DNA of 64,000 nucleotides from an uncultured Chloroflexia bacterium (GTDB lineage: Bacteria > Chloroflexota > Limnocylindria > Limnocylindrales > CSP1-4), in contig CAVVJT010000003.1 in NCBI GenBank assembly GCA_963748625.1, positions 192,001 through 256,000 on the forward strand, written 5' to 3'. The notes beneath the pieces were generated by a model. It was not told the origin of the DNA. It did no database searches and saw nothing but the letters and a program-made list of their open reading frames with translations. The translations under genes were made by a program, and so were the position numbers. Below, one piece after another: positions 1 to 64,000 of the stretch (positions within the stretch are counted from its first letter, which is position 1; each line of letters opens with the position of its first letter).

Positions 1-228
1 GTTGATCGTGGCGAAGATGCCGCTCTTGATGAGCTCGCGGATGATGTCCGCGGGGCTCACACCCAGCAGCTCTGCGAGCTCCTTGACGGTGATCGTCGAC
101 GGCAGCTCGACTGCGCCACGCTCGCTCGGATCGATAATTGCGACGCCACCCGGCGTGAACGCGCCTGCGCGTCGCGGGGGCTTGCGAGGGCCTCGACGGC
201 CGCGGGTGCCGCTCCTACTCCTGGCCAT
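1..228 (-). CDS. infB: Translation initiation factor IF-2, N-terminal part (runs off window start)
   Basis: Manual translation from ATG at 228: MARSRSGTRGRRGPRKPPRR...VELPSTITVKELAELLGVSPADIIRELIKSGIFATIN (IF-2 N domain). [11 protein letters not shown] upstream. Follows nusA-ylxR. Confidence 0.93.
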   Translation of the reverse strand, partial: MARSRSGTRGRRGPRKPPRRAGAFTPGGVAIIDPSERGAVELPSTITVKELAELLGVSPADIIRELIKSGIFATIN

Positions 229-571
229 GGGCTCCTCCTTCGTCGGAAGTCAGGGATCCGCGGGCCGGCATTGCGGGCCCCGTGGGGCCGGCCGCCAGGG
301 CCGCCGCGAGATCGGTGGGGATGGTGGTCTTGAGCGCGTGCTCGAGGGCACGCTTGCGGGCGGCCTGGTCCCAGCAGGACGCGTTCCGGCAAAGGTACGC
401 GCCGCGGCCGGGGAGCCGCCCGGAGTGGTCGATGGTGACGGTGCCGGCGGGGGTTCGCACGATGCGCACGAGCTCCCGCTTGGGCCGAGGGGTACGGCAG
501 GCAACGCAACTCCGCTCAGGGAGCCGACGCGGCGAGGAAGGCCGGGACTTACCGGCCGTCGCCGGGCCTAC
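215..571 (-). CDS. ylxR: YlxR/DUF448 (RnpM) family RNA-binding protein; start codon uncertain
   Basis: Frame reads PERSCVACRTPRPKRELVRIV...PGRGAYLC (DUF448 motifs). Lies between nusA and infB. No ATG/GTG/TTG upstream of the CxxC motif. Confidence 0.85.
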   Translation of the reverse strand, partial: VGPATAGKSRPSSPRRLPERSCVACRTPRPKRELVRIVRTPAGTVTIDHSGRLPGRGAYLCRNASCWDQAARKRALEHALKTTIPTDLAAALAAGPTGPAMPARGSLTSDEGGAHGQE

Positions 572-1914
572 GACGACACCTCCTCGGAGGACTTCTTCCG
601 GGACTTCTTCACCGGGGCGGCGGGCGCCGCTTCGGGCTCAGGGGTAGCTTCCGCGGCGGGCGCCGCTTCGGGCTCAGGGGTAGCTTCCGCGGCGGGCGCC
701 GCTTCGGGCTCAGGGGTAGCTTCCGCGGCGGGCGCCGCTTCGGGCTCCGGCGCGGGCTCGCTGGCCGGTTCCGGCTCGAAGGCCTCCTCGGGTGCGGGCC
801 CAGGCTCGCTCACGGCGGAAGGATCCGGCGCGCTCACGGCGGCAGGCTCCGGCTCGGGCTCAGGTGCCGGGGCCGGTTCCACGGGCAGCGCGTCGCTGCG
901 GATGTCGATCCGCCAGCCGGTGAGGCGGGCGGCCAAGCGGGCGTTCTGACCCTCCCGGCCGATCGCAAGTGAGAGCATCCGCTCGGGAACCGTGACGCTG
1001 GCGACCCGGTTCGCCTCGTCCACCGTCACGCCGAGCACCTGGGCGGGCGAGAGCGCGTTCGCGACGAACACCGACGCGTCGTCGCTCCACGGGATGACGT
1101 CGATCTTCTCGCCCGCGAGCTCCGCGACCACCGCCTGCACGCGCGCGCCACGCTGGCCGACGGTTGCGCCGACCGGGTCCAGCCCGTCCTGGCGGGAGGC
1201 CACGGCCACCTTGGAGCGCGATCCCGCCTCGCGGGAGATCGCCTTGATCTCGACGGTGCCGGCGTGGATCTCGGGCACCTCCAGCTCGAAGAGCCGGCGC
1301 AGGAAGCCCTTGTGGGTGCGCGAGACCATGATCTGGGGGCCGCGGGCCGAGCGGCGCACCTCCAGCACGAAGGCCTTCACGGGCTGGCCGATGCGGTAGT
1401 GCTCGAGCGGGCTCTGCTCACTGGTGGCGAGCACCGCCTCTGCGCCTTTGCCCACGTCGAGGATGATCGCGCGTGGCTCCACGCGGGACACGGACCCCGT
1501 GATCAGCTCACCCTCGCGCGACGCGAACTGGTCGAACATCTGGTCGCGCTCGACCTCGCGCATGCGCTGCAGGATGATCTGCTTGGCGGTCTGAGCGCCG
1601 ATCCGACCGTACTTCTCCGCGTCGAGCTGCTCGATCTCGAGCACCGCACCTACGTGGATATCCGGGTTGGACTCACGGGCCTCTGCGAACGAGATCTCCA
1701 GGTCGGGGTTCTCAATCTCATCGACGACGTGGCGCCCGCGGTAGACGCGGATCTCCCCCGTGCCCGCCTCGACCTTGACGAAGATGTCCTCCTCGCCCGC
1801 CACGCGCCGGTAGGCCGCCTGGATGCCCTCCTCGACCGCGCGGATGAGCGCCGACTGGCTGACCTGCTTCTCGGCGTTGAGCTGGAGGAGCGCACCGACG
1901 AAGTCGCGACTCAT
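568..1914 (-). CDS. nusA: Transcription termination/antitermination factor NusA
   Basis: GRIGAQTAKQ, S1 and KH motifs (REAGSRSKVAV, SLAIGREGQNARLAARLTGWRIDI). SD GGGAGG before ATG. Long Pro/Glu/Ala tail. Confidence 0.97.
   Translation of the reverse strand: MSRDFVGALLQLNAEKQVSQSALIRAVEEGIQAAYRRVAGEEDIFVKVEAGTGEIRVYRGRHVVDEIENPDLEISFAEARESNPDIHVGAVLEIEQLDAEKYGRIGAQTAKQIILQRMREVERDQMFDQFASREGELITGSVSRVEPRAIILDVGKGAEAVLATSEQSPLEHYRIGQPVKAFVLEVRRSARGPQIMVSRTHKGFLRRLFELEVPEIHAGTVEIKAISREAGSRSKVAVASRQDGLDPVGATVGQRGARVQAVVAELAGEKIDVIPWSDDASVFVANALSPAQVLGVTVDEANRVASVTVPERMLSLAIGREGQNARLAARLTGWRIDIRSDALPVEPAPAPEPEPEPAAVSAPDPSAVSEPGPAPEEAFEPEPASEPAPEPEAAPAAEATPEPEAAPAAEATPEPEAAPAAEATPEPEAAPAAPVKKSRKKSSEEVSS
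617..747. repeat. 36-bp in-frame tandem repeat (3 identical copies plus partial) in the nusA tail
   Basis: Unit gcggcgggcgccgcttcgggctcaggggtagcttcc at 617, 653 and 689, partial at 725; encodes EAAPAAEATPEP. Confidence 0.95.
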
Positions 1915-1960
1915 CATGCGCCTCCCTGCTGCCTGCGTCCGTGTACAAGGCTTTCGACAC

Positions 1961-1990
1961 AAAGAAACGTGGGTTGGTCACCCACGTTCG
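1961..1990 (-). promoter_or_regulatory. rimP-leader-type hairpin upstream of nusA
   Basis: Minus strand GAACGTGGG-TGACCAA-CCCACGTTTC-TTT: GTGGG/CCCAC stem followed by U-rich tract at the usual position of the conserved rimP-nusA-infB leader. Confidence 0.65.
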
Positions 1991-2016
1991 GTGGCGGCCT
2001 CGCGGTATTGCCGGGG

Positions 2017-2046
2017 AGTATACACCCGGGCGCGTGGACGACTCAA
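2017..2046 (-). promoter_or_regulatory. Putative sigma70-type promoter of nusA operon
   Basis: TTGAGT (2041-2046)-N18-TATACT (2017-2022) on minus strand in a very GC-rich background. Confidence 0.55.
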
Positions 2047-2341
2047 TCGCACCCCGGGAAGCCGGGTCACTCGGCCCCCGGCCCGGATGCGCGGCCAGCG
2101 TGCGCACGGGCGGGTGCCCTGCGGTTCCTGCGCGCCTGGCGCGCAGGATCGATGCTCCAGGGCCCGGGAGGCGCGGAGATGCATGCTGGGCGCGCAGGAA
2201 TGACGGGCCACGCTCCGGTAGGCACGCCCGGCGCGCACCGGCACGGGCGGGGCCAGGGCCGGCGCGGGCCTGGGCGGGGGCCAGCAGGAGATGGGAGGCT
2301 CCCCTGCTGGACGCAAGCCTCCCCGCCCACGACACGGCCCG

Positions 2342-2917
2342 TCAGCCCGGACCGAGATCTGCCGATGGGCGATGGTGCGCCTCGCCGCCAGCCGTGAAGA
2401 ACGGCTGTTGCCGCCAGCCGAACACGCCTGCGAGCAGGCTTCCGGGCACCTGGTGGATCCGCGTGTTGTAGCGGTAGACCTGGTCGTTGTAGAGCTCGCG
2501 CCGGTCGGCGATGACATCCTCGAGGCGGGCGATCTCCGCCTGGAGGCCCGCCACGTTGTCCGCCGACTTCACCTCGGGATACCGCTCGACAACCGCGAGC
2601 AGCTGCCGCACCGCCCTCGTCGTAGCCTCGCTGGTCGTCGCCTGGCTCGGGATGGGCTCGCTGTCCGAGTAGGCCGCTCGCTGGGCCGTCACCTCCGTGA
2701 GGACCTCGCGCTCGAAGGCCATGAGGTCGCGCACCGCCTCCACGAGGTTCGGGAGCTCGTCGTGTCGCTGCTTGAGGGCGACGTCGATGTTCGCCCACGC
2801 CTTGGCGATGCGGTTCCGGAGCGCGACGACGTCGTTGTACGTGGTCACGACGAGGAACGCGACCACCGCGATGACGACGGCGACCGCGAACAGCGCGGCC
2901 AGGGTGTTCAGGGGCAT
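2342..2917 (-). CDS. lemA: LemA family protein
   Basis: N-terminal TM, then YNDVVALRNRIAKAWANIDVALKQRHDELPNLV...ERYPEVKS...RRELYNDQVYRYNTRIHQVPG. Confidence 0.92.
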   Translation of the reverse strand: MPLNTLAALFAVAVVIAVVAFLVVTTYNDVVALRNRIAKAWANIDVALKQRHDELPNLVEAVRDLMAFEREVLTEVTAQRAAYSDSEPIPSQATTSEATTRAVRQLLAVVERYPEVKSADNVAGLQAEIARLEDVIADRRELYNDQVYRYNTRIHQVPGSLLAGVFGWRQQPFFTAGGEAHHRPSADLGPG

Positions 2918-2937
2918 GGCGCGGACATCATCGCGGA

Positions 2938-4005
2938 TCAGGCTCCCGCGAGGAGTGCCGCACCGCAGACCGCCGAGACGATCGCGAGCACGGCGCCGAG
3001 CAGCCCCACGAGGAAGGTGCCCCGGTGGCGTGCCGCCACCTCGGCTGGCGCACCCCAAGCCACGAGCAGCGGCGCATCCGGCGCGGAGGCGATGACCAGG
3101 AGGTCGGGCTCGATGTCGAAGGTGACCTCGATCTCCGCTGCCTCGGCCGGCGTCGCCAGGGCCGGCGGGCGGGCGGCCGGATCCAGCTCCGGCGGTCGCA
3201 CCGGTCGGCCGATCCCGAACCCGGGGATCGCGGCATTGCCCCAGGCCTCCTCGGGGTTCAGCAGGGTTCCCGCGGCACGGGCCTCCGCGATGTCGGCTGC
3301 GATGGCGGCGTCGGCAAGGGCGCCGAGCGGGTCAAGGGACCCATCTAGCGCATCGGCCGTCGCCGGGTCCTCCAGCGTCGAGAAGGGTCGGGCCGTCCCT
3401 ACCACAGTGATCACGTCGCCCGGCTCCAGGCGGGCCTCGATGAACCGCCGCCCGTCGTCCGCGCCGAAGCCGCCGTCCAACCCCGGCAGGTCACCCGCCG
3501 GCGCCGCCGGCTGGACGGTGAGCAGCGCCGTGATCGCCGCCTCACGATCCACGGAGGGCTCGGCCATGACCACGGCGGTCCTGCGGGGCGCGAGCCCCGG
3601 CGGCAGGTCGCCCATGAGCCCGGCTTGCTCGTTGAAGCGGTCGGGGACGTCCAGGCGGGCATCGCGCGGGAAGACGCGGATGGAGCCCGACGCATCACGC
3701 ACGCGGAACCCGATCCCTCGCTCCTCCTTGAAGGTCGTCACGTCGTTCCGCCCCGACGTCTCCACGCGCGAGCGGTACCAGACGCACTCGCGGTCCTGGA
3801 GCGGCGAGCGCAGGAGCACCTCCGCCGTCTCGACCACGCCCGTCACGCGGACCTCGCCAGCCGCCAGCGTGGCGATCCGCGACGTGCTGAGACCCTCCAC
3901 CAGCGCGCCGGACCGATGCCCCATGAGGCCGCGCCAGAGGACGACAATTCCGCCGGCCATGCCGACCGCGCACAACATGAGCAGGAAGGGCTCGGGCTGG
4001 CTCAC
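2938..4005 (-). CDS. Membrane protein, GIDE (prokaryotic E3-ligase-like) domain family
   Basis: N- and C-terminal TM helices; LRSPLQDRECVWYR, FRVRDASGSIRV and EARLEPGDVITVVG motifs; adjacent to LemA. Confidence 0.65.
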   Translation of the reverse strand: MSQPEPFLLMLCAVGMAGGIVVLWRGLMGHRSGALVEGLSTSRIATLAAGEVRVTGVVETAEVLLRSPLQDRECVWYRSRVETSGRNDVTTFKEERGIGFRVRDASGSIRVFPRDARLDVPDRFNEQAGLMGDLPPGLAPRRTAVVMAEPSVDREAAITALLTVQPAAPAGDLPGLDGGFGADDGRRFIEARLEPGDVITVVGTARPFSTLEDPATADALDGSLDPLGALADAAIAADIAEARAAGTLLNPEEAWGNAAIPGFGIGRPVRPPELDPAARPPALATPAEAAEIEVTFDIEPDLLVIASAPDAPLLVAWGAPAEVAARHRGTFLVGLLGAVLAIVSAVCGAALLAGA

Positions 4006-4035
4006 CTGGCGCGGCTCCCCGCCTCACCCGCGCGC

Positions 4036-5271
<1,236 letters not shown>

Positions 5272-5273
5272 GG

Positions 5274-6368
5274 TCAGTTGCCCCCGCCCAACTGCCTGGC
5301 GATGTCGAACACGGTGATCCAGATGAGGAAGCTGAATAGGGCGACGAACCCGATCGCGTACGTCAACTGCTCGGCGCGCAGCGAGATCCGCGCCCCGACG
5401 CCCGGGATGGCCTTGAGGAGCAGGACCATGATCCGGCCGCCATCCAAGGGCGGGAACGGCAGGATGTTGACCAGGGCCAGGTTGGCCGACAGGAGGCCCG
5501 CCATGTAGAGCACGTAGAGGGGGCCGAGGTTCCAGAGGATGTCGCCGACCTGGAAGGCGATGCCCACGGGACCCGCGGCGGGCGGGGCCGTGGTCGGGTT
5601 GGTCACGATGGACCGCCCGAGGTCGCCGAGACCGCCGAGGATCATGGTGAAGGCGTCGATCGTGCGCTGCCAGCCGATCTGCACCGCCTCGAGGAACGAG
5701 CGCTCGACGGTGCCGACCTGAGTGCCCGCCAGCTTGCCGATGCCCAGGGCGCCCTCGTTCTCGTTCGCCGGAACCCGCAGCGTGACGGTGTAGTCCGTGT
5801 ACGTGCCATCAGGATGGGCGACGCCGATGACCACGGTCTGGCCGGCGAGCGTCCGCAGGTCCTCGGTGGGGAACTGCTGCTCGAAGGCGGAGTAGGTCCT
5901 GCCGTTGACGCTCACGACCGTGTCGCCCGGCTGCAGGCCGATGGTCTCGGCCGGCGACCCTGCGACCACCTCCCCGACCGTCACGCCGATGGCAGGCTCG
6001 CCCCAGAACGCGATACCCGTGAAGATCACGAAGGAGAGCAGCAGGTTCATCGCGACGCCCGCGACCAGGATCACGACCTTCATCGGGAGCCGCTGGTTCG
6101 AGAAGGAGCGAGGGTCATCGGCCTCGTCGCCGTCCTCGCCCTCGAGCTTCACGAAACCGCCGATCGGCAGCCAGTTGAGCGTGTAGAGGGTCTCGCCACC
6201 CTGCTTGATGACTTTCGCCCGCGGCGGAAAGCCGATTCCAAACTCGAGCACCTTGACCTTGGCGGCGCGCGCGGTCACGAAGTGGCCGATCTCGTGGATC
6301 AGGACGAGGCCGCCCAGCACGAGGATGAAGACGACGATCGTCCCGAGGGACTGGAGCAGCTCGACCAT
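5274..6368 (-). CDS. rseP: Site-2 zinc metalloprotease (M50) with PDZ domain
   Basis: [22 protein letters not shown]; between dxr and ispG. Confidence 0.93.
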
Positions 6369-7589
6369 CTAGTTCACCGGTCCTGTCGCGAAGGCGGCGC
6401 GGACCTCGAGGTCGAGGGCGACGAGGCTCTCGATGTCAGGCGCCTGGTCGGGACCCTCGCCGAAGCGGCGCACCGCCGCCTCGAGGAGACGTGGGATCCC
6501 GGGGAAGTCCAAGGTTCGATCAAGGAACCGCGCGACGGCCACCTCGTCGGCGGCGATCAGCGCGGCGGATGCCCGTGGCCCCAGGCGGCCGGCATCGCGC
6601 GCGATGCGCAGAGCCGGGAAACGCCCCTCATCGGGAGCACGGAAGTCGAGGCGGGCGGACGCAACAAGATCCGGCGGCGTCGACGGGGACGGGAGCCGGT
6701 CGGGGTGCGTCAGCGAGTACTGGATGGGAATGCGCATGTCGGGGGTGCCCAGCTGGGCCTTGAGCGAGCCGTCCACGAACAGGACGGCCGAGTGCACGAC
6801 GCTCTGCGGGTGGACGACGACGTCGATCGCGTCATAGGCCACATCGTAAAGCCAGTGCGCCTCGATGACCTCCAGGCCCTTGTTGGCGAGCGTTGCGGAG
6901 TCGATCGTGATCTTGGCCCCCATGGTCCACGTCGGGTGCTTGAGCGCCCGCTCCGGGGTGATGGACGCGAACTCGTCGCTCGGGGTTTCCAGGAACGGGC
7001 CGCCCGAGGCGGTCAGCACCAGGCGTGCCACCCGTGACATCGATTCGCCCACGAGGCACTGCCAGATGGCCGAGTGCTCGGAATCGATGGGGCGGAGCCA
7101 GGCCAGCGGCGTCGCAAGGGGGTCGTACGCGTCTGCCGCGGCGCGTGTCGCGGCCTGGCGGCGGGCCTCGGCCATCACCAGGTGACCGCCGGCGACGAGG
7201 GTCTCCTTGTTCGCGGTGGCCACGACCTTGCCGGCTTCGAGCGCTGCGAGCGTCGGGCGGAGCGACACCACGCCGCCGGTACCTACGATCACGAGGTCCA
7301 CGTCGTCGCGGGTGGCCAGGTTGAGCAGGGCATCTTCGCCCCGGACCCGGACCACCCCGGACGGAAGGTCGAGGCTCGCGCCGTCGTCCGCGAGCGCCAC
7401 GGCCCTCGGGTGCAGCCTGGCCGCCTGGGCCTCGAGCTCCGCGGCATTCCGGCCTGTCGCGAGCGCGACGACCTCGAACCGGTCGGCGTGCGCCTCGAGG
7501 ACCTCGACGGTCTGGCGGCCGATGCTGCCCGTCGAGCCGAGCAGGGCGACCCGCAGCCGCCCGCGGTCAGCGAGCGAGCGCGACGACAT
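6369..7589 (-). CDS. dxr: 1-deoxy-D-xylulose-5-phosphate reductoisomerase
   Basis: [45 protein letters not shown]; start approximate. Confidence 0.96.
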
Positions 7590-8391
7590 ACAGCGCGACC
7601 ACGGGACCGGCGAACAGGAAGGAGTCGATCCGGTCGAGGATGCCGCCGTGACCCGGGATGAGCGTCCCGGAGTCCTTGGCGCCGGCGGCACGCTTGAGCA
7701 TCGACTCGGCGAGGTCGCCGGCCTGGGCCGCCAGCGCCAGGACCGGGCCGAGGATGAGGCCGCCGAGGGCGTTCTGGCCCAGAAGTGCCAGCATCAGCGT
7801 AGTCACCATCGTGGACGCCACGATGCCACCGATCAGGCCCTCGATGGACTTGGACGGTGAGATGTGGGTGAGGAACTTGTGCCGGCCGATCTGGCTGCCG
7901 ACGAGGTACGCGCCCGTGTCGTAGGACCAGACGCCCAGGACGAGCAGGAGGACCCAGCCGCGCTCCGCCTGGATCGGCGCCAGCAGAGCGCTCGAGGGGA
8001 GGTCAGGTGCCACCGCAGCGACCTGCAGGACGAAGGCGATGAGGCCCACGTACACCGCCCCGAACACGGTGGCGAACCAGACGACGAGGCCGTCACGAGG
8101 ATCCTGCTGGGTGAAGGCCCCCACGCCCGCGAGCACCGTGCCGAGGCCGACCAGCAGCAGGCCCTTGTCACCGAGCGGCTGCAGGAACGCCTCCAGCACG
8201 AACGTCACGGCGAGGACGGTGCCGAACAGGCTCAGCGACGGGTAGCCCGCCATCTTGAGCAGCTTGAACACCTCGGTCCCGCCGACGACGGCGAGTACCA
8301 CCAGGAGCGCGGCGATCCCAGGCAGGCCGAGCGCCACCGCGACCAGCAGCACCGGGACGATCACGAGCGCGGACAGGCCGCGGGTCTTCAT
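7567..8391 (-). CDS. cdsA: Phosphatidate cytidylyltransferase
   Basis: Multi-TM; [45 protein letters not shown]. Confidence 0.95.
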
Positions 8392-8404
8392 GCGGGGGTC
8401 TCCC

Positions 8405-9220
8405 CTAGCGGCCGAAGCGGCGCGTGCGGCTGGCGAACTCCTGCAGCGCGGCGTCGAACGCGTCAGGTCCGAAGTCCGGCCACAGGCAGTCGGTGAAGAC
8501 GAGCTCCGCGTACGCGGACTGCCAGATCAGGAAGTTGCTGATCCGCTGCTCACCGCCGGTGCGGATGACGAGATCAGGATCCGGCAGGCCGCCGGTGTAC
8601 AGCGCATCTGAGATGGCGCGTTCGTCCACCTGGTCAGCGGGCACGCCCGAGGCGACAAGCTTCCGGACGGCGTCCACGAGCTCGGTGCGGCCGGCGTAGT
8701 TCCAGGCGATGTTGAGGTTGAGGCGGGCACCTGAGGCCGTCCGTTCGACGGCCCCGTCGATGGCGTCGCGGGTGTCCTGCGGGAGCTCCTCCATCCGCCC
8801 GAGCACCCGGACGTGCACGCCCTCCTGCGCCAGCTCGTCGGTCTCGCTCGCGATGGCGCGTCCGAGGAGGTCGAACAGGCCGCTGACCTCCTCATCCGAG
8901 CGGGCCCAGTTCTCGCGGCTGAAGGCGTACAGCGTGAGCATCGGGACGCCTCGGGTGACGGCGTGGCGGAGGAGGCCGCGGACGGCCTCCATCCCGGCGG
9001 CGTGCCCCTCGAAGTCCGGGAGCCCACGCGCCTTCGCCCAGCGCCGGTTGCCATCCATGATGATGGCGACGTGGCGCGGCAACTCCTCGGCTGGCAGCAA
9101 CGGCACCTCGGCCGCGGGCATGCCGGTCTCCGGCACCGCGCCGTCCGCCCCGTCCACGTGGGCGAGCGGCGGGGCGTCCGTGGGACGCGCGAGCGAGCGA
9201 TCGAGCGGCGCCTGGGCCAC
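8405..9220 (-). CDS. uppS: Undecaprenyl/polyprenyl diphosphate synthase
   Basis: [40 protein letters not shown]. Confidence 0.96.
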
Positions 9221-9777
9221 TAGACCTCCATGACCTCCTGCTCCTTGGCCCCGCCCACGCGATCGACATCGGCGACGATCCGGTCGGTGATCTTCTGGAG
9301 CTGCTCCAGCTCACGGCGGGCCTCGTCGGCGCCGATCGAGCCGTCCTTCTCTTCCTTCTTGATGTGGTCGTTCGCGTCGCGGCGCAGGCCGCGGATCTCG
9401 ACCTTCGCCTCCTCCATCCGCTTGTGGACGGTCTTGACGATGTCCTTGCGACGCTCCTCGGTGAGGGGCGGGATGTTGAGGCGGATGACGGTGCCATCGA
9501 CATTCGGCATGAGGCCGATGTCACTCTTCATGATCGCCTTCTCCATCGGGCCGAGCACCCCGCGATCCCATGGCTGGATCACGATCTGGTGCGGCTCCGG
9601 CACGGAGATCGACGCGAGCTGGTTGAGCGGCGTCTGCGTCCCGTAGTAGTCGACGTGGATGCGCTCCACCAGCGCGGTGGAGGCGCGGCCGGTCCGGAGG
9701 CCCTGGAAGTCGCGCTCCATGGCCTCGACGGCGCGGTGCATCTTGTGCTCCGCGGCCGCAAGGATCTCGCTGGTCAT
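9220..9777 (-). CDS. frr: Ribosome recycling factor
   Basis: LRTGRAS, VDYYG, IPPLTEERRK; 185 aa. Confidence 0.97.
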   Translation of the reverse strand: MTSEILAAAEHKMHRAVEAMERDFQGLRTGRASTALVERIHVDYYGTQTPLNQLASISVPEPHQIVIQPWDRGVLGPMEKAIMKSDIGLMPNVDGTVIRLNIPPLTEERRKDIVKTVHKRMEEAKVEIRGLRRDANDHIKKEEKDGSIGADEARRELEQLQKITDRIVADVDRVGGAKEQEVMEV

Positions 9778-9794
9778 CGGATCGTCCTCTTGGC

Positions 9795-10565
9795 TCAGGC
9801 GCTGATGACGGTGCCCACGCGGTCACCGCGGGCCACCTTCATCACATTGTCGGTCTCGTTGAGGTCGAACACCACGATCGGCAGGTTGTTCTCCGAGCAC
9901 AGGGACACGGCTGCGGCGTCGAGCACCTTCAGCTGGTCGCGGAGGACGTCCTGGTAGCTGAGGTGGTCGTAGCGGACCGCGGTCGGAACCTTCATCGGGT
10001 CGGCGTCGTAGACGCCATCCACCTTGGTCGCCTTGAGCAGCACCTCGGCACCGATCTCGACCGCCCTCAGGGCGGCCGCGGTGTCCGTCGTGAAATAGGG
10101 ATTGCCGGTACCGGCCACGAAGATCGCGACCCGGCCCTTCTCCAGGTGGCGGACGGCCCGCCGGCGGATGTACGGCTCGGCGATCTCGTTCATGGAGATG
10201 GCCGACATGACGCGGACCGGCACGCCGGCCCGCTCGATGGCGTCCTGCAGCGCGAGTCCGTTCATCACGGTCGCCAGCATGCCGATGTAGTCGCCCGTGG
10301 CCCGGTCCATGCCCTTCGCCGACGCGGCAAGGCCCCGGAAGATGTTGCCGCCGCCCACCACGATACCGACCTGGACGCCCATCTCATGGACCGCCGCCAC
10401 CTGCTGCGCGACGAAGGCGCAGAAGGCAGGGTCGACCCCGTACTGGCGCTCCCCCAGGAGGGCCTCGCCGGAGAGTTTGAGCAGGATCCGGTGGTAGCGG
10501 AGGCCGTCGGCGGGGGCCGTCACCGGCCCCTCACCAGTGCCGGTCTCTCGACCGGCGTCCGTCAC
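9795..10565 (-). CDS. pyrH: UMP kinase
   Basis: [38 protein letters not shown]; GTG start overlapping tsf stop. Confidence 0.97.
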
Positions 10566-11158
10566 ATCTCCTCCCCGAGCGCGAAGCGGACGAAGCGGCG
10601 CACGCGGATGTTCTCGCCGATTGTCGCGATCCGGTCGGTCACGAGCTCCCGCACCGTGCGGTCCTCGTCGCGGAAGGGCTGCTCGAGGAGGCAGACCTCC
10701 TTGTACCACTTCTTGAGCTGGCCCTCGACGATCTTCTCGCGGATCGCCTCTGGCTTGCTCTGGACCGACTCGTCGGCGACGAGCGCGGCCTTCTTGGCCG
10801 TGACGACATCTTCAGGGATGCGGTCCACGTCCACGTACAGTGCGCCGAGGCCCGCGACCTGCATGGCGAGGTCCTTCACGAGCCGCTGGAACTCATCGGT
10901 ACGGGCGACGAAGTCCGTCTCGCAGTTGACCTCGATCAGCACGCCGACGCGGCCGCCGGTGTGGATGTAGCTCGAGACGAGGCCCTCGCGTGCGTCGCGG
11001 CCGGCCTTCTTCTGGGCGGCGGCGAGACCACGCTCGCGCAGGTTCGCGACGGCCTGGTCCAGGTCGCCGCCGGTCTCCTCCAGCGCGCGCTTGCAGTCCA
11101 TCATGCCGGCGCCCGTGCGCTCGCGCAGCTCCTTGACCATGTCGGCGGTGATCGCCAT
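10562..11158 (-). CDS. tsf: Elongation factor Ts (short 198-aa type)
   Basis: [29 protein letters not shown]. Confidence 0.97.
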
Positions 11159-11299
11159 TCCGACTGTGCTCCTGTTCGTGACTGGGCGCGCAGGCGGGCC
11201 TGCACGCCGGACGATGTCGATCTACCCCGGGCCGGCGTGCGATTGCCGCCGGGCGGGGTGGGGCCCGGCCTGGCCCAGGTGGGCCGGCCGGATGCGGTG

Positions 11300-12208
11300 T
11301 CAGCCTGCGGCGTCGGCCTCGGGGGCGACGGCCGGGGCTGCCGCGGGGGCTGCGGCGGGGGCGCCGGGCAGCAGGTCGTCGTCGAGCTCCGGGTCGAAGG
11401 ACAGTGTGCCGCCGGCCGCCAGCTTGGCAACCAGGTCTGCGTCCGCAGCCGCGACGTCGAACTCCGGCTCAGCCATGGCTGCCGGGGCCTCGCGGACCTC
11501 GGCCTCCGACGAGGTGCGTGCAGCACGCTCGCGGGCACCCTCGATGCACGCGTCCGCGACCAGCTGGCAGAGCAGCCGGATCGAGCGGATGGCGTCGTCG
11601 TTGGCCGGGATGATGAAGTCGAGCTCGTCGGGATCGACGTTGGTGTCGCCCGTGCCCACGACCGGGATCTCGAGCTTGTTCGCCTCGGTGACGGCGATGC
11701 GCTCGCGGTGCGGATCCACGATGAAGATGGCGCCCGGCTGGCGCTTCATCTTGCGGATGCCGCCGAGAGTGGCCTGGAGCTTGTTCAGCTCCTCCATCTT
11801 CCCTGCAGCCTCCTTCTTGGGCAGCCGGTCGAAGTCACCGTTGAGGTGCTGGGCCTCGAGCTGCTCGAGCAGGCCGATGCGCTTCCGGATGGTGACGAAG
11901 TTGGTCATCATGCCGCCGAGCCAGCGCTTGGTGACGAACGGCTGGCCAGCGCGGATGGCCTCCTGCATCACCGGCTCCTGCGCCTGCTTCTTCGTGCCCA
12001 CGAAGAGCACGTAGTCGCCGCGCGCGACGGTCTCGGAGACGAACTCCAGCGCCGAGTCGAGACGCTTGACCGTCTGGGCCAGGTCGATGATGTGGATCCC
12101 GTTGCGCTCCGCGAAGATGTACGGCTTCATCTTCGGGTTCCAGCGGCGGGTCTGATGTCCGAAGTGGACGCCGGCCTCAAGCAGCTGGCGCATGGACACG
12201 GTGGGCAC
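11300..12208 (-). CDS. rpsB: 30S ribosomal protein S2 with acidic/Ala tail
   Basis: [35 protein letters not shown]; GTG at 12208 after SD AGGAGG. Confidence 0.97.
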
Positions 12209-12214
12209 TGGCAG

Positions 12215-12330
12215 CCTCCTGCGGTTGGTTCCTCCGCGGACCTCCGACGGGGGCCTGGTGCCGGCGCGGTTCGGCCGGTCCATGGGCACCGTCCCGTTCG
12301 GGCGGGTGTCCGCGTGTGTGCTCCGTTCCG
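12215..12330 (-). promoter_or_regulatory. rpsB 5' leader (probable S2 autogenous operator)
   Basis: Long structured leader starting CACACGCGG...GGTGC...GCACC...CCGCGGAGG; extended -10 TGgTACACT at about 12388-12396. Confidence 0.5.
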
Positions 12331-12679
12331 GCGACATGCCGGAAGCGGGCGTGATTGACCACCACGGACACGCCGCGGCGAGGGCGGAGTGTACCACAGG
12401 GGGTCGCCAAGCCCGGTCCCGGAACCTGTCCCGGGCCGGCCGGTGGTCCGGGCGAGCCGGCCGGGCCTCGGGGCCTTGCACGCACCGCAATACCTCCGGC
12501 GTCCTCCGCTGCGGCGTTGCGCCTTTGGCACCGCGTCGACCCTCGAACGACTCGAAGCGCCCTCGCATAGGGCATTTCGTGGCGAACTCGTGCGGGCCAG
12601 GCAACACGACGCCCGATGACCCTCGAAGCATTGCCCTGAACACACCCTGGGCTCCGGTGCGCTGGCCGCCCGCTGCGGC

Positions 12680-13081
12680 TCATGGCCGTACAGCACGATG
12701 GTGCCGGACCGCCAGCCCGCCATCGGGGCCCGGATCGACCGCCACCAGGTCCACCCGCAGCGGGTGCGAAGGCAGCCGGGTGCCGCCGGGAAGCGACCCA
12801 GCCTCCAGCAGTGCCCCGACCGCCCTGCGAAGCGCAGCACGCTTGCGGTAATCGAGCGACTCCTCGGCCAGCCCGAAGTCGCGCCGGTTGCGCCATCGGA
12901 CCTCGACCACGACGAGCATCGCCGGTGGCCCTGGGTCCACGCCGATGATGTCCAGTTCCGAGCGGCCGACCCGCACGTTGCGAGCCAGGATCTGCCAGCC
13001 GGCCTCTGCGAGCCGGTCAGCAACCACGTCCTCGGCCGCGTCGCCCACACGCTGGGCTTCCGTCGTCGTCTGGCGCTGCAT
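12680..13081 (-). CDS. yraN: YraN family (UPF0102) endonuclease-fold protein
   Basis: GDAAEDVV, ILARNVR, ELDII, VVVEVR, RVDLVAV. Confidence 0.88.
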   Translation of the reverse strand: MQRQTTTEAQRVGDAAEDVVADRLAEAGWQILARNVRVGRSELDIIGVDPGPPAMLVVVEVRWRNRRDFGLAEESLDYRKRAALRRAVGALLEAGSLPGGTRLPSHPLRVDLVAVDPGPDGGLAVRHHRAVRP

Positions 13082-13116
13082 GCCGCCGAGGATCGCAGCG
13101 GCCGCTTATGCGCGGC

Positions 13117-13509
13117 TTACGGGAGGTGGACGACCTGCCGGTGATCCCCCGTCGCATTGTGCAATTCCAGCAGCAGGGGCTGCTCGTGGCCCTCGAGGGC
13201 GGCCACCGCGATCCGGCCATACGGTCCGACGCCGATGATGAGCACGGGAGCGCCAGGACGGAGGTCGAAGATGACATCGCCTGCCACCATCGTCTCGTCA
13301 TCGACCTCCACGACCAGGATGCTGCCGTTCCCGCGCGGCTCCTCGATCAGGTTGATCCCGAAGCTCCCGCCCTCGCCCGGACAGACGCCGGACGCACCAC
13401 CCATCGCGAACTGCACCTCGAGGCACGCGCCAACGTCGGCCTCCTGGAGGACCAACCGCCACGGGCTGTCACCGAGCCGCCCTGACGTGGGCGGCTTCCT
13501 CGTGGCCAC
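13117..13509 (-). CDS. Hypothetical protein (130 aa)
   Basis: Protein-like composition and GC3 bias; TACGCT -10 box 6 nt before the GTG start. Confidence 0.65.
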   Translation of the reverse strand: MATRKPPTSGRLGDSPWRLVLQEADVGACLEVQFAMGGASGVCPGEGGSFGINLIEEPRGNGSILVVEVDDETMVAGDVIFDLRPGAPVLIIGVGPYGRIAVAALEGHEQPLLLELHNATGDHRQVVHLP

Positions 13510-13621
13510 AGACTCAGCGTAGGGTCACCAGCGCGGCGTCCGTGCGGGGACTGCACGCCATGTCGAGGTTCGTTGCACGCGGCGTGCGGGCACGGCCGCC
13601 AGGTGACTCCCAGCCGGGTCA
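13510..13621. repeat. Copy 1 of dispersed ~112-bp double-palindrome element
   Basis: AGACTCAGCGTAGGGTCA (13510-13527) + 76 bp + TGACTCCCAGCCGGGTCA (13604-13621); fills the whole intergenic gap. Confidence 0.75.
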
Positions 13622-14359
13622 CGGTGCGGCGAAGGCGTTGGCGGCAAGGAGGTCGGCCTCGTCGGGGATGAGGTCGGCCGGCAACGGCGCCTCCCCTGCT
13701 CCACCGCCCGTGTCGAACAGGGACAGCTGGTCACCTGCGAGCAGCGTGTGGAGCGCCTGGAACGAGCGGCGATGGTGCGGCGTCAGGCCGTGCGCCCGGA
13801 TCGCGTCCCGGTGCTCCTTCGTGGCATAACCCTGGTTGCGCTCCCAGCCGTACTCCGGGTACCGCAGTGCGAGCCCGCCCATCATGCGGTCGCGCACGGT
13901 CTTGGCCACCACCGATGCGCACGCGATCGAGTAGACCTTCGCGTCACCGTCCACGATGGCCGTGTACGGACCCACCTGCTGCTCGAAGCGTGCAATGCGA
14001 TTGCCGTCCACCAGGACGTGCTCATGACCACCCAGGCGGGCGATCGCCCGGCGCATCGCGAGGTGGGTGGCGTGGTAGATGTTGAGCTGGTCGATCTCGG
14101 CCACCGACGCCGCGCCCACGCCCACCGCCACGGCCCTCCGCAGGATGACGGGGGCGAGGCGGTCGCGCTGGAGCGCCGACAGCGTCTTGGAGTCGCGGAC
14201 GCCCTCGATGCGCTTGCAGTTGACCGGCATGATCACGGCCGCCGCGACAACCGCGCCACAGGTGGGCGCCACGCCGACCTCGTCCACGCCGACCACGCGC
14301 GTCATTCCGGCGTTCCAGAGGGGACGCTCCCAGCGCAGGGTGGGGACGATCACGGCCAT
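13619..14359 (-). CDS. rnhB: Ribonuclease HII
   Basis: GVDEVG, RDSKTLS, VLVDG, IVDGDAK..SIACASVVAKTVRD, HRRSF; upstream of yraN. Confidence 0.93.
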   Translation of the reverse strand: MAVIVPTLRWERPLWNAGMTRVVGVDEVGVAPTCGAVVAAAVIMPVNCKRIEGVRDSKTLSALQRDRLAPVILRRAVAVGVGAASVAEIDQLNIYHATHLAMRRAIARLGGHEHVLVDGNRIARFEQQVGPYTAIVDGDAKVYSIACASVVAKTVRDRMMGGLALRYPEYGWERNQGYATKEHRDAIRAHGLTPHHRRSFQALHTLLAGDQLSLFDTGGGAGEAPLPADLIPDEADLLAANAFAAP

Positions 14360-14404
14360 CGCCCGACAGCGTAGCGCGCCGCGCCCGGTGGCACACTGGC
14401 ACGC

Positions 14405-15238
14405 ATGAAACGCCCCTTCGCGCAGGTCGACGTCTTCACCACCGGGCCCGGACTCGGCAACCCGCTCGCCGTCGTACTCGACGCCACAGGCCTCACGACC
14501 GACGAGATGCGCCGCTTCGCCCGCTGGACCAACCTCTCCGAGACGACCTTCGTCCTCCCGCCGGACGACCCTGCCGCCGACTACCGGGTCCGGATCTTCA
14601 CGCCCGATGACGAGCTTCCCTTCGCGGGCCACCCGACGCTCGGCACCTGCCACGCATGGCTGGAAGCGGGCGGGCAGCCGGCGCGGGATGGCGTCGTCAT
14701 CCAGCAGTGCGGCGCGGGGCTCGTGGAGATCCGGCAGCGCCCTGACGGGCAGCTCGCATTCGCCGCCCCGCCGCTGATCCGCTCGGGTGAGGTTGAGGAG
14801 GCGCTCATCGCGCGGATCGCGGCGTCCATCGGCCTGGCCCGCGAGGACATCCTCGACGCGCAGTGGGTGGACAATGGCCCGGGCTGGGTTGGCGTGCTGC
14901 TGCGGGATGCGCAGGCCGTGCTGGACGTGCAGCCGGGCGATGTGTTCCTCGACCTCGGGCTGCTCGGCCTCTACCCGTCAGGCTCCGAGGTGGCGCTGGA
15001 GCTGCGGGCGCTGTATCCGCAGAACGGCTACGTCGTGGAGGACCCCGTCACCGGCAGCCTCAATGCGTCGGCCGCGGGATGGCTGCTCGCGACCGGCCGG
15101 CTGGTCGCGCCGTACACCGCGAGCCAGGGCGCCGCCATCGGGCGGGCGGGCAGGATCTCGATCACGCAGGATGTTGCCGGGACCGTCTGGACCGGCGGCC
15201 GGACGGTCACCGTTGTCCAGGGGACGGTCTCGATCTAG
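14405..15238 (+). CDS. PhzF/PhzC-like epimerase family protein
   Basis: QVDVFT..GNPLAVV, NLSETTF, RIFTP..ELPFAGHPTLG, EDPVTGS. Confidence 0.92.
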   Translation: MKRPFAQVDVFTTGPGLGNPLAVVLDATGLTTDEMRRFARWTNLSETTFVLPPDDPAADYRVRIFTPDDELPFAGHPTLGTCHAWLEAGGQPARDGVVIQQCGAGLVEIRQRPDGQLAFAAPPLIRSGEVEEALIARIAASIGLAREDILDAQWVDNGPGWVGVLLRDAQAVLDVQPGDVFLDLGLLGLYPSGSEVALELRALYPQNGYVVEDPVTGSLNASAAGWLLATGRLVAPYTASQGAAIGRAGRISITQDVAGTVWTGGRTVTVVQGTVSI

Positions 15239-15247
15239 GACCGGCTG

Positions 15248-15306
15248 GAGGCGCTCGCCAGACCGCGAGGCGCTCGCCAGACCGCGAGGCGCTCGCCAGA
15301 CCGCGA
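15248..15306. repeat. 19-bp intergenic tandem repeat x3
   Basis: gaggcgctcgccagaccgc three times, identical. Confidence 0.93.
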
Positions 15307-15337
15307 CTGCGGGAAGTCTCGGGTCCAGGTGGCGCCC

Positions 15338-15450
15338 TGACTCAACCCCGGGGTCCTCAGGTGATGCACCGTGCGGCAGGCGTGCACCCAGGTCCAGTCA
15401 GCTGCACGTCCCGTGCACGGATGGCCGTTCCCTGACTCCCGGCGGGTTCA
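15338..15450. repeat. Copy 2 of dispersed ~112-bp double-palindrome element (opposite orientation)
   Basis: TGACTCAACCCCGGGGTCC (15338-15356) + 76 bp + TGACTCCCGGCGGGTTCA (15433-15450); reverse complement aligns with copies 1 and 3. Confidence 0.72.
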
Positions 15451-15549
15451 GCGGGGTGACATGCGGGAGACGACGTGGCGCGCCGAACGCGGGGGATGGA
15501 GAGGCAGCCCCGCCCTGCGGCGGGCCCGGCTGGTCCGGCGACCCCGGGG

Positions 15550-16086
15550 TCAGCCCTGGTGGGCGGCCTGGTATTCCTCGATCGCCTGCTCGAACGTGTG
15601 GTCCGGCGTGATGTCGATGTGGATCACCGGCTGTGCCGCGTGGAACTCGACGGTCTTGGTCACGAACTCGGCCCACGCGTCCACGTCGGCAGGCTCGATG
15701 GCCACGATGAGGCCGCTGCGGCCCTCGCGCATCAGGTTGCCCACGGACTTGAGGTCCTTGTTCTGCATGCCGCTGTCACGCAGCGCCGCAGCGACCGCAC
15801 CAACGCCGGCACCCACCGCCACCGCGCCGAGACCGACCGGGCCGGCCGCCACGAGCAAGGCGCCGAGCGCCCCGCCGAACAGTCCGCCGCGCTTCGCCCC
15901 AGGATCCGTCCCCTTGTCGCCCTCGAGCTTGACCTTGCCCTCGCGATCCTTTGTCGCAAGCGCCCAGTCGAGAAGCTTGAACGCCTTCGCATCGGCCGCC
16001 TCCTCGACGAGGAAGAGGACGTTGCGCGCGATCATCTCCTCGGAGAAGCCCATGAGGATGAGGTGGGCGGTCTTGAGCTCAGCCAT
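15550..16086 (-). CDS. DUF1269-like membrane-associated protein
   Basis: Gly-zipper GGLFGGALGALL..GPVGLGAVAVGAGVGA, LRDSG, GRSGLIV; SD GGAGG. Confidence 0.7.
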   Translation of the reverse strand: MAELKTAHLILMGFSEEMIARNVLFLVEEAADAKAFKLLDWALATKDREGKVKLEGDKGTDPGAKRGGLFGGALGALLVAAGPVGLGAVAVGAGVGAVAAALRDSGMQNKDLKSVGNLMREGRSGLIVAIEPADVDAWAEFVTKTVEFHAAQPVIHIDITPDHTFEQAIEEYQAAHQG

Positions 16087-16197
16087 GGGTGGAACCCTCC
16101 TGGGGGCGGCCCGAGCGCCGCCCGATTGGCACAGGCTACATCGGGACGGCGCGATGGCAACCTCCGGAAGGGATGACTCGCGTGCCCGGACATGCGA

Positions 16198-16222
16198 CGA
16201 CCCCCGCACATCGCGGGGGTCG
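16198..16222 (-). terminator. Hairpin downstream of rplS
   Basis: cgacccccgc-acatc-gcgggggtcg perfect 10-bp stem; no strong U-tract. Confidence 0.45.
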
Positions 16223-16260
16223 CAAGGTTCGCGCGGGGCGGGCTCGAGGCCCGCCCGAGG

Positions 16261-16602
16261 TTAGCGGCGCTCGCGGAGCGTCGCGGCCTTGCCGACCCGG
16301 TTGCGCAGGAAGTACAGCTTCGCGCGGCGGACCTGGCCGTGGCGGACGACTTCGATCTTCTCAATGCGCGGGCTGTGGAGCTTGAATGAGCGCTCCACGC
16401 CGACACCCGACGCGATGCGGCGAACGGTGATCGTCGAGGCGATCCCGGCGTTGCGCATCCGCATCACGATGCCCTCGAAGACCTGGATGCGCTCGCGGTT
16501 ACCCTCGACGACCTTCGCAGACACCTTGACGGTGTCGCCCGGGATGATCTCCGGAAGGTCGGTGCGCAGCTGGTCCTGCACGATCTCGTTGAGCACGTTC
16601 AC
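16261..16602 (-). CDS. rplS: 50S ribosomal protein L19
   Basis: [39 protein letters not shown]. Confidence 0.97.
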
Positions 16603-16696
16603 GGCTGATGGATCCCTTGTTCGGTCGTCGGCAGCGGCGGCTGCGGTGGTCACGGTTCCGGGGCGGCCAATCACACAGCGGCGGGGCCGACGGCGG

Positions 16697-16725
16697 AGGA
16701 TAGCACGGTCAGGCGGGCGTGTCAG
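16697..16725 (-). promoter_or_regulatory. Putative internal promoter for rplS
   Basis: CTGACA (16720-16725)-N17-TATCCT (16697-16702) with TGn extension. Confidence 0.5.
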
Positions 16726-17482
16726 GCCCGGGAGCCTGCCCGTCGGCCTGGACAGCGACCTGCTCCGCACGGATCTCCGTGAGCAGCCTGCCCTCCTCCT
16801 TGGTGTACGTCCGCCCGTGGAGCAGCTCCGGCCTGCGCTCCAGCGTCCGCCGCAGGGACTCCTTGAGTCGCCAGCGCCGGACCTTCTCGTGGTGGCCCGA
16901 GACCAGGATGTCCGGGACGGTCACGCCGCCGAACGCCGCGGGCCGCGTGAACTGCGGGTACTCCAGGAGGCCGTCCGCAAAGGACTCCTCGCCCGTGGAC
17001 GCCTCGTCGATCGCCCCGGGCAGCAGGCGGATCACCGCGTCGAGGATCACCAGCGCCGCGAGCTCGCCCCCGGTGAGCACGTAATCCCCGATGGAGAGCT
17101 CCAGGTCCACCATCGCACGCACGCGGTCGTCCACGCCCTCATAGCGGGGACAGAGGAAGACGAGGTGCGCCTGCCCGGCAAGCTCATGCGCAATGGCCTG
17201 GCGGAACTGGCGCCCGGCCGGGTCCATCAGGATGACCGTGGAGTCCGGGCGCCGGATCGCGTCGAGCGCCGCGGCGACCACGTCGGGGCGCAGGACCATG
17301 CCCGCTCCCCCGCCGTAGGTGTAGTCGTCCACGGTCCGGTGCCGCCCGAGACCCCACGCGCGCAGGTCGTGCACGCGCACAGTGGCGAGTCCCTTGTCCA
17401 GGATCCGGCCCGGGATGCTCTCCCGGAGCGGCCCCTCGACCATCGCCGGGAAGAGCGTGAGGACCTCGACCTCGAGCGCCAT
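16709..17482 (-). CDS. trmD: tRNA (guanine-N1)-methyltransferase
   Basis: [48 protein letters not shown]. Confidence 0.97.
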
Positions 17483-17485
17483 CGG

Positions 17486-18349
17486 TCAGTCGGACGGAGG
17501 TTCGGGCTTCGCCGGCAGTGACAGGGCAGGCATCGGACGGCCTGCGGCGGCCATGGCCTCCGCGATCTCCTCGGGACTCAGCGTGTGGGTGCCCGAGGTG
17601 CTCGGGGCCTTCGTGCCCTTCGTGGCCTTGGGGGGCTTCGCCGCCTTGGCGCCGACATCGCCCTTCGTGGCGTTCCGGGTTCCCTTGGGCGGCTGGGCCG
17701 GACCCTTGGGCTTCGGCTGCTTCTGCGGACGCCGGTCGCGCGGGCGGACGTAGTCGTCGTCCTCCACGGGGCGGGCATCGAGGTCCAGGACCGCCATGTC
17801 CACGAGCATCTCGCCCCGATCGGGCGCGAGCTCGGTGACGATGCCCTTGACGCCTGGGACGTCGATCTCGCCGCGGGGACCGCGGACCACGAAGACCTCG
17901 GCGCCGCCGGCGCGGTAGATGTCGGTGATGGTGCCCAGCTCCTCGCCGTCGGTGGAGCGGACGGCGATCCCCTCGAGCTCGTGGTAGAACCACTGCCCGG
18001 GCTGGCGCGGCTCGACAGGCAGCTCGATCTCCAGGTACGCGTCGCGCAGGGCGTCGGCAGCCTCGCGCGATGGGATCTCGCGGAAGTGGAGCCACCACCC
18101 GGGACCGTCGGCCACGGCGGCTGCCTCGTCGATGGTGAGCACCCGCGGGGTGCCCTCCACCATGAGGCGGGCGCCCACCAGGAAGCGGTCCTCGGGGCGA
18201 TCCGTCAGCAGCTCCACGCGGACATGCCCGCGCAGGCCGCGCAGGCCGCGCACGAGTGCGACGGTGAGGCGGGTGGGCGATGCGTCCGGTGAGGACGCGG
18301 AAGCAGGCGGCACCGTGTCGGCGCCGCCCACCGTGTGCTCAGGGGCCAT
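17486..18349 (-). CDS. rimM: Ribosome maturation factor RimM with Lys/Pro-rich C-terminal extension
   Basis: GLRGHVRV, FYHELEG, LGTITDI (PRC barrel); operon position. Confidence 0.88.
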   Translation of the reverse strand: MAPEHTVGGADTVPPASASSPDASPTRLTVALVRGLRGLRGHVRVELLTDRPEDRFLVGARLMVEGTPRVLTIDEAAAVADGPGWWLHFREIPSREAADALRDAYLEIELPVEPRQPGQWFYHELEGIAVRSTDGEELGTITDIYRAGGAEVFVVRGPRGEIDVPGVKGIVTELAPDRGEMLVDMAVLDLDARPVEDDDYVRPRDRRPQKQPKPKGPAQPPKGTRNATKGDVGAKAAKPPKATKGTKAPSTSGTHTLSPEEIAEAMAAAGRPMPALSLPAKPEPPSD

Positions 18350-18357
18350 GCCGGCCT

Positions 18358-18597
18358 CTAGGCGTCCAGGATCTCGAGGCTGACCGGCTCGCCCGTGCGG
18401 GCGGACGTCACCTTGAGCAGGGTTCGGAGCGCCTTGGCGACGCTCCCGTTGCGCCCGATGACCTTGCCCATGTCGGCTTCGGCCACGTGCAACTCGATGA
18501 TCGTCCCGTCCTCGGCGTTGACCACTTCGACGGTGACGGCGTCGGGGTCGTCCACCAGTGACTTGGCGACGTACTCGACCAGGTCTGCGGCTGCCAT
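18358..18597 (-). CDS. khpA: KH-domain RNA-binding protein
   Basis: LVEYVAKSLVDDPDAV, DMGKVIGRNG. Confidence 0.93.
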   Translation of the reverse strand: MAAADLVEYVAKSLVDDPDAVTVEVVNAEDGTIIELHVAEADMGKVIGRNGSVAKALRTLLKVTSARTGEPVSLEILDA

Positions 18598-18604
18598 CGC
18601 GGGC

Positions 18605-18859
18605 CTACTTGCCGCTGGGCAGGATGCCGGCCTGCTTGAACAGGCGGCGGACGGTGTCGGACGGCTGGGCGCCCTTCGCCATCCACTCCTTGGCCTTGGC
18701 CTCGTCGACCACGACCTCCACCGGCTCGGTCCGGGGGTTGTAGTGCCCGATCGTGTCAATCGCGCGGCCATCGCGAGCCGAGCGGCCGTCGGCGACGACG
18801 AACCGGTAGGTCGGCTGCTTGGTGGCTCCGACGCGGGTCAGGCGGATGCGGACTGCCAT
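18605..18859 (-). CDS. rpsP: 30S ribosomal protein S16
   Basis: [28 protein letters not shown]. Confidence 0.97.
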
Positions 18860-18953
18860 CTGGTGCGGTGCTCCTCCATGGCGGGCCCTTGGGCCGGGCC
18901 CGCGTTCTGCTGGCGTGAAGGGTATGGGCTTGCAGCGGTTGGCGCGAACGCCG

Positions 18954-20888
18954 TCAGCTGCCAGCGGTGCGAAGGATCAGGGTACCGGCGTCGATCTGCT
19001 CGCCGGGCGTGGTGGTGCCGATCAGGGCGTCGAAGCCGACGAGGTACGGCTTGAACTCCTTCTCGTAATCGGTCTTCATCTCGTTGGGGATCATGCCCTC
19101 CACCGCGCCGCGGACGGCGGCGATGTCGAGCCAGACGAGCGACGCATGCTCGACGCCGGCCTGGGCAAGCGCGGATGCGAAGCGGTCCTGGTCTGCGAGG
19201 GACTCGCCGTCCTTGGCGTCGAGCACGGCCTTGACGAAGTCCGTGCCGTAGCCGAGGACCACGACGTCGTCGGTGACGGCGTAGGCGATCGAGGCGTCTG
19301 CCGGGAGGTCGGTCCCGAGGGCCTCGCCACCCATCGCGGCAATGCCGCTGAGGTCGAGGACGTGGATCGTTGTGCCCTTGTAGTCCACCTCGGTGGCCTC
19401 GAGGCCCACCTGGGCACCGCCGAAGGCGATGAAGCCGTTGAGCTGTGTGAACAGCCGGTCGGCCGCGGCCGCATCGGTGGGGGTCACGAGCAGACCGCCC
19501 GCGATGTCCTCACCGTCGAGCGTGATCGCAATGCCCGCCTCACCCATCCAGCCGGTCACGGCCTCGAAGCCGCCCAGGATCTGGAGCGCCTCCTCCACCT
19601 GCTTGACGCCGTCCTTGAGCGACGGCTCCGAGGCGAGCTGCTGCTTGGTCCGGGCGAGGGCCTCGCCCACGTCATGGCCCTCGGCGAGGAACACGGTGGT
19701 CGGCGGCAGCATGTCGGGCAGGGTGGACTTGGCGTTCTTCGGCGCACCCATGGCCGCCACGTGCGGCGAGCGGGTGTCGACGATGAACGAGCCGTCCTCG
19801 GCGCGGAGCGCCATGACGGCCCACGGGACCTGGAGGTCCGTGATGGTGGCGGGCAGCTCGGGGAGCATCTCGGCGGCGGCGCCGGCCAGGTCGATCGCAG
19901 CGTCCGTGATGGCCGCGGCGTCAAGGTAGGCGAACGCGAGCCGGTCGCCGCTGACCGATGCCTCGGCCTCCTGGAACTGCGCGTCAGTGGGCAGGCCGGA
20001 CTTGCCGTTGGTGGCGATCGACGCCTTGACGGAGTCTAGATCGCCCATGGCGAGGACCGGGCCGATGACGGCGTAGGCGGGCTGCATTGCCGCCATTTCC
20101 GAGGGCTCGCCGGGGTGTGTGACGAGCGTGATGGTGACGCCGTTGTCGGTCTCGGTGGTGGTCGTGGCCCCCTCGGCCTTGACCATGCCGTCGATCCAGG
20201 ACGTGGCCTTCGCCTGGTCCTCGACCGAGAGCAGGATGAGCGCGTGCACGTCGGACGCGTCGAGCTCGGTGGGCAGGGCGCCGATGCTGGCGCTCACCTG
20301 GCCGCCGAACCAGGGGTCGATGTCGTTCTTCCAGGAGACCTTGCCGTCGGATGCGGCGCCCGTGACCTGGTCAAGGACCTCGGACAGCTTGATCGGGAAG
20401 GCCGCCTGGTCCTCGAAGCCCGGAAAGGCCTGCATGAGGGCCGGCAGCTCCTTGGCCTGGGTGCCCGGCAGGTCGAGCCGGAGCTCGCTGTAGGCGACGC
20501 TGTCGGCGGGGGTCCACGCGAGGACGGCCGGGTCGCCGGAGTCCGAGGTGAGCACGAGGGTGCCCGCCGCGGCGGTGCCGACGACGAGCAGGGTGACGAC
20601 GCCCGCCACCACCCACTTGATCTTGGAGCGGCCGGGGCGCTTGCCCGATGAGGCGGCCACGGGCTCCACCGGCACGGCGCCGGCCGCGACGGCTTCGATG
20701 GGCATGGCCGGGACGACGGGCATGGCCGCGGCGGGGGCGGGTACCCCGGGAGCGGCATAGCCGGCGGGCGGCGCCGGCGGCGCCGGCGGAACCACCTGCG
20801 TGGCGTCCGGAGCCGGCGGGACGGGCGGGGCCGTGGGCACCGGAGTTGCCGGCACCTCGAACGGCTGGGTCGGATCCTGGTCGGTCAT
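18954..20888 (-). CDS. Single-pass membrane-anchored protein, DUF3352-like
   Basis: Pro-rich N-terminus, TM ([14 protein letters not shown]), [12 protein letters not shown] motif, two internally similar halves. Confidence 0.7.
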
Positions 20889-20908
20889 GGGTACGTTCCC
20901 CTCGGCGC

Positions 20909-22243
20909 CTAGCGGCGCCCCAACAGCTGGCCCATCGCGGCACGGCGTCCGCCGGCACCCGAGAGCTGCTTCATGAGCTTCTGCATCTCGCCGAACTGCT
21001 TGATCAGGCGGTTGACCTCGGGAAGCGATGTCCCGGAGCCCTTGGCGATCCGTCGGCGTCGGGAGGCGTTGAGAATCCCCGGATCGCGCCGTTCCTTCTT
21101 GGTCATGGACAGGATGATCGCCTCGACCCGCTTGAGGTCGCCGCGATCGACGGCCTCCTGCGCCTGCTTGGCCATGCCCCCCATACCGGGGATCATGCCC
21201 ATCAGCTGGCCCATCGGCCCCATCTTCTGCATCTGCCGCATCGAGTCCAGCATGTCCTCGAGGGTGAACTGCCCCTTCTTGACCTGCTGCTCGAGCCTGG
21301 CCGTTTCCTTCTCGTCGAATGCCTCCTGGGCGCGCTCGACGAGCGTCATGACGTCGCCCATGCCCAGGATCCGGCCGGCGAGGCGGTCCGGGTGGAACAC
21401 CTCGAGGGCATCGGTCTTCTCGCCCGTGCCCAGGAACTTGATCGGGATGCCGGTGACAGCGCCGATCGAGAGCGCGGCACCGCCGCGGGCGTCACCGTCG
21501 ATCTTGGTCATGATGAGTCCGGTGACCTTGATCGCGGCGGCGAAGCCCTGCGCGACCGTCACGGCCTCCTGGCCGGTCATGGCGTCCACGACCAGCAGCG
21601 TCTCCACGGGCCTGGACACCTCGGCGACGGCCCGGATCTCGTCCATGAGCGCTTCGTCGATGGTGAGGCGGCCGGCGGTGTCGAGGATCACGGTGTCGCG
21701 GCCGATCCGCTTGGCGTGCTCGATGCCGGCCTTCGCGATGTCCACGGTGGGCGTCCCCGCCGGCGCCCGGTAGACGGCGATGTTGAGGCCCTTGCCCAGC
21801 GTCTCGAGCTGGTCCGCCGCGGCCGGGCGGTACGGGTCCGCGGCCACGAGGAGCGGCGCGCGACCCAGCTTGACGATGTGCTTGGCCAGCTTGGCGGCCG
21901 TGGTGGTCTTGCCCGACCCCTGGAGGCCGACAAGCGCGATGACGGCGGGGTTGCCGACGAGGCGGAACGTGCGGTCGCCCGCCGAGAGGAGCTCCGTGAG
22001 CTCGTCGTTGACGATCTTGACGACCTGCTGGCCGGCGGTCAGGGACTCGAGGACCTCCGCACCGATCGCGCGCTCGCGCACGCGGGCCACGAAGTCCTTG
22101 ACGACCTTGAAGTTGACGTCGGCCTCGAGCAGGGCGAGGCGGACCTCGCGCATCGCGGCGTCCACGTCGGCCTCGGTCACGCGGCCACGACCGGTGAGCC
22201 CGGCCAGGGTCTTGCGGAGGCGATCGCTGAGGCTGTCGAACAT
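20909..22243 (-). CDS. ffh: Signal recognition particle protein
   Basis: ALLEADVN, GLQGSGKTTT, DTAGR, TKIDGDARGG, Met-rich M domain. Confidence 0.97.
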   Translation of the reverse strand: MFDSLSDRLRKTLAGLTGRGRVTEADVDAAMREVRLALLEADVNFKVVKDFVARVRERAIGAEVLESLTAGQQVVKIVNDELTELLSAGDRTFRLVGNPAVIALVGLQGSGKTTTAAKLAKHIVKLGRAPLLVAADPYRPAAADQLETLGKGLNIAVYRAPAGTPTVDIAKAGIEHAKRIGRDTVILDTAGRLTIDEALMDEIRAVAEVSRPVETLLVVDAMTGQEAVTVAQGFAAAIKVTGLIMTKIDGDARGGAALSIGAVTGIPIKFLGTGEKTDALEVFHPDRLAGRILGMGDVMTLVERAQEAFDEKETARLEQQVKKGQFTLEDMLDSMRQMQKMGPMGQLMGMIPGMGGMAKQAQEAVDRGDLKRVEAIILSMTKKERRDPGILNASRRRRIAKGSGTSLPEVNRLIKQFGEMQKLMKQLSGAGGRRAAMGQLLGRR

Positions 22244-22388
22244 GCGGGGGCGAGGACCCTTGTGGCTGACGGTGTGGATCAGGCCGCACGGCGGAGCCGG
22301 ACGGGTGGTGCGCGGGTTCTGGCGACACCGAGGCGCGAGAAGTGTACGCGATCCCGGCGATGACGCCCGCGAAGGGTACCCTCCGCCG

Positions 22389-23687
22389 GTGACCTTCGAG
22401 CCCGTCGCCGAACCGCTGCCGTCGCCCGAGGAGGCCTCCCCCACCCCGGGCCTGCGTCGCAACCGGGCGTTCATGCTCCTGTGGAGCGCGGCGACGGTCT
22501 CCGTGTTCGGGTCGTTCGTGACCCGGATCGCGCTGCCGTTCGTGGCAATCCTGACCCTGTCCGCCGGCCCCGCCGAGGTGGCCGTGCTGCGCTCGCTCGA
22601 GCTTGTTGCGGCGCTGCTGGTCGGCTTCGTGGTGGGCGCCTGGGTGGACCGGCTTCGGCGCCGGCCGGTGATGATCGTGGCGGACCTGGTGCGAGCGGTG
22701 CTCCTGGGCTCCATCCCGGTCGCGGCGATGGGCGGCTGGCTCTCGCTGCCCCAGGTGTTCGTGGTCGCCGCCCTGGCAGCCGTGATGACCACCTTCTTCG
22801 ACGTCGCCGACCGGGCCTACCTGCCCACGATCGTGGACCGCTCGGAGCTGGTGCGCGCGAACGGGGCGCTCACGGCCACGTCGGCCGCGGTGGAGTTCAC
22901 GGCGTTCGGCGTGGCCGGATTCCTTGTGAACCTGCTGACCGCGCCGCTCGCGATCCTCATCGATGCGGCGTCCTTCGTGCTGTCAGCGGTGCTGCTGGGC
23001 GGCATCCGGCGGCCCGAACCTCCTCCCCCACCCGCCTCCGACCGCGAACCGGTCCTCCACGAGATCGCGGAGGGCCTCCGGCTCGTCGTCCACGACCCGA
23101 TCCTGCGGGGCTTGCTCGCGGGCGTGATGGGTCTCGCGGCGATGTGGGGCATCTTCGGCGCAACGTGGCTGCTGTTTGTCACCGACGAGCTGCACCTGGA
23201 CCCGGCGGTGATCGGCGTGATCGCGGCACTGGGTGGCCTGGGGTCGCTGGCCGGCGCCCTGCTCGCAGAGCGGGCCGTCCGCCGTTACGGCCTGGGGCGC
23301 CTCGTGATCCTGTCGCTCGTAGTGGCGGCCATCGGCAACCTCCTGATCCCGCTGGCACCGGCTGGACTTCCCATCGTCGCGGTCGCGTTCCTGCTCGGCC
23401 AGCAGATCATCGGCGACACCGCCGTCACCGTGTTCGACGTCACCGAGGTCTCCGTCCGCCAGGCCCGCGTTGGCGACCGGCAGCTGGGCCGCGTCAATGC
23501 GACGGTGCGCGTGGCGATGGTCCTTGCGCAGCTGGCCGGCACGATTGCCGGCGGCCTCGTCGCGGAGACGCTGGGCCTGCGGACGGCGGCGTTCCTGGCG
23601 CCGGTGTTCGCGCTGCTGGGCGCGGGGATCATGTGGCTGACCCCGGTGCGCGCCCTCGTGCGGCTGGACGGGGCCACCGAAGCCTGA
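22389..23687 (+). CDS. MFS transporter (DHA3/EntS-like)
   Basis: About 12 TM; GAWVDRLRRRPVMIVADLVRA motif A; TACCCT 6 nt before GTG. Confidence 0.9.
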   Translation: MTFEPVAEPLPSPEEASPTPGLRRNRAFMLLWSAATVSVFGSFVTRIALPFVAILTLSAGPAEVAVLRSLELVAALLVGFVVGAWVDRLRRRPVMIVADLVRAVLLGSIPVAAMGGWLSLPQVFVVAALAAVMTTFFDVADRAYLPTIVDRSELVRANGALTATSAAVEFTAFGVAGFLVNLLTAPLAILIDAASFVLSAVLLGGIRRPEPPPPPASDREPVLHEIAEGLRLVVHDPILRGLLAGVMGLAAMWGIFGATWLLFVTDELHLDPAVIGVIAALGGLGSLAGALLAERAVRRYGLGRLVILSLVVAAIGNLLIPLAPAGLPIVAVAFLLGQQIIGDTAVTVFDVTEVSVRQARVGDRQLGRVNATVRVAMVLAQLAGTIAGGLVAETLGLRTAAFLAPVFALLGAGIMWLTPVRALVRLDGATEA

Positions 23688-23698
23688 CCTCGCGGAGC

Positions 23699-24109
23699 TC
23701 AGAAGTCGAGGTCGGCCGGGTAGGTGATGTCGATCTCGCCGATCGTCTTGGGGAAGTCGGAGGCGTTGTTCGTGATGAAGCGGTCGGCGCCCGCCAGGAC
23801 GGCGGTCGCGAGGTGGACCGCATCGGCTGCGCGGAGGCCGTATGTCGCACCCAGCGCCGCCGCGGCGTCGGCGACGGTGGCGTCCACCGGTCGCAGGTCG
23901 AGTCGGCCCAGGAGCATGCCGAGTGACTCGAGCTCCGCGGTGATGCCGTCTCGGAGGGCTTTGCTCAGCACCTCGGGCACCAGCAGCACGGAGCCGACGC
24001 CGACCTGCATGTCAGGCGACCCCTGCGCCGCGAAGAGGCTCCGCACCGCTATGCCGAGCGGGTGGTCGGTGGCCGCGTAGATCAGGACATCGGCGTCGAA
24101 GGCGTCCAC
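23699..24109 (-). CDS. vapC: PIN-domain (VapC) toxin
   Basis: FDADVLIY, VPEV, LRAADAVHLATA, FITNN. Confidence 0.88.
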   Translation of the reverse strand: MDAFDADVLIYAATDHPLGIAVRSLFAAQGSPDMQVGVGSVLLVPEVLSKALRDGITAELESLGMLLGRLDLRPVDATVADAAAALGATYGLRAADAVHLATAVLAGADRFITNNASDFPKTIGEIDITYPADLDF

Positions 24110-24118
24110 TTCTGCGTC

Positions 24119-24412
24119 CTATCGGCGCGAGCGGCTGGCCCTGACGTACGCGAGGAGCTCCTCGGCGCGCTCTTCGCTCAGGATCCCACGGTCAGGTAGC
24201 TGTGTCCTGCGCCCGATCTCGATGGCCTCCCGGATCCGGTCGATGTCCCGCTGGAGGTTCGCCATGCGCCGCGAGCGCAAGCTGTCCGGCCGCACGATCA
24301 CCGCGACGGCTTCCCCGTGCCGCGTGAGCGTGATCTCCTCGCCCGCCTGCACCCGCTCGATGATCTCGGGCAGGACGGCGCGCGCCCTGCTTACCGTCAT
24401 GCTGTCTGCCAT
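24119..24412 (-). CDS. Phd/YefM family antitoxin
   Basis: MTVSRARAVLPEIIERVQAGEEITLTRHGEAVAVIV; directly upstream of PIN toxin. Confidence 0.88.
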   Translation of the reverse strand: MADSMTVSRARAVLPEIIERVQAGEEITLTRHGEAVAVIVRPDSLRSRRMANLQRDIDRIREAIEIGRRTQLPDRGILSEERAEELLAYVRASRSRR

Positions 24413-24420
24413 GGTCGAAC

Positions 24421-24446
24421 TGTACTTCGTTGTACAACGTTGTGCA
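24421..24446. promoter_or_regulatory. Probable TA operator
   Basis: Perfect palindrome CGTTGTACAACG (24428-24439) within TGTAC/TGTAC/TGTGC repeats at 10-bp spacing just upstream of the antitoxin ATG. Confidence 0.65.
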
Positions 24447-24567
24447 ATAGCGACACGTAGCGACCGAGGTACTCAGAGGCCTCGGTCGCACCGCAGCGGT
24501 GATACGTGCGAGCGGTGGTGGTCGCGGGCCGGTCGATCGTGCACATGCGGTAGCCCGCCCGGCATCC

Positions 24568-25827
24568 CTACTCGAACAGCGCGGCGACGAAGCCCTCGGG
24601 GTCGAACGGGAGCAGGTCGTCCACCTTCTCCCCGACGCCGACGAAACGGACCGGGACGCCCAGCTCTTTCTCGATCGCGAACACGATGCCGCCCTTGGCG
24701 GTCGAGTCGAGCTTGGTCAGGACCACGCCCGTCAGACCGACCGACTCGTTGAACGCCTTCGCCTGGACGAGGCCGTTCTGGCCGGTGGTGGCGTCAAGGA
24801 CGAAGAAGGTCTCGACCTTCGCGCCCGGGATGCGCTTGTCGATGACGCGGCGCACCTTGGACAGCTCGTCCATGAGATTCGACTTGGTATGGAGACGGCC
24901 GGCGGTGTCGGCGATGACGATGTCGGCGCGGCGCGCGATGGCGGCGTCGAGCGCGTCGTAGACGACGGCGGCCGGGTCGGCGTTGGCCTTGTGGGCGACG
25001 ATCTCAGCCCCGGTCCGCTCCGCCCAGATCCCCAGCTGCTCGATGGCGGCAGCGCGGAAGGTGTCGGCGGCGGCGAGGAGGACCCGGCGGCCCATGGCGC
25101 GCTCGCGGGCGGCCAACTTGCCGATGGTTGTGGTCTTGCCGGTGCCGTTGACGCCGACCACGAGGACGATGGCGGGCATGCCCTCGGCCGACGGGGTTGG
25201 CTCCCAGTGCTGGGCGTCGCGCTTGGCGAGGAGCCCGGCAAGCTCGGAGCGGACCGCCTCCTCGGGGGTGACGTCCTTGCGCTTGCGGGCACGCTCGACG
25301 AGGTCGATCGAGAGCGAGGCGCCCACGTCGCCCGTGATCAGGGTCTCCTCGATCTCGTCCCAGTCCGCCTGGTCGCCGCTGCGGAAGGCAGACAGGAGGC
25401 GCGCGCCGAAGCCGGTGCGGGACTTCTCAAGACCGGCCTCGAGCTGCTCGCGCTCCCGCTCTTGGCGGGCGGCGTCGGCCTTCTCCGGGCTGTAGTCGGC
25501 GCCCCAGGCCCACTGGACCTGCGGCTCCGGGGCAGGCTCGGGTGCCGGCTCCGGGGCAGGCTCGGGTGCCGGCTCCGGGGCGGGCTCGGGCGCCGGCTCG
25601 GCCGGAACGTGGACCGGCTCCACGATGCCCGACCCGCCAGTGACCGGGTGGAGCGCGGGAGCCGCGTCGAGGGGCACCTCGGCCGTCACCGCCGCATCGG
25701 GGGAGCCCTGCTGCCACTCGTCCCCGATAAGGTCGTCGCCAGTCGTGTCAGCCTCAGCCGTCCCGTCGGTCCCTTGCGGCTGGGGCGGTCGGTCGTTCGG
25801 CTCTCCGCCGCGTCGGAAGAAGCGCAT
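24568..25827 (-). CDS. ftsY: SRP receptor FtsY with acidic Pro-rich A region
   Basis: [37 protein letters not shown]. Confidence 0.97.
25522..25600. repeat. 12/24-bp in-frame repeat (PEPA)n in ftsY
   Basis: About 6.5 PEPA units. Confidence 0.9.
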
Positions 25828-26162
25828 CAGCGGTGCTCCTCCTCCCCGTGGTGCGTGACCTCGGGCATCGGCAGGATGGGGGCGGGATCGACCTCACCAG
25901 TGCCACCAAGCAGCGCCCCCGGTGCTTCAGCGAGGTCCCACTCGAGCTCGTTGGGCTCGGCGACGCCAGCGTCGGGCGTGCCCTGCTTCCACTCGTCGCC
26001 GATGAGATCCGGCTCGAGGCCTCCTTCCGGGTAGAGGGAGCGGACCATGCCCGCGGGGACGTCGGCGTTGTCCGTGTCTGGTTCGGCAGACTCGACGATG
26101 GCCTCAGCCTCCGGGTCAAGCTCGAGCTGCTCGTCCTTGCGGTCGTGATGGAACAGGTGCAT
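25827..26162 (-). CDS. Small acidic hypothetical protein resembling the FtsY N-terminus
   Basis: 111 aa; TGATG overlaps with smc and ftsY; DLIGDEWKQGTPDAGV motif shared with FtsY. Confidence 0.75.
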   Translation of the reverse strand: MHLFHHDRKDEQLELDPEAEAIVESAEPDTDNADVPAGMVRSLYPEGGLEPDLIGDEWKQGTPDAGVAEPNELEWDLAEAPGALLGGTGEVDPAPILPMPEVTHHGEEEHR

Positions 26163-29100
26163 CAGCGCTTCTTGCCCTCCGGGCGCCGTCCACCCTCGCC
26201 CGCGAGGACCGCGAGGACCTCGGTGCGCTTGTGGTCGGCAATGGCCTGCGCCTCGTCCAGGCGGAGGCTGATGACGCGGCTGACCGAGTCGTCGCCAACG
26301 GTGACCCCATAGAGGGCGTCGGCCGACTCCACGGTGCCGCGGTTGTGGGTGATCACGATGAACTGGGTGGTGGCGGTGAGCTCGCGCAGGGCGTCGGTGA
26401 ACCGCCCGATGTTGGCCTCGTCCAGGGCTGCATCGACCTCGTCGAGCACGCAGAAGGGCGCAGGGCGCACCTCGAGCATGGCGAACAGCAGCGCGACCGC
26501 GGTGAGGGTCCGCTCGCCACCCGAGAGCATGTTGAGCGCCTGCGGCTTCTTGCCGGGCGGCCTGGCCGTGATCTCGATGCCGGTGGCCGAGAGGTCCGCC
26601 GGGTCGGTCAGGGTCAGCTTCGCGAAGCCGCCCCCGAACAGCTGCCCGAACCGCTTGTCGAAGGCGACCTCGAGCCGGGCGAAGGTGGTGCGGAACTGGG
26701 TCGCGATCAGGGTGTCGAGGTCGGCGATCAGCGCACGTGTCTTGACGATCGCTTCGCGGAGGTCCTTGTCCTGGCCGGCGAGTGTCTCAAGGCGCTCGCG
26801 AACCGCACGGTACTCGTCGACCGCGAACGGGTTGGCTGCGCCGAGCTCGTGGAAGCGGCGACGCAGCGTTGCGAGGCGGCCGGCGGACGGCGGCTCGCTC
26901 ACCGGAGCCTCGTTGGTCCAGCGCGGGGCGAGCAGATCGAGCGCGCGCTCGAAGGCGGCCGTCTCGGAGCCCTCGCCCGGGCCGTCCTCGGCGCCCGAGT
27001 CCGCGGCGGCGTCCTCGTGTGCGCCGGCGGCCGCGTCCTCCTCTCCCCCGGTGTCCACGGACGACGCCTCATCGACCCCGCTCTCGTCGTCGCCTGCCAC
27101 GAGATCCGTGACGGACACCCCGGCGGCCTCTGCCAGGTGCCGCAGCCCGACCTCGCCAAGCCCGGCGAGCTCCACGAGCAGCTGCTCTCGAAGCGCGTCG
27201 AGCGCCATGCGGGCCTCGAGCACTGCCACATCGGCGGCCCGCACGCGGTCGTCGGCGGCCCGGAGACGCTCGCGCGCCGATGTGGCCGCACGCTCGGCCT
27301 CGGCCAGCCGTGTCCGCTCCACGCGGTCGGCGGCGAGGAGTGCCTCGAGCGTCTCCCGGGCACGCTGCTCGCGCGATGCGGCAGCCGCGAGCTCGTCCGC
27401 GACCGTGTCCCGCTCGTCGGCGGCTGCCTTCTCACGGTCGGCGAGGAGCGCCAGGTCCCTTTCGGTCGACGCGATCCGGGCCTCGGCCATGGTGACGGCG
27501 GCCTCCGCCCGCGCTCGTCGCCCTTCGGCGTCGCGCCGCGCACGCTCGTGGGCTGCGACGTCGTTGGCCAGGCGGTCCCGTCGCGAGCGCAGCTCCGAGG
27601 TGCGGACCTCCCAGGCGCGGATCGCCTCCTGCTCCGCGGCCCCGGCGTCCCCCGCAGGCACGTCCGCTGCCGGGCGCTCCTCGTGCGCCGCAAGCGCCTC
27701 CGACGCCCGGACGGCCTCGGCGGCCAGCCGTTCGGCCTGCGCCTGGTGCCACGCCGCCTCGCGCGCAGCCGCTTCCAGCTCGCGTCCCGCGGACCGCTCG
27801 ATGTCCTCTGCGCGCCGCCGGCGCGCCGCCGCGCCGGACTCCACGGCCCGGGCCTGCTCGAGGGCCGCCCGTGCCTCCGCCGCAGCCCTCGACGTCGTCA
27901 TCGTCTCGGCCTCGGCAGCGTCGGCCTCGGCCTGGAGCCCCTCGACCTCGCGGGCAAGCCTGTCGGCCTCCGCCCGTCGCTCCAGCGGCGAGTCGCCCCG
28001 CCCGATCCGGACTGTGAGCGGATCCAGGACCGCGCTCCCATCCCGGGTGACGCAGAGCCAGCCCAGCGGCAGCACCTGCTGGACCTCGAGCGCCGAGGCC
28101 AGGTCCGGCGCCCAGGCCACGCGCGTCAGCAGGGCACGGACCGCGCCGTTGGGATCGCGTCGGACAGCGTCCGCCAGGCGGCCGCCAGCGGCAGCCACGA
28201 GGGCGTCGTCCAGCCGGCGCAGGTCACCGGCCGTTCCGCCGCCCGGCAGCCTCTCCGCGGCGGCGAGGCGCTCGCGGACGACCAGGTGGCCGCGTTCGGC
28301 GGCCAGCGAGGCCGCCCCGCCGCGCTCCACGACGTACGCCCGCACCAACTCGCCGAGCGCGGCCTCCACGGCAGCCCGCAGGGTGGGCTCCACGCCGAGG
28401 TCCTCGTCCACCCGCTTGCCGCCAAGCTTGCGGGCCGCGCGGGCGATCCCGCGCTCCTCCTCCTCGGCGAGACGCTTCTGGAGCTGCTCCAGGCGACCGC
28501 GCGCGGACGCCAGCGCAGACCCAGCCCGCGCCGCGCGTTCCGCGACGGCGCGCCGGGTGCCCTCGCTGGCATCGGTGCGACCCCGGGCCTCCTCGCGGGC
28601 GACCACGGCGGCGACCTCCTCCTCGGCAGCGGCGGCCATGGCTGTGCGGGCATCGGCGAGAGTCCGTTCAAGGCGGGCGCGGCGATCGTCGGCCTGGGCG
28701 GCCTTCACACGCTCATCGTTGGCGCGGCGCTCGGATTCGGCATGGCGCCGGCGGGCGGTCTCGGCCTCCGCGGCACGGGCCGCCTCAGCGCGGCGGAGTG
28801 CGGCGAGCTCGTCACCGCGGGCGCGGCTGGCAGCACGCAACGACCCAAGCTCTGCGAGCGCCTCGGCGAGCGCGCGGTCGGCTTCGCCCAGCGTGGCCTC
28901 CAGTTCGAGGTCGCGCTCCGGGACGGCCTCGGCGAGGATCCGCCGCTGGGCGGCGACGTCGGCCTCTGCGGTGGCCCGCTCAGCGCCAATCCGCTGGCGA
29001 TCCCGGACGGCCGCCTGGATCTCGCCCGAGGCACGCGCCTCACGCAGGCCCAGGCCCGTGAGCTCCGCTCGGGTGGTCTCGTGGACGGCCCGATGCTCGC

Positions 29101-29959
29101 GCTCCGCCTCCGCCCGGGCGGCCATGGAGGCGGCGATGTCAGCCACGGTTGACTCGGCGGCCTCGAGGGCCTCGAGAGCGCTGTCGGTCTCGGTGCGCAG
29201 CCGGTCGCGCCTGCCGTCGGCCTCGCCGGAGCGGCTCGCGGCCCCATGCCAGCGCCCGTGGGCGGCGGCGATCAGTGCGGCGGCCAGCTCCTCGCCGGCG
29301 GTGCGGCGGGTGGCCTGCTGTTCGGCGAGCTGTCCGAGCCGTCGCGCCTGTGGTCGGAGCTCGGCAAGGATGTCCTCCACGCGCGCCAGGTTGCCCTCCG
29401 CCTCGGTGAGCTGCTCCTCGGCCTTGCGGCGGCGGCGCTCGTGGCGGCGGACACCCGCGACCTCCTCGAACAGCGGCCGGCGCTCCTCGGGCCGGAGCGC
29501 GAGCGCCTGGTCCACCATGCCCTGGCCGATGAAGAGGAACGCGTTCTCGGCGAGGTTGGCCGAGTCCAGCAGGTCCTGGAGGTCGCGCAGGCGGACGCGC
29601 TGCTTGTTGAGGAGGTAGTCGTTCTCGCCCGACCGGTACAGGCGGCGGCCCAGCTCAACGACGCTGTATTCCACCGGCAGGAGGCCGTCCGCGTTGTCGA
29701 TGACGAGCGTGACATCCGCCATGCCCTGGGCGGAGCGCTTGTCCGAGCCTGCCCAGATGACGTCCTCGGACTTGCGGATGCGCAGGCTGCGGCCCTGCTC
29801 GCCCAGCGCCCAGCGCAGCGCGTCGGCCAGGTTGGATTTGCCCGACCCGTTGGGGCCGACGATCGCACTGACGCCCGGCCCGAACTCGACCAGCGTGCGC
29901 TCGGCAAAGGACTTGAACCCCTGGACCCGCAGGCCCAGGAGGCGGGCCGGGGTGCTCAC
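26162..29959 (-). CDS. smc: Chromosome segregation protein SMC
   Basis: GFKSF, GPNGSGKSN, IGQG, long coiled coils, LSGGE, LDEVDAALD, ITHN. Confidence 0.95.
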   Translation of the reverse strand: MSTPARLLGLRVQGFKSFAERTLVEFGPGVSAIVGPNGSGKSNLADALRWALGEQGRSLRIRKSEDVIWAGSDKRSAQGMADVTLVIDNADGLLPVEYSVVELGRRLYRSGENDYLLNKQRVRLRDLQDLLDSANLAENAFLFIGQGMVDQALALRPEERRPLFEEVAGVRRHERRRRKAEEQLTEAEGNLARVEDILAELRPQARRLGQLAEQQATRRTAGEELAAALIAAAHGRWHGAASRSGEADGRRDRLRTETDSALEALEAAESTVADIAASMAARAEAEREHRAVHETTRAELTGLGLREARASGEIQAAVRDRQRIGAERATAEADVAAQRRILAEAVPERDLELEATLGEADRALAEALAELGSLRAASRARGDELAALRRAEAARAAEAETARRRHAESERRANDERVKAAQADDRRARLERTLADARTAMAAAAEEEVAAVVAREEARGRTDASEGTRRAVAERAARAGSALASARGRLEQLQKRLAEEEERGIARAARKLGGKRVDEDLGVEPTLRAAVEAALGELVRAYVVERGGAASLAAERGHLVVRERLAAAERLPGGGTAGDLRRLDDALVAAAGGRLADAVRRDPNGAVRALLTRVAWAPDLASALEVQQVLPLGWLCVTRDGSAVLDPLTVRIGRGDSPLERRAEADRLAREVEGLQAEADAAEAETMTTSRAAAEARAALEQARAVESGAAARRRRAEDIERSAGRELEAAAREAAWHQAQAERLAAEAVRASEALAAHEERPAADVPAGDAGAAEQEAIRAWEVRTSELRSRRDRLANDVAAHERARRDAEGRRARAEAAVTMAEARIASTERDLALLADREKAAADERDTVADELAAAASREQRARETLEALLAADRVERTRLAEAERAATSARERLRAADDRVRAADVAVLEARMALDALREQLLVELAGLGEVGLRHLAEAAGVSVTDLVAGDDESGVDEASSVDTGGEEDAAAGAHEDAAADSGAEDGPGEGSETAAFERALDLLAPRWTNEAPVSEPPSAGRLATLRRRFHELGAANPFAVDEYRAVRERLETLAGQDKDLREAIVKTRALIADLDTLIATQFRTTFARLEVAFDKRFGQLFGGGFAKLTLTDPADLSATGIEITARPPGKKPQALNMLSGGERTLTAVALLFAMLEVRPAPFCVLDEVDAALDEANIGRFTDALRELTATTQFIVITHNRGTVESADALYGVTVGDDSVSRVISLRLDEAQAIADHKRTEVLAVLAGEGGRRPEGKKR

Positions 29960-30852
29960 GACCCGGCAGCGTCGGGGGCGGGATCGGGATCCGGGCCGGG
30001 CGCAGGGTCGACACCGGAGCCGGGCGCAGGATCGACGCCGGGGCCGGGCTCGGGAGCGACACCAGGAGCGGGATCGGGGTCCGTGTGGGTGTCAGGGGCA
30101 GCATCAGCACCGGCAGCGGCACCTGCCGCCGCCACGACGCGCGAGCGGGGGGACCGTTGGCGCTCCTCGCGGATCACGTCGAGCGCCTCAGCGGCGGCAG
30201 ATGTCTCGGCGATGCGGCGTGACGGACCATCGCCCGTCCCAAGCACGCGCCCGTCCACCACCACCTCGATGCGGAACTGCTTCTCGTGGTCGGGTCCGAC
30301 CGCCTCGACCAGGCGGTAGACCGGGCGGTCCCCGGTGGTGCGCTGCGTGTGCTCCTGGAGCCGGCTCTTCGGGCTCTTGAGCGAGGTCATGGCCTGGTCG
30401 GCGGAGATCTCCGGCTCGGCCCACTGGTGGATCCAGTCGCGGGCCGTGTCCCAGCCGAGGTCCAGGTAGATCGCACCCACGAGCGCCTCGAAGGCGGACG
30501 CGAGGAGCGAAGGCCGCACGCGGCCGCCCCGCTGGGCCTCGCCCTCGCCGAGGAACAGGAAGTCGCCGAGGCCCAGGCGCGCCGCAAGGCGCGCGAGTCC
30601 TGGGGTGCTCACGATCGCCGCACGGCGAGCGGAGAGCACCCCTTCGTCATCGTTGGGGTGCCGTCGATAGAGTGCCTCGGAGACGGCGAGATTCACCACC
30701 GCGTCCCCGAGGAACTCAAGACGTTCGTTGTGGCCACGAGCAGCGTCTGGGTGCTCGTGGAGCCAGCTGCTGTGGACCAGCGCCTGCTCAAGCAGGTCGC
30801 GGTCGCGGATCGGAAGTCCGAGGCGCTCCGTCAGCGCGTCGGCCGGGTGCAT
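29956..30852 (-). CDS. rnc: Ribonuclease III with Pro/Asp repeat tail
   Basis: HNERLEFLGDAV, FEALVGAIYLD, dsRBD PKSRLQE..GPDHEKQF. Confidence 0.96.
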   Translation of the reverse strand: MHPADALTERLGLPIRDRDLLEQALVHSSWLHEHPDAARGHNERLEFLGDAVVNLAVSEALYRRHPNDDEGVLSARRAAIVSTPGLARLAARLGLGDFLFLGEGEAQRGGRVRPSLLASAFEALVGAIYLDLGWDTARDWIHQWAEPEISADQAMTSLKSPKSRLQEHTQRTTGDRPVYRLVEAVGPDHEKQFRIEVVVDGRVLGTGDGPSRRIAETSAAAEALDVIREERQRSPRSRVVAAAGAAAGADAAPDTHTDPDPAPGVAPEPGPGVDPAPGSGVDPAPGPDPDPAPDAAGS

Positions 30853-30871
30853 GACGCCCCGGGCAGCCCGA

Positions 30872-31108
30872 CTAGGAGTTGTGCTCTTCGATGAAGTCGA
30901 CGGCGTCCTGGACGGTCCGGATCTTCTCGGCATCCTCGTCGGCGATCTCGGTCCCGAACTCCTCTTCGAGGCTCATGATGAGCTCGACCAGGTCCAGGGA
31001 GTCGGCATTGAGGTCGTCAACGAACGACGCCTCGGGAGTCACTTCGGACTCGTCGACCCCGAGCTGCTCGATGACGATCTTCTTGAGCCGATCGTAGGTG
31101 CTGGCCAC
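30872..31108 (-). CDS. acpP: Acyl carrier protein
   Basis: [21 protein letters not shown]; SD GAGGAG before GTG. Confidence 0.96.
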
Positions 31109-31118
31109 TGACTCCTCC

Positions 31119-31604
31119 TCAAATCGGGGTGTCCCGACGGGTCGCGTCTTGCTCCCGGACAACGCGTCCGAGCACGCCATTCAAAAGCCGCCGCATCGGT
31201 TCCCCCGAGTAGGTGCGAGCGAGCTCAACCCACTCGGCGATGGCCACCCGGGCCGGCGTCGCGGGCGAGTGTAGCACTTCACCGAGGGCGCAACGCAGCA
31301 GTGCACGGTCCATCCGGGCCAGCGAGACGACCGGGTATTGGGGCGCCGCGGCCGTGATCTGCGCGTCGAGCGTGTCCCGGTTGGCGCTCACGATCACCAC
31401 AAGTCGGCGAGCGTAGGTAGCCGTGTCGGCATCGCCCTCATCGGCCAGGTGACGCTCCAGGACCGCGTCCGCCGTCCGCTGGCCGAAGTCTGCCTCGAAC
31501 ACGGCGGCAAGCGCCAGCCGGCGGGCGGCACGGCGGCTCCGGGCCCGGTCCTCTCCTGCGCGATCGCGGCGAGGACGCGGGGCGTCAGCCTCCGACACCG
31601 TCAA
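31119..31604 (-). CDS. nusB: Transcription antitermination factor NusB
   Basis: [39 protein letters not shown]. Confidence 0.9.
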
Positions 31605-31893
31605 CCATGACGGTCACGGCGCCCACCTCGAGGCCCAGCAGCCGCTCGATGGCGCTCACGATGGCGGCGCGGACCTGGGCGGAGAGGGGCACGAGGCGCT
31701 GGCGCGGGCGCGCGACCAGCCAGATCGTGACGTAGACGCGGTCTTCGCGCACGCGGACGCGCACGGGCGAGCCGCCAATGACACCGCGCCAGCGTGGACC
31801 GCCGCGGCCCACCTTGAGCACGCCCGGGATCTCCAGGACGGCGAGCCGGACGGTCTCACGGATGACGCCGGGCCCGACGGTGAGGACGGCCAT
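31585..31893 (-). CDS. Asp23/Gls24 family protein (YqhY-like)
   Basis: VIRETVRLAVLEIPGV...[24 protein letters not shown]; upstream of nusB. Confidence 0.75.
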   Translation of the reverse strand: MAVLTVGPGVIRETVRLAVLEIPGVLKVGRGGPRWRGVIGGSPVRVRVREDRVYVTIWLVARPRQRLVPLSAQVRAAIVSAIERLLGLEVGAVTVMVDGVGG

Positions 31894-31894
31894 G

Positions 31895-33004
31895 TCAGTC
31901 CACGCTCCCTGGCGAGCCGAGGGCATTGGTGCTGGCGGGTGAATCCGGCGTCTGCTCCGACATGCCCAGCGACTCGGCGATCTGCTCGGTGACCTGTCCG
32001 CGCACGGCGACGGCCGCGGTCTCCACTGCGTACCAGATCATCCGGCGTTTGGCCGAGCCATGGGTGATGAGCAGCATGCCACGCACCCCCAGCAGCGGCG
32101 AGGCACCGACGACCTCGTAGTCGAAGTTGCCCCGGATACGCGCGATGGACGGCTTCATCAGCAGGCCCGCGATCTTGCCGCGCAGGGAGCCCAGGAACTC
32201 GGCCTTGAGCATGTCGAAGATGTACATCGACAGGCCCTCGAAGAACTTGATGACCACGTTGCCCAGGACCGCGTCGCACACGACGACATCGGCGGCGAAC
32301 CTCGTCAGGTCACGGCCCTCGACGTTGCCGATGAAGTTGAGGTCCGTCTCGTCGATGAGCTCGGTGGCGCGAGCGATCCGCGCGTCGCCCTTCCCCTTCT
32401 CCTCCCCGATGGAGAGCAGTGCGACACGGGGGTTCGCGATGCCCATCACCCGCTCCGCGAAGATCGAGCCCATGCGCGCGTACTGCGCGAGGTTCTCGGC
32501 CGTGGAGTCAGGGTTGGCGCCGATGTCCAGCAGCAGGAACGGCTTGGCGCCGGGCAGCTGGACGGCGAGTGCCGGGCGGTCGATGCCGGGCAGGGTGCCG
32601 AGGATCAGCTTGCCGGCCGCAAAGCCCGCCCCCGTGTGGCCGGCCGTGATGACCGCGTCCGCCTCGCCGTTCTTGACGAGCTCGGTGGCCACGCGGATCG
32701 AGGACTGCTTCTTGCGCGCGAGCGCTCGGGCGGGGTGCTCGTCCATGCCAACGACCTCGGGGCCGTGGACGAACGTCACGTTGGCGGGCGCTTCGCCCGC
32801 GAGCCCCTGGAGCAGCGGCACGTCACCCACCAGGATGACGGCGTCAGCCGGGTGTTCCAGGGCCCACTTCACGGCACCGGGAACGACTTCCGACGCGCCA
32901 TGATCGCCACCCATCGCGTCAACGGCGATGCGGACGCCACCGCTCGAAGGCACAGGGCTACCGCTGTCGGCGCCTGGTGTTCCGGGAGTCTCGCTCGTGG
33001 TCAC
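31895..33004 (-). CDS. plsX: Phosphate acyltransferase PlsX
   Basis: IAVDAMGGD, GHTGA, DRPAL, LDIGAN, GEEKGKG, FIGNVEG, HGS. Confidence 0.95.
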   Translation of the reverse strand: MTTSETPGTPGADSGSPVPSSGGVRIAVDAMGGDHGASEVVPGAVKWALEHPADAVILVGDVPLLQGLAGEAPANVTFVHGPEVVGMDEHPARALARKKQSSIRVATELVKNGEADAVITAGHTGAGFAAGKLILGTLPGIDRPALAVQLPGAKPFLLLDIGANPDSTAENLAQYARMGSIFAERVMGIANPRVALLSIGEEKGKGDARIARATELIDETDLNFIGNVEGRDLTRFAADVVVCDAVLGNVVIKFFEGLSMYIFDMLKAEFLGSLRGKIAGLLMKPSIARIRGNFDYEVVGASPLLGVRGMLLITHGSAKRRMIWYAVETAAVAVRGQVTEQIAESLGMSEQTPDSPASTNALGSPGSVD

Positions 33005-33011
33005 GAGCGGG

Positions 33012-33218
33012 TTACGCGGACTCCTCGCCCGCGCCGCCGGCCGGCTTCAGCTGAACAGCCTGGCGGCCGTTGTACCAGCCACAGGCCGGGCACACCCGGT
33101 GCGGCAGCTTCGGCTCGTGGCAATGCGTGCACTCGACGAGCTGCGGCAGGGTGAGGGCGTGGTGGCTCCGCCGGTCCATCTGCCGTGCGTGAGCGACCTT
33201 TCGCTTCGGCACACCCAT
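33012..33218 (-). CDS. rpmF: 50S ribosomal protein L32 (Zn-binding form)
   Basis: VPKRK, CTHC..PHRVCPACGWY. Confidence 0.95.
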   Translation of the reverse strand: MGVPKRKVAHARQMDRRSHHALTLPQLVECTHCHEPKLPHRVCPACGWYNGRQAVQLKPAGGAGEESA

Positions 33219-33346
33219 GTCGGTCTCTGCTCCTTGTTCGGTCGTGATGTCGCGCGCGGGCGTGCCCGCGTGTCGGTCAGGTCAAGTCGCCCGCTACCCG
33301 GGGCGCGCGAATGCGCCGCCGCAGGACGTGGGGCCGAGCGGGGAGT

Positions 33347-33940
33347 CTACCGGGTCTCGTCGTCCGCGTCGAACCGGAACGCGCGCAGCGCCTCAAGGCG
33401 GGGGTCGATCGGGCCGTCACCGTGGCCGTGACCCGGCTCCTGGCGCTCTCCGCACTCCGGGCACAGGCCGGGGCAGTCCGGCTCACACAAGTAGGCGATG
33501 GGCTCCTGGAGGCTGATCGCCTCGGCGAGGAGCGACCGCAGGTCCAGCTCGTGATGGCCTGTGAGGCGGGGCGCCTCCGGGTCGGCATCCTCCTCGAGCG
33601 GGACCGGCTGGCCGGTCACCATGTCGATGGTGGGCAGGACCTCCTCGTCGACGCGTGCCGCGAGGATCGTCTCCACCGGGCGCAGGCAGCGGGCGCACTC
33701 CCCCGCCATCGCGGTGGCGACCCTGGCCTCCACGATCAGGCCCCGGTTCGTCCGCGAGAGCTTGAGCGCCCCGGCCACGGGCCGGCTGAGCTGCACCCCC
33801 TCGCCGATCTCGACCTCGACCGGACCGATGGGGTACTCGCGGACGGTTCCCGGCGCCTCGGCCATGAGGCCGGACATGGCCAGGAGGAGCGGATCGCCGT
33901 GGGCGTCGAGCGGATGTGCGCGGCTGGAGTCGGGGTTCAT
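33347..33940 (-). CDS. yceD: DUF177/YceD family protein
   Basis: ECARCL, LCEPDCPGLCPECG, IDPRLEAL; upstream of rpmF. Confidence 0.92.
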   Translation of the reverse strand: MNPDSSRAHPLDAHGDPLLLAMSGLMAEAPGTVREYPIGPVEVEIGEGVQLSRPVAGALKLSRTNRGLIVEARVATAMAGECARCLRPVETILAARVDEEVLPTIDMVTGQPVPLEEDADPEAPRLTGHHELDLRSLLAEAISLQEPIAYLCEPDCPGLCPECGERQEPGHGHGDGPIDPRLEALRAFRFDADDETR

Positions 33941-34500
33941 CGCCGGCCGGCCGGTGAGGCTCCCGCTTCTTCGTCCTCGAAGCCGTCGGACGTGCTGACG
34001 GGCGCGTAGGCATCCTCGTCGTAGACGGGCTCGGTGGCGGTCGGCTGGGAGGCCGCGCGGCGCTCGTCGAGCATCTGGATGCCTCGCTCGATCTGCGCGA
34101 GCGTGCTGGTGACCGATGTCTCGAGGGTGGCGAGCACGCCGGCGGCGTAGTCGTCGGCGCCGGCCCGGACATCGACTGCGTCCGCCTCGGCATCGGCGAG
34201 GATCCGCCGGCTCTCATCCTCGGCGGCCTCCGTGAGGCCTCGCTCCCCGATCAGGTATGCGGCCTGCTCCTGGGCGCGGGCGACGATCCGCTCGGCCTCC
34301 TCCTGCGCCTTCTCGATGATCCGCTCGCCCTCCTGGTTGATCCGCTTGGCGGCACGGACCTCCTCGGGCACGGCGACACGCAGCTCATCGATGAGATTGA
34401 GGGCAGCGTCCCGGTCGATGATGGCGCTGCGCGTCAACGGCAGGGGTTTGCCGTTCGCGATCAGCGACTCGAGCCGCTCGACGAGAAAGATGATGTCCAG
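33937..34500 (-). CDS. Conserved coiled-coil protein downstream of coaD (probable CTG start)
   Basis: Frame continues to CTG GAC ATC ATC (L/M-DIIFLVERLESLIANGKPLP), 6 nt after SD GGGAGG; PEEVRAA...GADDYA motifs. Confidence 0.8.
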   Translation of the reverse strand: MDIIFLVERLESLIANGKPLPLTRSAIIDRDAALNLIDELRVAVPEEVRAAKRINQEGERIIEKAQEEAERIVARAQEQAAYLIGERGLTEAAEDESRRILADAEADAVDVRAGADDYAAGVLATLETSVTSTLAQIERGIQMLDERRAASQPTATEPVYDEDAYAPVSTSDGFEDEEAGASPAGRR

Positions 34501-34590
34501 CGGGGGCCTCCCCTGGGCGCACCGCCCCGGCGGGGCGTGATCACCCGGATTATGGCACGGCAGCGGCGCGCGCCCGGTCCGTTGCGCGTT

Positions 34591-35088
34591 CTACCGGCGT
34601 CCCGCGAGCGCCAGGGCCATTGCGGCATCGGCTGCGGGCGGCAGCATCGCCTGCACCTCGCCCCCGAAGAGCGCGATCTCCTTGACCAGGCTCGAGGAGA
34701 TGAAGCTGTTCTCCAGGCTGGTCATGAAGAACACCGTGTCGATGTCAGGGGCCAGCTGGTGATTGTTGTGGGCAAGCTGGAGCTCGATGTCGAAGTCCGC
34801 GATCGCGCGCAGGCCGCGCACCAGGAACGCGGCGCCCACCTCCTGGCAGAACTGGACCGTCAGCCCGTCGAACGTGCGGACCTCCACCACGGGTGCGAGA
34901 TCCGGATCGTCGGCGACCACGGCGCGGATGATGGCGACGCGCTCCTCGGCCGACAGCAGCGGCGACTTGCGCGGGTTGCCGAGCACCGCCACCACGACAT
35001 GGTCGAAGACGTGGGCCGCGCGCCGGATGATGTCCACGTGGCCATTGGTGATCGGGTCGAAGGACCCCGGGTAGACCGCGACCTTCAC
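34591..35088 (-). CDS. coaD: Phosphopantetheine adenylyltransferase
   Basis: YPGSFDPITNGH, LVRGLR, ISSSLVKEIA. Confidence 0.97.
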   Translation of the reverse strand: MKVAVYPGSFDPITNGHVDIIRRAAHVFDHVVVAVLGNPRKSPLLSAEERVAIIRAVVADDPDLAPVVEVRTFDGLTVQFCQEVGAAFLVRGLRAIADFDIELQLAHNNHQLAPDIDTVFFMTSLENSFISSSLVKEIALFGGEVQAMLPPAADAAMALALAGRR

Positions 35089-35678
35089 GCCTCACCGCCT
35101 TCCTGGGACGGCGCCACACCGCGCCGGTAGAACGTCAGCGCCGTCTCGCCGAAGCGGCGCTCACGCTCGGATGCTAGCAGCCCGATCACCGGTGGGGGCG
35201 CGTCCCGCCAGAAGTGCTTCGAGATCACGACCCCGCCGGGCCGCACGTGCGCCGCGACCTGCTCGAGCGCGCGGACGAGGGATGGGACATCGGCGTACGG
35301 CGGATCCACGATCACGATGTCGAACGGGCCGGCCGCTGCGGCGCCCGCGGGGTCCGCGAGCCAGGCGGCCACGTCGCGCCTGACGACCTGCGCCTCCGCT
35401 TCGAGGCGGGCTCGCCTCATGTTCTCGTGGATGACGCGGACCGCCCCGGCATCCTTCTCGACGAACACTGCCCGCGCCGCACCCCGGCTGAGCGCCTCGA
35501 TGCCCCCGGCGCCGGAGCCCGCGAACAGGTCCAGGACGACCGCGTCCTCGAGCTCGGGCTCCAGCACGCCGAACAGGGTCTGCTTCACGCGGTCGGTGAG
35601 CGGGCGCGTGCCGGGCCCGGGCGCGGCGAGTCGGACACCCCGCGCGGAACCTGCGATCACGCGGCCGGCGTCGGCCAT
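35085..35678 (-). CDS. rsmD: 16S rRNA m2G966 methyltransferase
   Basis: RVIAGSARG, TRPLTDRVKQTLF, LDLFAGSG, DPPY. Confidence 0.93.
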   Translation of the reverse strand: MADAGRVIAGSARGVRLAAPGPGTRPLTDRVKQTLFGVLEPELEDAVVLDLFAGSGAGGIEALSRGAARAVFVEKDAGAVRVIHENMRRARLEAEAQVVRRDVAAWLADPAGAAAAGPFDIVIVDPPYADVPSLVRALEQVAAHVRPGGVVISKHFWRDAPPPVIGLLASERERRFGETALTFYRRGVAPSQEGGEA

Positions 35679-37951
35679 CAGGCGGCACTTGCCGGGTCGC
35701 CGGCAAAGACATGGCGGAGCCAGCCGTGCTCCAGCTCCTGGCGCAGGGCGGGCTCGGTCGGGAGGATGGACCCCTGGCTGTCGAGGAGCGCCTCCGCGTC
35801 CACACGTGCCTCGGCCGCAAGCGCCCGGTGCTCGAGATTCGTGAGCGTCGCCACGCGCAGCCTCGGCAGGCCGCTCTGCGCGAGGCCCAGGACGTTGCCC
35901 TCGCGACGCAGCTCAAAGTCTTTCTCGGCCAGCAGGAAGCCGTCCGAGGAGGCGGCCACCGCCTTGAGGCGCTCGTGCTCGGTGCTGCCCTCGGCGGCCT
36001 CGCTCACGAGCACACAGAAGGACGCGTCGGTGCCGCGGCCCACCCGGCCGCGGAGCTGGTGGAGCTGCGCGAGCCCGAAGCGCTCCGCGCTCTCGACGAT
36101 CATCAGCGTCGCCTCCGGTACGTCCACGCCCACCTCGATCACGGTGGTGCCCACCAGGACGTCCAGCTCCCCGTCGCGGAAGCGGGCCATCTCCAGGTCG
36201 CGGTCGGCCGCCTTGAGGCGCCCGTGGACGAGGCCCACCCGCAGCGGCGCAAGCAGGGCGGTGAGGCGCGTGAACTCCTCCTCCGCAGCAGCGGCCCAGG
36301 CGGTCTCGAGATCCTCGTCGGGCAGCTCGTCGTCGCCGCCGTATCCCGAGTCGGGATCGTCAGCTTTGGCGGCCGCCGGACCGATCCGCGGCACCACGAC
36401 GAACGTCCGGCGGCCATGCGCAGCTTCGTCGCGGACGCGCTGCCAGGTCCCGTCGAGCTCGTCCGTGCGGCGGATGCCGGTCCGGATGGCGATGCGGCCC
36501 GCGGGCGGGGTGTGCAGCTCCGAGAGGTCGAGGTCCGCGTAGAGCACCTGGCCCAGCGTCCGCGGGATGGGCGTCGCGGTCATGAGCAGCACGTGCGGCG
36601 CATGGCGGGCCTTGGCCTCGAGTGCGCCACGCTGCTCCACCCCAAACCGGTGCTGCTCGTCCACCACGGCGAGCGCGAGGTCCCGGAAGACGACCTTCTC
36701 CTGGAGCAGCGCGTGCGTGCCCACCACCACCTGCGCCTGTCCGGTCTCGATCGCCTCGTAGGCGTTCTTGCGGCCGGGCGCGGTGAGCGATCCCGTGAGC
36801 AGCGTCACCGGCAGGCCGAGGTCCTCCAGGAGTGCCCCCACCGTGACCGCATGCTGCCGGGCGAGCAGGTCCGTGGGCGCCAGCAGCGCCGCCTGCCGAC
36901 CCGCGAGCGCCGCGGCGGCGAGGGCCCAGGCGGCCACCGCCGTCTTGCCCGAGCCCACGTCCCCCTGGACCAGCCGGAGCATGGGGACCGGCCGGGCGAG
37001 GTCCGCGCGGATCTCGGCGAGCGTCGTGGCCTGGTCGTCGGTCAGCTGCACCGGGTGGCCCAGCTTGCGCGAGATCGACGCGGCAAGCGCCTCGCGGACG
37101 CGCTCGTCCGTCGCGGCATCCACGTCGATGGCCAGGGTCGTGGCCCGCCCACGCGCCCGCCGCCGCCCCACCATGCCCAGCTGCAGCGCGAGGAGCTCGT
37201 CGAACGCCAGGCGGCGCAGAGCCCCGTCCTTCGCCTCGAACTCGGCCGGGTAGTGGGCCGACTCGAGGGCCGCGGTGATCCCCGGAAGCCCGTGGCGGGC
37301 CATCACCGGCGCCGGCAGGTACTCGGGGTAGACAGCGCCGGCCCCATCGAGGGCGGCCCGCATTGCCGCCCGCAGCCGGGCAGCGGTGACGCCGCTCGTC
37401 AGGCGGTAGACGGGAACGATCCGCCCGACGTGCAGCAGGTTGGCAGCATCAGCCGGCTGGAAGTCCGGGCCATCGAAGACGATGCCCCCGTTGCGGTGGC
37501 GGATCTTGCCCGACACCAGGATCTCGTCACCCTCGCGCAGGCGGCGCTCGATGAAGCGGCGGCCGAACCACGATGCCGTGGCGAAGCCCGTGGGATCCAC
37601 GAGCCGGGCCTCGGTGACCTGGACCTTGCGCCGCCAGGTCTGCTGCACATGGACGGACTGCACCGTGACATGGGCGGAGGCGACGGTCCCGTCATCGAGG
37701 GAGCGCACGCCCGCCAGCGTCCGCAGCTCGCGCAGGTCGTCGTAGCGACGCGGGAGATGGAACAGGAAATCCCGCACACTCTCGATGCCCATGCGGCGGG
37801 CCTGGCGCTTGAGGCCGGTCAGCTGCGGGATGCCGCTGGCGCCCAGGGAGGCGGCCAGGAGCTCGACCGGGTCGGATGGCACCGTCTGGACGACCGGCGG
37901 CCGGAGCGACCGGCCGGCCTTCGGCGTGGCGGCCCGCCTGCGCTCGCTCAC
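35678..37951 (-). CDS. recG: ATP-dependent DNA helicase RecG
   Basis: QGDVGSGKT, DEQHRFG, TATPIPR, TTVIEVGVD, QLHQLRGRVGRG. Confidence 0.96.
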   Translation of the reverse strand: MSERRRAATPKAGRSLRPPVVQTVPSDPVELLAASLGASGIPQLTGLKRQARRMGIESVRDFLFHLPRRYDDLRELRTLAGVRSLDDGTVASAHVTVQSVHVQQTWRRKVQVTEARLVDPTGFATASWFGRRFIERRLREGDEILVSGKIRHRNGGIVFDGPDFQPADAANLLHVGRIVPVYRLTSGVTAARLRAAMRAALDGAGAVYPEYLPAPVMARHGLPGITAALESAHYPAEFEAKDGALRRLAFDELLALQLGMVGRRRARGRATTLAIDVDAATDERVREALAASISRKLGHPVQLTDDQATTLAEIRADLARPVPMLRLVQGDVGSGKTAVAAWALAAAALAGRQAALLAPTDLLARQHAVTVGALLEDLGLPVTLLTGSLTAPGRKNAYEAIETGQAQVVVGTHALLQEKVVFRDLALAVVDEQHRFGVEQRGALEAKARHAPHVLLMTATPIPRTLGQVLYADLDLSELHTPPAGRIAIRTGIRRTDELDGTWQRVRDEAAHGRRTFVVVPRIGPAAAKADDPDSGYGGDDELPDEDLETAWAAAAEEEFTRLTALLAPLRVGLVHGRLKAADRDLEMARFRDGELDVLVGTTVIEVGVDVPEATLMIVESAERFGLAQLHQLRGRVGRGTDASFCVLVSEAAEGSTEHERLKAVAASSDGFLLAEKDFELRREGNVLGLAQSGLPRLRVATLTNLEHRALAAEARVDAEALLDSQGSILPTEPALRQELEHGWLRHVFAGDPASAA

Positions 37952-39705
37952 TCCGCGGAGATCAGGTACCGGTAATGGGGCTGGCCCCCGTGGGCAAGGA
38001 CCACGTCCTCGAGACCCGGCGCTGCCTCGCGAATCCGCCCCACGAGCGCCTCGGCCTCGTCGAGCGTGGCGTCCTCGCCGTAATAGATGGTGATCAGTGC
38101 GAAGCCCGGCGCCAGACGCGCGATCGCAGCAAGCACGGCCTTGGTGGTGTCGTTGTCCACCGAGAGCAGGCCGTCATCGGGGTCGAGCACGATGGTCTGG
38201 CCCTTGCGCACCTTGTGGCCCGAGACGGTGGCGTCGCGGACGGCCTCGGTGGCCTGCATGGTCTGGAGCCCGCGGCCGGCCTCGGTCATGCCGGCGGCGT
38301 TGGCGGCCGCGGCGCGCGTCGGATCCAGCTCGAACAGGGCAGCCACGCCCTCCGCGCAGTTGCGCGTCGGGACGACGTGGACGACACGGTCGGTCATGGA
38401 TGCGACCTGGCGCGCCGCCAGCACGACGTTGGGGTTGTTGGGCAGGATCAGGAGCTCATCGGCCTGGGTCGCCTGGACCGCCTCGAGCAGCTCGCCGGTG
38501 GACGGGTTCGCGCTCTGGCCCCCGCGGACGATCCGGAAGGCGCCGAACTCGCGGAAGTGCGCCGCAGTGTCCTCGAGGATCGCAGCGAGGCCGTCGGACG
38601 GGGCGACGCACACGACCCCCAGCGGCATCCGCGTGGCGGGACCTTGCGACGCCTCGGCATCGGCGGCAACCGCCCCGGCCTGCGCTAGCAGCACGGACCT
38701 CGCCTGGTGCTCGGATCCCGTGCCGCCCTCCTCGCCGACGAACGCGGCAGCTTTTGCCTCGCGCACATCGTGGGCCTGGTTGTCGAGGTTCTCGATCGTG
38801 ATCCGCGACAGCGAGCCGATGCCCAGGCCGTACGAGATCACGGCGTCCGGGCGATCGTTGTGGACGTGGACCTTCACCATGTGGGCGTCGCCGGCGACCA
38901 TCACCGAGTCCCCGATGGACTCCAGGTGGGCCTGGATGGCGGGCACATCCAGCGCGTGCCCCGGGTTGGCGCGCAGCAGGTAGACGGTCTCGTAGCCGAA
39001 CGCGCTCTCCTCGCCCGAGGGGACGGCGACTGGAGCGGGACGAGGGCTGACTTGGGCACCGACCCGGGTGGGGGCCGTGGCGGTCTGGCCCCGTACGGCC
39101 CCGAGCGCGCCCTGGAGGAGCCGGAAGAGTCCCTGGCCGCCCGAGTCAACGACGTGGGCCTCGCGCAGGATCGGCAGCAGGCTGGGGGTCTTGGCGACCG
39201 CCTTCTCGGCGGCGTCCACGGCGGCGGCGAGCACCGCCTCGGCGCTGTTGTCGCGCTCGGCGGCCGCGACGGCTGCTGCCGACGCCTCCCGCACGACCGT
39301 CAGGATGGTTCCCTCGACGGGCTTCGCGACGGCCCCATAGGCCTTCTTCGTTCCGGCCTCCAGGGCATAGGCGAGGTCGAGCCCGTTGAAGCGGCGCTTG
39401 CCGGCCAGGCCATGGGCCACGCCCGCGAGGATCTGGCTGGTGATGACCCCGGAGTTGCCGCGCGCGCCCATCAGGGCCCCGAAGCTCACGGCCTGGGCAA
39501 TCCGCTCCGCGTCACCCTCCGGCCCCACCTTGTCCGCCTCCTCGAGCGCGGCGCGCACGGTGGCGAGCATGTTGGTGCCGGTGTCGCCGTCGGGGACCGG
39601 GAAGACGTTGAGCGAGTTGATCTCGTCCACGTTCGCTTCGAGGGTGGCGACCGCAGCCCGGAACGCGGCCAGGAGGCCGGCCCCGTCACATGACCGACGC
39701 GGCAT
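37948..39705 (-). CDS. DAK2-domain fatty acid kinase subunit (FakA/YloV)
   Basis: NSLNVFPVPDGDTGTNM, GARGNSGVI, VDSGG, KVHVH, GGQSANPST, GGQPHY. Confidence 0.93.
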   Translation of the reverse strand: MPRRSCDGAGLLAAFRAAVATLEANVDEINSLNVFPVPDGDTGTNMLATVRAALEEADKVGPEGDAERIAQAVSFGALMGARGNSGVITSQILAGVAHGLAGKRRFNGLDLAYALEAGTKKAYGAVAKPVEGTILTVVREASAAAVAAAERDNSAEAVLAAAVDAAEKAVAKTPSLLPILREAHVVDSGGQGLFRLLQGALGAVRGQTATAPTRVGAQVSPRPAPVAVPSGEESAFGYETVYLLRANPGHALDVPAIQAHLESIGDSVMVAGDAHMVKVHVHNDRPDAVISYGLGIGSLSRITIENLDNQAHDVREAKAAAFVGEEGGTGSEHQARSVLLAQAGAVAADAEASQGPATRMPLGVVCVAPSDGLAAILEDTAAHFREFGAFRIVRGGQSANPSTGELLEAVQATQADELLILPNNPNVVLAARQVASMTDRVVHVVPTRNCAEGVAALFELDPTRAAAANAAGMTEAGRGLQTMQATEAVRDATVSGHKVRKGQTIVLDPDDGLLSVDNDTTKAVLAAIARLAPGFALITIYYGEDATLDEAEALVGRIREAAPGLEDVVLAHGGQPHYRYLISAE

Positions 39706-40127
39706 CAGGCGACGTCCGTCCCGCTCGCCGCAAGGTCCGACGGGCCGGGCTCGCCCGAGGCGGGTGGGGCCTCGACCGGGGCGGCGAGACGCTGCTGGTG
39801 GACGAGGCGGCCGATGCGGATCGTGACCTCGTCCGGCTCGCGGCCGATGCCCTGGCGCAGGGTCCAGCGGACGGACGACTCCACCTGGCGGGCGACCTCC
39901 GCGATGGGCAGGCCGTACGCGACCGTGAGGCGCAAGTGGATGACGAGCTCGGGCTCGAGCTCCACGCGAAGGCCGGGATGGGCGAGTCCAACGCGCTCCA
40001 GCAGCCGCCGCACCGGTCCGCCACCGGCGAAGCCCGTCACGCCATAGCTTGACACCACGGCATTGCGGACGAGCTCCCGGACGGCGCGGCGCGTGACGAC
40101 CGAGCGGCCGGGGACAGGATCGGACAC
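39705..40127 (-). CDS. Asp23/Gls24 family protein (YloU-like)
   Basis: SSYGVTG, VAYGLPIAEVARQV; between rpmB and DAK2. Confidence 0.8.
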   Translation of the reverse strand: MSDPVPGRSVVTRRAVRELVRNAVVSSYGVTGFAGGGPVRRLLERVGLAHPGLRVELEPELVIHLRLTVAYGLPIAEVARQVESSVRWTLRQGIGREPDEVTIRIGRLVHQQRLAAPVEAPPASGEPGPSDLAASGTDVA

Positions 40128-40288
40128 GCGGACGACGACCTCCTCGTGGACGTGCCTCCCGCCGGTGTCCGGCGGGCGTCGACAGGGCTCCGGGACGGCG
40201 CCGGAGGCTGTGCTACCATACCACCCCGCTCACGCCGGTCCGCTGGCGTGCGCTCGTTTTCGGCCCAATCCGAGGATCATTACTGACC

Positions 40289-40489
40289 ATGGCTCGCAGC
40301 TGCGCCGTCTGCGGCAAGGTGTCGATGGGTGGCTTCAACCCGCAGTCGTCGGGGATGAACCGCGTTCGCGCACACCGCCGCTACCAGCCGAACCTCCAGG
40401 TCACGACGGTCAGCGGCAAGAACGGTGCGCCTGAGAAGGCGCTCGTCTGCACGCGCTGCCGCCGGACCGCCACCAAGAGCGCGCGCTAG
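40289..40489 (+). CDS. rpmB: 50S ribosomal protein L28 (Zn-binding form)
   Basis: MARSCAVCGK...PNLQ...VCTRC; divergent from asp23-DAK2. Confidence 0.9.
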   Translation: MARSCAVCGKVSMGGFNPQSSGMNRVRAHRRYQPNLQVTTVSGKNGAPEKALVCTRCRRTATKSAR

Positions 40490-40511
40490 ACCGTTCACCC
40501 GGCCTGGACAC

Positions 40512-40539
40512 AAGCCGGTCGCCCTGGCGGCCGGCTTTT
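40512..40539 (+). terminator. Intrinsic terminator after rpmB
   Basis: aagccggtcgcc-ct-ggcggccggctttt. Confidence 0.7.
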
Positions 40540-40640
40540 CGTGTGCCCTGCCGGCGTGCTCTGCCGGCGTTCGCCGGCGCTGCCTGACTCACCACTGGAG
40601 GGGCTATCCGGTTGACTTCGGTTCCCACAAGATGTAGTGG

Positions 40641-40919
40641 TCAGCCCTGCGACTCCGTCATGCCGCTCCGTCCTCGCACGAACCGCCGCCAGCCGAGGAC
40701 AAGGACACCGAGTCCGACCACCATCCCAACGAGATAGGACGTCCACACGGCGACGATCATGGTCAGGGTGTCGTCGATGACCGAGAGGTCGTCGCCGTAG
40801 AGGAGGACGAGGATCCAGTGGCCGACAAGGGCGCACGCGAACGTCGCGGCGAGACCGACCAGGACGGCGATCCCGGCCAGCATCACGAACTTGGCGGCCC
40901 CGATCAGGTGCCTCGTCAT
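40641..40919 (-). CDS. Small two-TM membrane protein (IS passenger)
   Basis: 92 aa, two hydrophobic segments; ATG overlaps the transposase stop (TTATGA); lies inside the TIRs. Confidence 0.65.
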   Translation of the reverse strand: MTRHLIGAAKFVMLAGIAVLVGLAATFACALVGHWILVLLYGDDLSVIDDTLTMIVAVWTSYLVGMVVGLGVLVLGWRRFVRGRSGMTESQG

Positions 40920-41560
40920 AATCGTCCCCCTGTCTGACGGGCCGTTCCGTCCGCCGCTGCCGCCTCTGACGCACCGAGAGGTTCGATCGTGGCGCTGACG
41001 CCGCCTGCGGCCTGCGACGTCGCACGGACGACCTTCTTCGACGGCGTGAAGGGCACCTTCGGCAGGTCCTTCGCGCCGGTGATCGTGTCGTAGGTCGTCG
41101 GGCGCGCCCGGTCCCGAGGCCGAGCAGCGTCTGGAAGGCGGCGGCGAGGTTGAGCCGGCGGTTGTGGCGGAACACGAACTCGTCGAGGTAGACGGCGAGG
41201 TGTCGGCGGGTCACGCCGCGATGGGTCCCATTCAGCCACGCCTTGAGATTCCCGATGGCCTGGTGAGCCGCGTCCGTTCGAGGTTCACGGTGGCCCGGCG
41301 CAGCTTATGGAGGATCATCCATGCCGTCTCGTAGCGGGCGATGCCGAGTTGCCGCTGGATCCCGAGGGCCGATACCCCGCGCTTGTCGGTGATCATGAGG
41401 AACGCCACCCAGAACCAGATGAGAAGGGGCGTGCGGGTCCGGTGGAGGATCCGTCGGGCCATCGGCACTCGGCCAGATACTGCTCGCATGCCTCGTCGGT
41501 CGAGAACCGGCGCTGGAACTCGATGAGGGTCTTGGGGAGTCCGGGGCGTCGGGCGGCCAC
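40916..41560 (-). pseudogene. IS1595-family transposase, internally deleted and frameshifted
   Basis: Fragments in several frames: PKTLIEFQRRFSTDEACEQYLAECRWPDG; ILHRTRTPLLIWF..KRGVSALGIQRQLGI..YETAWMILHKLRRA; IGNLKAWLNGTHRGV..HLAVYLDEFVFRHNRR. Zn ribbon and most of the DDE core are missing. Confidence 0.88.
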
Positions 41561-41617
41561 AGGTCGACACTGTGAGTTGCGCTGACCGGATTCAACCGGA
41601 TAGCCCTTCCACCACTG

Positions 41618-41717
41618 AGTCAAGGGATGCCCGTCCGAGCGTGGGGCGTACGCGCAACTCGGACCTGACCGCACGGTTCACGCGGGACCTGGGCCCAGGT
41701 GACTCCCCGCGGGGTCA
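41618..41717. repeat. Copy 3 of dispersed ~112-bp double-palindrome element (left palindrome split by the IS; its first 13 bp lie at 40585-40597)
   Basis: Reconstructed TGACTCACCACTGAGTCA + 77 bp + TGACTCCCCGCGGGGTCA (41700-41717); ccaggtgactccccgcggggtca matches 13599-13621 at 21/23. Confidence 0.75.
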
Positions 41718-41741
41718 TCCCCTCCGCAGCGCCGCGGCAGC

Positions 41742-42203
41742 CTACGCCGGAGCGGCGCGGTCGGTGGTGTCGAGCCAGATCGTGAACGGGCCGTCGTTCA
41801 CCAGCTCCACGGCCATCTCGGCGCCGAACTCGCCCAGTTCGACGCGCTTCACCCCCTCGACCTCGAGGCCCGCCGCAACCCGCAACCAGAGGACCTTGGC
41901 GAGGGCCGGCGAGGCGGCGTCAGTGAAGCCCGGCCGGCGGCCGCGACGGATGTCCGCATACAGGGTGAACTGGCTCACGACCAGCGCCTCGCCGTCCACG
42001 TCGAGCAGCGACCGGTTGGTCTTGCCCTCGTCGTCCTCGAAGATCCGCAGCTCGCAGATGCGGCGGGCCACCCAGTCCGCGGTGTCCTCGTCGTCCCCAC
42101 GGCCCACGCCGAGGAACACCAGGAGCCCGGGGCCGATGGAGCCCACGACCGCGCCAGCGACGCGGACATCAGCGCGGGTGACCCGCTGGAGCAGCGCGCG
42201 CAC
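41742..42203 (-). CDS. dtd: D-aminoacyl-tRNA deacylase
   Basis: MRALLQRV, VSQFTLYAD, GEFGAEM..NDGPFT. Confidence 0.96.
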   Translation of the reverse strand: MRALLQRVTRADVRVAGAVVGSIGPGLLVFLGVGRGDDEDTADWVARRICELRIFEDDEGKTNRSLLDVDGEALVVSQFTLYADIRRGRRPGFTDAASPALAKVLWLRVAAGLEVEGVKRVELGEFGAEMAVELVNDGPFTIWLDTTDRAAPA

Positions 42204-42214
42204 GCCTGGATCCC

Positions 42215-42928
42215 CTATCCGGCCATCGTCGCCGCCCGCGCGGCATCCGCCATGGCCCGGGTGCGGCGCACCGCCTCCGCCATGTCGGGCGCGCGGTAGA
42301 GCGCGGAGCCCACGACGATCACGTCCGTGCCCTCGCGGCCGATCACCTCGGCCGTCTCAGCACGGCCTCCACCGTCCACCTGCACCTCGAGGGCGCCTCG
42401 TGGGTCGAGCCATCCGCGAGCCGGCCGCAGCTTGGCCGCGGCGACGTCCGCCATGAAGGACTGGCCACCGAACCCGGGCTCGACCGTCATGACGAGAATG
42501 ATGTCGAGCAGGTCGCGGTAGGCGTCGAGCGCCGTCAGCGGCGTGCCGGGCTTGACCGACAGCCCGGCCGCCCGCCCGGCCCCGCGGATGCGCTCCAGGG
42601 CGGGCCGGGTCTGCGTGGCGTCCACCTCGACGTGGAAGGTGATCGAGTCACACCCCGCATCGAGGAACTGCTGGGTCCAACGGCCGGGGTCCGAGATCAT
42701 CAGGTGGGCGTCGAACGGGAGTTCCGTGACCCGCCGGACAGCCTCGATCATCGTCCAGCCGAAGGTGATGTTCGGGACGAAGTGGCCGTCCATGACGTCG
42801 AGGTGGATCCGGTCCACGCCCGCGTCCTCGGCCCGGCGGATCTCATCGCCGAGGCGCGCGAGGTCGGCGTCCAGGATGCTGGCGGCGATGAGGGTGCTCG
42901 CCGGCCGGCGGCTGGTGGTCTCCGTCAT
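42215..42928 (-). CDS. rpe: Ribulose-phosphate 3-epimerase
   Basis: HLDVMDGHFVPNITFG, DAHLMI, MTVEPGFGGQ, VDGG. Confidence 0.96.
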   Translation of the reverse strand: MTETTSRRPASTLIAASILDADLARLGDEIRRAEDAGVDRIHLDVMDGHFVPNITFGWTMIEAVRRVTELPFDAHLMISDPGRWTQQFLDAGCDSITFHVEVDATQTRPALERIRGAGRAAGLSVKPGTPLTALDAYRDLLDIILVMTVEPGFGGQSFMADVAAAKLRPARGWLDPRGALEVQVDGGGRAETAEVIGREGTDVIVVGSALYRAPDMAEAVRRTRAMADAARAATMAG

Positions 42929-44208
42929 GCCTCTCCTGTCCCGGCAGGCGCCGGCTCCTCGCTGCGCTCACCGCGCAGGGCAGCCGCGCTCTGGGCGACC
43001 AGGCGCTCACGCCGGCGCTGCACCACGATGGGTGTGGGCTGGCCAGCGTGCTCGGCCGCGAGCTGGCCGCAGGCGGCGCCGATCTCCGTGCCCCGGTTGA
43101 AGCGGATCGTGGTGGCGATCCCCGCCGCCCGCAGCCGATCGGCGAAGCGCTCCACGCGTGCGACCGGCGTGCCGGTCCACGGCGTGTGCGCCACGGCGTT
43201 CATGGGGATGAGATTGACGTGTGCGAGCTCGCCGCGAAGCAGGTCGGCCATGGCGTCGGCGTCCGCATCGGTGTCGTTGATGCCGTCGATCATCGTGACC
43301 TCGTAGGTCACACGGCGTCCGGTCGCCTCCACGTGCTCGCGCGCCGCGGCGACCACCTCCTCTACCGGCCAGCGGCGGTTGAGCGGCACGAGCACGTCGC
43401 GCAACGGGTTGCGGGCGGCATGCAGCGAGATCGCGAGCGTGAACTGGGGTCCAAGGGCGGTCAGGCGACGGATCCCGGGCACGACGCCGGACGTGCTCAC
43501 CGTGATGTGGCGCGCGCCCAGCCCGAAGCGCTTCGGGTCGTTGAGGGCCGCGATCGCCTCGAGCACGCGGTCGAGGTTCAGGAGGGGCTCGCCCATGCCC
43601 ATGAATACGACGTTGGTGAGGTGTTTGCCGGTGGCCGCGAGGCTGCGGGCGGCATGGCGCACCTGGTCCACGATCTCAGCGGTCTCGAGGTCGCGCTCCA
43701 TCCCCAGTTCGCCCGTGGCACAGAACGGGCAGCCGACCGCACAGCCGGCCTGGGAGCTGATGCACAGCGTGTGGCGCTCGCGGGTGCCCTCGCGGGCCGG
43801 GTAGTGCATCAGGACCGACTCGACAAGGAGCCCGTCCGAGAGGCGGTGGACGGCCTTCTCGGTGAGGCCGCCGTCCGTGATGCGGACCTCGGACTCCTCG
43901 ACGGTGTCGTAGCGGAACGAAGTGGCGAGCGCGTCGCGGAGTGGCGCCGGCAGGGTGAGAATGTCGGCGAATGAGATCTGCCGGCCACGCCATGCGGCGT
44001 CGAGCACCTGCCTGGCACGGTAGGCCGGATGGCCGTGCTCCGTGAACCACGCCGCGAGCTCCTCCGGCGTGAGGCTTCCGACGCCCGGGCGCTGGTCGCG
44101 GGGGCTGGTGGCCGAGGGAGCGGGGCGGAGCCCGAAGAAGGCGGCGATCGCCGGCTGTTCGCCGGCCGACGTCAGCGCATCGGTGATCGGCGGCGTCTGG
44201 TCTGTCAT
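42925..44208 (-). CDS. rlmN: 23S rRNA/tRNA m2A methyltransferase (radical SAM)
   Basis: CISSQAGCAVGCPFCATG, MGMGEP, AACGQL; start at ATG 44208 or GTG 44226. Confidence 0.95.
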   Translation of the reverse strand: MTDQTPPITDALTSAGEQPAIAAFFGLRPAPSATSPRDQRPGVGSLTPEELAAWFTEHGHPAYRARQVLDAAWRGRQISFADILTLPAPLRDALATSFRYDTVEESEVRITDGGLTEKAVHRLSDGLLVESVLMHYPAREGTRERHTLCISSQAGCAVGCPFCATGELGMERDLETAEIVDQVRHAARSLAATGKHLTNVVFMGMGEPLLNLDRVLEAIAALNDPKRFGLGARHITVSTSGVVPGIRRLTALGPQFTLAISLHAARNPLRDVLVPLNRRWPVEEVVAAAREHVEATGRRVTYEVTMIDGINDTDADADAMADLLRGELAHVNLIPMNAVAHTPWTGTPVARVERFADRLRAAGIATTIRFNRGTEIGAACGQLAAEHAGQPTPIVVQRRRERLVAQSAAALRGERSEEPAPAGTGEA

Positions 44209-44244
44209 CGCGGGTGATTCTGACACGGGCGGGCGGTGCGGGCC

Positions 44245-45189
44245 TCAGGCACCGGCGTGCCGACCGCGGAGCCAGTCCTCGCCCGGCATGGACCGCCTGC
44301 CCGGGGGCGTGACGGTCTCAAGGACGAGGCGGCCATCGGCCGTGGCCAAGGCGGGCCGGCGGCCCTCGCGGACGATGGAACCGGCGGAGTCCCCAGCCGC
44401 GGATCCCGCGACGGACGCCGCGCTCACGACGAGGCGCTCCCCGTCCAGCTCGAGGTACGTTCCGGGCCACGGGAGATAGGCGCGGACCAGGCGCTCGAGC
44501 ACGGCTGCGGGCCGCGCCGGGTCGAGACGGCCGTCCGCGCGCCGCAACGGGCGCGTGAGCGTCACGCCGTCGGACGCCTGCGGGACGGCGCCGACCGTCC
44601 CGTCCAGCCAAGGCCCCACCATCCGCCCAAGCAGCGCGGCGCCCGCCTCGGCCAGGGCGGCCTCCAGCGCCGGCGCGGTCTCCGTACCGTCGAGCGGCCA
44701 GGACTCCTGCGCGACCACCGGTCCCGTGTCGAGGCCCGCATCCATCCGCATCAGCGTCACCGCGGTGGACGGATCGCCTGCTGCGATCGTGTTCGGAATC
44801 GGGCTGGCGCCACGCCAGCGCGGCAGGGCGGACGGGTGCAGGTTCAGGGCGCCGTGGACCAGGGCGAGCAGCGCGGGCGGGACGATCTGGCCGTAGTCGG
44901 CGAGGACCGCGAGCGTGGGGCCGAGGGCCAGGATCGCCGCGAGGGACTCGGGCGTCCGCAAGCGCGGCGGCGTCAGCACGGGCCCGATGCCAAGCGCCAC
45001 CGCGAGGGTGCCGATGGGCGTGGCCGTCAGCACCTGCCTCCGGCCAACCGGACGCGGTGGGGCCGTGACCACGCCGACAAGCTGGATGCGGGGATGGGTG
45101 GCGAGCGCGCGCAGGGCCGGTGCCCCGAAGGCGCCGCTGCCGAGGAAGACGGTCCGGACGCGCCCGCCGGCGGCCGGGTCCGCTGTCAC
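44245..45189 (-). CDS. fmt: Methionyl-tRNA formyltransferase
   Basis: VFLGS, NLHPSALPRWRGASPI, MDAGLDTG. Confidence 0.95.
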   Translation of the reverse strand: MTADPAAGGRVRTVFLGSGAFGAPALRALATHPRIQLVGVVTAPPRPVGRRQVLTATPIGTLAVALGIGPVLTPPRLRTPESLAAILALGPTLAVLADYGQIVPPALLALVHGALNLHPSALPRWRGASPIPNTIAAGDPSTAVTLMRMDAGLDTGPVVAQESWPLDGTETAPALEAALAEAGAALLGRMVGPWLDGTVGAVPQASDGVTLTRPLRRADGRLDPARPAAVLERLVRAYLPWPGTYLELDGERLVVSAASVAGSAAGDSAGSIVREGRRPALATADGRLVLETVTPPGRRSMPGEDWLRGRHAGA

Positions 45190-45737
45190 GCCAGGGCGCC
45201 CGTCGCGCGGATGATGCGCGAGCCGGTGTCGTCGCCGGCGCCGCTCGCGGCACCGTCGCCGTCGCGGGAGCCGCTCCCCACGGCGATCAGCTCGTCCATC
45301 GAGTCGAGGTAGTCGATGTAGAGCTTGCCCTGCAGGTGGTCCAGCTCGTGCTGGAGCGCCCGGCCCAGGAACCCTGAGCCCGCAACCTTCACCTTCTTGC
45401 CCTTGCGATCCTGCGCCACGACCCAGACCTTCTCACGGCGGGTCACGTAGGCGGCGTAGCCGGGGATGGACAGGCAGGCCTCGAGGTCACGGTCATCGCC
45501 CGACGCCTTGACGATCTCGGGGTTCACCAGCTCGAGGAGGTTGCCCTCGACCTCGACGACGCATGCGCGGAGGGCCTCTCCGAGCTGCGGGGCTGCGAGG
45601 CCGACCCCGGGCGCGTGGCGCATCGTGTCGGTCAGGTCGTCCAGCAGCTCGTGGAGGTACTTGCCGAAGCTGTCCACGGTCTCGCCTTTGAGGCGCAGGC
45701 GCGGGTCGCCGAGGAGGACGATGGGTTTGACGCTCAT
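45186..45737 (-). CDS. def: Peptide deformylase
   Basis: GVGLAAPQ, EACLS, QHELDHLQG; TATACT at 45747-45752. Confidence 0.95.
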   Translation of the reverse strand: MSVKPIVLLGDPRLRLKGETVDSFGKYLHELLDDLTDTMRHAPGVGLAAPQLGEALRACVVEVEGNLLELVNPEIVKASGDDRDLEACLSIPGYAAYVTRREKVWVVAQDRKGKKVKVAGSGFLGRALQHELDHLQGKLYIDYLDSMDELIAVGSGSRDGDGAASGAGDDTGSRIIRATGALA

Positions 45738-45788
45738 GATCGCGCGAGTATAGCCAACGACCGCCCGTGCTCCGTGCAGGCCCGGGCC

Positions 45789-45986
45789 GGCACCGTCTGT
45801 CACGCGTGGCAGCGTCTGTCGCGCCTGGCCACGTCTGTCACGCGTGGCAGCGTCTGTCGCGCCTGGCCACGTCTGTCGCGCCTGGCCACGTCTGTCGCGC
45901 CTGGCCACGTCTGTCGCGCGTGGCCCCGTTTGTCGCGCGTGGCCCCGTTTGTCGCGCGTGGCCCCGTTTGTCGCGCGGGGCCCCGT
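45789..45986. repeat. 19-bp intergenic tandem array, about 10 units with graded variants
   Basis: Units ggc(ac/ag/ca/cc)cgt(c/t)tgtc(a/g)cgc(g/c)t with no spacers. Confidence 0.95.
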
Positions 45987-46169
45987 CCTGCCGCCCGGCG
46001 GGCACTGCGAGCAGAAACCCGCACGTTCGTGCCGCCTGGCGGCCGGTTCAGCCCGAAAACGGGCGCTGGGGCTCGTCCTGCCCGCTGGACGGTTGGACTG
46101 CCCAGGATCCTGCACGCAGGGCCCGCTGGGCGGGAGCTCGACCCTGGTGCGCGATCCGTGGCGGCGGGA

Positions 46170-46727
46170 TCAGATGCCGGAGCCGCCATCCTGGGCGGGG
46201 GCGGCGGGTGCGGCCTCGTCGGCTGGCTCGCCGGCCGGTGCGGCTGGCTCGCCGGACGGTGCGGCTGTCGCGTCGGCCGTGGCGGCGGGGTCGGCTGCCT
46301 CCTCGGTCTCCGGAGCGGCACCCCCGGCCGCGGCCTCCTGGGTCGCCCGGAGCTCCGCGGCGACGGCGACGGCGCGCTCGGCGAAGCGCTGGCCATAGTC
46401 GGACGTGATCACGGCAGCCCGCGTCGCGGCAGGACCGGCTTTGGCCGCGGCGACGGCAGCGAGCTCTGCGGCCTTGGCGCCCACCTGGCGGGCGGCCGGA
46501 GCCGCGGCCGAGGCGAGGCCGTTGATCATGGACTCGAGCTGGGCGAGCCACTGCGCAGTCTGCGGGTTGCCGGCACCGCCGTCAGCACCCGGGGTGGACC
46601 CTGCGTCCGCTCTCCAGCTTCCGGCCGACCCGGGGTCCCCGGCGCCCGGAGGTGGCGGCGGTGCAGCGGGCTCCTGGGCGGGCTCGCCGATGGGCGGTGT
46701 GGTCGTGTGCTGCTGCTCGTCGGTCAC
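46170..46727 (-). CDS. Hypothetical protein (Ala-rich helical core, disordered acidic ends)
   Basis: GTG after SD AAGGAG; 185 aa; consistent GC3 frame. Confidence 0.7.
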   Translation of the reverse strand: MTDEQQHTTTPPIGEPAQEPAAPPPPPGAGDPGSAGSWRADAGSTPGADGGAGNPQTAQWLAQLESMINGLASAAAPAARQVGAKAAELAAVAAAKAGPAATRAAVITSDYGQRFAERAVAVAAELRATQEAAAGGAAPETEEAADPAATADATAAPSGEPAAPAGEPADEAAPAAPAQDGGSGI

Positions 46728-46824
46728 GGGGTGTCTCCTTGCCGATCGGTCCGATCGTGCTGTCGTCTGCGTCCATTGTGCCCGCCGCACCAATTCCTGC
46801 ACGTGCCGGCGTTCCCCGACGAGC

Positions 46825-49572
46825 CTAGAGGAGCGACTCCGGGTCCACGTCCACGCTCCACGGAGCGCCGGGCGGCGGTTCGAGGAGGGCGGCCGGATCC
46901 GCACCGCGGAGCACCAGGTTGAAGCGCCATCGCTCGGCACGCCGCGCGATGTAGGCGGGGGCAGGACCGATCACCTGCACCACGAGCCCCATGTCCCGCG
47001 CCCGGTCGCGGAGTCGGTCGGCCATCGCGAGCGCCTCACGCTCGGCCGCGTCCCGCTCGGCCAGGCCGACCGTGAGCTTGATGAGCCGTCCGAACGGCGG
47101 CGAGCCGAACCGTTCTCGGAGCGCCAGCTCCTCGTCGTAGAAGGCGGCAGCATCGCGCTCAACGACGGCGCGGATCGCCCGATGGTCGGGCCGGTAGGTC
47201 TGGATGTACGCGAGCCCGGGGCGATCCCCGCGGCCGGCCCGGCCCACCGCCTGGGCCAGCAGTTGGTACGTCCGCTCGGAGGCACGCTCGTCGGGGAGGT
47301 TGAGCGCGATGTCCGCCGAGACCACCCCAACCAGGGTCACCTCGGCGACGTCGAGCCCTTTGGCCACGAGGCTCGTGCCCACCAGGACATCAAGGCGGCC
47401 GGAGGCGAAGGCGTCGAGCACGCGCTCGGCCGCCCCCTTGCGCTCGACGACATCGCGGTCCAGGCGTCCGACGCGCAGCCACGGGAACCGGTCGCGCACC
47501 TCGCGCTCGACGCGCTCCGTCCCTCCGCCGAGATAGCGGATCCGCGGCGAGGCGCACGAGGGGCAGCGGGTCGCGATCGGCCAGGCCCGCCCGCAGTGGT
47601 GACAGCGCAGCGTCGTGCCCGCCTGGTGGTAGACCAGCGGGCGGTCGCAGTCCGGGCAGGATTGAACGGTCCCACAGTCCCGGCACAGCACCACGGACGC
47701 CGTGCCCCGCCGGTTGAGGACCAGGATCGCCCGGTCGCCGGCACCCGTGTCGAGCGCCGCGAGCGCCCCTGCCAGCGCCGCCGAGAGCAGGCCCCGGTTG
47801 CCCGCCGCGAGCTCGGCGCGCATGTCCACGGCCTCAACCAGCGGCTCCGCGCCGGCCGCCCGGACCGGCAGCACCGCCCGCCGGTAGCGGCCCGCACGCG
47901 CATGGCCCATCGTGTCCACGGCGGGCGTCGCCGAACCCAGGACCACCGCCGCCCCGGCGAGCCTGCCGAGCTCCACGGCCGTGTCACGGGCCTGGAAGCG
48001 CGGCGTCCGGTCGCTCTTGTAGGCCGGGTCGTGCTCCTCGTCGACCACGATCAAGCCGACGTCCGCGAGCGGGACCAGCGCGGCGGTCCGGGTGCCCACC
48101 ACGACGTCCACGTCGCCGGCCCGGATCCGGCGCCACTCGTCGGCCCGCTCCCCTTCCCCGAGGCCCGAGTGCATCACCGCGACGCGCACCGGCAGCTCCG
48201 CCCGGAGCCGATCGGTGATCGGGGTGGCCAGCGCGATCTCTGGCACGAGGAGCAGGCACGGCCGTCCCGCGGCCAGGCTGGCAGCCATCGCCTCGACGTA
48301 GATCGCTGTCTTGCCGCCGCCGGTGACGCCGTCGAGCAGGACGGGTGTCGGGTCGCGTTCGGCCACCGCCGCCAGGACCATGCCCAGCGCGGCCGCCTGG
48401 TCGGGCGTCAGCGCCGCACCGGTGGGCCGCGCACCACGCAGGCCGACCGGCCGGGAGGCGAGCGGACGGCGCGGCCGCTCGCGGACCTCCGTCCGCACCA
48501 GGCCACGCCGCACCAGCCCCGCGATCGCCGACGCGCCGTGGCGCTCCGAGATCCCGGCCGCTGCCACACCGTCGCTTGGGCCATTGCCGGCTGCGTCGTC
48601 GCCGGCTGCGTCGTCGCTGGCTGCCTCGTCGACGGCCGCCTCGTCGACGGCTGCCTCGTCGACGGCTGCGGGCGTCGCAGCGAGCTCGGTGAGGGCGTGC
48701 TTCTGGCGCGGCCCCAGCGGCCTCCCGGCGGGCCGCTCCCCGTCCCCCAGCAGGACCGCAACGGCCCGCCCTTCCGTCGTCAGCCAGACGCGCCGCTCGT
48801 ACCGGGGCCCGATCGCCGCCCCAAGAAGCGTCCACGTCAGCTCCACGAGCCCCTCGTCGGCCAGGATCCGCAGGCGCCGCAGGAGGCCCGCCCGGCCCTC
48901 GGGCGCCGCAAGATCGCGCACCGGGCGGGCTCGCCCCGCCATGTCGTCGAGCAGGTCGACGTCGGCGGAGGCCAGCACGCGTCCGGGCAGGCCTGGCTCA
49001 GCCGAGCCTGGCTCAGCCGAGCCAGGCTCCTCCGGGCCCAGGCGTGCCTCACCGGTCGGGCCCGTCGCTGTCGGGCCCGGAGCTGCCGGCCCCGGAGCTG
49101 CCGGCCCCGGAGCTGCCGGCCCCACCGGCGCATCGAGGCCCAGGCGCGCCTCCCCGGCCGGCGTCACCTCGGCCACCAGTTCGAGACGCTCGAGCATGCC
49201 CGGGGGCAGCATCGCCCGGATCACCGTCGCGAGCGGCGCGAGATACCGCTCGGCCACGAGGCCTGCGAGGGCAAGCGCGAGCGGCGGCAGCAGGGGTCCG
49301 TCGGAGCGGACGCGGGCGGCGATGGGCCGCGCATGCGCGCCAGGCGGCAGGCTGCCCTCCCCCAGGACCACGCCGATGGCCTGGCGGCCGCCCTTGCCGA
49401 AGGGCACGAGGACGGCCTCGCCCGGCTCCACGTCGCTCAGCGCGGATGGGACCTCGTAGGTGTACGTTCGAGGGCCTGGGGTGCCGGGCGCGTCGACCGC
49501 GACCGCGACCAGGCGGCGCGCCCGGTCCGTGACCGGCCCCGCCCCGGTGTCGAGCCCGAGCGTGGGCGGCAC
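46825..49572 (-). CDS. priA: Primosomal protein N' with repeat insertions
   Basis: GVTGGGKT, VDEEHD, GSATP, four CxxC pairs, GLDV, QAVGRAGRG, DVDP. Confidence 0.95.
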   Translation of the reverse strand: MPPTLGLDTGAGPVTDRARRLVAVAVDAPGTPGPRTYTYEVPSALSDVEPGEAVLVPFGKGGRQAIGVVLGEGSLPPGAHARPIAARVRSDGPLLPPLALALAGLVAERYLAPLATVIRAMLPPGMLERLELVAEVTPAGEARLGLDAPVGPAAPGPAAPGPAAPGPTATGPTGEARLGPEEPGSAEPGSAEPGLPGRVLASADVDLLDDMAGRARPVRDLAAPEGRAGLLRRLRILADEGLVELTWTLLGAAIGPRYERRVWLTTEGRAVAVLLGDGERPAGRPLGPRQKHALTELAATPAAVDEAAVDEAAVDEAASDDAAGDDAAGNGPSDGVAAAGISERHGASAIAGLVRRGLVRTEVRERPRRPLASRPVGLRGARPTGAALTPDQAAALGMVLAAVAERDPTPVLLDGVTGGGKTAIYVEAMAASLAAGRPCLLLVPEIALATPITDRLRAELPVRVAVMHSGLGEGERADEWRRIRAGDVDVVVGTRTAALVPLADVGLIVVDEEHDPAYKSDRTPRFQARDTAVELGRLAGAAVVLGSATPAVDTMGHARAGRYRRAVLPVRAAGAEPLVEAVDMRAELAAGNRGLLSAALAGALAALDTGAGDRAILVLNRRGTASVVLCRDCGTVQSCPDCDRPLVYHQAGTTLRCHHCGRAWPIATRCPSCASPRIRYLGGGTERVEREVRDRFPWLRVGRLDRDVVERKGAAERVLDAFASGRLDVLVGTSLVAKGLDVAEVTLVGVVSADIALNLPDERASERTYQLLAQAVGRAGRGDRPGLAYIQTYRPDHRAIRAVVERDAAAFYDEELALRERFGSPPFGRLIKLTVGLAERDAAEREALAMADRLRDRARDMGLVVQVIGPAPAYIARRAERWRFNLVLRGADPAALLEPPPGAPWSVDVDPESLL

Positions 49573-49576
49573 GACG

Positions 49577-50206
49577 TCAGCCGACGCGCACGCGCCGGTC
49601 GGCGTTGCGGCGCTTCTCCTGGGTGATGATCGCCTCGATCTCGGCGGCGGTGCTCTCGATTGCACCGTCGTCGTTGACCACCACCTGGTCGTAGTCGCCC
49701 TGGCGGGCCAGCTCGATCGCCGCGTTCCGCTGCCGGATCTCGAGCTCGTCGGCGCTCTCCGTGGCGCGCGAGCGCAGCCGCTGGAACAGGGCCTCGAGGC
49801 TGGGCGGGACGATGAACACGAGGAGAGCCTCGGGAACCCGCTCCTTGACGACCTTGGCGCCTTGCACGTCGATCTTGAGGATGACGTCGTGACCATCGGC
49901 AAGCGCGCTGGCGACCTCACGCCTGGGCGTGCCGTACCAGTTGCCGTGGACCTCGTTGGCCTCGAGCAGCTCGCCCGCGGCGCGCAGCTCCTTGAACTCG
50001 GGCCGGGTCAGGAAGTGGTAGGAGGAGCCGGGAACCTCTCCGGGCCGCGGACCGCGCGTGGTGCAGGTCACGACATAGTGGTAGTCGGGGTCGCGCGGGC
50101 GCGCCCGCAACGCGTCGATGATCGTGTCCTTGCCCACGCCGGAGGGCCCACTGATGATCACCAGCAGCGCGCCCGGCGCACCCTCGAGGACCTCCGGATC
50201 CGTCAC
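49577..50206 (-). CDS. gmk: Guanylate kinase
   Basis: ISGPSGVGKDT, TTRGPRPGE, GNWYGT, IDVQGA. Confidence 0.96.
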   Translation of the reverse strand: MTDPEVLEGAPGALLVIISGPSGVGKDTIIDALRARPRDPDYHYVVTCTTRGPRPGEVPGSSYHFLTRPEFKELRAAGELLEANEVHGNWYGTPRREVASALADGHDVILKIDVQGAKVVKERVPEALLVFIVPPSLEALFQRLRSRATESADELEIRQRNAAIELARQGDYDQVVVNDDGAIESTAAEIEAIITQEKRRNADRRVRVG

Positions 50207-51327
50207 GCCTTTCCTCCGCCCGGACGCCGGCCGGCCGATGCCTCGGCGGCGCGCAGCCCGTCCAGCACCGATGCGAGCGCGTCCGGGAGGGGTGCCTCCA
50301 CCCGGACGAGCTTGGCCGAGGTCGGCGAGACGAGCTCCAGCCGCCAGGCGTGGAGGAACAGGCGCTCGAGGCCATCGGGCCCCCTGCGCGAGGTGCCGGT
50401 GCCGTAGACCGGGTCGCCGGCGATCGGGTGGCCCAGCGCCGTCAGGTGGACGCGGATCTGGTGGGTCCGCCCGGTGATGAGATCCAGGTCCAGCAGCGTC
50501 CAGTCGCGGAACCGCTCGCGCACGCGGTAGCCCGTCACGGCGTGCCGGCCGTCGGTGGTCACCGCCATCCGCTTGCGGTCCTTTGGATCGCGGCCGATGT
50601 TGGCCTCGATCCGGCCCACCGCCGCCGAGACCGAGCCCTGCACGAGCGCCTGGTAGGTCTTGCGCACGCGGCGTGCCTTGAGCTGGGCCATGAGGGAGGC
50701 CTGTGCGGCGTCGTTGCGCGCGACGACGAGCAGGCCGGACGTGTCGCGGTCGAGGCGGTGGACGATGCCGGGGCGGGCGACGCCCGCGATGCCGCCGTAG
50801 TGGTCGCCACGGGCGAGGAGGGCGTTGACGAGCGTGCCCTGCCAGTGGCCGGGGGCGGGATGCACCACGAGGCCAGACGGCTTGTTGACGATGAGGATGT
50901 CGTCGTCCTCGTAGACGACGTCCACTGGGATCGTCGGGTCGGGCTCCAGGTGGAACGGGATCTCGGCGGGCGGGACCTCCAGCACGACGGCGCCGCCGCG
51001 CACCTCGGAGTTGGCGCGCAACCGGCGCCCCTGGTCGTCCACCAGGCGGCCGTCAGAGATCAGCTTCTGCACGTACGAGCGCGACAGGCCGGTCCGGTCC
51101 GCGACGAACCGGTCCACGCGCCGGATGATCTCGCCCTCAGGGACCAGGAGCCGGCGCGGGCCGGGCTCGACCGACGGCGGTCCGGACTCCATGCCCGGAG
51201 CCTCACCGAGGTCCTCGCCGCCGTCAAGGTCGGCATCGAGGTCCGCGTCGAGCGCCTCGTCCAGGTCGGGGGTGTCCAGATCGGGGCCGTCGAGGTCGTC
51301 CTCGCGCCCGGGTTCCATGTCAGCCAT
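50203..51327 (-). CDS. rluD: RluA/RluD family pseudouridine synthase
   Basis: S4-like domain, NKPSGLVVHP, GIVHRLDRDTSGL, GRTHQIRVH; acidic N-terminal extension. Confidence 0.93.
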   Translation of the reverse strand: MADMEPGREDDLDGPDLDTPDLDEALDADLDADLDGGEDLGEAPGMESGPPSVEPGPRRLLVPEGEIIRRVDRFVADRTGLSRSYVQKLISDGRLVDDQGRRLRANSEVRGGAVVLEVPPAEIPFHLEPDPTIPVDVVYEDDDILIVNKPSGLVVHPAPGHWQGTLVNALLARGDHYGGIAGVARPGIVHRLDRDTSGLLVVARNDAAQASLMAQLKARRVRKTYQALVQGSVSAAVGRIEANIGRDPKDRKRMAVTTDGRHAVTGYRVRERFRDWTLLDLDLITGRTHQIRVHLTALGHPIAGDPVYGTGTSRRGPDGLERLFLHAWRLELVSPTSAKLVRVEAPLPDALASVLDGLRAAEASAGRRPGGGKA

Positions 51328-51922
51328 CGGCTCCCCACTCCCCCACCCGCGGCACGATCGCGAGGATGATCAGGCAGATGATCGAGACGGTGATCGCCGC
51401 GTCTGCCACGTTGTAGGTGTAGAAGCGCCACTCCCCGATGCCCATGTCGATCCAGTCGAGGACGTAGCCCCACCGGAGCCGGTCGATGAGATTGCCGATC
51501 GCCCCGCCGAGGAGCAGCGCGAGCGCGATCGTGGTCACGATCCCACGCCCGGCCTTCCGGTGGTAGACCACGATCAGAGCCACGACGACCAGGGTGACCG
51601 CGGCGAACGCCGGGGCCGACGCGGGCAGGAGGCCGAACAGGGCCCCGTCGTTGCGCCAGTGGACGAAGGTGAGCCAGTCACCAAGGACGGACAGGCCCGC
51701 CCCGAACTCGATGTTGGCGGCGACCCAGCCCTTGGACAGCTGGTCGGCGACGACCACGCCGATCGCGATGGCCGCGAAGAGGATCCAGCGACGTGTCGAG
51801 GGACCACGCCACGCGCGTGGAGCCGCAGCGGGTCCCTGCGCCACATCGGGCTCCTGCACCGCCTCGGCGGTGTCCGCCGACGTCTGCAGGGGCGGTGTCT
51901 CCTCCGGGGCGGTCTCGGCCAT
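51320..51922 (-). CDS. lspA: Lipoprotein signal peptidase II
   Basis: DQLSK, NDGALFG, GGAIGNLIDR, YNVADAAI. Confidence 0.93.
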   Translation of the reverse strand: MAETAPEETPPLQTSADTAEAVQEPDVAQGPAAAPRAWRGPSTRRWILFAAIAIGVVVADQLSKGWVAANIEFGAGLSVLGDWLTFVHWRNDGALFGLLPASAPAFAAVTLVVVALIVVYHRKAGRGIVTTIALALLLGGAIGNLIDRLRWGYVLDWIDMGIGEWRFYTYNVADAAITVSIICLIILAIVPRVGEWGADG

Positions 51923-51926
51923 GGGC

Positions 51927-54900
51927 TCAGGCCCCCTGGCCGACGCGCTGCAGGGCGATGCGGGCCTCACCCGCCTCAAGCCGCACGGCCACGACGGGCA
52001 GCCCCTCGGGCGGCGCCTCGCGGCGCACCTCGTCGGCAAGGGTCTCGGTGGCCACCGAGTCGAGGTAAGGCTCCACCTCGGTCGCCAGGCCTTCGATCCA
52101 GAGCACGATCCGGTCGTCGAGGTCCAGCTCGGCCTCCTTGCGGAGGTCCTGGACCGCGCGCGTCAGCTCGCGCCCGTCGCCCTCGGCGCGCAGCTCGGGC
52201 GTTAGCGCGGTGTCGATCACCGCCACCAGGCCGTCGTCGTGGGCCACAGCGGTGCCCGGCCGTGGGGTGGCCTGGATCTCAACCTCGTCGGGTGCAAGGG
52301 TCACGCCTGCAAGCGTGACCGACCCGTCGGCGTTGATCGTGAACGCGCCCTCGCGGGCGGCGGCCATGACAGCGGGGATCTGGGACCCGAGCTTCTTGCC
52401 GACCTTGGGCAGGAGGACCTTGACGCCCCGGTCCACGAGCTCGGACTCGTCGCCGATGAGCTCGACCACCTTGACGTTGGCCTCCACCCGGACGAGCTCC
52501 AGGAGCGCGTCCAACTCCCCGATCCGGCGCCCCGGCAGGGCCAGCCAGAGGCGGGCGAGCGGCTGGCGGACCTTCAGGCCGGCCTGGCCGCGCAGGGTCC
52601 GCGCGAGGTCCACGGCCTTGCGGGCCACGGCCATCGCCTCCTCGAGCGCCTCGTCGCGCAACGGGGCGAGCTCCGCGGCCGGCCACGGGGTCAGGTGCAC
52701 CGAGTCGGGGGCATCGGGATCGATGGCCGCGACCAGGTTCCCGTACATGGAGTCCGACACGAACGGGAGGATAGGGGCGACCGTCCGGGCCAGCCCGACC
52801 AGGGCCTGGTGGAGGGTTGCGAACGCGGCGTCGCGATCCGCGCCGGTGGCCCGCGACATGCGCCGGCGCGAGAGGCGCAGGTACCAGGTGGAGAGGTCGT
52901 CGATGTAGGCGTCGATCACCCTGGTTGCGGCCTCGACGTCGTAGTCGCGCAGCCTGGCCTCCACCGCGGCCACCACGCCCGCGGATCGCGAGAGGATCCA
53001 GCGGTCCAGCGGCGGACGGTCGGCGATGGCCGGCGCGCCCGAGGCGGGTGTCCAGCCGGCGAGCCGGGCATAGGTGACGAAGAACGAGTAGACGTTCCAC
53101 AGCACGAGGAGGCCGCGCCGGGCCTCGTCCGCGGCGTGCCAGCCGAAGAGGATGTTGTCCTCGGGCCGTGCGCTCGCATACATCCAGCGCATGACGTCCA
53201 CGCCCATCCGCTCGGCCGCCTCGTCGAACTCGATGGCATTGCCCCAGCTCTTGTGCATGGGCCGGCCGTCCTCGCCGAAGAGGGTGGCGTACCCGAAGAT
53301 CGTCTTGAAGGGCTCCTCGCGCCGCAGGACCGTTGACATCGCGAGCATGGCGTAGAACCAGTTCCGGAACTGGCCGGGGAAGCTCTCCGTGATGAAGTCG
53401 GCCGGGAACCACTTGGCCCAGCTCTCGGGATCCTCGCGGAAGTGCATCGTGGAGAACGGCACGATGCCCGCGTCCAGCCACGGGTTGCCCACGTCCGCGA
53501 TCCGCGAGACCGCCTCGCCGCACGACGGGCAGGCGATCCGCACCTCGTCCACGAACGGGCGGTGTGGCGTATGGCCGTCGAACGCGTCCCAGCCGGCCAC
53601 CGCGCGCGCCTGCAGCTCCTCGCGCCCGCCGATGACGTCGAACGCCCCGCATGCCTTGCAGTCGTAGATGGGCAGGGCGAGGCCGTAGTAGCGCTTCTTG
53701 GAGATCATCCAGTCGCGCATGTTCAGGAGCCAGTCCAGCTCCCGCTCGTACCCGAAGTCCGGAATCCACCGGATCCGGTCCACCACCTCCATGATCTGGT
53801 AGCGGAGGCTCGCGTCGACCTGCTCCTTTGTGAGGGCATCGCGGGGCTGGTCGTAGACCTCGCCCATCGAGATGAACCACTCGTCCACGAGACGGAAGAG
53901 CAGCGGCGTGCTGCAGCGCCAGCAGTGCGGGTAGCGGTGCTTGTACGGCTCCAGGTGGTAGAAGAAGCCGCGCTGCTCCAGGTCGTCCACGACCTGCTCC
54001 GCCACCGCGGGCGCGTCGAGGCCGGTGAGCCAGCCGAAGCCCTGGTAGTAGCGGCCGTCCTCGTCGATGGGGCCCAGCACGGGCAGGCCGATCTCGCGGC
54101 CCAGCTGGTAGTCCTCCGCGCCACAGCCCGGCGCGATGTGGACGATGCCGGTGCCCTCCTCCTCGCCGACCATGTCCCAGGCGACCACCCGGTGCTCGTA
54201 GCCCGTCTCGGCAAAGGCGGCCTGGACGGCCGGCAGCCCGTCGAACGGGCCGGTGTACCGCCAGCCGGCGAGGGTCGCGCCGGTCGTCTCCTCGAGGACC
54301 TTGAAGGGTCCCCGGAGGGCCTGCTTCATGGTGTCCTTGCCCAGCCAGAAGACGTCGTCGCCCTGCTGGACCTTGACGTAGGCGAGGTCGTTGCCCACGG
54401 CGGCCGCGACGTTGGCGGCCAGCGTCCAGGGCGTCGTGGTCCAGACGAGCAGCGCCTCGCCCGGGCGGTCGAGCAGCGGGAAGCGGACGGTGAGGCCCGG
54501 GTCCTCGCGGTCCGCGTAGCCCTCGTTCATCTCCATCTGGGAGAGGCCGGTACCGCAGCGCGGGCACCAGGGCATCGTGTCGTTGCCCTTGTACACCCAG
54601 CCGCGCTTGTGGCACTCGGCGAGGAAGCCCCAGATGAGGTCGTTGTTCTCGTTGCTGAACGTGAAGTAGGACCCGCCCACGTCCGGCATGCCCAAGCGGC
54701 CCACGACCATCTCGACCGTGTCGGTGACCGGACCCTCGGGGCGCTCGATCGTGACGACCTGCGTCGGGTCCTCCTTGAGCGCATCGCGCAGGCGCAGGAG
54801 CTCCGCGGGGTCGTTCCAGTCCATCCAGTAGCCCAGGCGGATGGACTGCTCGGTCTGGCGGGCGGCGAAGGTCAGCACGCGCTGCTTGCACAGGCTTACG

Positions 54901-55247
54901 AACTCCGCGATGCCGAAGTCCTCGATGTCGCGCTTGCTCTTGAAACCGAGGTCCCGCTCGACGTTGACCTCCACCCAGAGGCCCTGGCAGTCGAACCCGT
55001 TCTGGTAGCGCTGGTCCTCGCCCAGCATGGCGTGGAACCGCTGGTAGAGGTCCTTGTAGGTGCGGCCCCAGGCGTGGTGGACACCCATCGGGTTGTTGGC
55101 GGTGATCGGCCCATCGAGGAAGCTGAAGCGGGCATTGCCGGCGTTCTGGGCGCGCAGCCGCGCGAAGGTCCTGCGCTCCGCCCACTCGCGGAGCAGCTCA
55201 TGCTCCTGGGCGACGAAGTCGGGTCGGGCGGTGACGGGCTGGAACAT
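51927..55247 (-). CDS. ileS: Isoleucine--tRNA ligase, type 2
   Basis: DGPITAN..GVHH, GFDCQGL, WTTTPWTL, GTGIVHIAPG, DWMISKKRYYG, PMHKS; type-2-like C-terminus. Confidence 0.96.
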   Translation of the reverse strand: MFQPVTARPDFVAQEHELLREWAERRTFARLRAQNAGNARFSFLDGPITANNPMGVHHAWGRTYKDLYQRFHAMLGEDQRYQNGFDCQGLWVEVNVERDLGFKSKRDIEDFGIAEFVSLCKQRVLTFAARQTEQSIRLGYWMDWNDPAELLRLRDALKEDPTQVVTIERPEGPVTDTVEMVVGRLGMPDVGGSYFTFSNENNDLIWGFLAECHKRGWVYKGNDTMPWCPRCGTGLSQMEMNEGYADREDPGLTVRFPLLDRPGEALLVWTTTPWTLAANVAAAVGNDLAYVKVQQGDDVFWLGKDTMKQALRGPFKVLEETTGATLAGWRYTGPFDGLPAVQAAFAETGYEHRVVAWDMVGEEEGTGIVHIAPGCGAEDYQLGREIGLPVLGPIDEDGRYYQGFGWLTGLDAPAVAEQVVDDLEQRGFFYHLEPYKHRYPHCWRCSTPLLFRLVDEWFISMGEVYDQPRDALTKEQVDASLRYQIMEVVDRIRWIPDFGYERELDWLLNMRDWMISKKRYYGLALPIYDCKACGAFDVIGGREELQARAVAGWDAFDGHTPHRPFVDEVRIACPSCGEAVSRIADVGNPWLDAGIVPFSTMHFREDPESWAKWFPADFITESFPGQFRNWFYAMLAMSTVLRREEPFKTIFGYATLFGEDGRPMHKSWGNAIEFDEAAERMGVDVMRWMYASARPEDNILFGWHAADEARRGLLVLWNVYSFFVTYARLAGWTPASGAPAIADRPPLDRWILSRSAGVVAAVEARLRDYDVEAATRVIDAYIDDLSTWYLRLSRRRMSRATGADRDAAFATLHQALVGLARTVAPILPFVSDSMYGNLVAAIDPDAPDSVHLTPWPAAELAPLRDEALEEAMAVARKAVDLARTLRGQAGLKVRQPLARLWLALPGRRIGELDALLELVRVEANVKVVELIGDESELVDRGVKVLLPKVGKKLGSQIPAVMAAAREGAFTINADGSVTLAGVTLAPDEVEIQATPRPGTAVAHDDGLVAVIDTALTPELRAEGDGRELTRAVQDLRKEAELDLDDRIVLWIEGLATEVEPYLDSVATETLADEVRREAPPEGLPVVAVRLEAGEARIALQRVGQGA

Positions 55248-55402
55248 CTGGCCTCGATGACCGCCTCGCGGATCCTGGGCTGGGCGCGGCGGGGCACCAG
55301 TCTATCGGCAGGGGGCGCGGTTGCGCGGTGCGTGCCCTTCGCGCAGGCGGGCGCTCGTGCGCGTGCGGCCCGAATCACGCTACCGGTGTAGCATTCCGGC
55401 CG

Positions 55403-57256
55403 ATGTCGACTCCCCAGCGGACCCCGCGTTCCCGCTCCCCGTTTGCCGCGGCCTTTCTCTCCCTGATCTTCCCCGGACTCGGCCACGCCTACGCCGGTGC
55501 CTTCATGCGCGCGCTCGGGTTCGCCGCCGCACCGCTGCTCGTGCTCGCCTTCGGGGCTGGCGTCGTGCTGCGCATCGACAAGGCGGAGTTGCTGGGCAGT
55601 CTCGTCAACCAGACCGCCTTGATCGCGATCTTCGTGCTCAACATCCTGGCGCTCGTCTACCGGATCGTCGCCGCCGTCGATGCGTGGCAGGTCGCGCGCT
55701 TCCTGAACGCCTCCGACGCATCAGGCGACGGCCGGGTCGGGCGCGCCAAGCTGCCGCTCCACCCGGTCTCGATCGCGGGCCTGCTCGCCGTCGTCCTGGT
55801 GATGGGCATGGGCCATCTCGCGATCGCCCGCTACAACGTCCTGGCCCTGGACCTCGTGAACTGCGTGTTCTCGGCCGACGGCGAGGAGGCCGACTGCAGC
55901 GACGACGGTGACAACGGCGGCACGGCGAATGCCACCGGGACGCCGGCCGCGGAGACCATGCCGCCCACGGGCAGCCCGGGCGCCAGCGAGCAGCCTGCGG
56001 TGAGCGAGGGTGCGCCCACCCCTGACGCGGGTGCCACCGGCACACTCGCCCCCACCCTGGCGCCCTGGGACGGCAAGGAGCGCCTGAACATCCTCGCGGT
56101 GGGCGTGGATGCGCGCGACGGCGACAGCACCTACAACACCGACACCCTGATCGTCATCTCCATCGATCCCGAGACCAAGCAGGTCGCCATGTTCCAGGTC
56201 CCGCGCGACATGGCGGATGTCCCGGTCCCCGCCAACGCGCGCAGCCTGTGGGGTGCCACCTACGGCGGCAAGATCAACAGCTGGTGGATGCAGAACCGCA
56301 ACCGCACCGACCTCTGGCGTGGGAAGTCCGCCCAGACCCGCGGCTTCAATGCCCTCAAGGGCATCCTCGGTGAGCTGTACGGGCTCGACATCCGCTACTA
56401 CGTCAAGGTGGACTTCGATGGCTACCGCAAGGTGGTCAACACCCTCGGCGGCATCCAGATCAACGTCCAGATCCCGGTCTACGAGTCCACGTACCCGGCG
56501 GCCGGCGGCCTGACCCGCATCTACATCCCGGCCGGTCCCCAGCATATGACCGGCCAGGAGTCCCTGATGTACGCGCGGTCGCGGCACCGCGCCCAGGGCG
56601 GTGACTTCGACCGCGGCCGGCGCCAGCAGCGCGTGCTGCTCTCGCTCAAGGAGCAGATGAACGCCGCCGCGATCATCGACAACCTGCCGAGCCTGGTGAA
56701 GACCTTGGGCGAGTCCGTGAAGACGGACATCCCGGTCGGCGAGATGCCCAAGCTCCTCGCGCTCGCGGAGAGCGTGGACACGAAGAGCATCCGCTCGTAC
56801 GTGTTCGCGCCCAGCTTCTATGCGACGGAGAACGCCAACTCGTCGCGGGGCTACATCATCACGCCCAACGTCGTGCGCATCCGCAAGGCGGTCAAGGAGG
56901 CGTTCAGCATCAAGCCTGCCGTCCTCGCCCAGCGCGAGCGTCTGGGCGCCGAGGCCGCGCGCGTCTGGGTCAAGAACGCCGCCGGACGACCGGGCCTGGC
57001 AGCCGACGTCGCCGAGTATCTCGCCTACTTCGGGGCCGACGCGTCCGCGCCCAACACGAAGAACCCGCCGACCGCCGCCAAGACCAAGATCGTCGTGTAC
57101 AACGGCGCCGAGGCGACGATGCCCGAGACCGTCAAGTACCTGGAGAACAAGTTCGGCGTCAAGGTGACCGTGGCCACGGATCCGACGGTCCCCGTGGACA
57201 TCGTCATCACGCTGGGCCAGGATTCCCCGAACCTCTCGGTGGACGCAGTCGGCTGA
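55403..57256 (+). CDS. LCP family (LytR-CpsA-Psr) protein with N-terminal TMs and LytR_C-like domain
   Basis: NILAVGVD, NTDTLIV, VPRD, YARSRH, DFDRGRRQQ; TAGCAT 8 nt before ATG. Confidence 0.92.
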   Translation: MSTPQRTPRSRSPFAAAFLSLIFPGLGHAYAGAFMRALGFAAAPLLVLAFGAGVVLRIDKAELLGSLVNQTALIAIFVLNILALVYRIVAAVDAWQVARFLNASDASGDGRVGRAKLPLHPVSIAGLLAVVLVMGMGHLAIARYNVLALDLVNCVFSADGEEADCSDDGDNGGTANATGTPAAETMPPTGSPGASEQPAVSEGAPTPDAGATGTLAPTLAPWDGKERLNILAVGVDARDGDSTYNTDTLIVISIDPETKQVAMFQVPRDMADVPVPANARSLWGATYGGKINSWWMQNRNRTDLWRGKSAQTRGFNALKGILGELYGLDIRYYVKVDFDGYRKVVNTLGGIQINVQIPVYESTYPAAGGLTRIYIPAGPQHMTGQESLMYARSRHRAQGGDFDRGRRQQRVLLSLKEQMNAAAIIDNLPSLVKTLGESVKTDIPVGEMPKLLALAESVDTKSIRSYVFAPSFYATENANSSRGYIITPNVVRIRKAVKEAFSIKPAVLAQRERLGAEAARVWVKNAAGRPGLAADVAEYLAYFGADASAPNTKNPPTAAKTKIVVYNGAEATMPETVKYLENKFGVKVTVATDPTVPVDIVITLGQDSPNLSVDAVG

Positions 57257-57277
57257 CGCTCCCGGCGCCACGCAACA

Positions 57278-57320
57278 GAACGGCCCGCCGCCTCCGGGGC
57301 GCGCGGGCCGTCGTCGTTCC
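57278..57320. terminator. GC-rich hairpin between convergent genes
   Basis: acggcccgc...gcgggccgt stem. Confidence 0.4.
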
Positions 57321-57349
57321 GGTGGGGTGCGGGATGGCACCCGCCGTGC

Positions 57350-58315
57350 CTACGCCGTGGTGAGCCAGCCCTGGTACTCGGCCAGCCGACCGCGGACCGC
57401 GGCGAAGTAGCGCTCGCTGATGGCGCGGGAGATCGGGCCGATCTGCCCGGTGCCCACCGCGCGATGGTCAACCTCGACCACGGGGCTCACCTGGACGCCC
57501 GTGCCGCACATGAAGATCTCGTCGCAGACGTAGAGCTCCGAGCGGTCGATCGAGCGGACCTCGGTGGGATACCCGAGGTCCTTGGCCAGGCTCAGGATCG
57601 CATTGCGCGTCACGCCCTCGAGGATGTCGTCCGAGACCGGAGGGGTGAGCACGACGCCGTTGCGGACCACGAAGAGGTTGGCCGCGGAGCCCTCCGACGC
57701 GTGGCCATCGGGGGTCATGACCAGCGCCTCGTCGAAGCCGTTGAGCTCCGCCTCGGACTTCTGGAAGGCCATGTTCACGTAGCCGCCCACCAGCTTGCCG
57801 CGGGCCGGGAGCGCCTCGTCCGCGTTGCGCCGCCAGGATGACGACATGACGCGGATCCCGTGCTCCACGTCCACGTAGTTGCCGAACGGCGTGACGATCA
57901 CGTAGAGCTCGTGCTCAAGGTGATGGAGCCGGACGCCGATCGCACGCGTGCTCTTGTAGAACGAGGGGCGGATGTAGATGTCCTGGCGGAAGCCGTTGCG
58001 GCGCACCGTCTCGAGGACGATCTCCACCAGCTCGTCCACCGGGGGCAGGTTCTCCATCAGCAGCATCTTGGCGCTGTTGCGGATCCGCTCCATGTGCTCG
58101 CGCACGAACAGGACGTGCAGCTCCTGCTGCTCCTCGTTCCAGTAGCCGCGGATGCCCTCGAAGGTGGCCGTCCCATACATGAACGCGTGGGTCATGATGC
58201 TGACCTTGGCGTCCTTCAGCGCAACCCAGTCGCCCTCGAAGTAGGCGATGGAGTCGTCGAGGGTGGTGGCGGGCGCGGGCTGCGCGGGCGTGTCGGAAGG
58301 CTGCTGCGTCAGCAT
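57350..58315 (-). CDS. ilvE: Branched-chain amino acid aminotransferase (PLP fold IV)
   Basis: YGTATFEGIR, K..GGY, EGSAANLF, ILEGVTR, GTGVQV. Confidence 0.93.
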   Translation of the reverse strand: MLTQQPSDTPAQPAPATTLDDSIAYFEGDWVALKDAKVSIMTHAFMYGTATFEGIRGYWNEEQQELHVLFVREHMERIRNSAKMLLMENLPPVDELVEIVLETVRRNGFRQDIYIRPSFYKSTRAIGVRLHHLEHELYVIVTPFGNYVDVEHGIRVMSSSWRRNADEALPARGKLVGGYVNMAFQKSEAELNGFDEALVMTPDGHASEGSAANLFVVRNGVVLTPPVSDDILEGVTRNAILSLAKDLGYPTEVRSIDRSELYVCDEIFMCGTGVQVSPVVEVDHRAVGTGQIGPISRAISERYFAAVRGRLAEYQGWLTTA

Positions 58316-58400
58316 GGGTCGGCTCCAGGTCGGATGCGGCGGACGGCCGCGGATGCCTCGTGGTGCGGGCAGTCTACCACCGCGGATTCACGCTCCCGCA

Positions 58401-58473
58401 GGCGGCGCCCGGCCCCTGTGGGCGGCGCCGGGCCCCTGCGGGCGGCGCCCGGCCCCTGCGGGCGGCGCCCGGC
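58401..58473. repeat. 20-bp intergenic tandem repeat, about 3.6 copies
   Basis: ggcggcgcc(c/g)ggcccctg(t/c)g at 58401, 58421 and 58441, partial at 58461. Confidence 0.92.
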
Positions 58474-58474
58474 T

Positions 58475-59536
58475 TCAGCCGACGGGGATGACGCCGGCGA
58501 CCGCCAGGATCACGATCGCCAGGTAGACCAGGTACAGCGCGCCTCCGACCAGCAGCCACGGCCCGTCCAACCGCGCCCGCCGCCACATGGGCCCGAAGAT
58601 CACGGCCACCGCCGCGAACGCCATGCCGGCCGACAGGAACGCGATCCAGGTCTCCGGGCCCACGTACCACTCGGACGGGGCGAGCAGCAGCGCCACCACG
58701 ACCGGGATGGCGGACTGGAACACCATGGCACCCGTGATGTTGCCCATGGCCAGGGTGTCCTTGCCCTGGCGCACCCAGATCAGCGAGTTGAACTTCTCAG
58801 GGAGCTCGGTGGCGATCGGGGCGATCACCAGGGCCAGCAGGATCTCGCTGACGCCCAGGATCGCCGCCAGGTTGTTGACCGCGCCCACGAACAGGTAGGC
58901 GCCGCCGATGATGCAGGCCAGGGCGACGAGCACCTGCGCGGACACGATCCACATCCGCGGCTCGTGCGGGTCCAGGCGGTGGCCGCGACGGTCGATCCGG
59001 TGGAAGCGCAGGGGCGCAAGCTCGTCGTCGTTGTCCCCTCCTCCTTCGCCCGCGAAGTGGCCCTTCACGTAGTACACGTAGATGCCGATCAGCACGACCG
59101 CGACCGCGACCTTGGCGTAGCCGTACTCGGGCGGCAGGAAGGCGCTCGCGATGGCGATCGCATAGGCGACGACGAAGTAGCGGATGTCGTGGACCAGCAC
59201 CGTGGTGTCCACCACCATCCGGGTCCCCGTGTACCGGCGGTGCCGGAACGCGATCACGCCGACCCCGGTCACGAACATCGCGAGCGTGGAGAGCATGAAC
59301 GGGGCACCGAGGATGGCGCCGATGCCCACTTCGTCGGTGTGCTCGCCAGTGCCGAACACGATGGCGATGATCGGGATCATGGTCTCGGGGAGCGCCGTGC
59401 CCACGGCCGCGAGGACGGAACCCACGGCGCCCTGGCCCAGCTGGAGCTTGCGCCCGAACCATTCGATGCCGTTCGTGAAGAGCTCGGCCCCCGTGAGGAT
59501 CACGACGAACGCCACGGCGAGGAGGAGGACGTCCAT
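58475..59536 (-). CDS. Na+/Ca2+ (CaCA, YrbG-like) antiporter
   Basis: Alpha repeats GTALPE and ATELPE, GNITGA; multi-TM. Confidence 0.88.
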   Translation of the reverse strand: MDVLLLAVAFVVILTGAELFTNGIEWFGRKLQLGQGAVGSVLAAVGTALPETMIPIIAIVFGTGEHTDEVGIGAILGAPFMLSTLAMFVTGVGVIAFRHRRYTGTRMVVDTTVLVHDIRYFVVAYAIAIASAFLPPEYGYAKVAVAVVLIGIYVYYVKGHFAGEGGGDNDDELAPLRFHRIDRRGHRLDPHEPRMWIVSAQVLVALACIIGGAYLFVGAVNNLAAILGVSEILLALVIAPIATELPEKFNSLIWVRQGKDTLAMGNITGAMVFQSAIPVVVALLLAPSEWYVGPETWIAFLSAGMAFAAVAVIFGPMWRRARLDGPWLLVGGALYLVYLAIVILAVAGVIPVG

Positions 59537-59922
59537 CAGGCCCCCATGCCGACGGCGGTGACGATCGAGATCAGGACGACCAGGAGCACGAGGAGCGAGA
59601 TGACGGCGAACCGGCGCTCACCGGTGGCCAGGAACCCGACACCCGCCACGACGACGCGGCCGATGGGAATGGCGATGATGAGCACGATGCCGGCCCACAG
59701 GAACCCTTCGGGCTGCAGCGCCAGCATGGCCCGGATGATGTCCAGCGGGTCGAGGGCCGGTTCCAGCGCATGGTCGAGCGGATCGATGCCCTGGATCCCG
59801 GCGAGGACGATGCCCACGACGATCAGCATCATGGCGGTATAGACGCCCCAGACCATGAACTGGCCGATGCGCGTCTCCAGGCGCGCGGCGACGTCGGAGG
59901 CGGGTGCGCCGGCGCTGCTCAC
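59536..59922 (-). CDS. DUF1634 family membrane protein
   Basis: Three TMs, GIVLIIAIPIGRVV; downstream of TauE. Confidence 0.8.
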   Translation of the reverse strand: MSSAGAPASDVAARLETRIGQFMVWGVYTAMMLIVVGIVLAGIQGIDPLDHALEPALDPLDIIRAMLALQPEGFLWAGIVLIIAIPIGRVVVAGVGFLATGERRFAVISLLVLLVVLISIVTAVGMGA

Positions 59923-60797
59923 AGCGCGAGCGCCTTGCGGGTCATCTGGACGGCCGTGTAGACGAGCACCGCCACGAAGACCCAGCGCAGGACGTTGATC
60001 GGAATGCGGTGCGCGATACGCGGGCCGGTGGAGGCACCGACGAACACGCCCAGGGCGATCGGGCCGGCGATGAACGGATCGATCTCGCCGTGCACCGCGT
60101 AGATGACCGCGGACGACACGGCCGTGATGCCCATCATCATGTTGCTGGTGGCCGCCGACACCCGCAGTGGAACGCCCATGCCGACGTGCATCAGCGGGAC
60201 CTTGATGATCCCTCCGCCGACACCCAGCAGCGCCGAGTTCACGCCGGCGACGACCGAGCCCGCCATCCCGAGAGGCAGGCTGTGCACCCGGTAGCCGGAG
60301 CCCGAGAGCGCACCAAGGAAGGTGCCATCTGCCGCCGGGGCCTCGAGGGCCGGGGCGTTGTCGGGTGCCGCGGCGGCGGATGCAGCTCTCGTGTCCCCGC
60401 TGCCCTCGGGAGCGACCGGCTCATCCTTCCGGGCAGGCTCGCGGCGGCGTGCCATGGTGACCGCCGTCCAGACGAGCAGGATGGTGAACAGCCCCGCGAT
60501 GACCTGCTCGTCGAGCACGAAGGCGAGCAGGCCGCCGGCGAGCGCGCCGACGGCCGAGAAGAGCTCGAGGGTCATGCCCAGCCGCAAGTTGGCGACGTGG
60601 CGCTCCAGGTACACCGCCGTTGAGGCGCTGGAGGTCACGACCACGGCGACCAGTGAGATCGCCACGGCCTCACGCAGGGGCAGCCCGAAGCCGAGGGTCA
60701 TGATCGGCACCAGGAGAATCCCGCCACCGAGGCCCAGCAGTGAGCCGAACAGGCCCGCGGCAGCTCCTCCGGCCAGCAGGATCAGGCCGACCGTCAC
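59919..60797 (-). CDS. TauE/SafE sulfite exporter family protein
   Basis: Two GLGGG/GVGGG..VP repeats; multi-TM. Confidence 0.9.
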   Translation of the reverse strand: MTVGLILLAGGAAAGLFGSLLGLGGGILLVPIMTLGFGLPLREAVAISLVAVVVTSSASTAVYLERHVANLRLGMTLELFSAVGALAGGLLAFVLDEQVIAGLFTILLVWTAVTMARRREPARKDEPVAPEGSGDTRAASAAAAPDNAPALEAPAADGTFLGALSGSGYRVHSLPLGMAGSVVAGVNSALLGVGGGIIKVPLMHVGMGVPLRVSAATSNMMMGITAVSSAVIYAVHGEIDPFIAGPIALGVFVGASTGPRIAHRIPINVLRWVFVAVLVYTAVQMTRKALAL

Positions 60798-60854
60798 CGG
60801 GAGGCTGGGGCGCCGTTCGGCACCCCGCGTCCCCCGCCGAGGCGGTTCACAGCG

Positions 60855-61118
60855 CTATGGGCGCAGGTGCTGCGGCGCGTACGGGAGCAGCGCCACGTGG
60901 CGAGCCCGCTTGAGCGCGACCGACAGTTCACGCTGGTGCGCGGCGCAGGTCCCGGTCTTGCGGCGCGGCTCGATCTTGGCGCGCTCGGAGAGATAGCGGC
61001 GGAGGCGGTTGACCTCCTTGTAGTCGATCGAGACGGTCTTGTCGGCACAGAAGGAGCAGACCTTCCGGCGCCGGCGATCGCGGTAGTAGTCGTCGCGCTT
61101 CTTCATGCGGGGCGGCAT
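60855..61118 (-). CDS. rpsR: 30S ribosomal protein S18 (Zn-binding form)
   Basis: [26 protein letters not shown]. Confidence 0.97.
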
Positions 61119-61182
61119 TGGGTATCTCCTGTGATGTGCGGGCCAGGCCCGCGGAGCGGCCGGTCAGGCCGCGGAAGGTTCG

Positions 61183-61665
61183 TCAGAAGGGGAGGTCGTC
61201 GAAGTCGTCGTCGCGTGACGCCGGCGCGGGGGCCGGTGCCTGCGGGCGCGTGGGGCGGACGGGTTCACCGCCGCCGGCACCGCCGGGCTGCGCAGCGAAC
61301 GAGCCTGGACCGGGATCGCCGTCAGTCGCCTGGCGCCGCTCGAGGCCCACCACGTTGTCAGCGGTGATCTCGAGCGAGACGCGCTTCTGGCCTTCGCGGG
61401 TCTCGTACTCGCGGGTCCGGAACCGGCCCTCGACGAACACGCTGTTGCCCTTGCGCAGGGTCTCGGCGGTCCGCTCGGCGCGGTCACCCCAGACGGTGAC
61501 GCGGTACCAGTCCGTGGCCTCGATCCATTCGCCCGTCTGCTGGTTCTTCGTGCTCTGGTTCACCGCCACGGTGAACTCGGTCACGGGACGCCCGTTGGGC
61601 GTGTACCGCATCTCGGGGTCACGGCCGAGGTTGCCGATGATCATCGCCTTCGCGAACGACGCCAT
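61183..61665 (-). CDS. ssb: Single-stranded DNA-binding protein
   Basis: GNLGRDPEMRYT, VEGRF, C-terminal DDLPF. Confidence 0.97.
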   Translation of the reverse strand: MASFAKAMIIGNLGRDPEMRYTPNGRPVTEFTVAVNQSTKNQQTGEWIEATDWYRVTVWGDRAERTAETLRKGNSVFVEGRFRTREYETREGQKRVSLEITADNVVGLERRQATDGDPGPGSFAAQPGGAGGGEPVRPTRPQAPAPAPASRDDDFDDLPF

Positions 61666-61680
61666 CGCCGGCTCCTCTCG

Positions 61681-62112
61681 TCAGTCGATGGCCGCGGGCG
61701 CGGCCTCGGTCTCGGATTCGTCGATCTGCTCGCCGGGATCCTCGTCCTCGTCGTCCTCGGCCGGCGGAAGGTCAGGATCGATGTCCTCACCCTCGCCCGA
61801 GGCCGCATCGCGGCGCGACTTGACCGGCTTGATCACCCGGGTCACGAGGGACCGCAGCACGTCCTCGGTGATCTGGAGGCTGCGCTCGAGCTCGGCGATG
61901 GCCTCGGCCGGGGACTCGAAGACCACGATGTGGTACGAGCCCTCGCGGTGGCGATCGATGGGATACGCGAGGCGGCGGCGTCCCCAGGGAGCGACCTTGA
62001 CGATCTGCCCGCCCGCGGCGACGACGTAGCGCGTGGTGCGGTCGATGACCGCGGCAGCCCGCTCATCCGGCACATCCGGCCGGAGGACGAGCATGAGTTC
62101 ATAGCGGCGCAC
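61681..62112 (-). CDS. rpsF: 30S ribosomal protein S6 with acidic tail
   Basis: RRYELMLVLRP, WGRRRLAYPI, VLRSL; GTG after SD AAGGAG. Confidence 0.96.
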   Translation of the reverse strand: MRRYELMLVLRPDVPDERAAAVIDRTTRYVVAAGGQIVKVAPWGRRRLAYPIDRHREGSYHIVVFESPAEAIAELERSLQITEDVLRSLVTRVIKPVKSRRDAASGEGEDIDPDLPPAEDDEDEDPGEQIDESETEAAPAAID

Positions 62113-62184
62113 GGCCTGCTCTACTCCTTCCAATGGGATTCGCCCCGCTGACGGCATGCCGATGCGGAGCCGAAAGGCCACGGG

Positions 62185-62193
62185 AGGATAGCA
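62185..62193 (-). promoter_or_regulatory. Extended -10 of rpsF-ssb-rpsR
   Basis: TGC-TATCCT on minus strand about 73 nt upstream of the start codon. Confidence 0.5.
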
Positions 62194-62323
62194 CGGGCGC
62201 CCGTGAGGACCTGGCGTGACCGCTCTTCCTGTGTCAAGGCTGATCGTGCCCCTTGGCTCCGCCCGTGTATTCTTCCGCCGACGGTACGCCCGGACGGGAT
62301 CGGGCGCCTTCCCTGGGGGCTCC

Positions 62324-63529
62324 GTGCAGCTGTCCATCCTTCTCCTCGCATCCGACCGCAGCGCAGCGCAGGCATTGGCAGACCCGCTGGCTGCGGGCGG
62401 CCACGGCGTCTCGGTCGTGACCTCGCCCGCGGAGCTCGCGGTGGCGGCTGGTGGCTACAGCCTGGTCATCGCTGACCGCGCCGGGGCCGCGGGAACGCCC
62501 GCAGAGACGATTGCGCTGCTCAAGGCCTCGCCGTCGACCGCCACGCTGCCCCTGCTTGCCGTCGCCCAGACCTCGAGCGTGGAGGAGCAGATCGCCCTCC
62601 TCGAGGCCGGAGCGGACGAGGTGATCACACGGCCCTTCACGTCGGCAGAGCTGCTGGCCCGCATCGAGGCGATGACGCTGAGCGCGGCAGGGGCGTCAGG
62701 CGCCAGCTCGGGCAGGGGTATCGGCGACCCTGGCGGCAAGCGGGTCATCGCGGTCTTCTCCCCCAAGGGCGGCGTGGGGACGACCACCATCGCCTGCAAC
62801 CTCGCGCTGCTCGCCGCCGAGCGTCACAAGAACCGCACCCTGCTCATGGACCTCGACCTGTCGTTCGGCCAGGTCGCGTCGCACCTGAACCTCCAGCCGC
62901 GCCAGACGCTCTTCGACCTTGCCCGCGACGACATGGCGCTCCACGACGCTGACCTGTTCCGCACGTATACGATCCAGCTCGCCAGCGGCCTCCACGTGCT
63001 GGCCGCGCCGCCGTCCCCAGCCCTCGCGACCACGGTCAAGGCCACGCATGTCGAGCTGGCCCTGGCGCGGGCGCTCGAGGCCTACGACGTTGTGGTCATC
63101 GACTCCGGCACAGCCATGGACGAGCGGCACACCGACGTCTATGGACGCGCGGATACCGTGCTGATCCCCGTGCTGCCCGAGGTCCCGGCACTCAATGCCG
63201 TCCGCCTCCTGATCGAGCAGCTGTCCGAGACGGGGCAGCTTGGGGCCCAGACGCTGTTCGTGCTCAACAACGTCTTCGCCCGTGAGCTGCTCAAGCGCGC
63301 TGACGTGGAAGCGGTCCTGGGCGCCAAGATCGCGGCCGACCTCCCGTATGACCCGATCGCGTACCTCAAGGCCGCCAACGAGGGCGTGCCGGTGGTCCTC
63401 GGCGCTTCCAAGTCGATCCCGGCGGAGCGTTTCCGGGTCCTTGCCGACGTCGTTCTCGGAACGGTGGCGGCCGCGGCCCCCGTGGAGCCCCCGAAGAAGG
63501 AGAAGCGGGGCCTCTTCGGCCGCCGTTAG
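62324..63529 (+). CDS. CpaE/TadZ-like protein: atypical receiver domain plus MinD/ParA-type ATPase
   Basis: LEAGADEVITRPF receiver; FSPKGGVGTTT, DLDLSFG, AANEGVP; C-terminal KRGLFGRR. Confidence 0.85.
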   Translation: MQLSILLLASDRSAAQALADPLAAGGHGVSVVTSPAELAVAAGGYSLVIADRAGAAGTPAETIALLKASPSTATLPLLAVAQTSSVEEQIALLEAGADEVITRPFTSAELLARIEAMTLSAAGASGASSGRGIGDPGGKRVIAVFSPKGGVGTTTIACNLALLAAERHKNRTLLMDLDLSFGQVASHLNLQPRQTLFDLARDDMALHDADLFRTYTIQLASGLHVLAAPPSPALATTVKATHVELALARALEAYDVVVIDSGTAMDERHTDVYGRADTVLIPVLPEVPALNAVRLLIEQLSETGQLGAQTLFVLNNVFARELLKRADVEAVLGAKIAADLPYDPIAYLKAANEGVPVVLGASKSIPAERFRVLADVVLGTVAAAAPVEPPKKEKRGLFGRR

Positions 63530-63669
63530 GCCCGCTCGGCCCGGCGGGGCCTCAGCCGGATCCCGCGCCGGGTTGCTACCGACCCGCTGCTCGATTGCAG
63601 TCGTGGCTGATGCTGCAGTTCTGCTGGAGCTCGGCGGCGCTGATGGCGGCCCCTGCGCCGGACGAGGAG

Positions 63670-63755
63670 TGGTCCCGGGAGTGGGAGTCGAACCCACATG
63701 ACCTCTCGGTCCCTCGTGTTTAAGACGAGTGCGTCTGCCGTTTCGCCATCCCGGG
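63670..63755 (-). tRNA. tRNA-Leu (anticodon UAA)
   Basis: CCCGGGA acceptor / TCCCGGG-A-CCA; anticodon arm CTCGT-CTTAAAC-ACGAG; long variable arm; T arm GTGGG-TTCGACT-CCCAC. Confidence 0.95.
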
Positions 63756-64000
63756 CAGTGCCAAGTCTATGTCCGTGCTAATTCGGATCTGGCCTCTTGG
63801 CGTATGACGTGCCGCCGCGATCGACGAGCGAAGGCCCCCTGCTTGCCCTGCGGATCCGTCCGGCGGTCGAGTGGCAGTCGGGCCACAGGACGCCCAGCGC
63901 GCCCCGCGCGGGGCGACCGTAGAACAGGCCCAGGCGTCAAAGCCGATCAAGCGGCGGCGGGTGAGCGAGCAGGTCGGATGGCGGGAGCCTCCCGGGAGGC

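Follow-up and report, generated by a model that had tools for sequence, protein, structure and literature searches.

In the window, by which we mean the whole 64-kb stretch of DNA that was analysed, a degenerate insertion sequence (IS) of the IS1595 family lies in the centre of a palindrome, and this palindrome is the left hairpin of a dispersed two-hairpin intergenic repeat (Table 1). As a whole, these and the following observations are probably best explained by a fossil copy of an IS1595 lineage that has a preference for a symmetric target motif, the motif having been supplied by the hairpin of the repeat. The case for palindrome homing is built on few sites, and we present it as a lead, not as a result.

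Table 1. Features of the interrupted repeat, the inserted element and the uninterrupted repeat copies (window positions)
Feature	Position	Strand	Basis or detail
Left half of the interrupted palindrome	40585..40597		Arm TGACT, then left copy of CACCACTG at 40590-40597
Right copy of the 8-bp direct repeat CACCACTG	41610..41617		Sequence reading
Internally deleted, non-autonomous IS1595-family element, 1012 bp	40598..41609	- (transposase remnants)	blastn against L001; NF033547
IRR, terminal inverted repeat distal to the transposase start, GAGGGGCTATCCGGTTGACTTCGGT	40598..40622	+	90% identity to the L001 IRR end over 50 bp
IRL, terminal inverted repeat adjoining the transposase start, GAAGGGCTATCCGGTTGAATCCGGT (minus strand)	41585..41609	-	22/25 against IRR
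Transposase remnants, four tblastn blocks	40988..41560	-	tblastn and alignment against L001
92-aa hydrophobic ORF in passenger position, downstream of the transposase remnants	40641..40919	-	ORF list
Repeat copy A, uninterrupted	13509..13621	+	Between an unassigned ORF and the 3' end of an RNase HII gene
Repeat copy B, uninterrupted	15338..15450	+	Downstream of a PhzF-like gene
Repeat copy C, remainder: right arm AGTCA, body and right hairpin TGACTCCCCGCGGGGTCA (41700-41717)	41618..41717	+	Repeat family alignment

The element is bracketed by a direct repeat of CACCACTG that matches at 8 of 8 positions, and the borders of this repeat are unambiguous because the bases adjoining its two copies differ on either side. 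On the right, CACCACTG is followed directly by AGTCA (41610-41622, by sequence reading), and the left half of the palindrome can be aligned to the corresponding left hairpins in copies A and B of the repeat. When the element (40598-41609) and one copy of CACCACTG are excised in silico, the two flanks join to give TGACTCA-CCAC-TGAGTCA, a perfect palindrome with a 7-bp stem and a 4-nt centre, exactly as the preliminary description had claimed. Its further statement that the 8-bp duplication is centred on the dyad also holds, the duplicated bases lying symmetrically around it and leaving 5 bp of arm on each side. The intact 18-mer palindrome has no second occurrence in the window, even with up to 3 mismatches allowed. 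The emptied window (about 63 kb) contains 15 perfect palindromes of the 7+4+7 type, so we calculate that about 2 in 10,000 random insertions would be centred on such a palindrome; as one case chosen by eye, the dyad-centred insertion in the window is no more than suggestive.

The neighbours of the insertion are the genes for ribosomal protein L28 (rpmB, 40289-40489, plus strand) and D-Tyr-tRNA deacylase (dtd, 41742-42203, minus strand), which are convergent, and the interrupted repeat copy lies between them and is thus intergenic. A GC-rich hairpin followed by a T-run can be seen by eye after rpmB, where a terminator scan gave no call.

Relatives of the element were sought in one scan of public genomes (a collection that does not contain the source genome), which used the pattern common to both terminal repeats and returned 13 loci. 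None of the loci has two matches, although the pattern fits both ends of the window element. Seven of these (L004-L007, L010, L012 and L013) were set aside as unrelated matches with no transposase homologue by tblastn, and one (L009, Terriglobales) is a distant relative with 49.6% amino acid identity. Five loci form the close lineage; L001, L003 and L011 are labelled Candidatus Limnocylindrales and L002 and L008 Chloroflexota, all of them come from metagenome-assembled genomes (MAGs), and their G+C content is 68-72%, in agreement with 71.5% for the window. From these labels and G+C values, the host of the window copy is probably a Limnocylindria-type member of the Chloroflexota. L001, in a Limnocylindrales MAG, is a full-length element of 1674 bp whose 357-aa transposase matches Pfam DDE_Tnp_IS1595 (PF12762, 110.9 bits, DDE domain at residues 134-277), Zn_ribbon_IS1595 (52.8 bits) and NCBIfam NF033547 (186.6 bits), and it carries a 160-aa ORF in passenger position. 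L003 is a copy of 1261 bp with an intact 342-aa transposase, inverted repeats and an 8-bp direct repeat. L001 and L011 come from a single MAG, each on a short contig, and both lack a direct repeat, so one flank of each has been replaced, by rearrangement or by assembly; the contigs may be chimeric. L002 is a 76-bp remnant, and L008 consists of one end and a passenger gene. The distant L009 and an element on a Rhodococcus plasmid (L014, 52.4% amino acid identity) have neither a direct repeat nor a palindrome, a tblastx comparison between the loci and the window gave only noise, and the plasmid collection contained nothing nearer than 73% identity. A protein search found 4499 proteins at E<=1e-30 among the 8000 candidates scored, the closest clusters coming from jgi, ena or Logan (lgn) sources. 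By these matches the IS lineage is common in metagenome data, and it is unnamed.

The preliminary description had called the insertion an IS1595 derivative, and this is borne out by 89-94% nucleotide identity to the L001 element in four blastn blocks. The 15-nt core of the inverted repeats, GGGCTATCCGGTTGA, has just two occurrences in the window, one per strand, and both are at an element end. With inverted repeats that match at 22 of 25 positions and an 8/8 direct repeat, the window element has the 8-bp target duplication of the IS1595 family, which passages of PMC8101967 give as the family rule. The transposase remnants correspond to residues 1-37, 70-135, 243-287 and 301-335 of the 357-aa L001 protein. 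Relative to L001, the window copy lacks 106 bp (L001 positions 160-265) that encode the second half of the zinc ribbon and 322 bp (L001 positions 454-775) that encode most of the DDE domain, and it has an additional 1-bp deletion after these two large ones.

The profile scores mirror these losses. Pfam Zn_ribbon_IS1595 (PF12760) reaches 18.2 bits in the window, under its cut-off of 25.4, because the 106-bp deletion takes the second half of the domain; NF033547 reaches 56.9 bits, under its cut-off of 75, because the match is only partial (54 of 215 positions); and the Pfam DDE domain has no match in the window element. An N-terminal zinc ribbon is present in every IS1595 group but IS1016, according to passages of PMC8101967. 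In the window copy, substitutions have altered both inverted repeats within a TGACTC segment that the relatives conserve. The segment from 40598 to 41609 is thus recognisable as a decayed, non-autonomous copy of an unnamed IS1595-family lineage, and its two large deletions and substituted inverted repeats make it, as far as can be judged from them, immobile on its own now. The 92-aa ORF in passenger position has no family match in domain and profile searches and no homology to the 160-aa ORF at the equivalent position of L001.

According to the preliminary description, the target was the left arm of a dispersed element, and we indeed find three copies of a two-hairpin repeat of about 113 bp in the 64-kb window, all of them intergenic, with the occupied palindrome as the left hairpin of the third. 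This copy C is made up of 40585-40597 plus 41618-41717 and is interrupted by the IS. Each copy has one hairpin at each end, starting with GACTC, and the distance from the first to the second GACTC is 94, 95 and 95 bp in the three copies, which have pairwise identities of 68-72%. In leave-one-out nhmmer searches the omitted copy was always the top non-training match (E 2e-6, 0.0095 and 0.013), and no further copy was found in the window at E<=1. By these alignments the repeat family is real but diverged. A four-copy profile that includes the repeat at L003 (see below) found no new copies; its match to L003 is by construction. The left hairpins of copies A and B are unlike the occupied one and imperfect (AGACTCA-GCGT-AGGGTCA and TGACTCAACCCCGGGGTC), both of these copies are empty of IS, and the right hairpins of all window copies are unoccupied. 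Rfam has no match for the repeat or its region. The repeats fold no better than shuffled sequence (z -0.13, 0.39, -1.22 and -1.12), so a special structure is without support.

Two other ideas were tried. That the repeat is a MITE of the IS was rejected, since GAGGGGCTATCC is missing from its ends (the core is found only at the IS ends) and since copies A, B and C all lack flanking direct repeats. Avoidance of GACTC/GAGTC, such as a restriction system might impose, was dropped; GACTC occurs 96 times in the window against a Markov expectation of 96.2. The hexamer TGACTC is rarer in the window than in dinucleotide shuffles (14 versus 30.7).

L003 is the only other copy of the lineage that has a direct repeat. 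Its empty site is CGACTCCGTGGTGAGTCG, the window site reads TGACTCAGTGGTGAGTCA in transposase orientation, and the two are identical at 15 of 18 positions. The register of insertion is equal within 1 bp; with the tips of L003 set by homology its duplication falls 1 bp off the dyad, and its border is ambiguous by 1 bp because a ninth base is shared. The L003 palindrome is a 6+6+6 stem-loop where that of the window is 7+4+7, and here, too, the occupied hairpin comes first in a pair of GACTC-type hairpins with a spacing of 95 bp. The flanking DNA of L003 is unrelated to that of the window, so the two insertions are independent. The profile built from the three window copies does not recognise the L003 repeat (best E 6.9), and what the two have in common is therefore architecture, not demonstrated homology. 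The orientation of the L003 repeat relative to the window copies cannot be fixed.

Half of such a site is present at two more copies. L001 has CGACTCA-GCTATG adjoining its distal end (IRR) and L011 has TGAGTCA-CCGACG adjoining its proximal end (IRL), both in the register of the window insertion, and repeat profile searches detected no surrounding repeat at either. The insertion point within the palindrome is thus fixed, within 1 bp in the window and L003 and in register at these two ends. Altogether, of the 10 ends that the close lineage offers, 6 have the heptamer YGA(C/G)TCA 5-7 bp outside the tip, namely both ends of the copy in the window, both of L003, the L001 IRR and the L011 IRL. The flanks are unrelated at the other four (L001 IRL, L011 IRR, L002 IRL and L008 IRR), and these ends are uninformative rather than contrary because they belong to copies without a direct repeat or to remnants. 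The pentamers GACTC and GAGTC have a combined count of 192 in 128,000 window positions, so that a match within the 3-bp register window is expected at about 0.005 per end by our arithmetic, and the presence of the heptamer at four independent sites is very unlikely to be due to chance. At the centre, the window and L003 sites both have the four bases GTGG (transposase orientation) and the L001 and L011 half-sites have others, so the arms, not the centre, look like the conserved part.

A target preference of the IS lineage is thereby well supported by the flanks, and the lineage probably chooses palindromic sites of this kind rather than landing randomly. The recognised object may be the motif YGA(C/G)TCA-N4-TGA(C/G)TCR and not the repeat family itself, because at the half-sites of L001 and L011 the heptamer is present but no repeat can be detected in the surroundings. 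Both duplication-bearing insertions (window and L003) lie inside the palindrome of a two-hairpin repeat, and two of the four complete lineage copies can be scored as lying inside a repeat. The preliminary description had proposed a repeat-targeting IS1595, to be checked by asking whether empty sites in this and related genomes share TGAC-N10-GTCA. In related genomes the outcome favours the proposal where it is informative, at L003 with CGAC-N10-GTCG, within the limits of 2 of 2 duplication-bearing insertions and of unrelated flanks at 4 of the 10 ends; of the proposal itself the target preference stands, while the repeat as the recognised object rests on two sites.

The nearest named relative in the collections searched is ISAcr1 (71.7% DNA identity over 120 bp, plasmid collection), an IS1595-family element of Acidiphilium and Acidithiobacillus plasmids, and it served as a control. 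It is like the window lineage in its inverted-repeat core (CTATCCGGTTGACTC, including TGACTC), its size of about 1.1 kb, its single transposase with zinc ribbon and DDE domain and its 8-bp duplications, and it differs in having no downstream membrane ORF and in its unrelated targets. The best place in each of 8 records was examined (8 of the 16 plasmid places). Seven of these eight copies have 8-bp direct repeats, at seven different targets, and the seven duplication-bearing sites are mutually unrelated and have no GACTC/GAGTC arms. We conclude that the 8-bp duplication is a trait of the IS1595 family and that the palindromic target is not.

The generally varied targets of the family, of which the seven different 8-bp repeats in seven ISAcr1 copies are an instance, would suit an IS with no preference at all that happened to land in a palindrome, its likeness to L003 being coincidental. 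This is hardly credible in view of the rarity of a centred insertion on a 7+4+7 palindrome in the window (the 2 in 10,000 above), the second independent insertion in the same register at a site identical in 15 of 18 positions, and the heptamer at 6 of 10 ends.

The flanks could also be conserved because they are part of the mobile unit, either with its true ends at TGACTCA or with repeat and IS moving together as a composite. YGACTCA does indeed precede either end of the copies in the window and in L003, at a nearly equal distance, much as in an extended inverted repeat. Positions 8-11 of such an extended repeat mismatch, however, and there is no duplication outside it, whereas the 8-bp direct repeat inside it is perfect in both copies. 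The uninterrupted copies A and B show, moreover, that the heptamer belongs to the host repeat, and about 90% identity between the IS copies stands against repeat bodies around them that have no recognisable homology. We therefore regard a mobile unit that includes the flanks as very unlikely.

Under the preferred explanation, a symmetric-motif preference with the repeat hairpin as its supplier, the element came in through a standard DDE transposition whose cuts were 8 bp apart, as the 8-bp duplication shows. The flank comparison shows that the target preferred by this lineage is two-fold symmetric, YGA(C/G)TCA-N4-TGA(C/G)TCR, and that the element ends are joined 6 bp inside each heptamer, so that the duplication straddles the dyad. 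By analogy with other DDE elements of symmetric target consensus, a two-fold symmetric transpososome most likely reads the same heptamer on either side of the staggered cuts. In the window and in one other genome, the motif is supplied by the first hairpin of a two-hairpin intergenic repeat of about 113 bp, and insertions would thereby land between genes and do little harm. The "safe harbour" role that was suggested for the repeat at the outset is one that we, too, infer from its intergenic position, at two sites.

The arms of the target resemble the TGACTC segment of the element's own inverted repeats, and one may speculate that the end-binding domain of the transposase also docks on the target; this idea is weakened because ISAcr1 has the same TGACTC segment without such a target. 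A more far-reaching proposal, which we consider possible if somewhat short of probable, is that an IS1595 DDE transposase achieves near site-specific integration into an 18-bp YGACTCA-N4-TGAGTCR target and has co-evolved with a two-hairpin, REP-like landing-pad repeat of Limnocylindria-type genomes.

Instead of sequence, the transposase might recognise the shape of a hairpin or cruciform, or strand transfer might take place on single-stranded or extruded DNA, with the likeness of the sites reflecting common descent of the repeat. In keeping with this, each of the two full sites forms a stem-loop (7+4+7 in the window, 6+6+6 in L003) and comes first among the two hairpins of its element, at a spacing of 94-95 bp. 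Yet the other 14 perfect 7+4+7 palindromes of the emptied window are all unoccupied, as are the right hairpins of the same repeats; L001 and L011 have the heptamer in the same register with different centres, which points to sequence; and the repeats fold no better than their shuffles. Recognition of shape is thus unlikely.

It could also be that a host protein which binds the palindromes of the repeat tethers the transpososome, the IS then targeting whatever this protein marks. Two similar palindromes at a fixed spacing of 94-95 bp, in four elements and two genomes, are what one might expect of the binding sites of a dimeric protein. The analysis turned up no candidate for it, though, the right-hand palindromes are never occupied in the four elements seen, and no repeat can be detected around the L001 and L011 half-sites, and we judge such tethering to be less likely still than recognition of shape.

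Direct reading of the symmetric motif by the transposase remains our preferred explanation. If the more far-reaching proposal of near site-specific integration is true, the lineage would be the first palindromic-repeat-homing element in the IS1595 family, a small system in which a single protein has a target code that can be read. Confirmation of an 18-bp symmetric target for such a one-protein DDE transposase would offer a simple model of target choice in IS1595, a family related to the eukaryotic Merlin transposons, and a way into a repeat family of uncultured Chloroflexota about which little is known. An IS that homes into extragenic palindromes can persist without killing its host, and such elements mark hot spots of genome rearrangement.

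IS1016 is now placed in the IS1595 family. Passages of PMC1525189 report it near REPs in only 2 of 17 copies, and report insertion into extragenic palindromes for members of the IS3, IS110, IS4, IS256 and IS5 families. We found no description of palindrome or REP targeting by IS1595 in the full-text library searched, outside which the founding paper of the family and ISfinder/TnPedia lie, and an earlier description may exist; the passages of PMC10433421 and PMC10214660 that name both IS1595 and palindromes or REPs are unrelated.

A parallel in behaviour is offered by IS1397 and ISKpn1 of the IS3 family, whose targets are the palindromic units of BIMEs in enterobacteria and which are, like the window lineage, DDE elements with a fixed place in a dispersed extragenic palindrome. 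They differ in belonging to another family, in having a two-ORF frameshifted transposase and in the experimental proof available for them, where we have sequence comparison only. The target duplication of IS1397 and ISKpn1 is short (3-4 bp). Their transposase is thought to choose the target, according to passages of PMC1525189. The same source, in the passages concerned, has all or most copies of ISRm22 (IS4) and of the IS110-family elements ISPpu9, ISPpu10, ISPa11 and IS621 inside REPs, with counts of 10/10, 7/7, 7/7 and 6/6 for these REP-occupying IS in its Table 2, and it notes that IS110 elements have a different recombinase and no terminal inverted repeats (PMC1525189). The window lineage, with only 2 of its 4 complete copies scorable as lying inside a repeat, differs from them in this respect.

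The targets of Tn10/IS10 and IS231A and the palindromic hot spots of IS30 are like the target of the window lineage in that they have a two-fold consensus symmetric about the staggered cuts. For these elements the symmetric consensus is a hot-spot preference in ordinary DNA and is not tied to a dispersed repeat. For IS30, passages of PMC1525189 state that a DNA-binding motif of the transposase is required for binding specific targets. As for the repeat, it differs from REP/BIME and REPIN sequences in the low identity of its copies (68-72% among the 3 in 64 kb), and it resembles them in being short, extragenic and palindromic, with paired hairpins at a fixed spacing and several copies per region.

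The five loci that share the IS lineage of the decayed IS1595-family copy in the window (L001, L002, L003, L008 and L011) are all from MAGs labelled Limnocylindrales or Chloroflexota. Transposase protein identity within the lineage is 95% at the loci that retain a transposase, and the G+C content of these five loci is 68–72%, similar to the 71.5% of the window. The host of the window may be a member of this group; alternatively, the IS has crossed between phyla. The terminal-repeat core CTATCCGGTTGAC is common to IS1595-family elements of Chloroflexota, Terriglobales and Alphaproteobacteria, and the elements that carry it share only about 50% protein identity.

In the full-length relative L001, in L003 (which has an intact transposase) and in L011, the reading frame ends at an in-frame TAG located just inside the proximal terminal repeat, the end next to the transposase start. 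The window copy has CAG at this position, and therefore an ORF there extends from the flanking DNA across the terminal repeat and into the transposase remnant.

We also note that every variant of the lineage has a small hydrophobic ORF 3′ of the transposase, and that this ORF differs between variants. Homology links the ORF of L001 to that of L008, the window ORF is not homologous to that of L001, and none of the four listed has a Pfam or NCBIfam match. They look like putative passenger membrane proteins.

Among the tandem repeats of the window, the perfect 19-bp repeat lies ~30 bp upstream of the uninterrupted intergenic repeat copy B, and the perfect 36-bp repeat is probably within a coding region.

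Features of the window and of related IS1595-family loci
Feature	Locus	Position	Strand	Details
Perfect tandem repeat	window	617-747		36 bp x 3.6
Perfect tandem repeat	window	15248-15306		19 bp x 3.1
Tandem array	window	45794-45987		19-bp unit, consensus CGTCTGTCGCGCGTGGCCA; 10.2 copies, 90% matches; repeat family D1
Short tandem array	window	48586-48678		period 15/30 bp
Short tandem array	window	49067-49123		period 15 bp
Short tandem array	window	58401-58473		period 20 bp
Terminal repeat with core	window	40598-40622
Terminal repeat with core	L009 (distant relative, Terriglobales)	1641-1665
Terminal repeat with core	L015	1690-1731
ORF, flank to transposase remnant	window	41393-41674	-
Hydrophobic ORF	window IS copy	40641-40919	-	92 aa, 3′ of transposase remnants
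Hydrophobic ORF	L001	2927-3409	-	160 aa, 3′ of transposase
Hydrophobic ORF	L003	1408-1578	+	56 aa, 3′ of transposase
Hydrophobic ORF	L008	6225-6773	-	182 aa, 3′ of transposase

ISAcr1, a more distant relative that makes 8-bp direct repeats, has an identical right flank in an Acidiphilium plasmid (L017, NC_009469.1) and an Acidithiobacillus plasmid (L023, CP084173.1). Its 8-bp direct repeat is retained in L023 and not in L017, and thus the L017 left flank was rearranged after ISAcr1 insertion.
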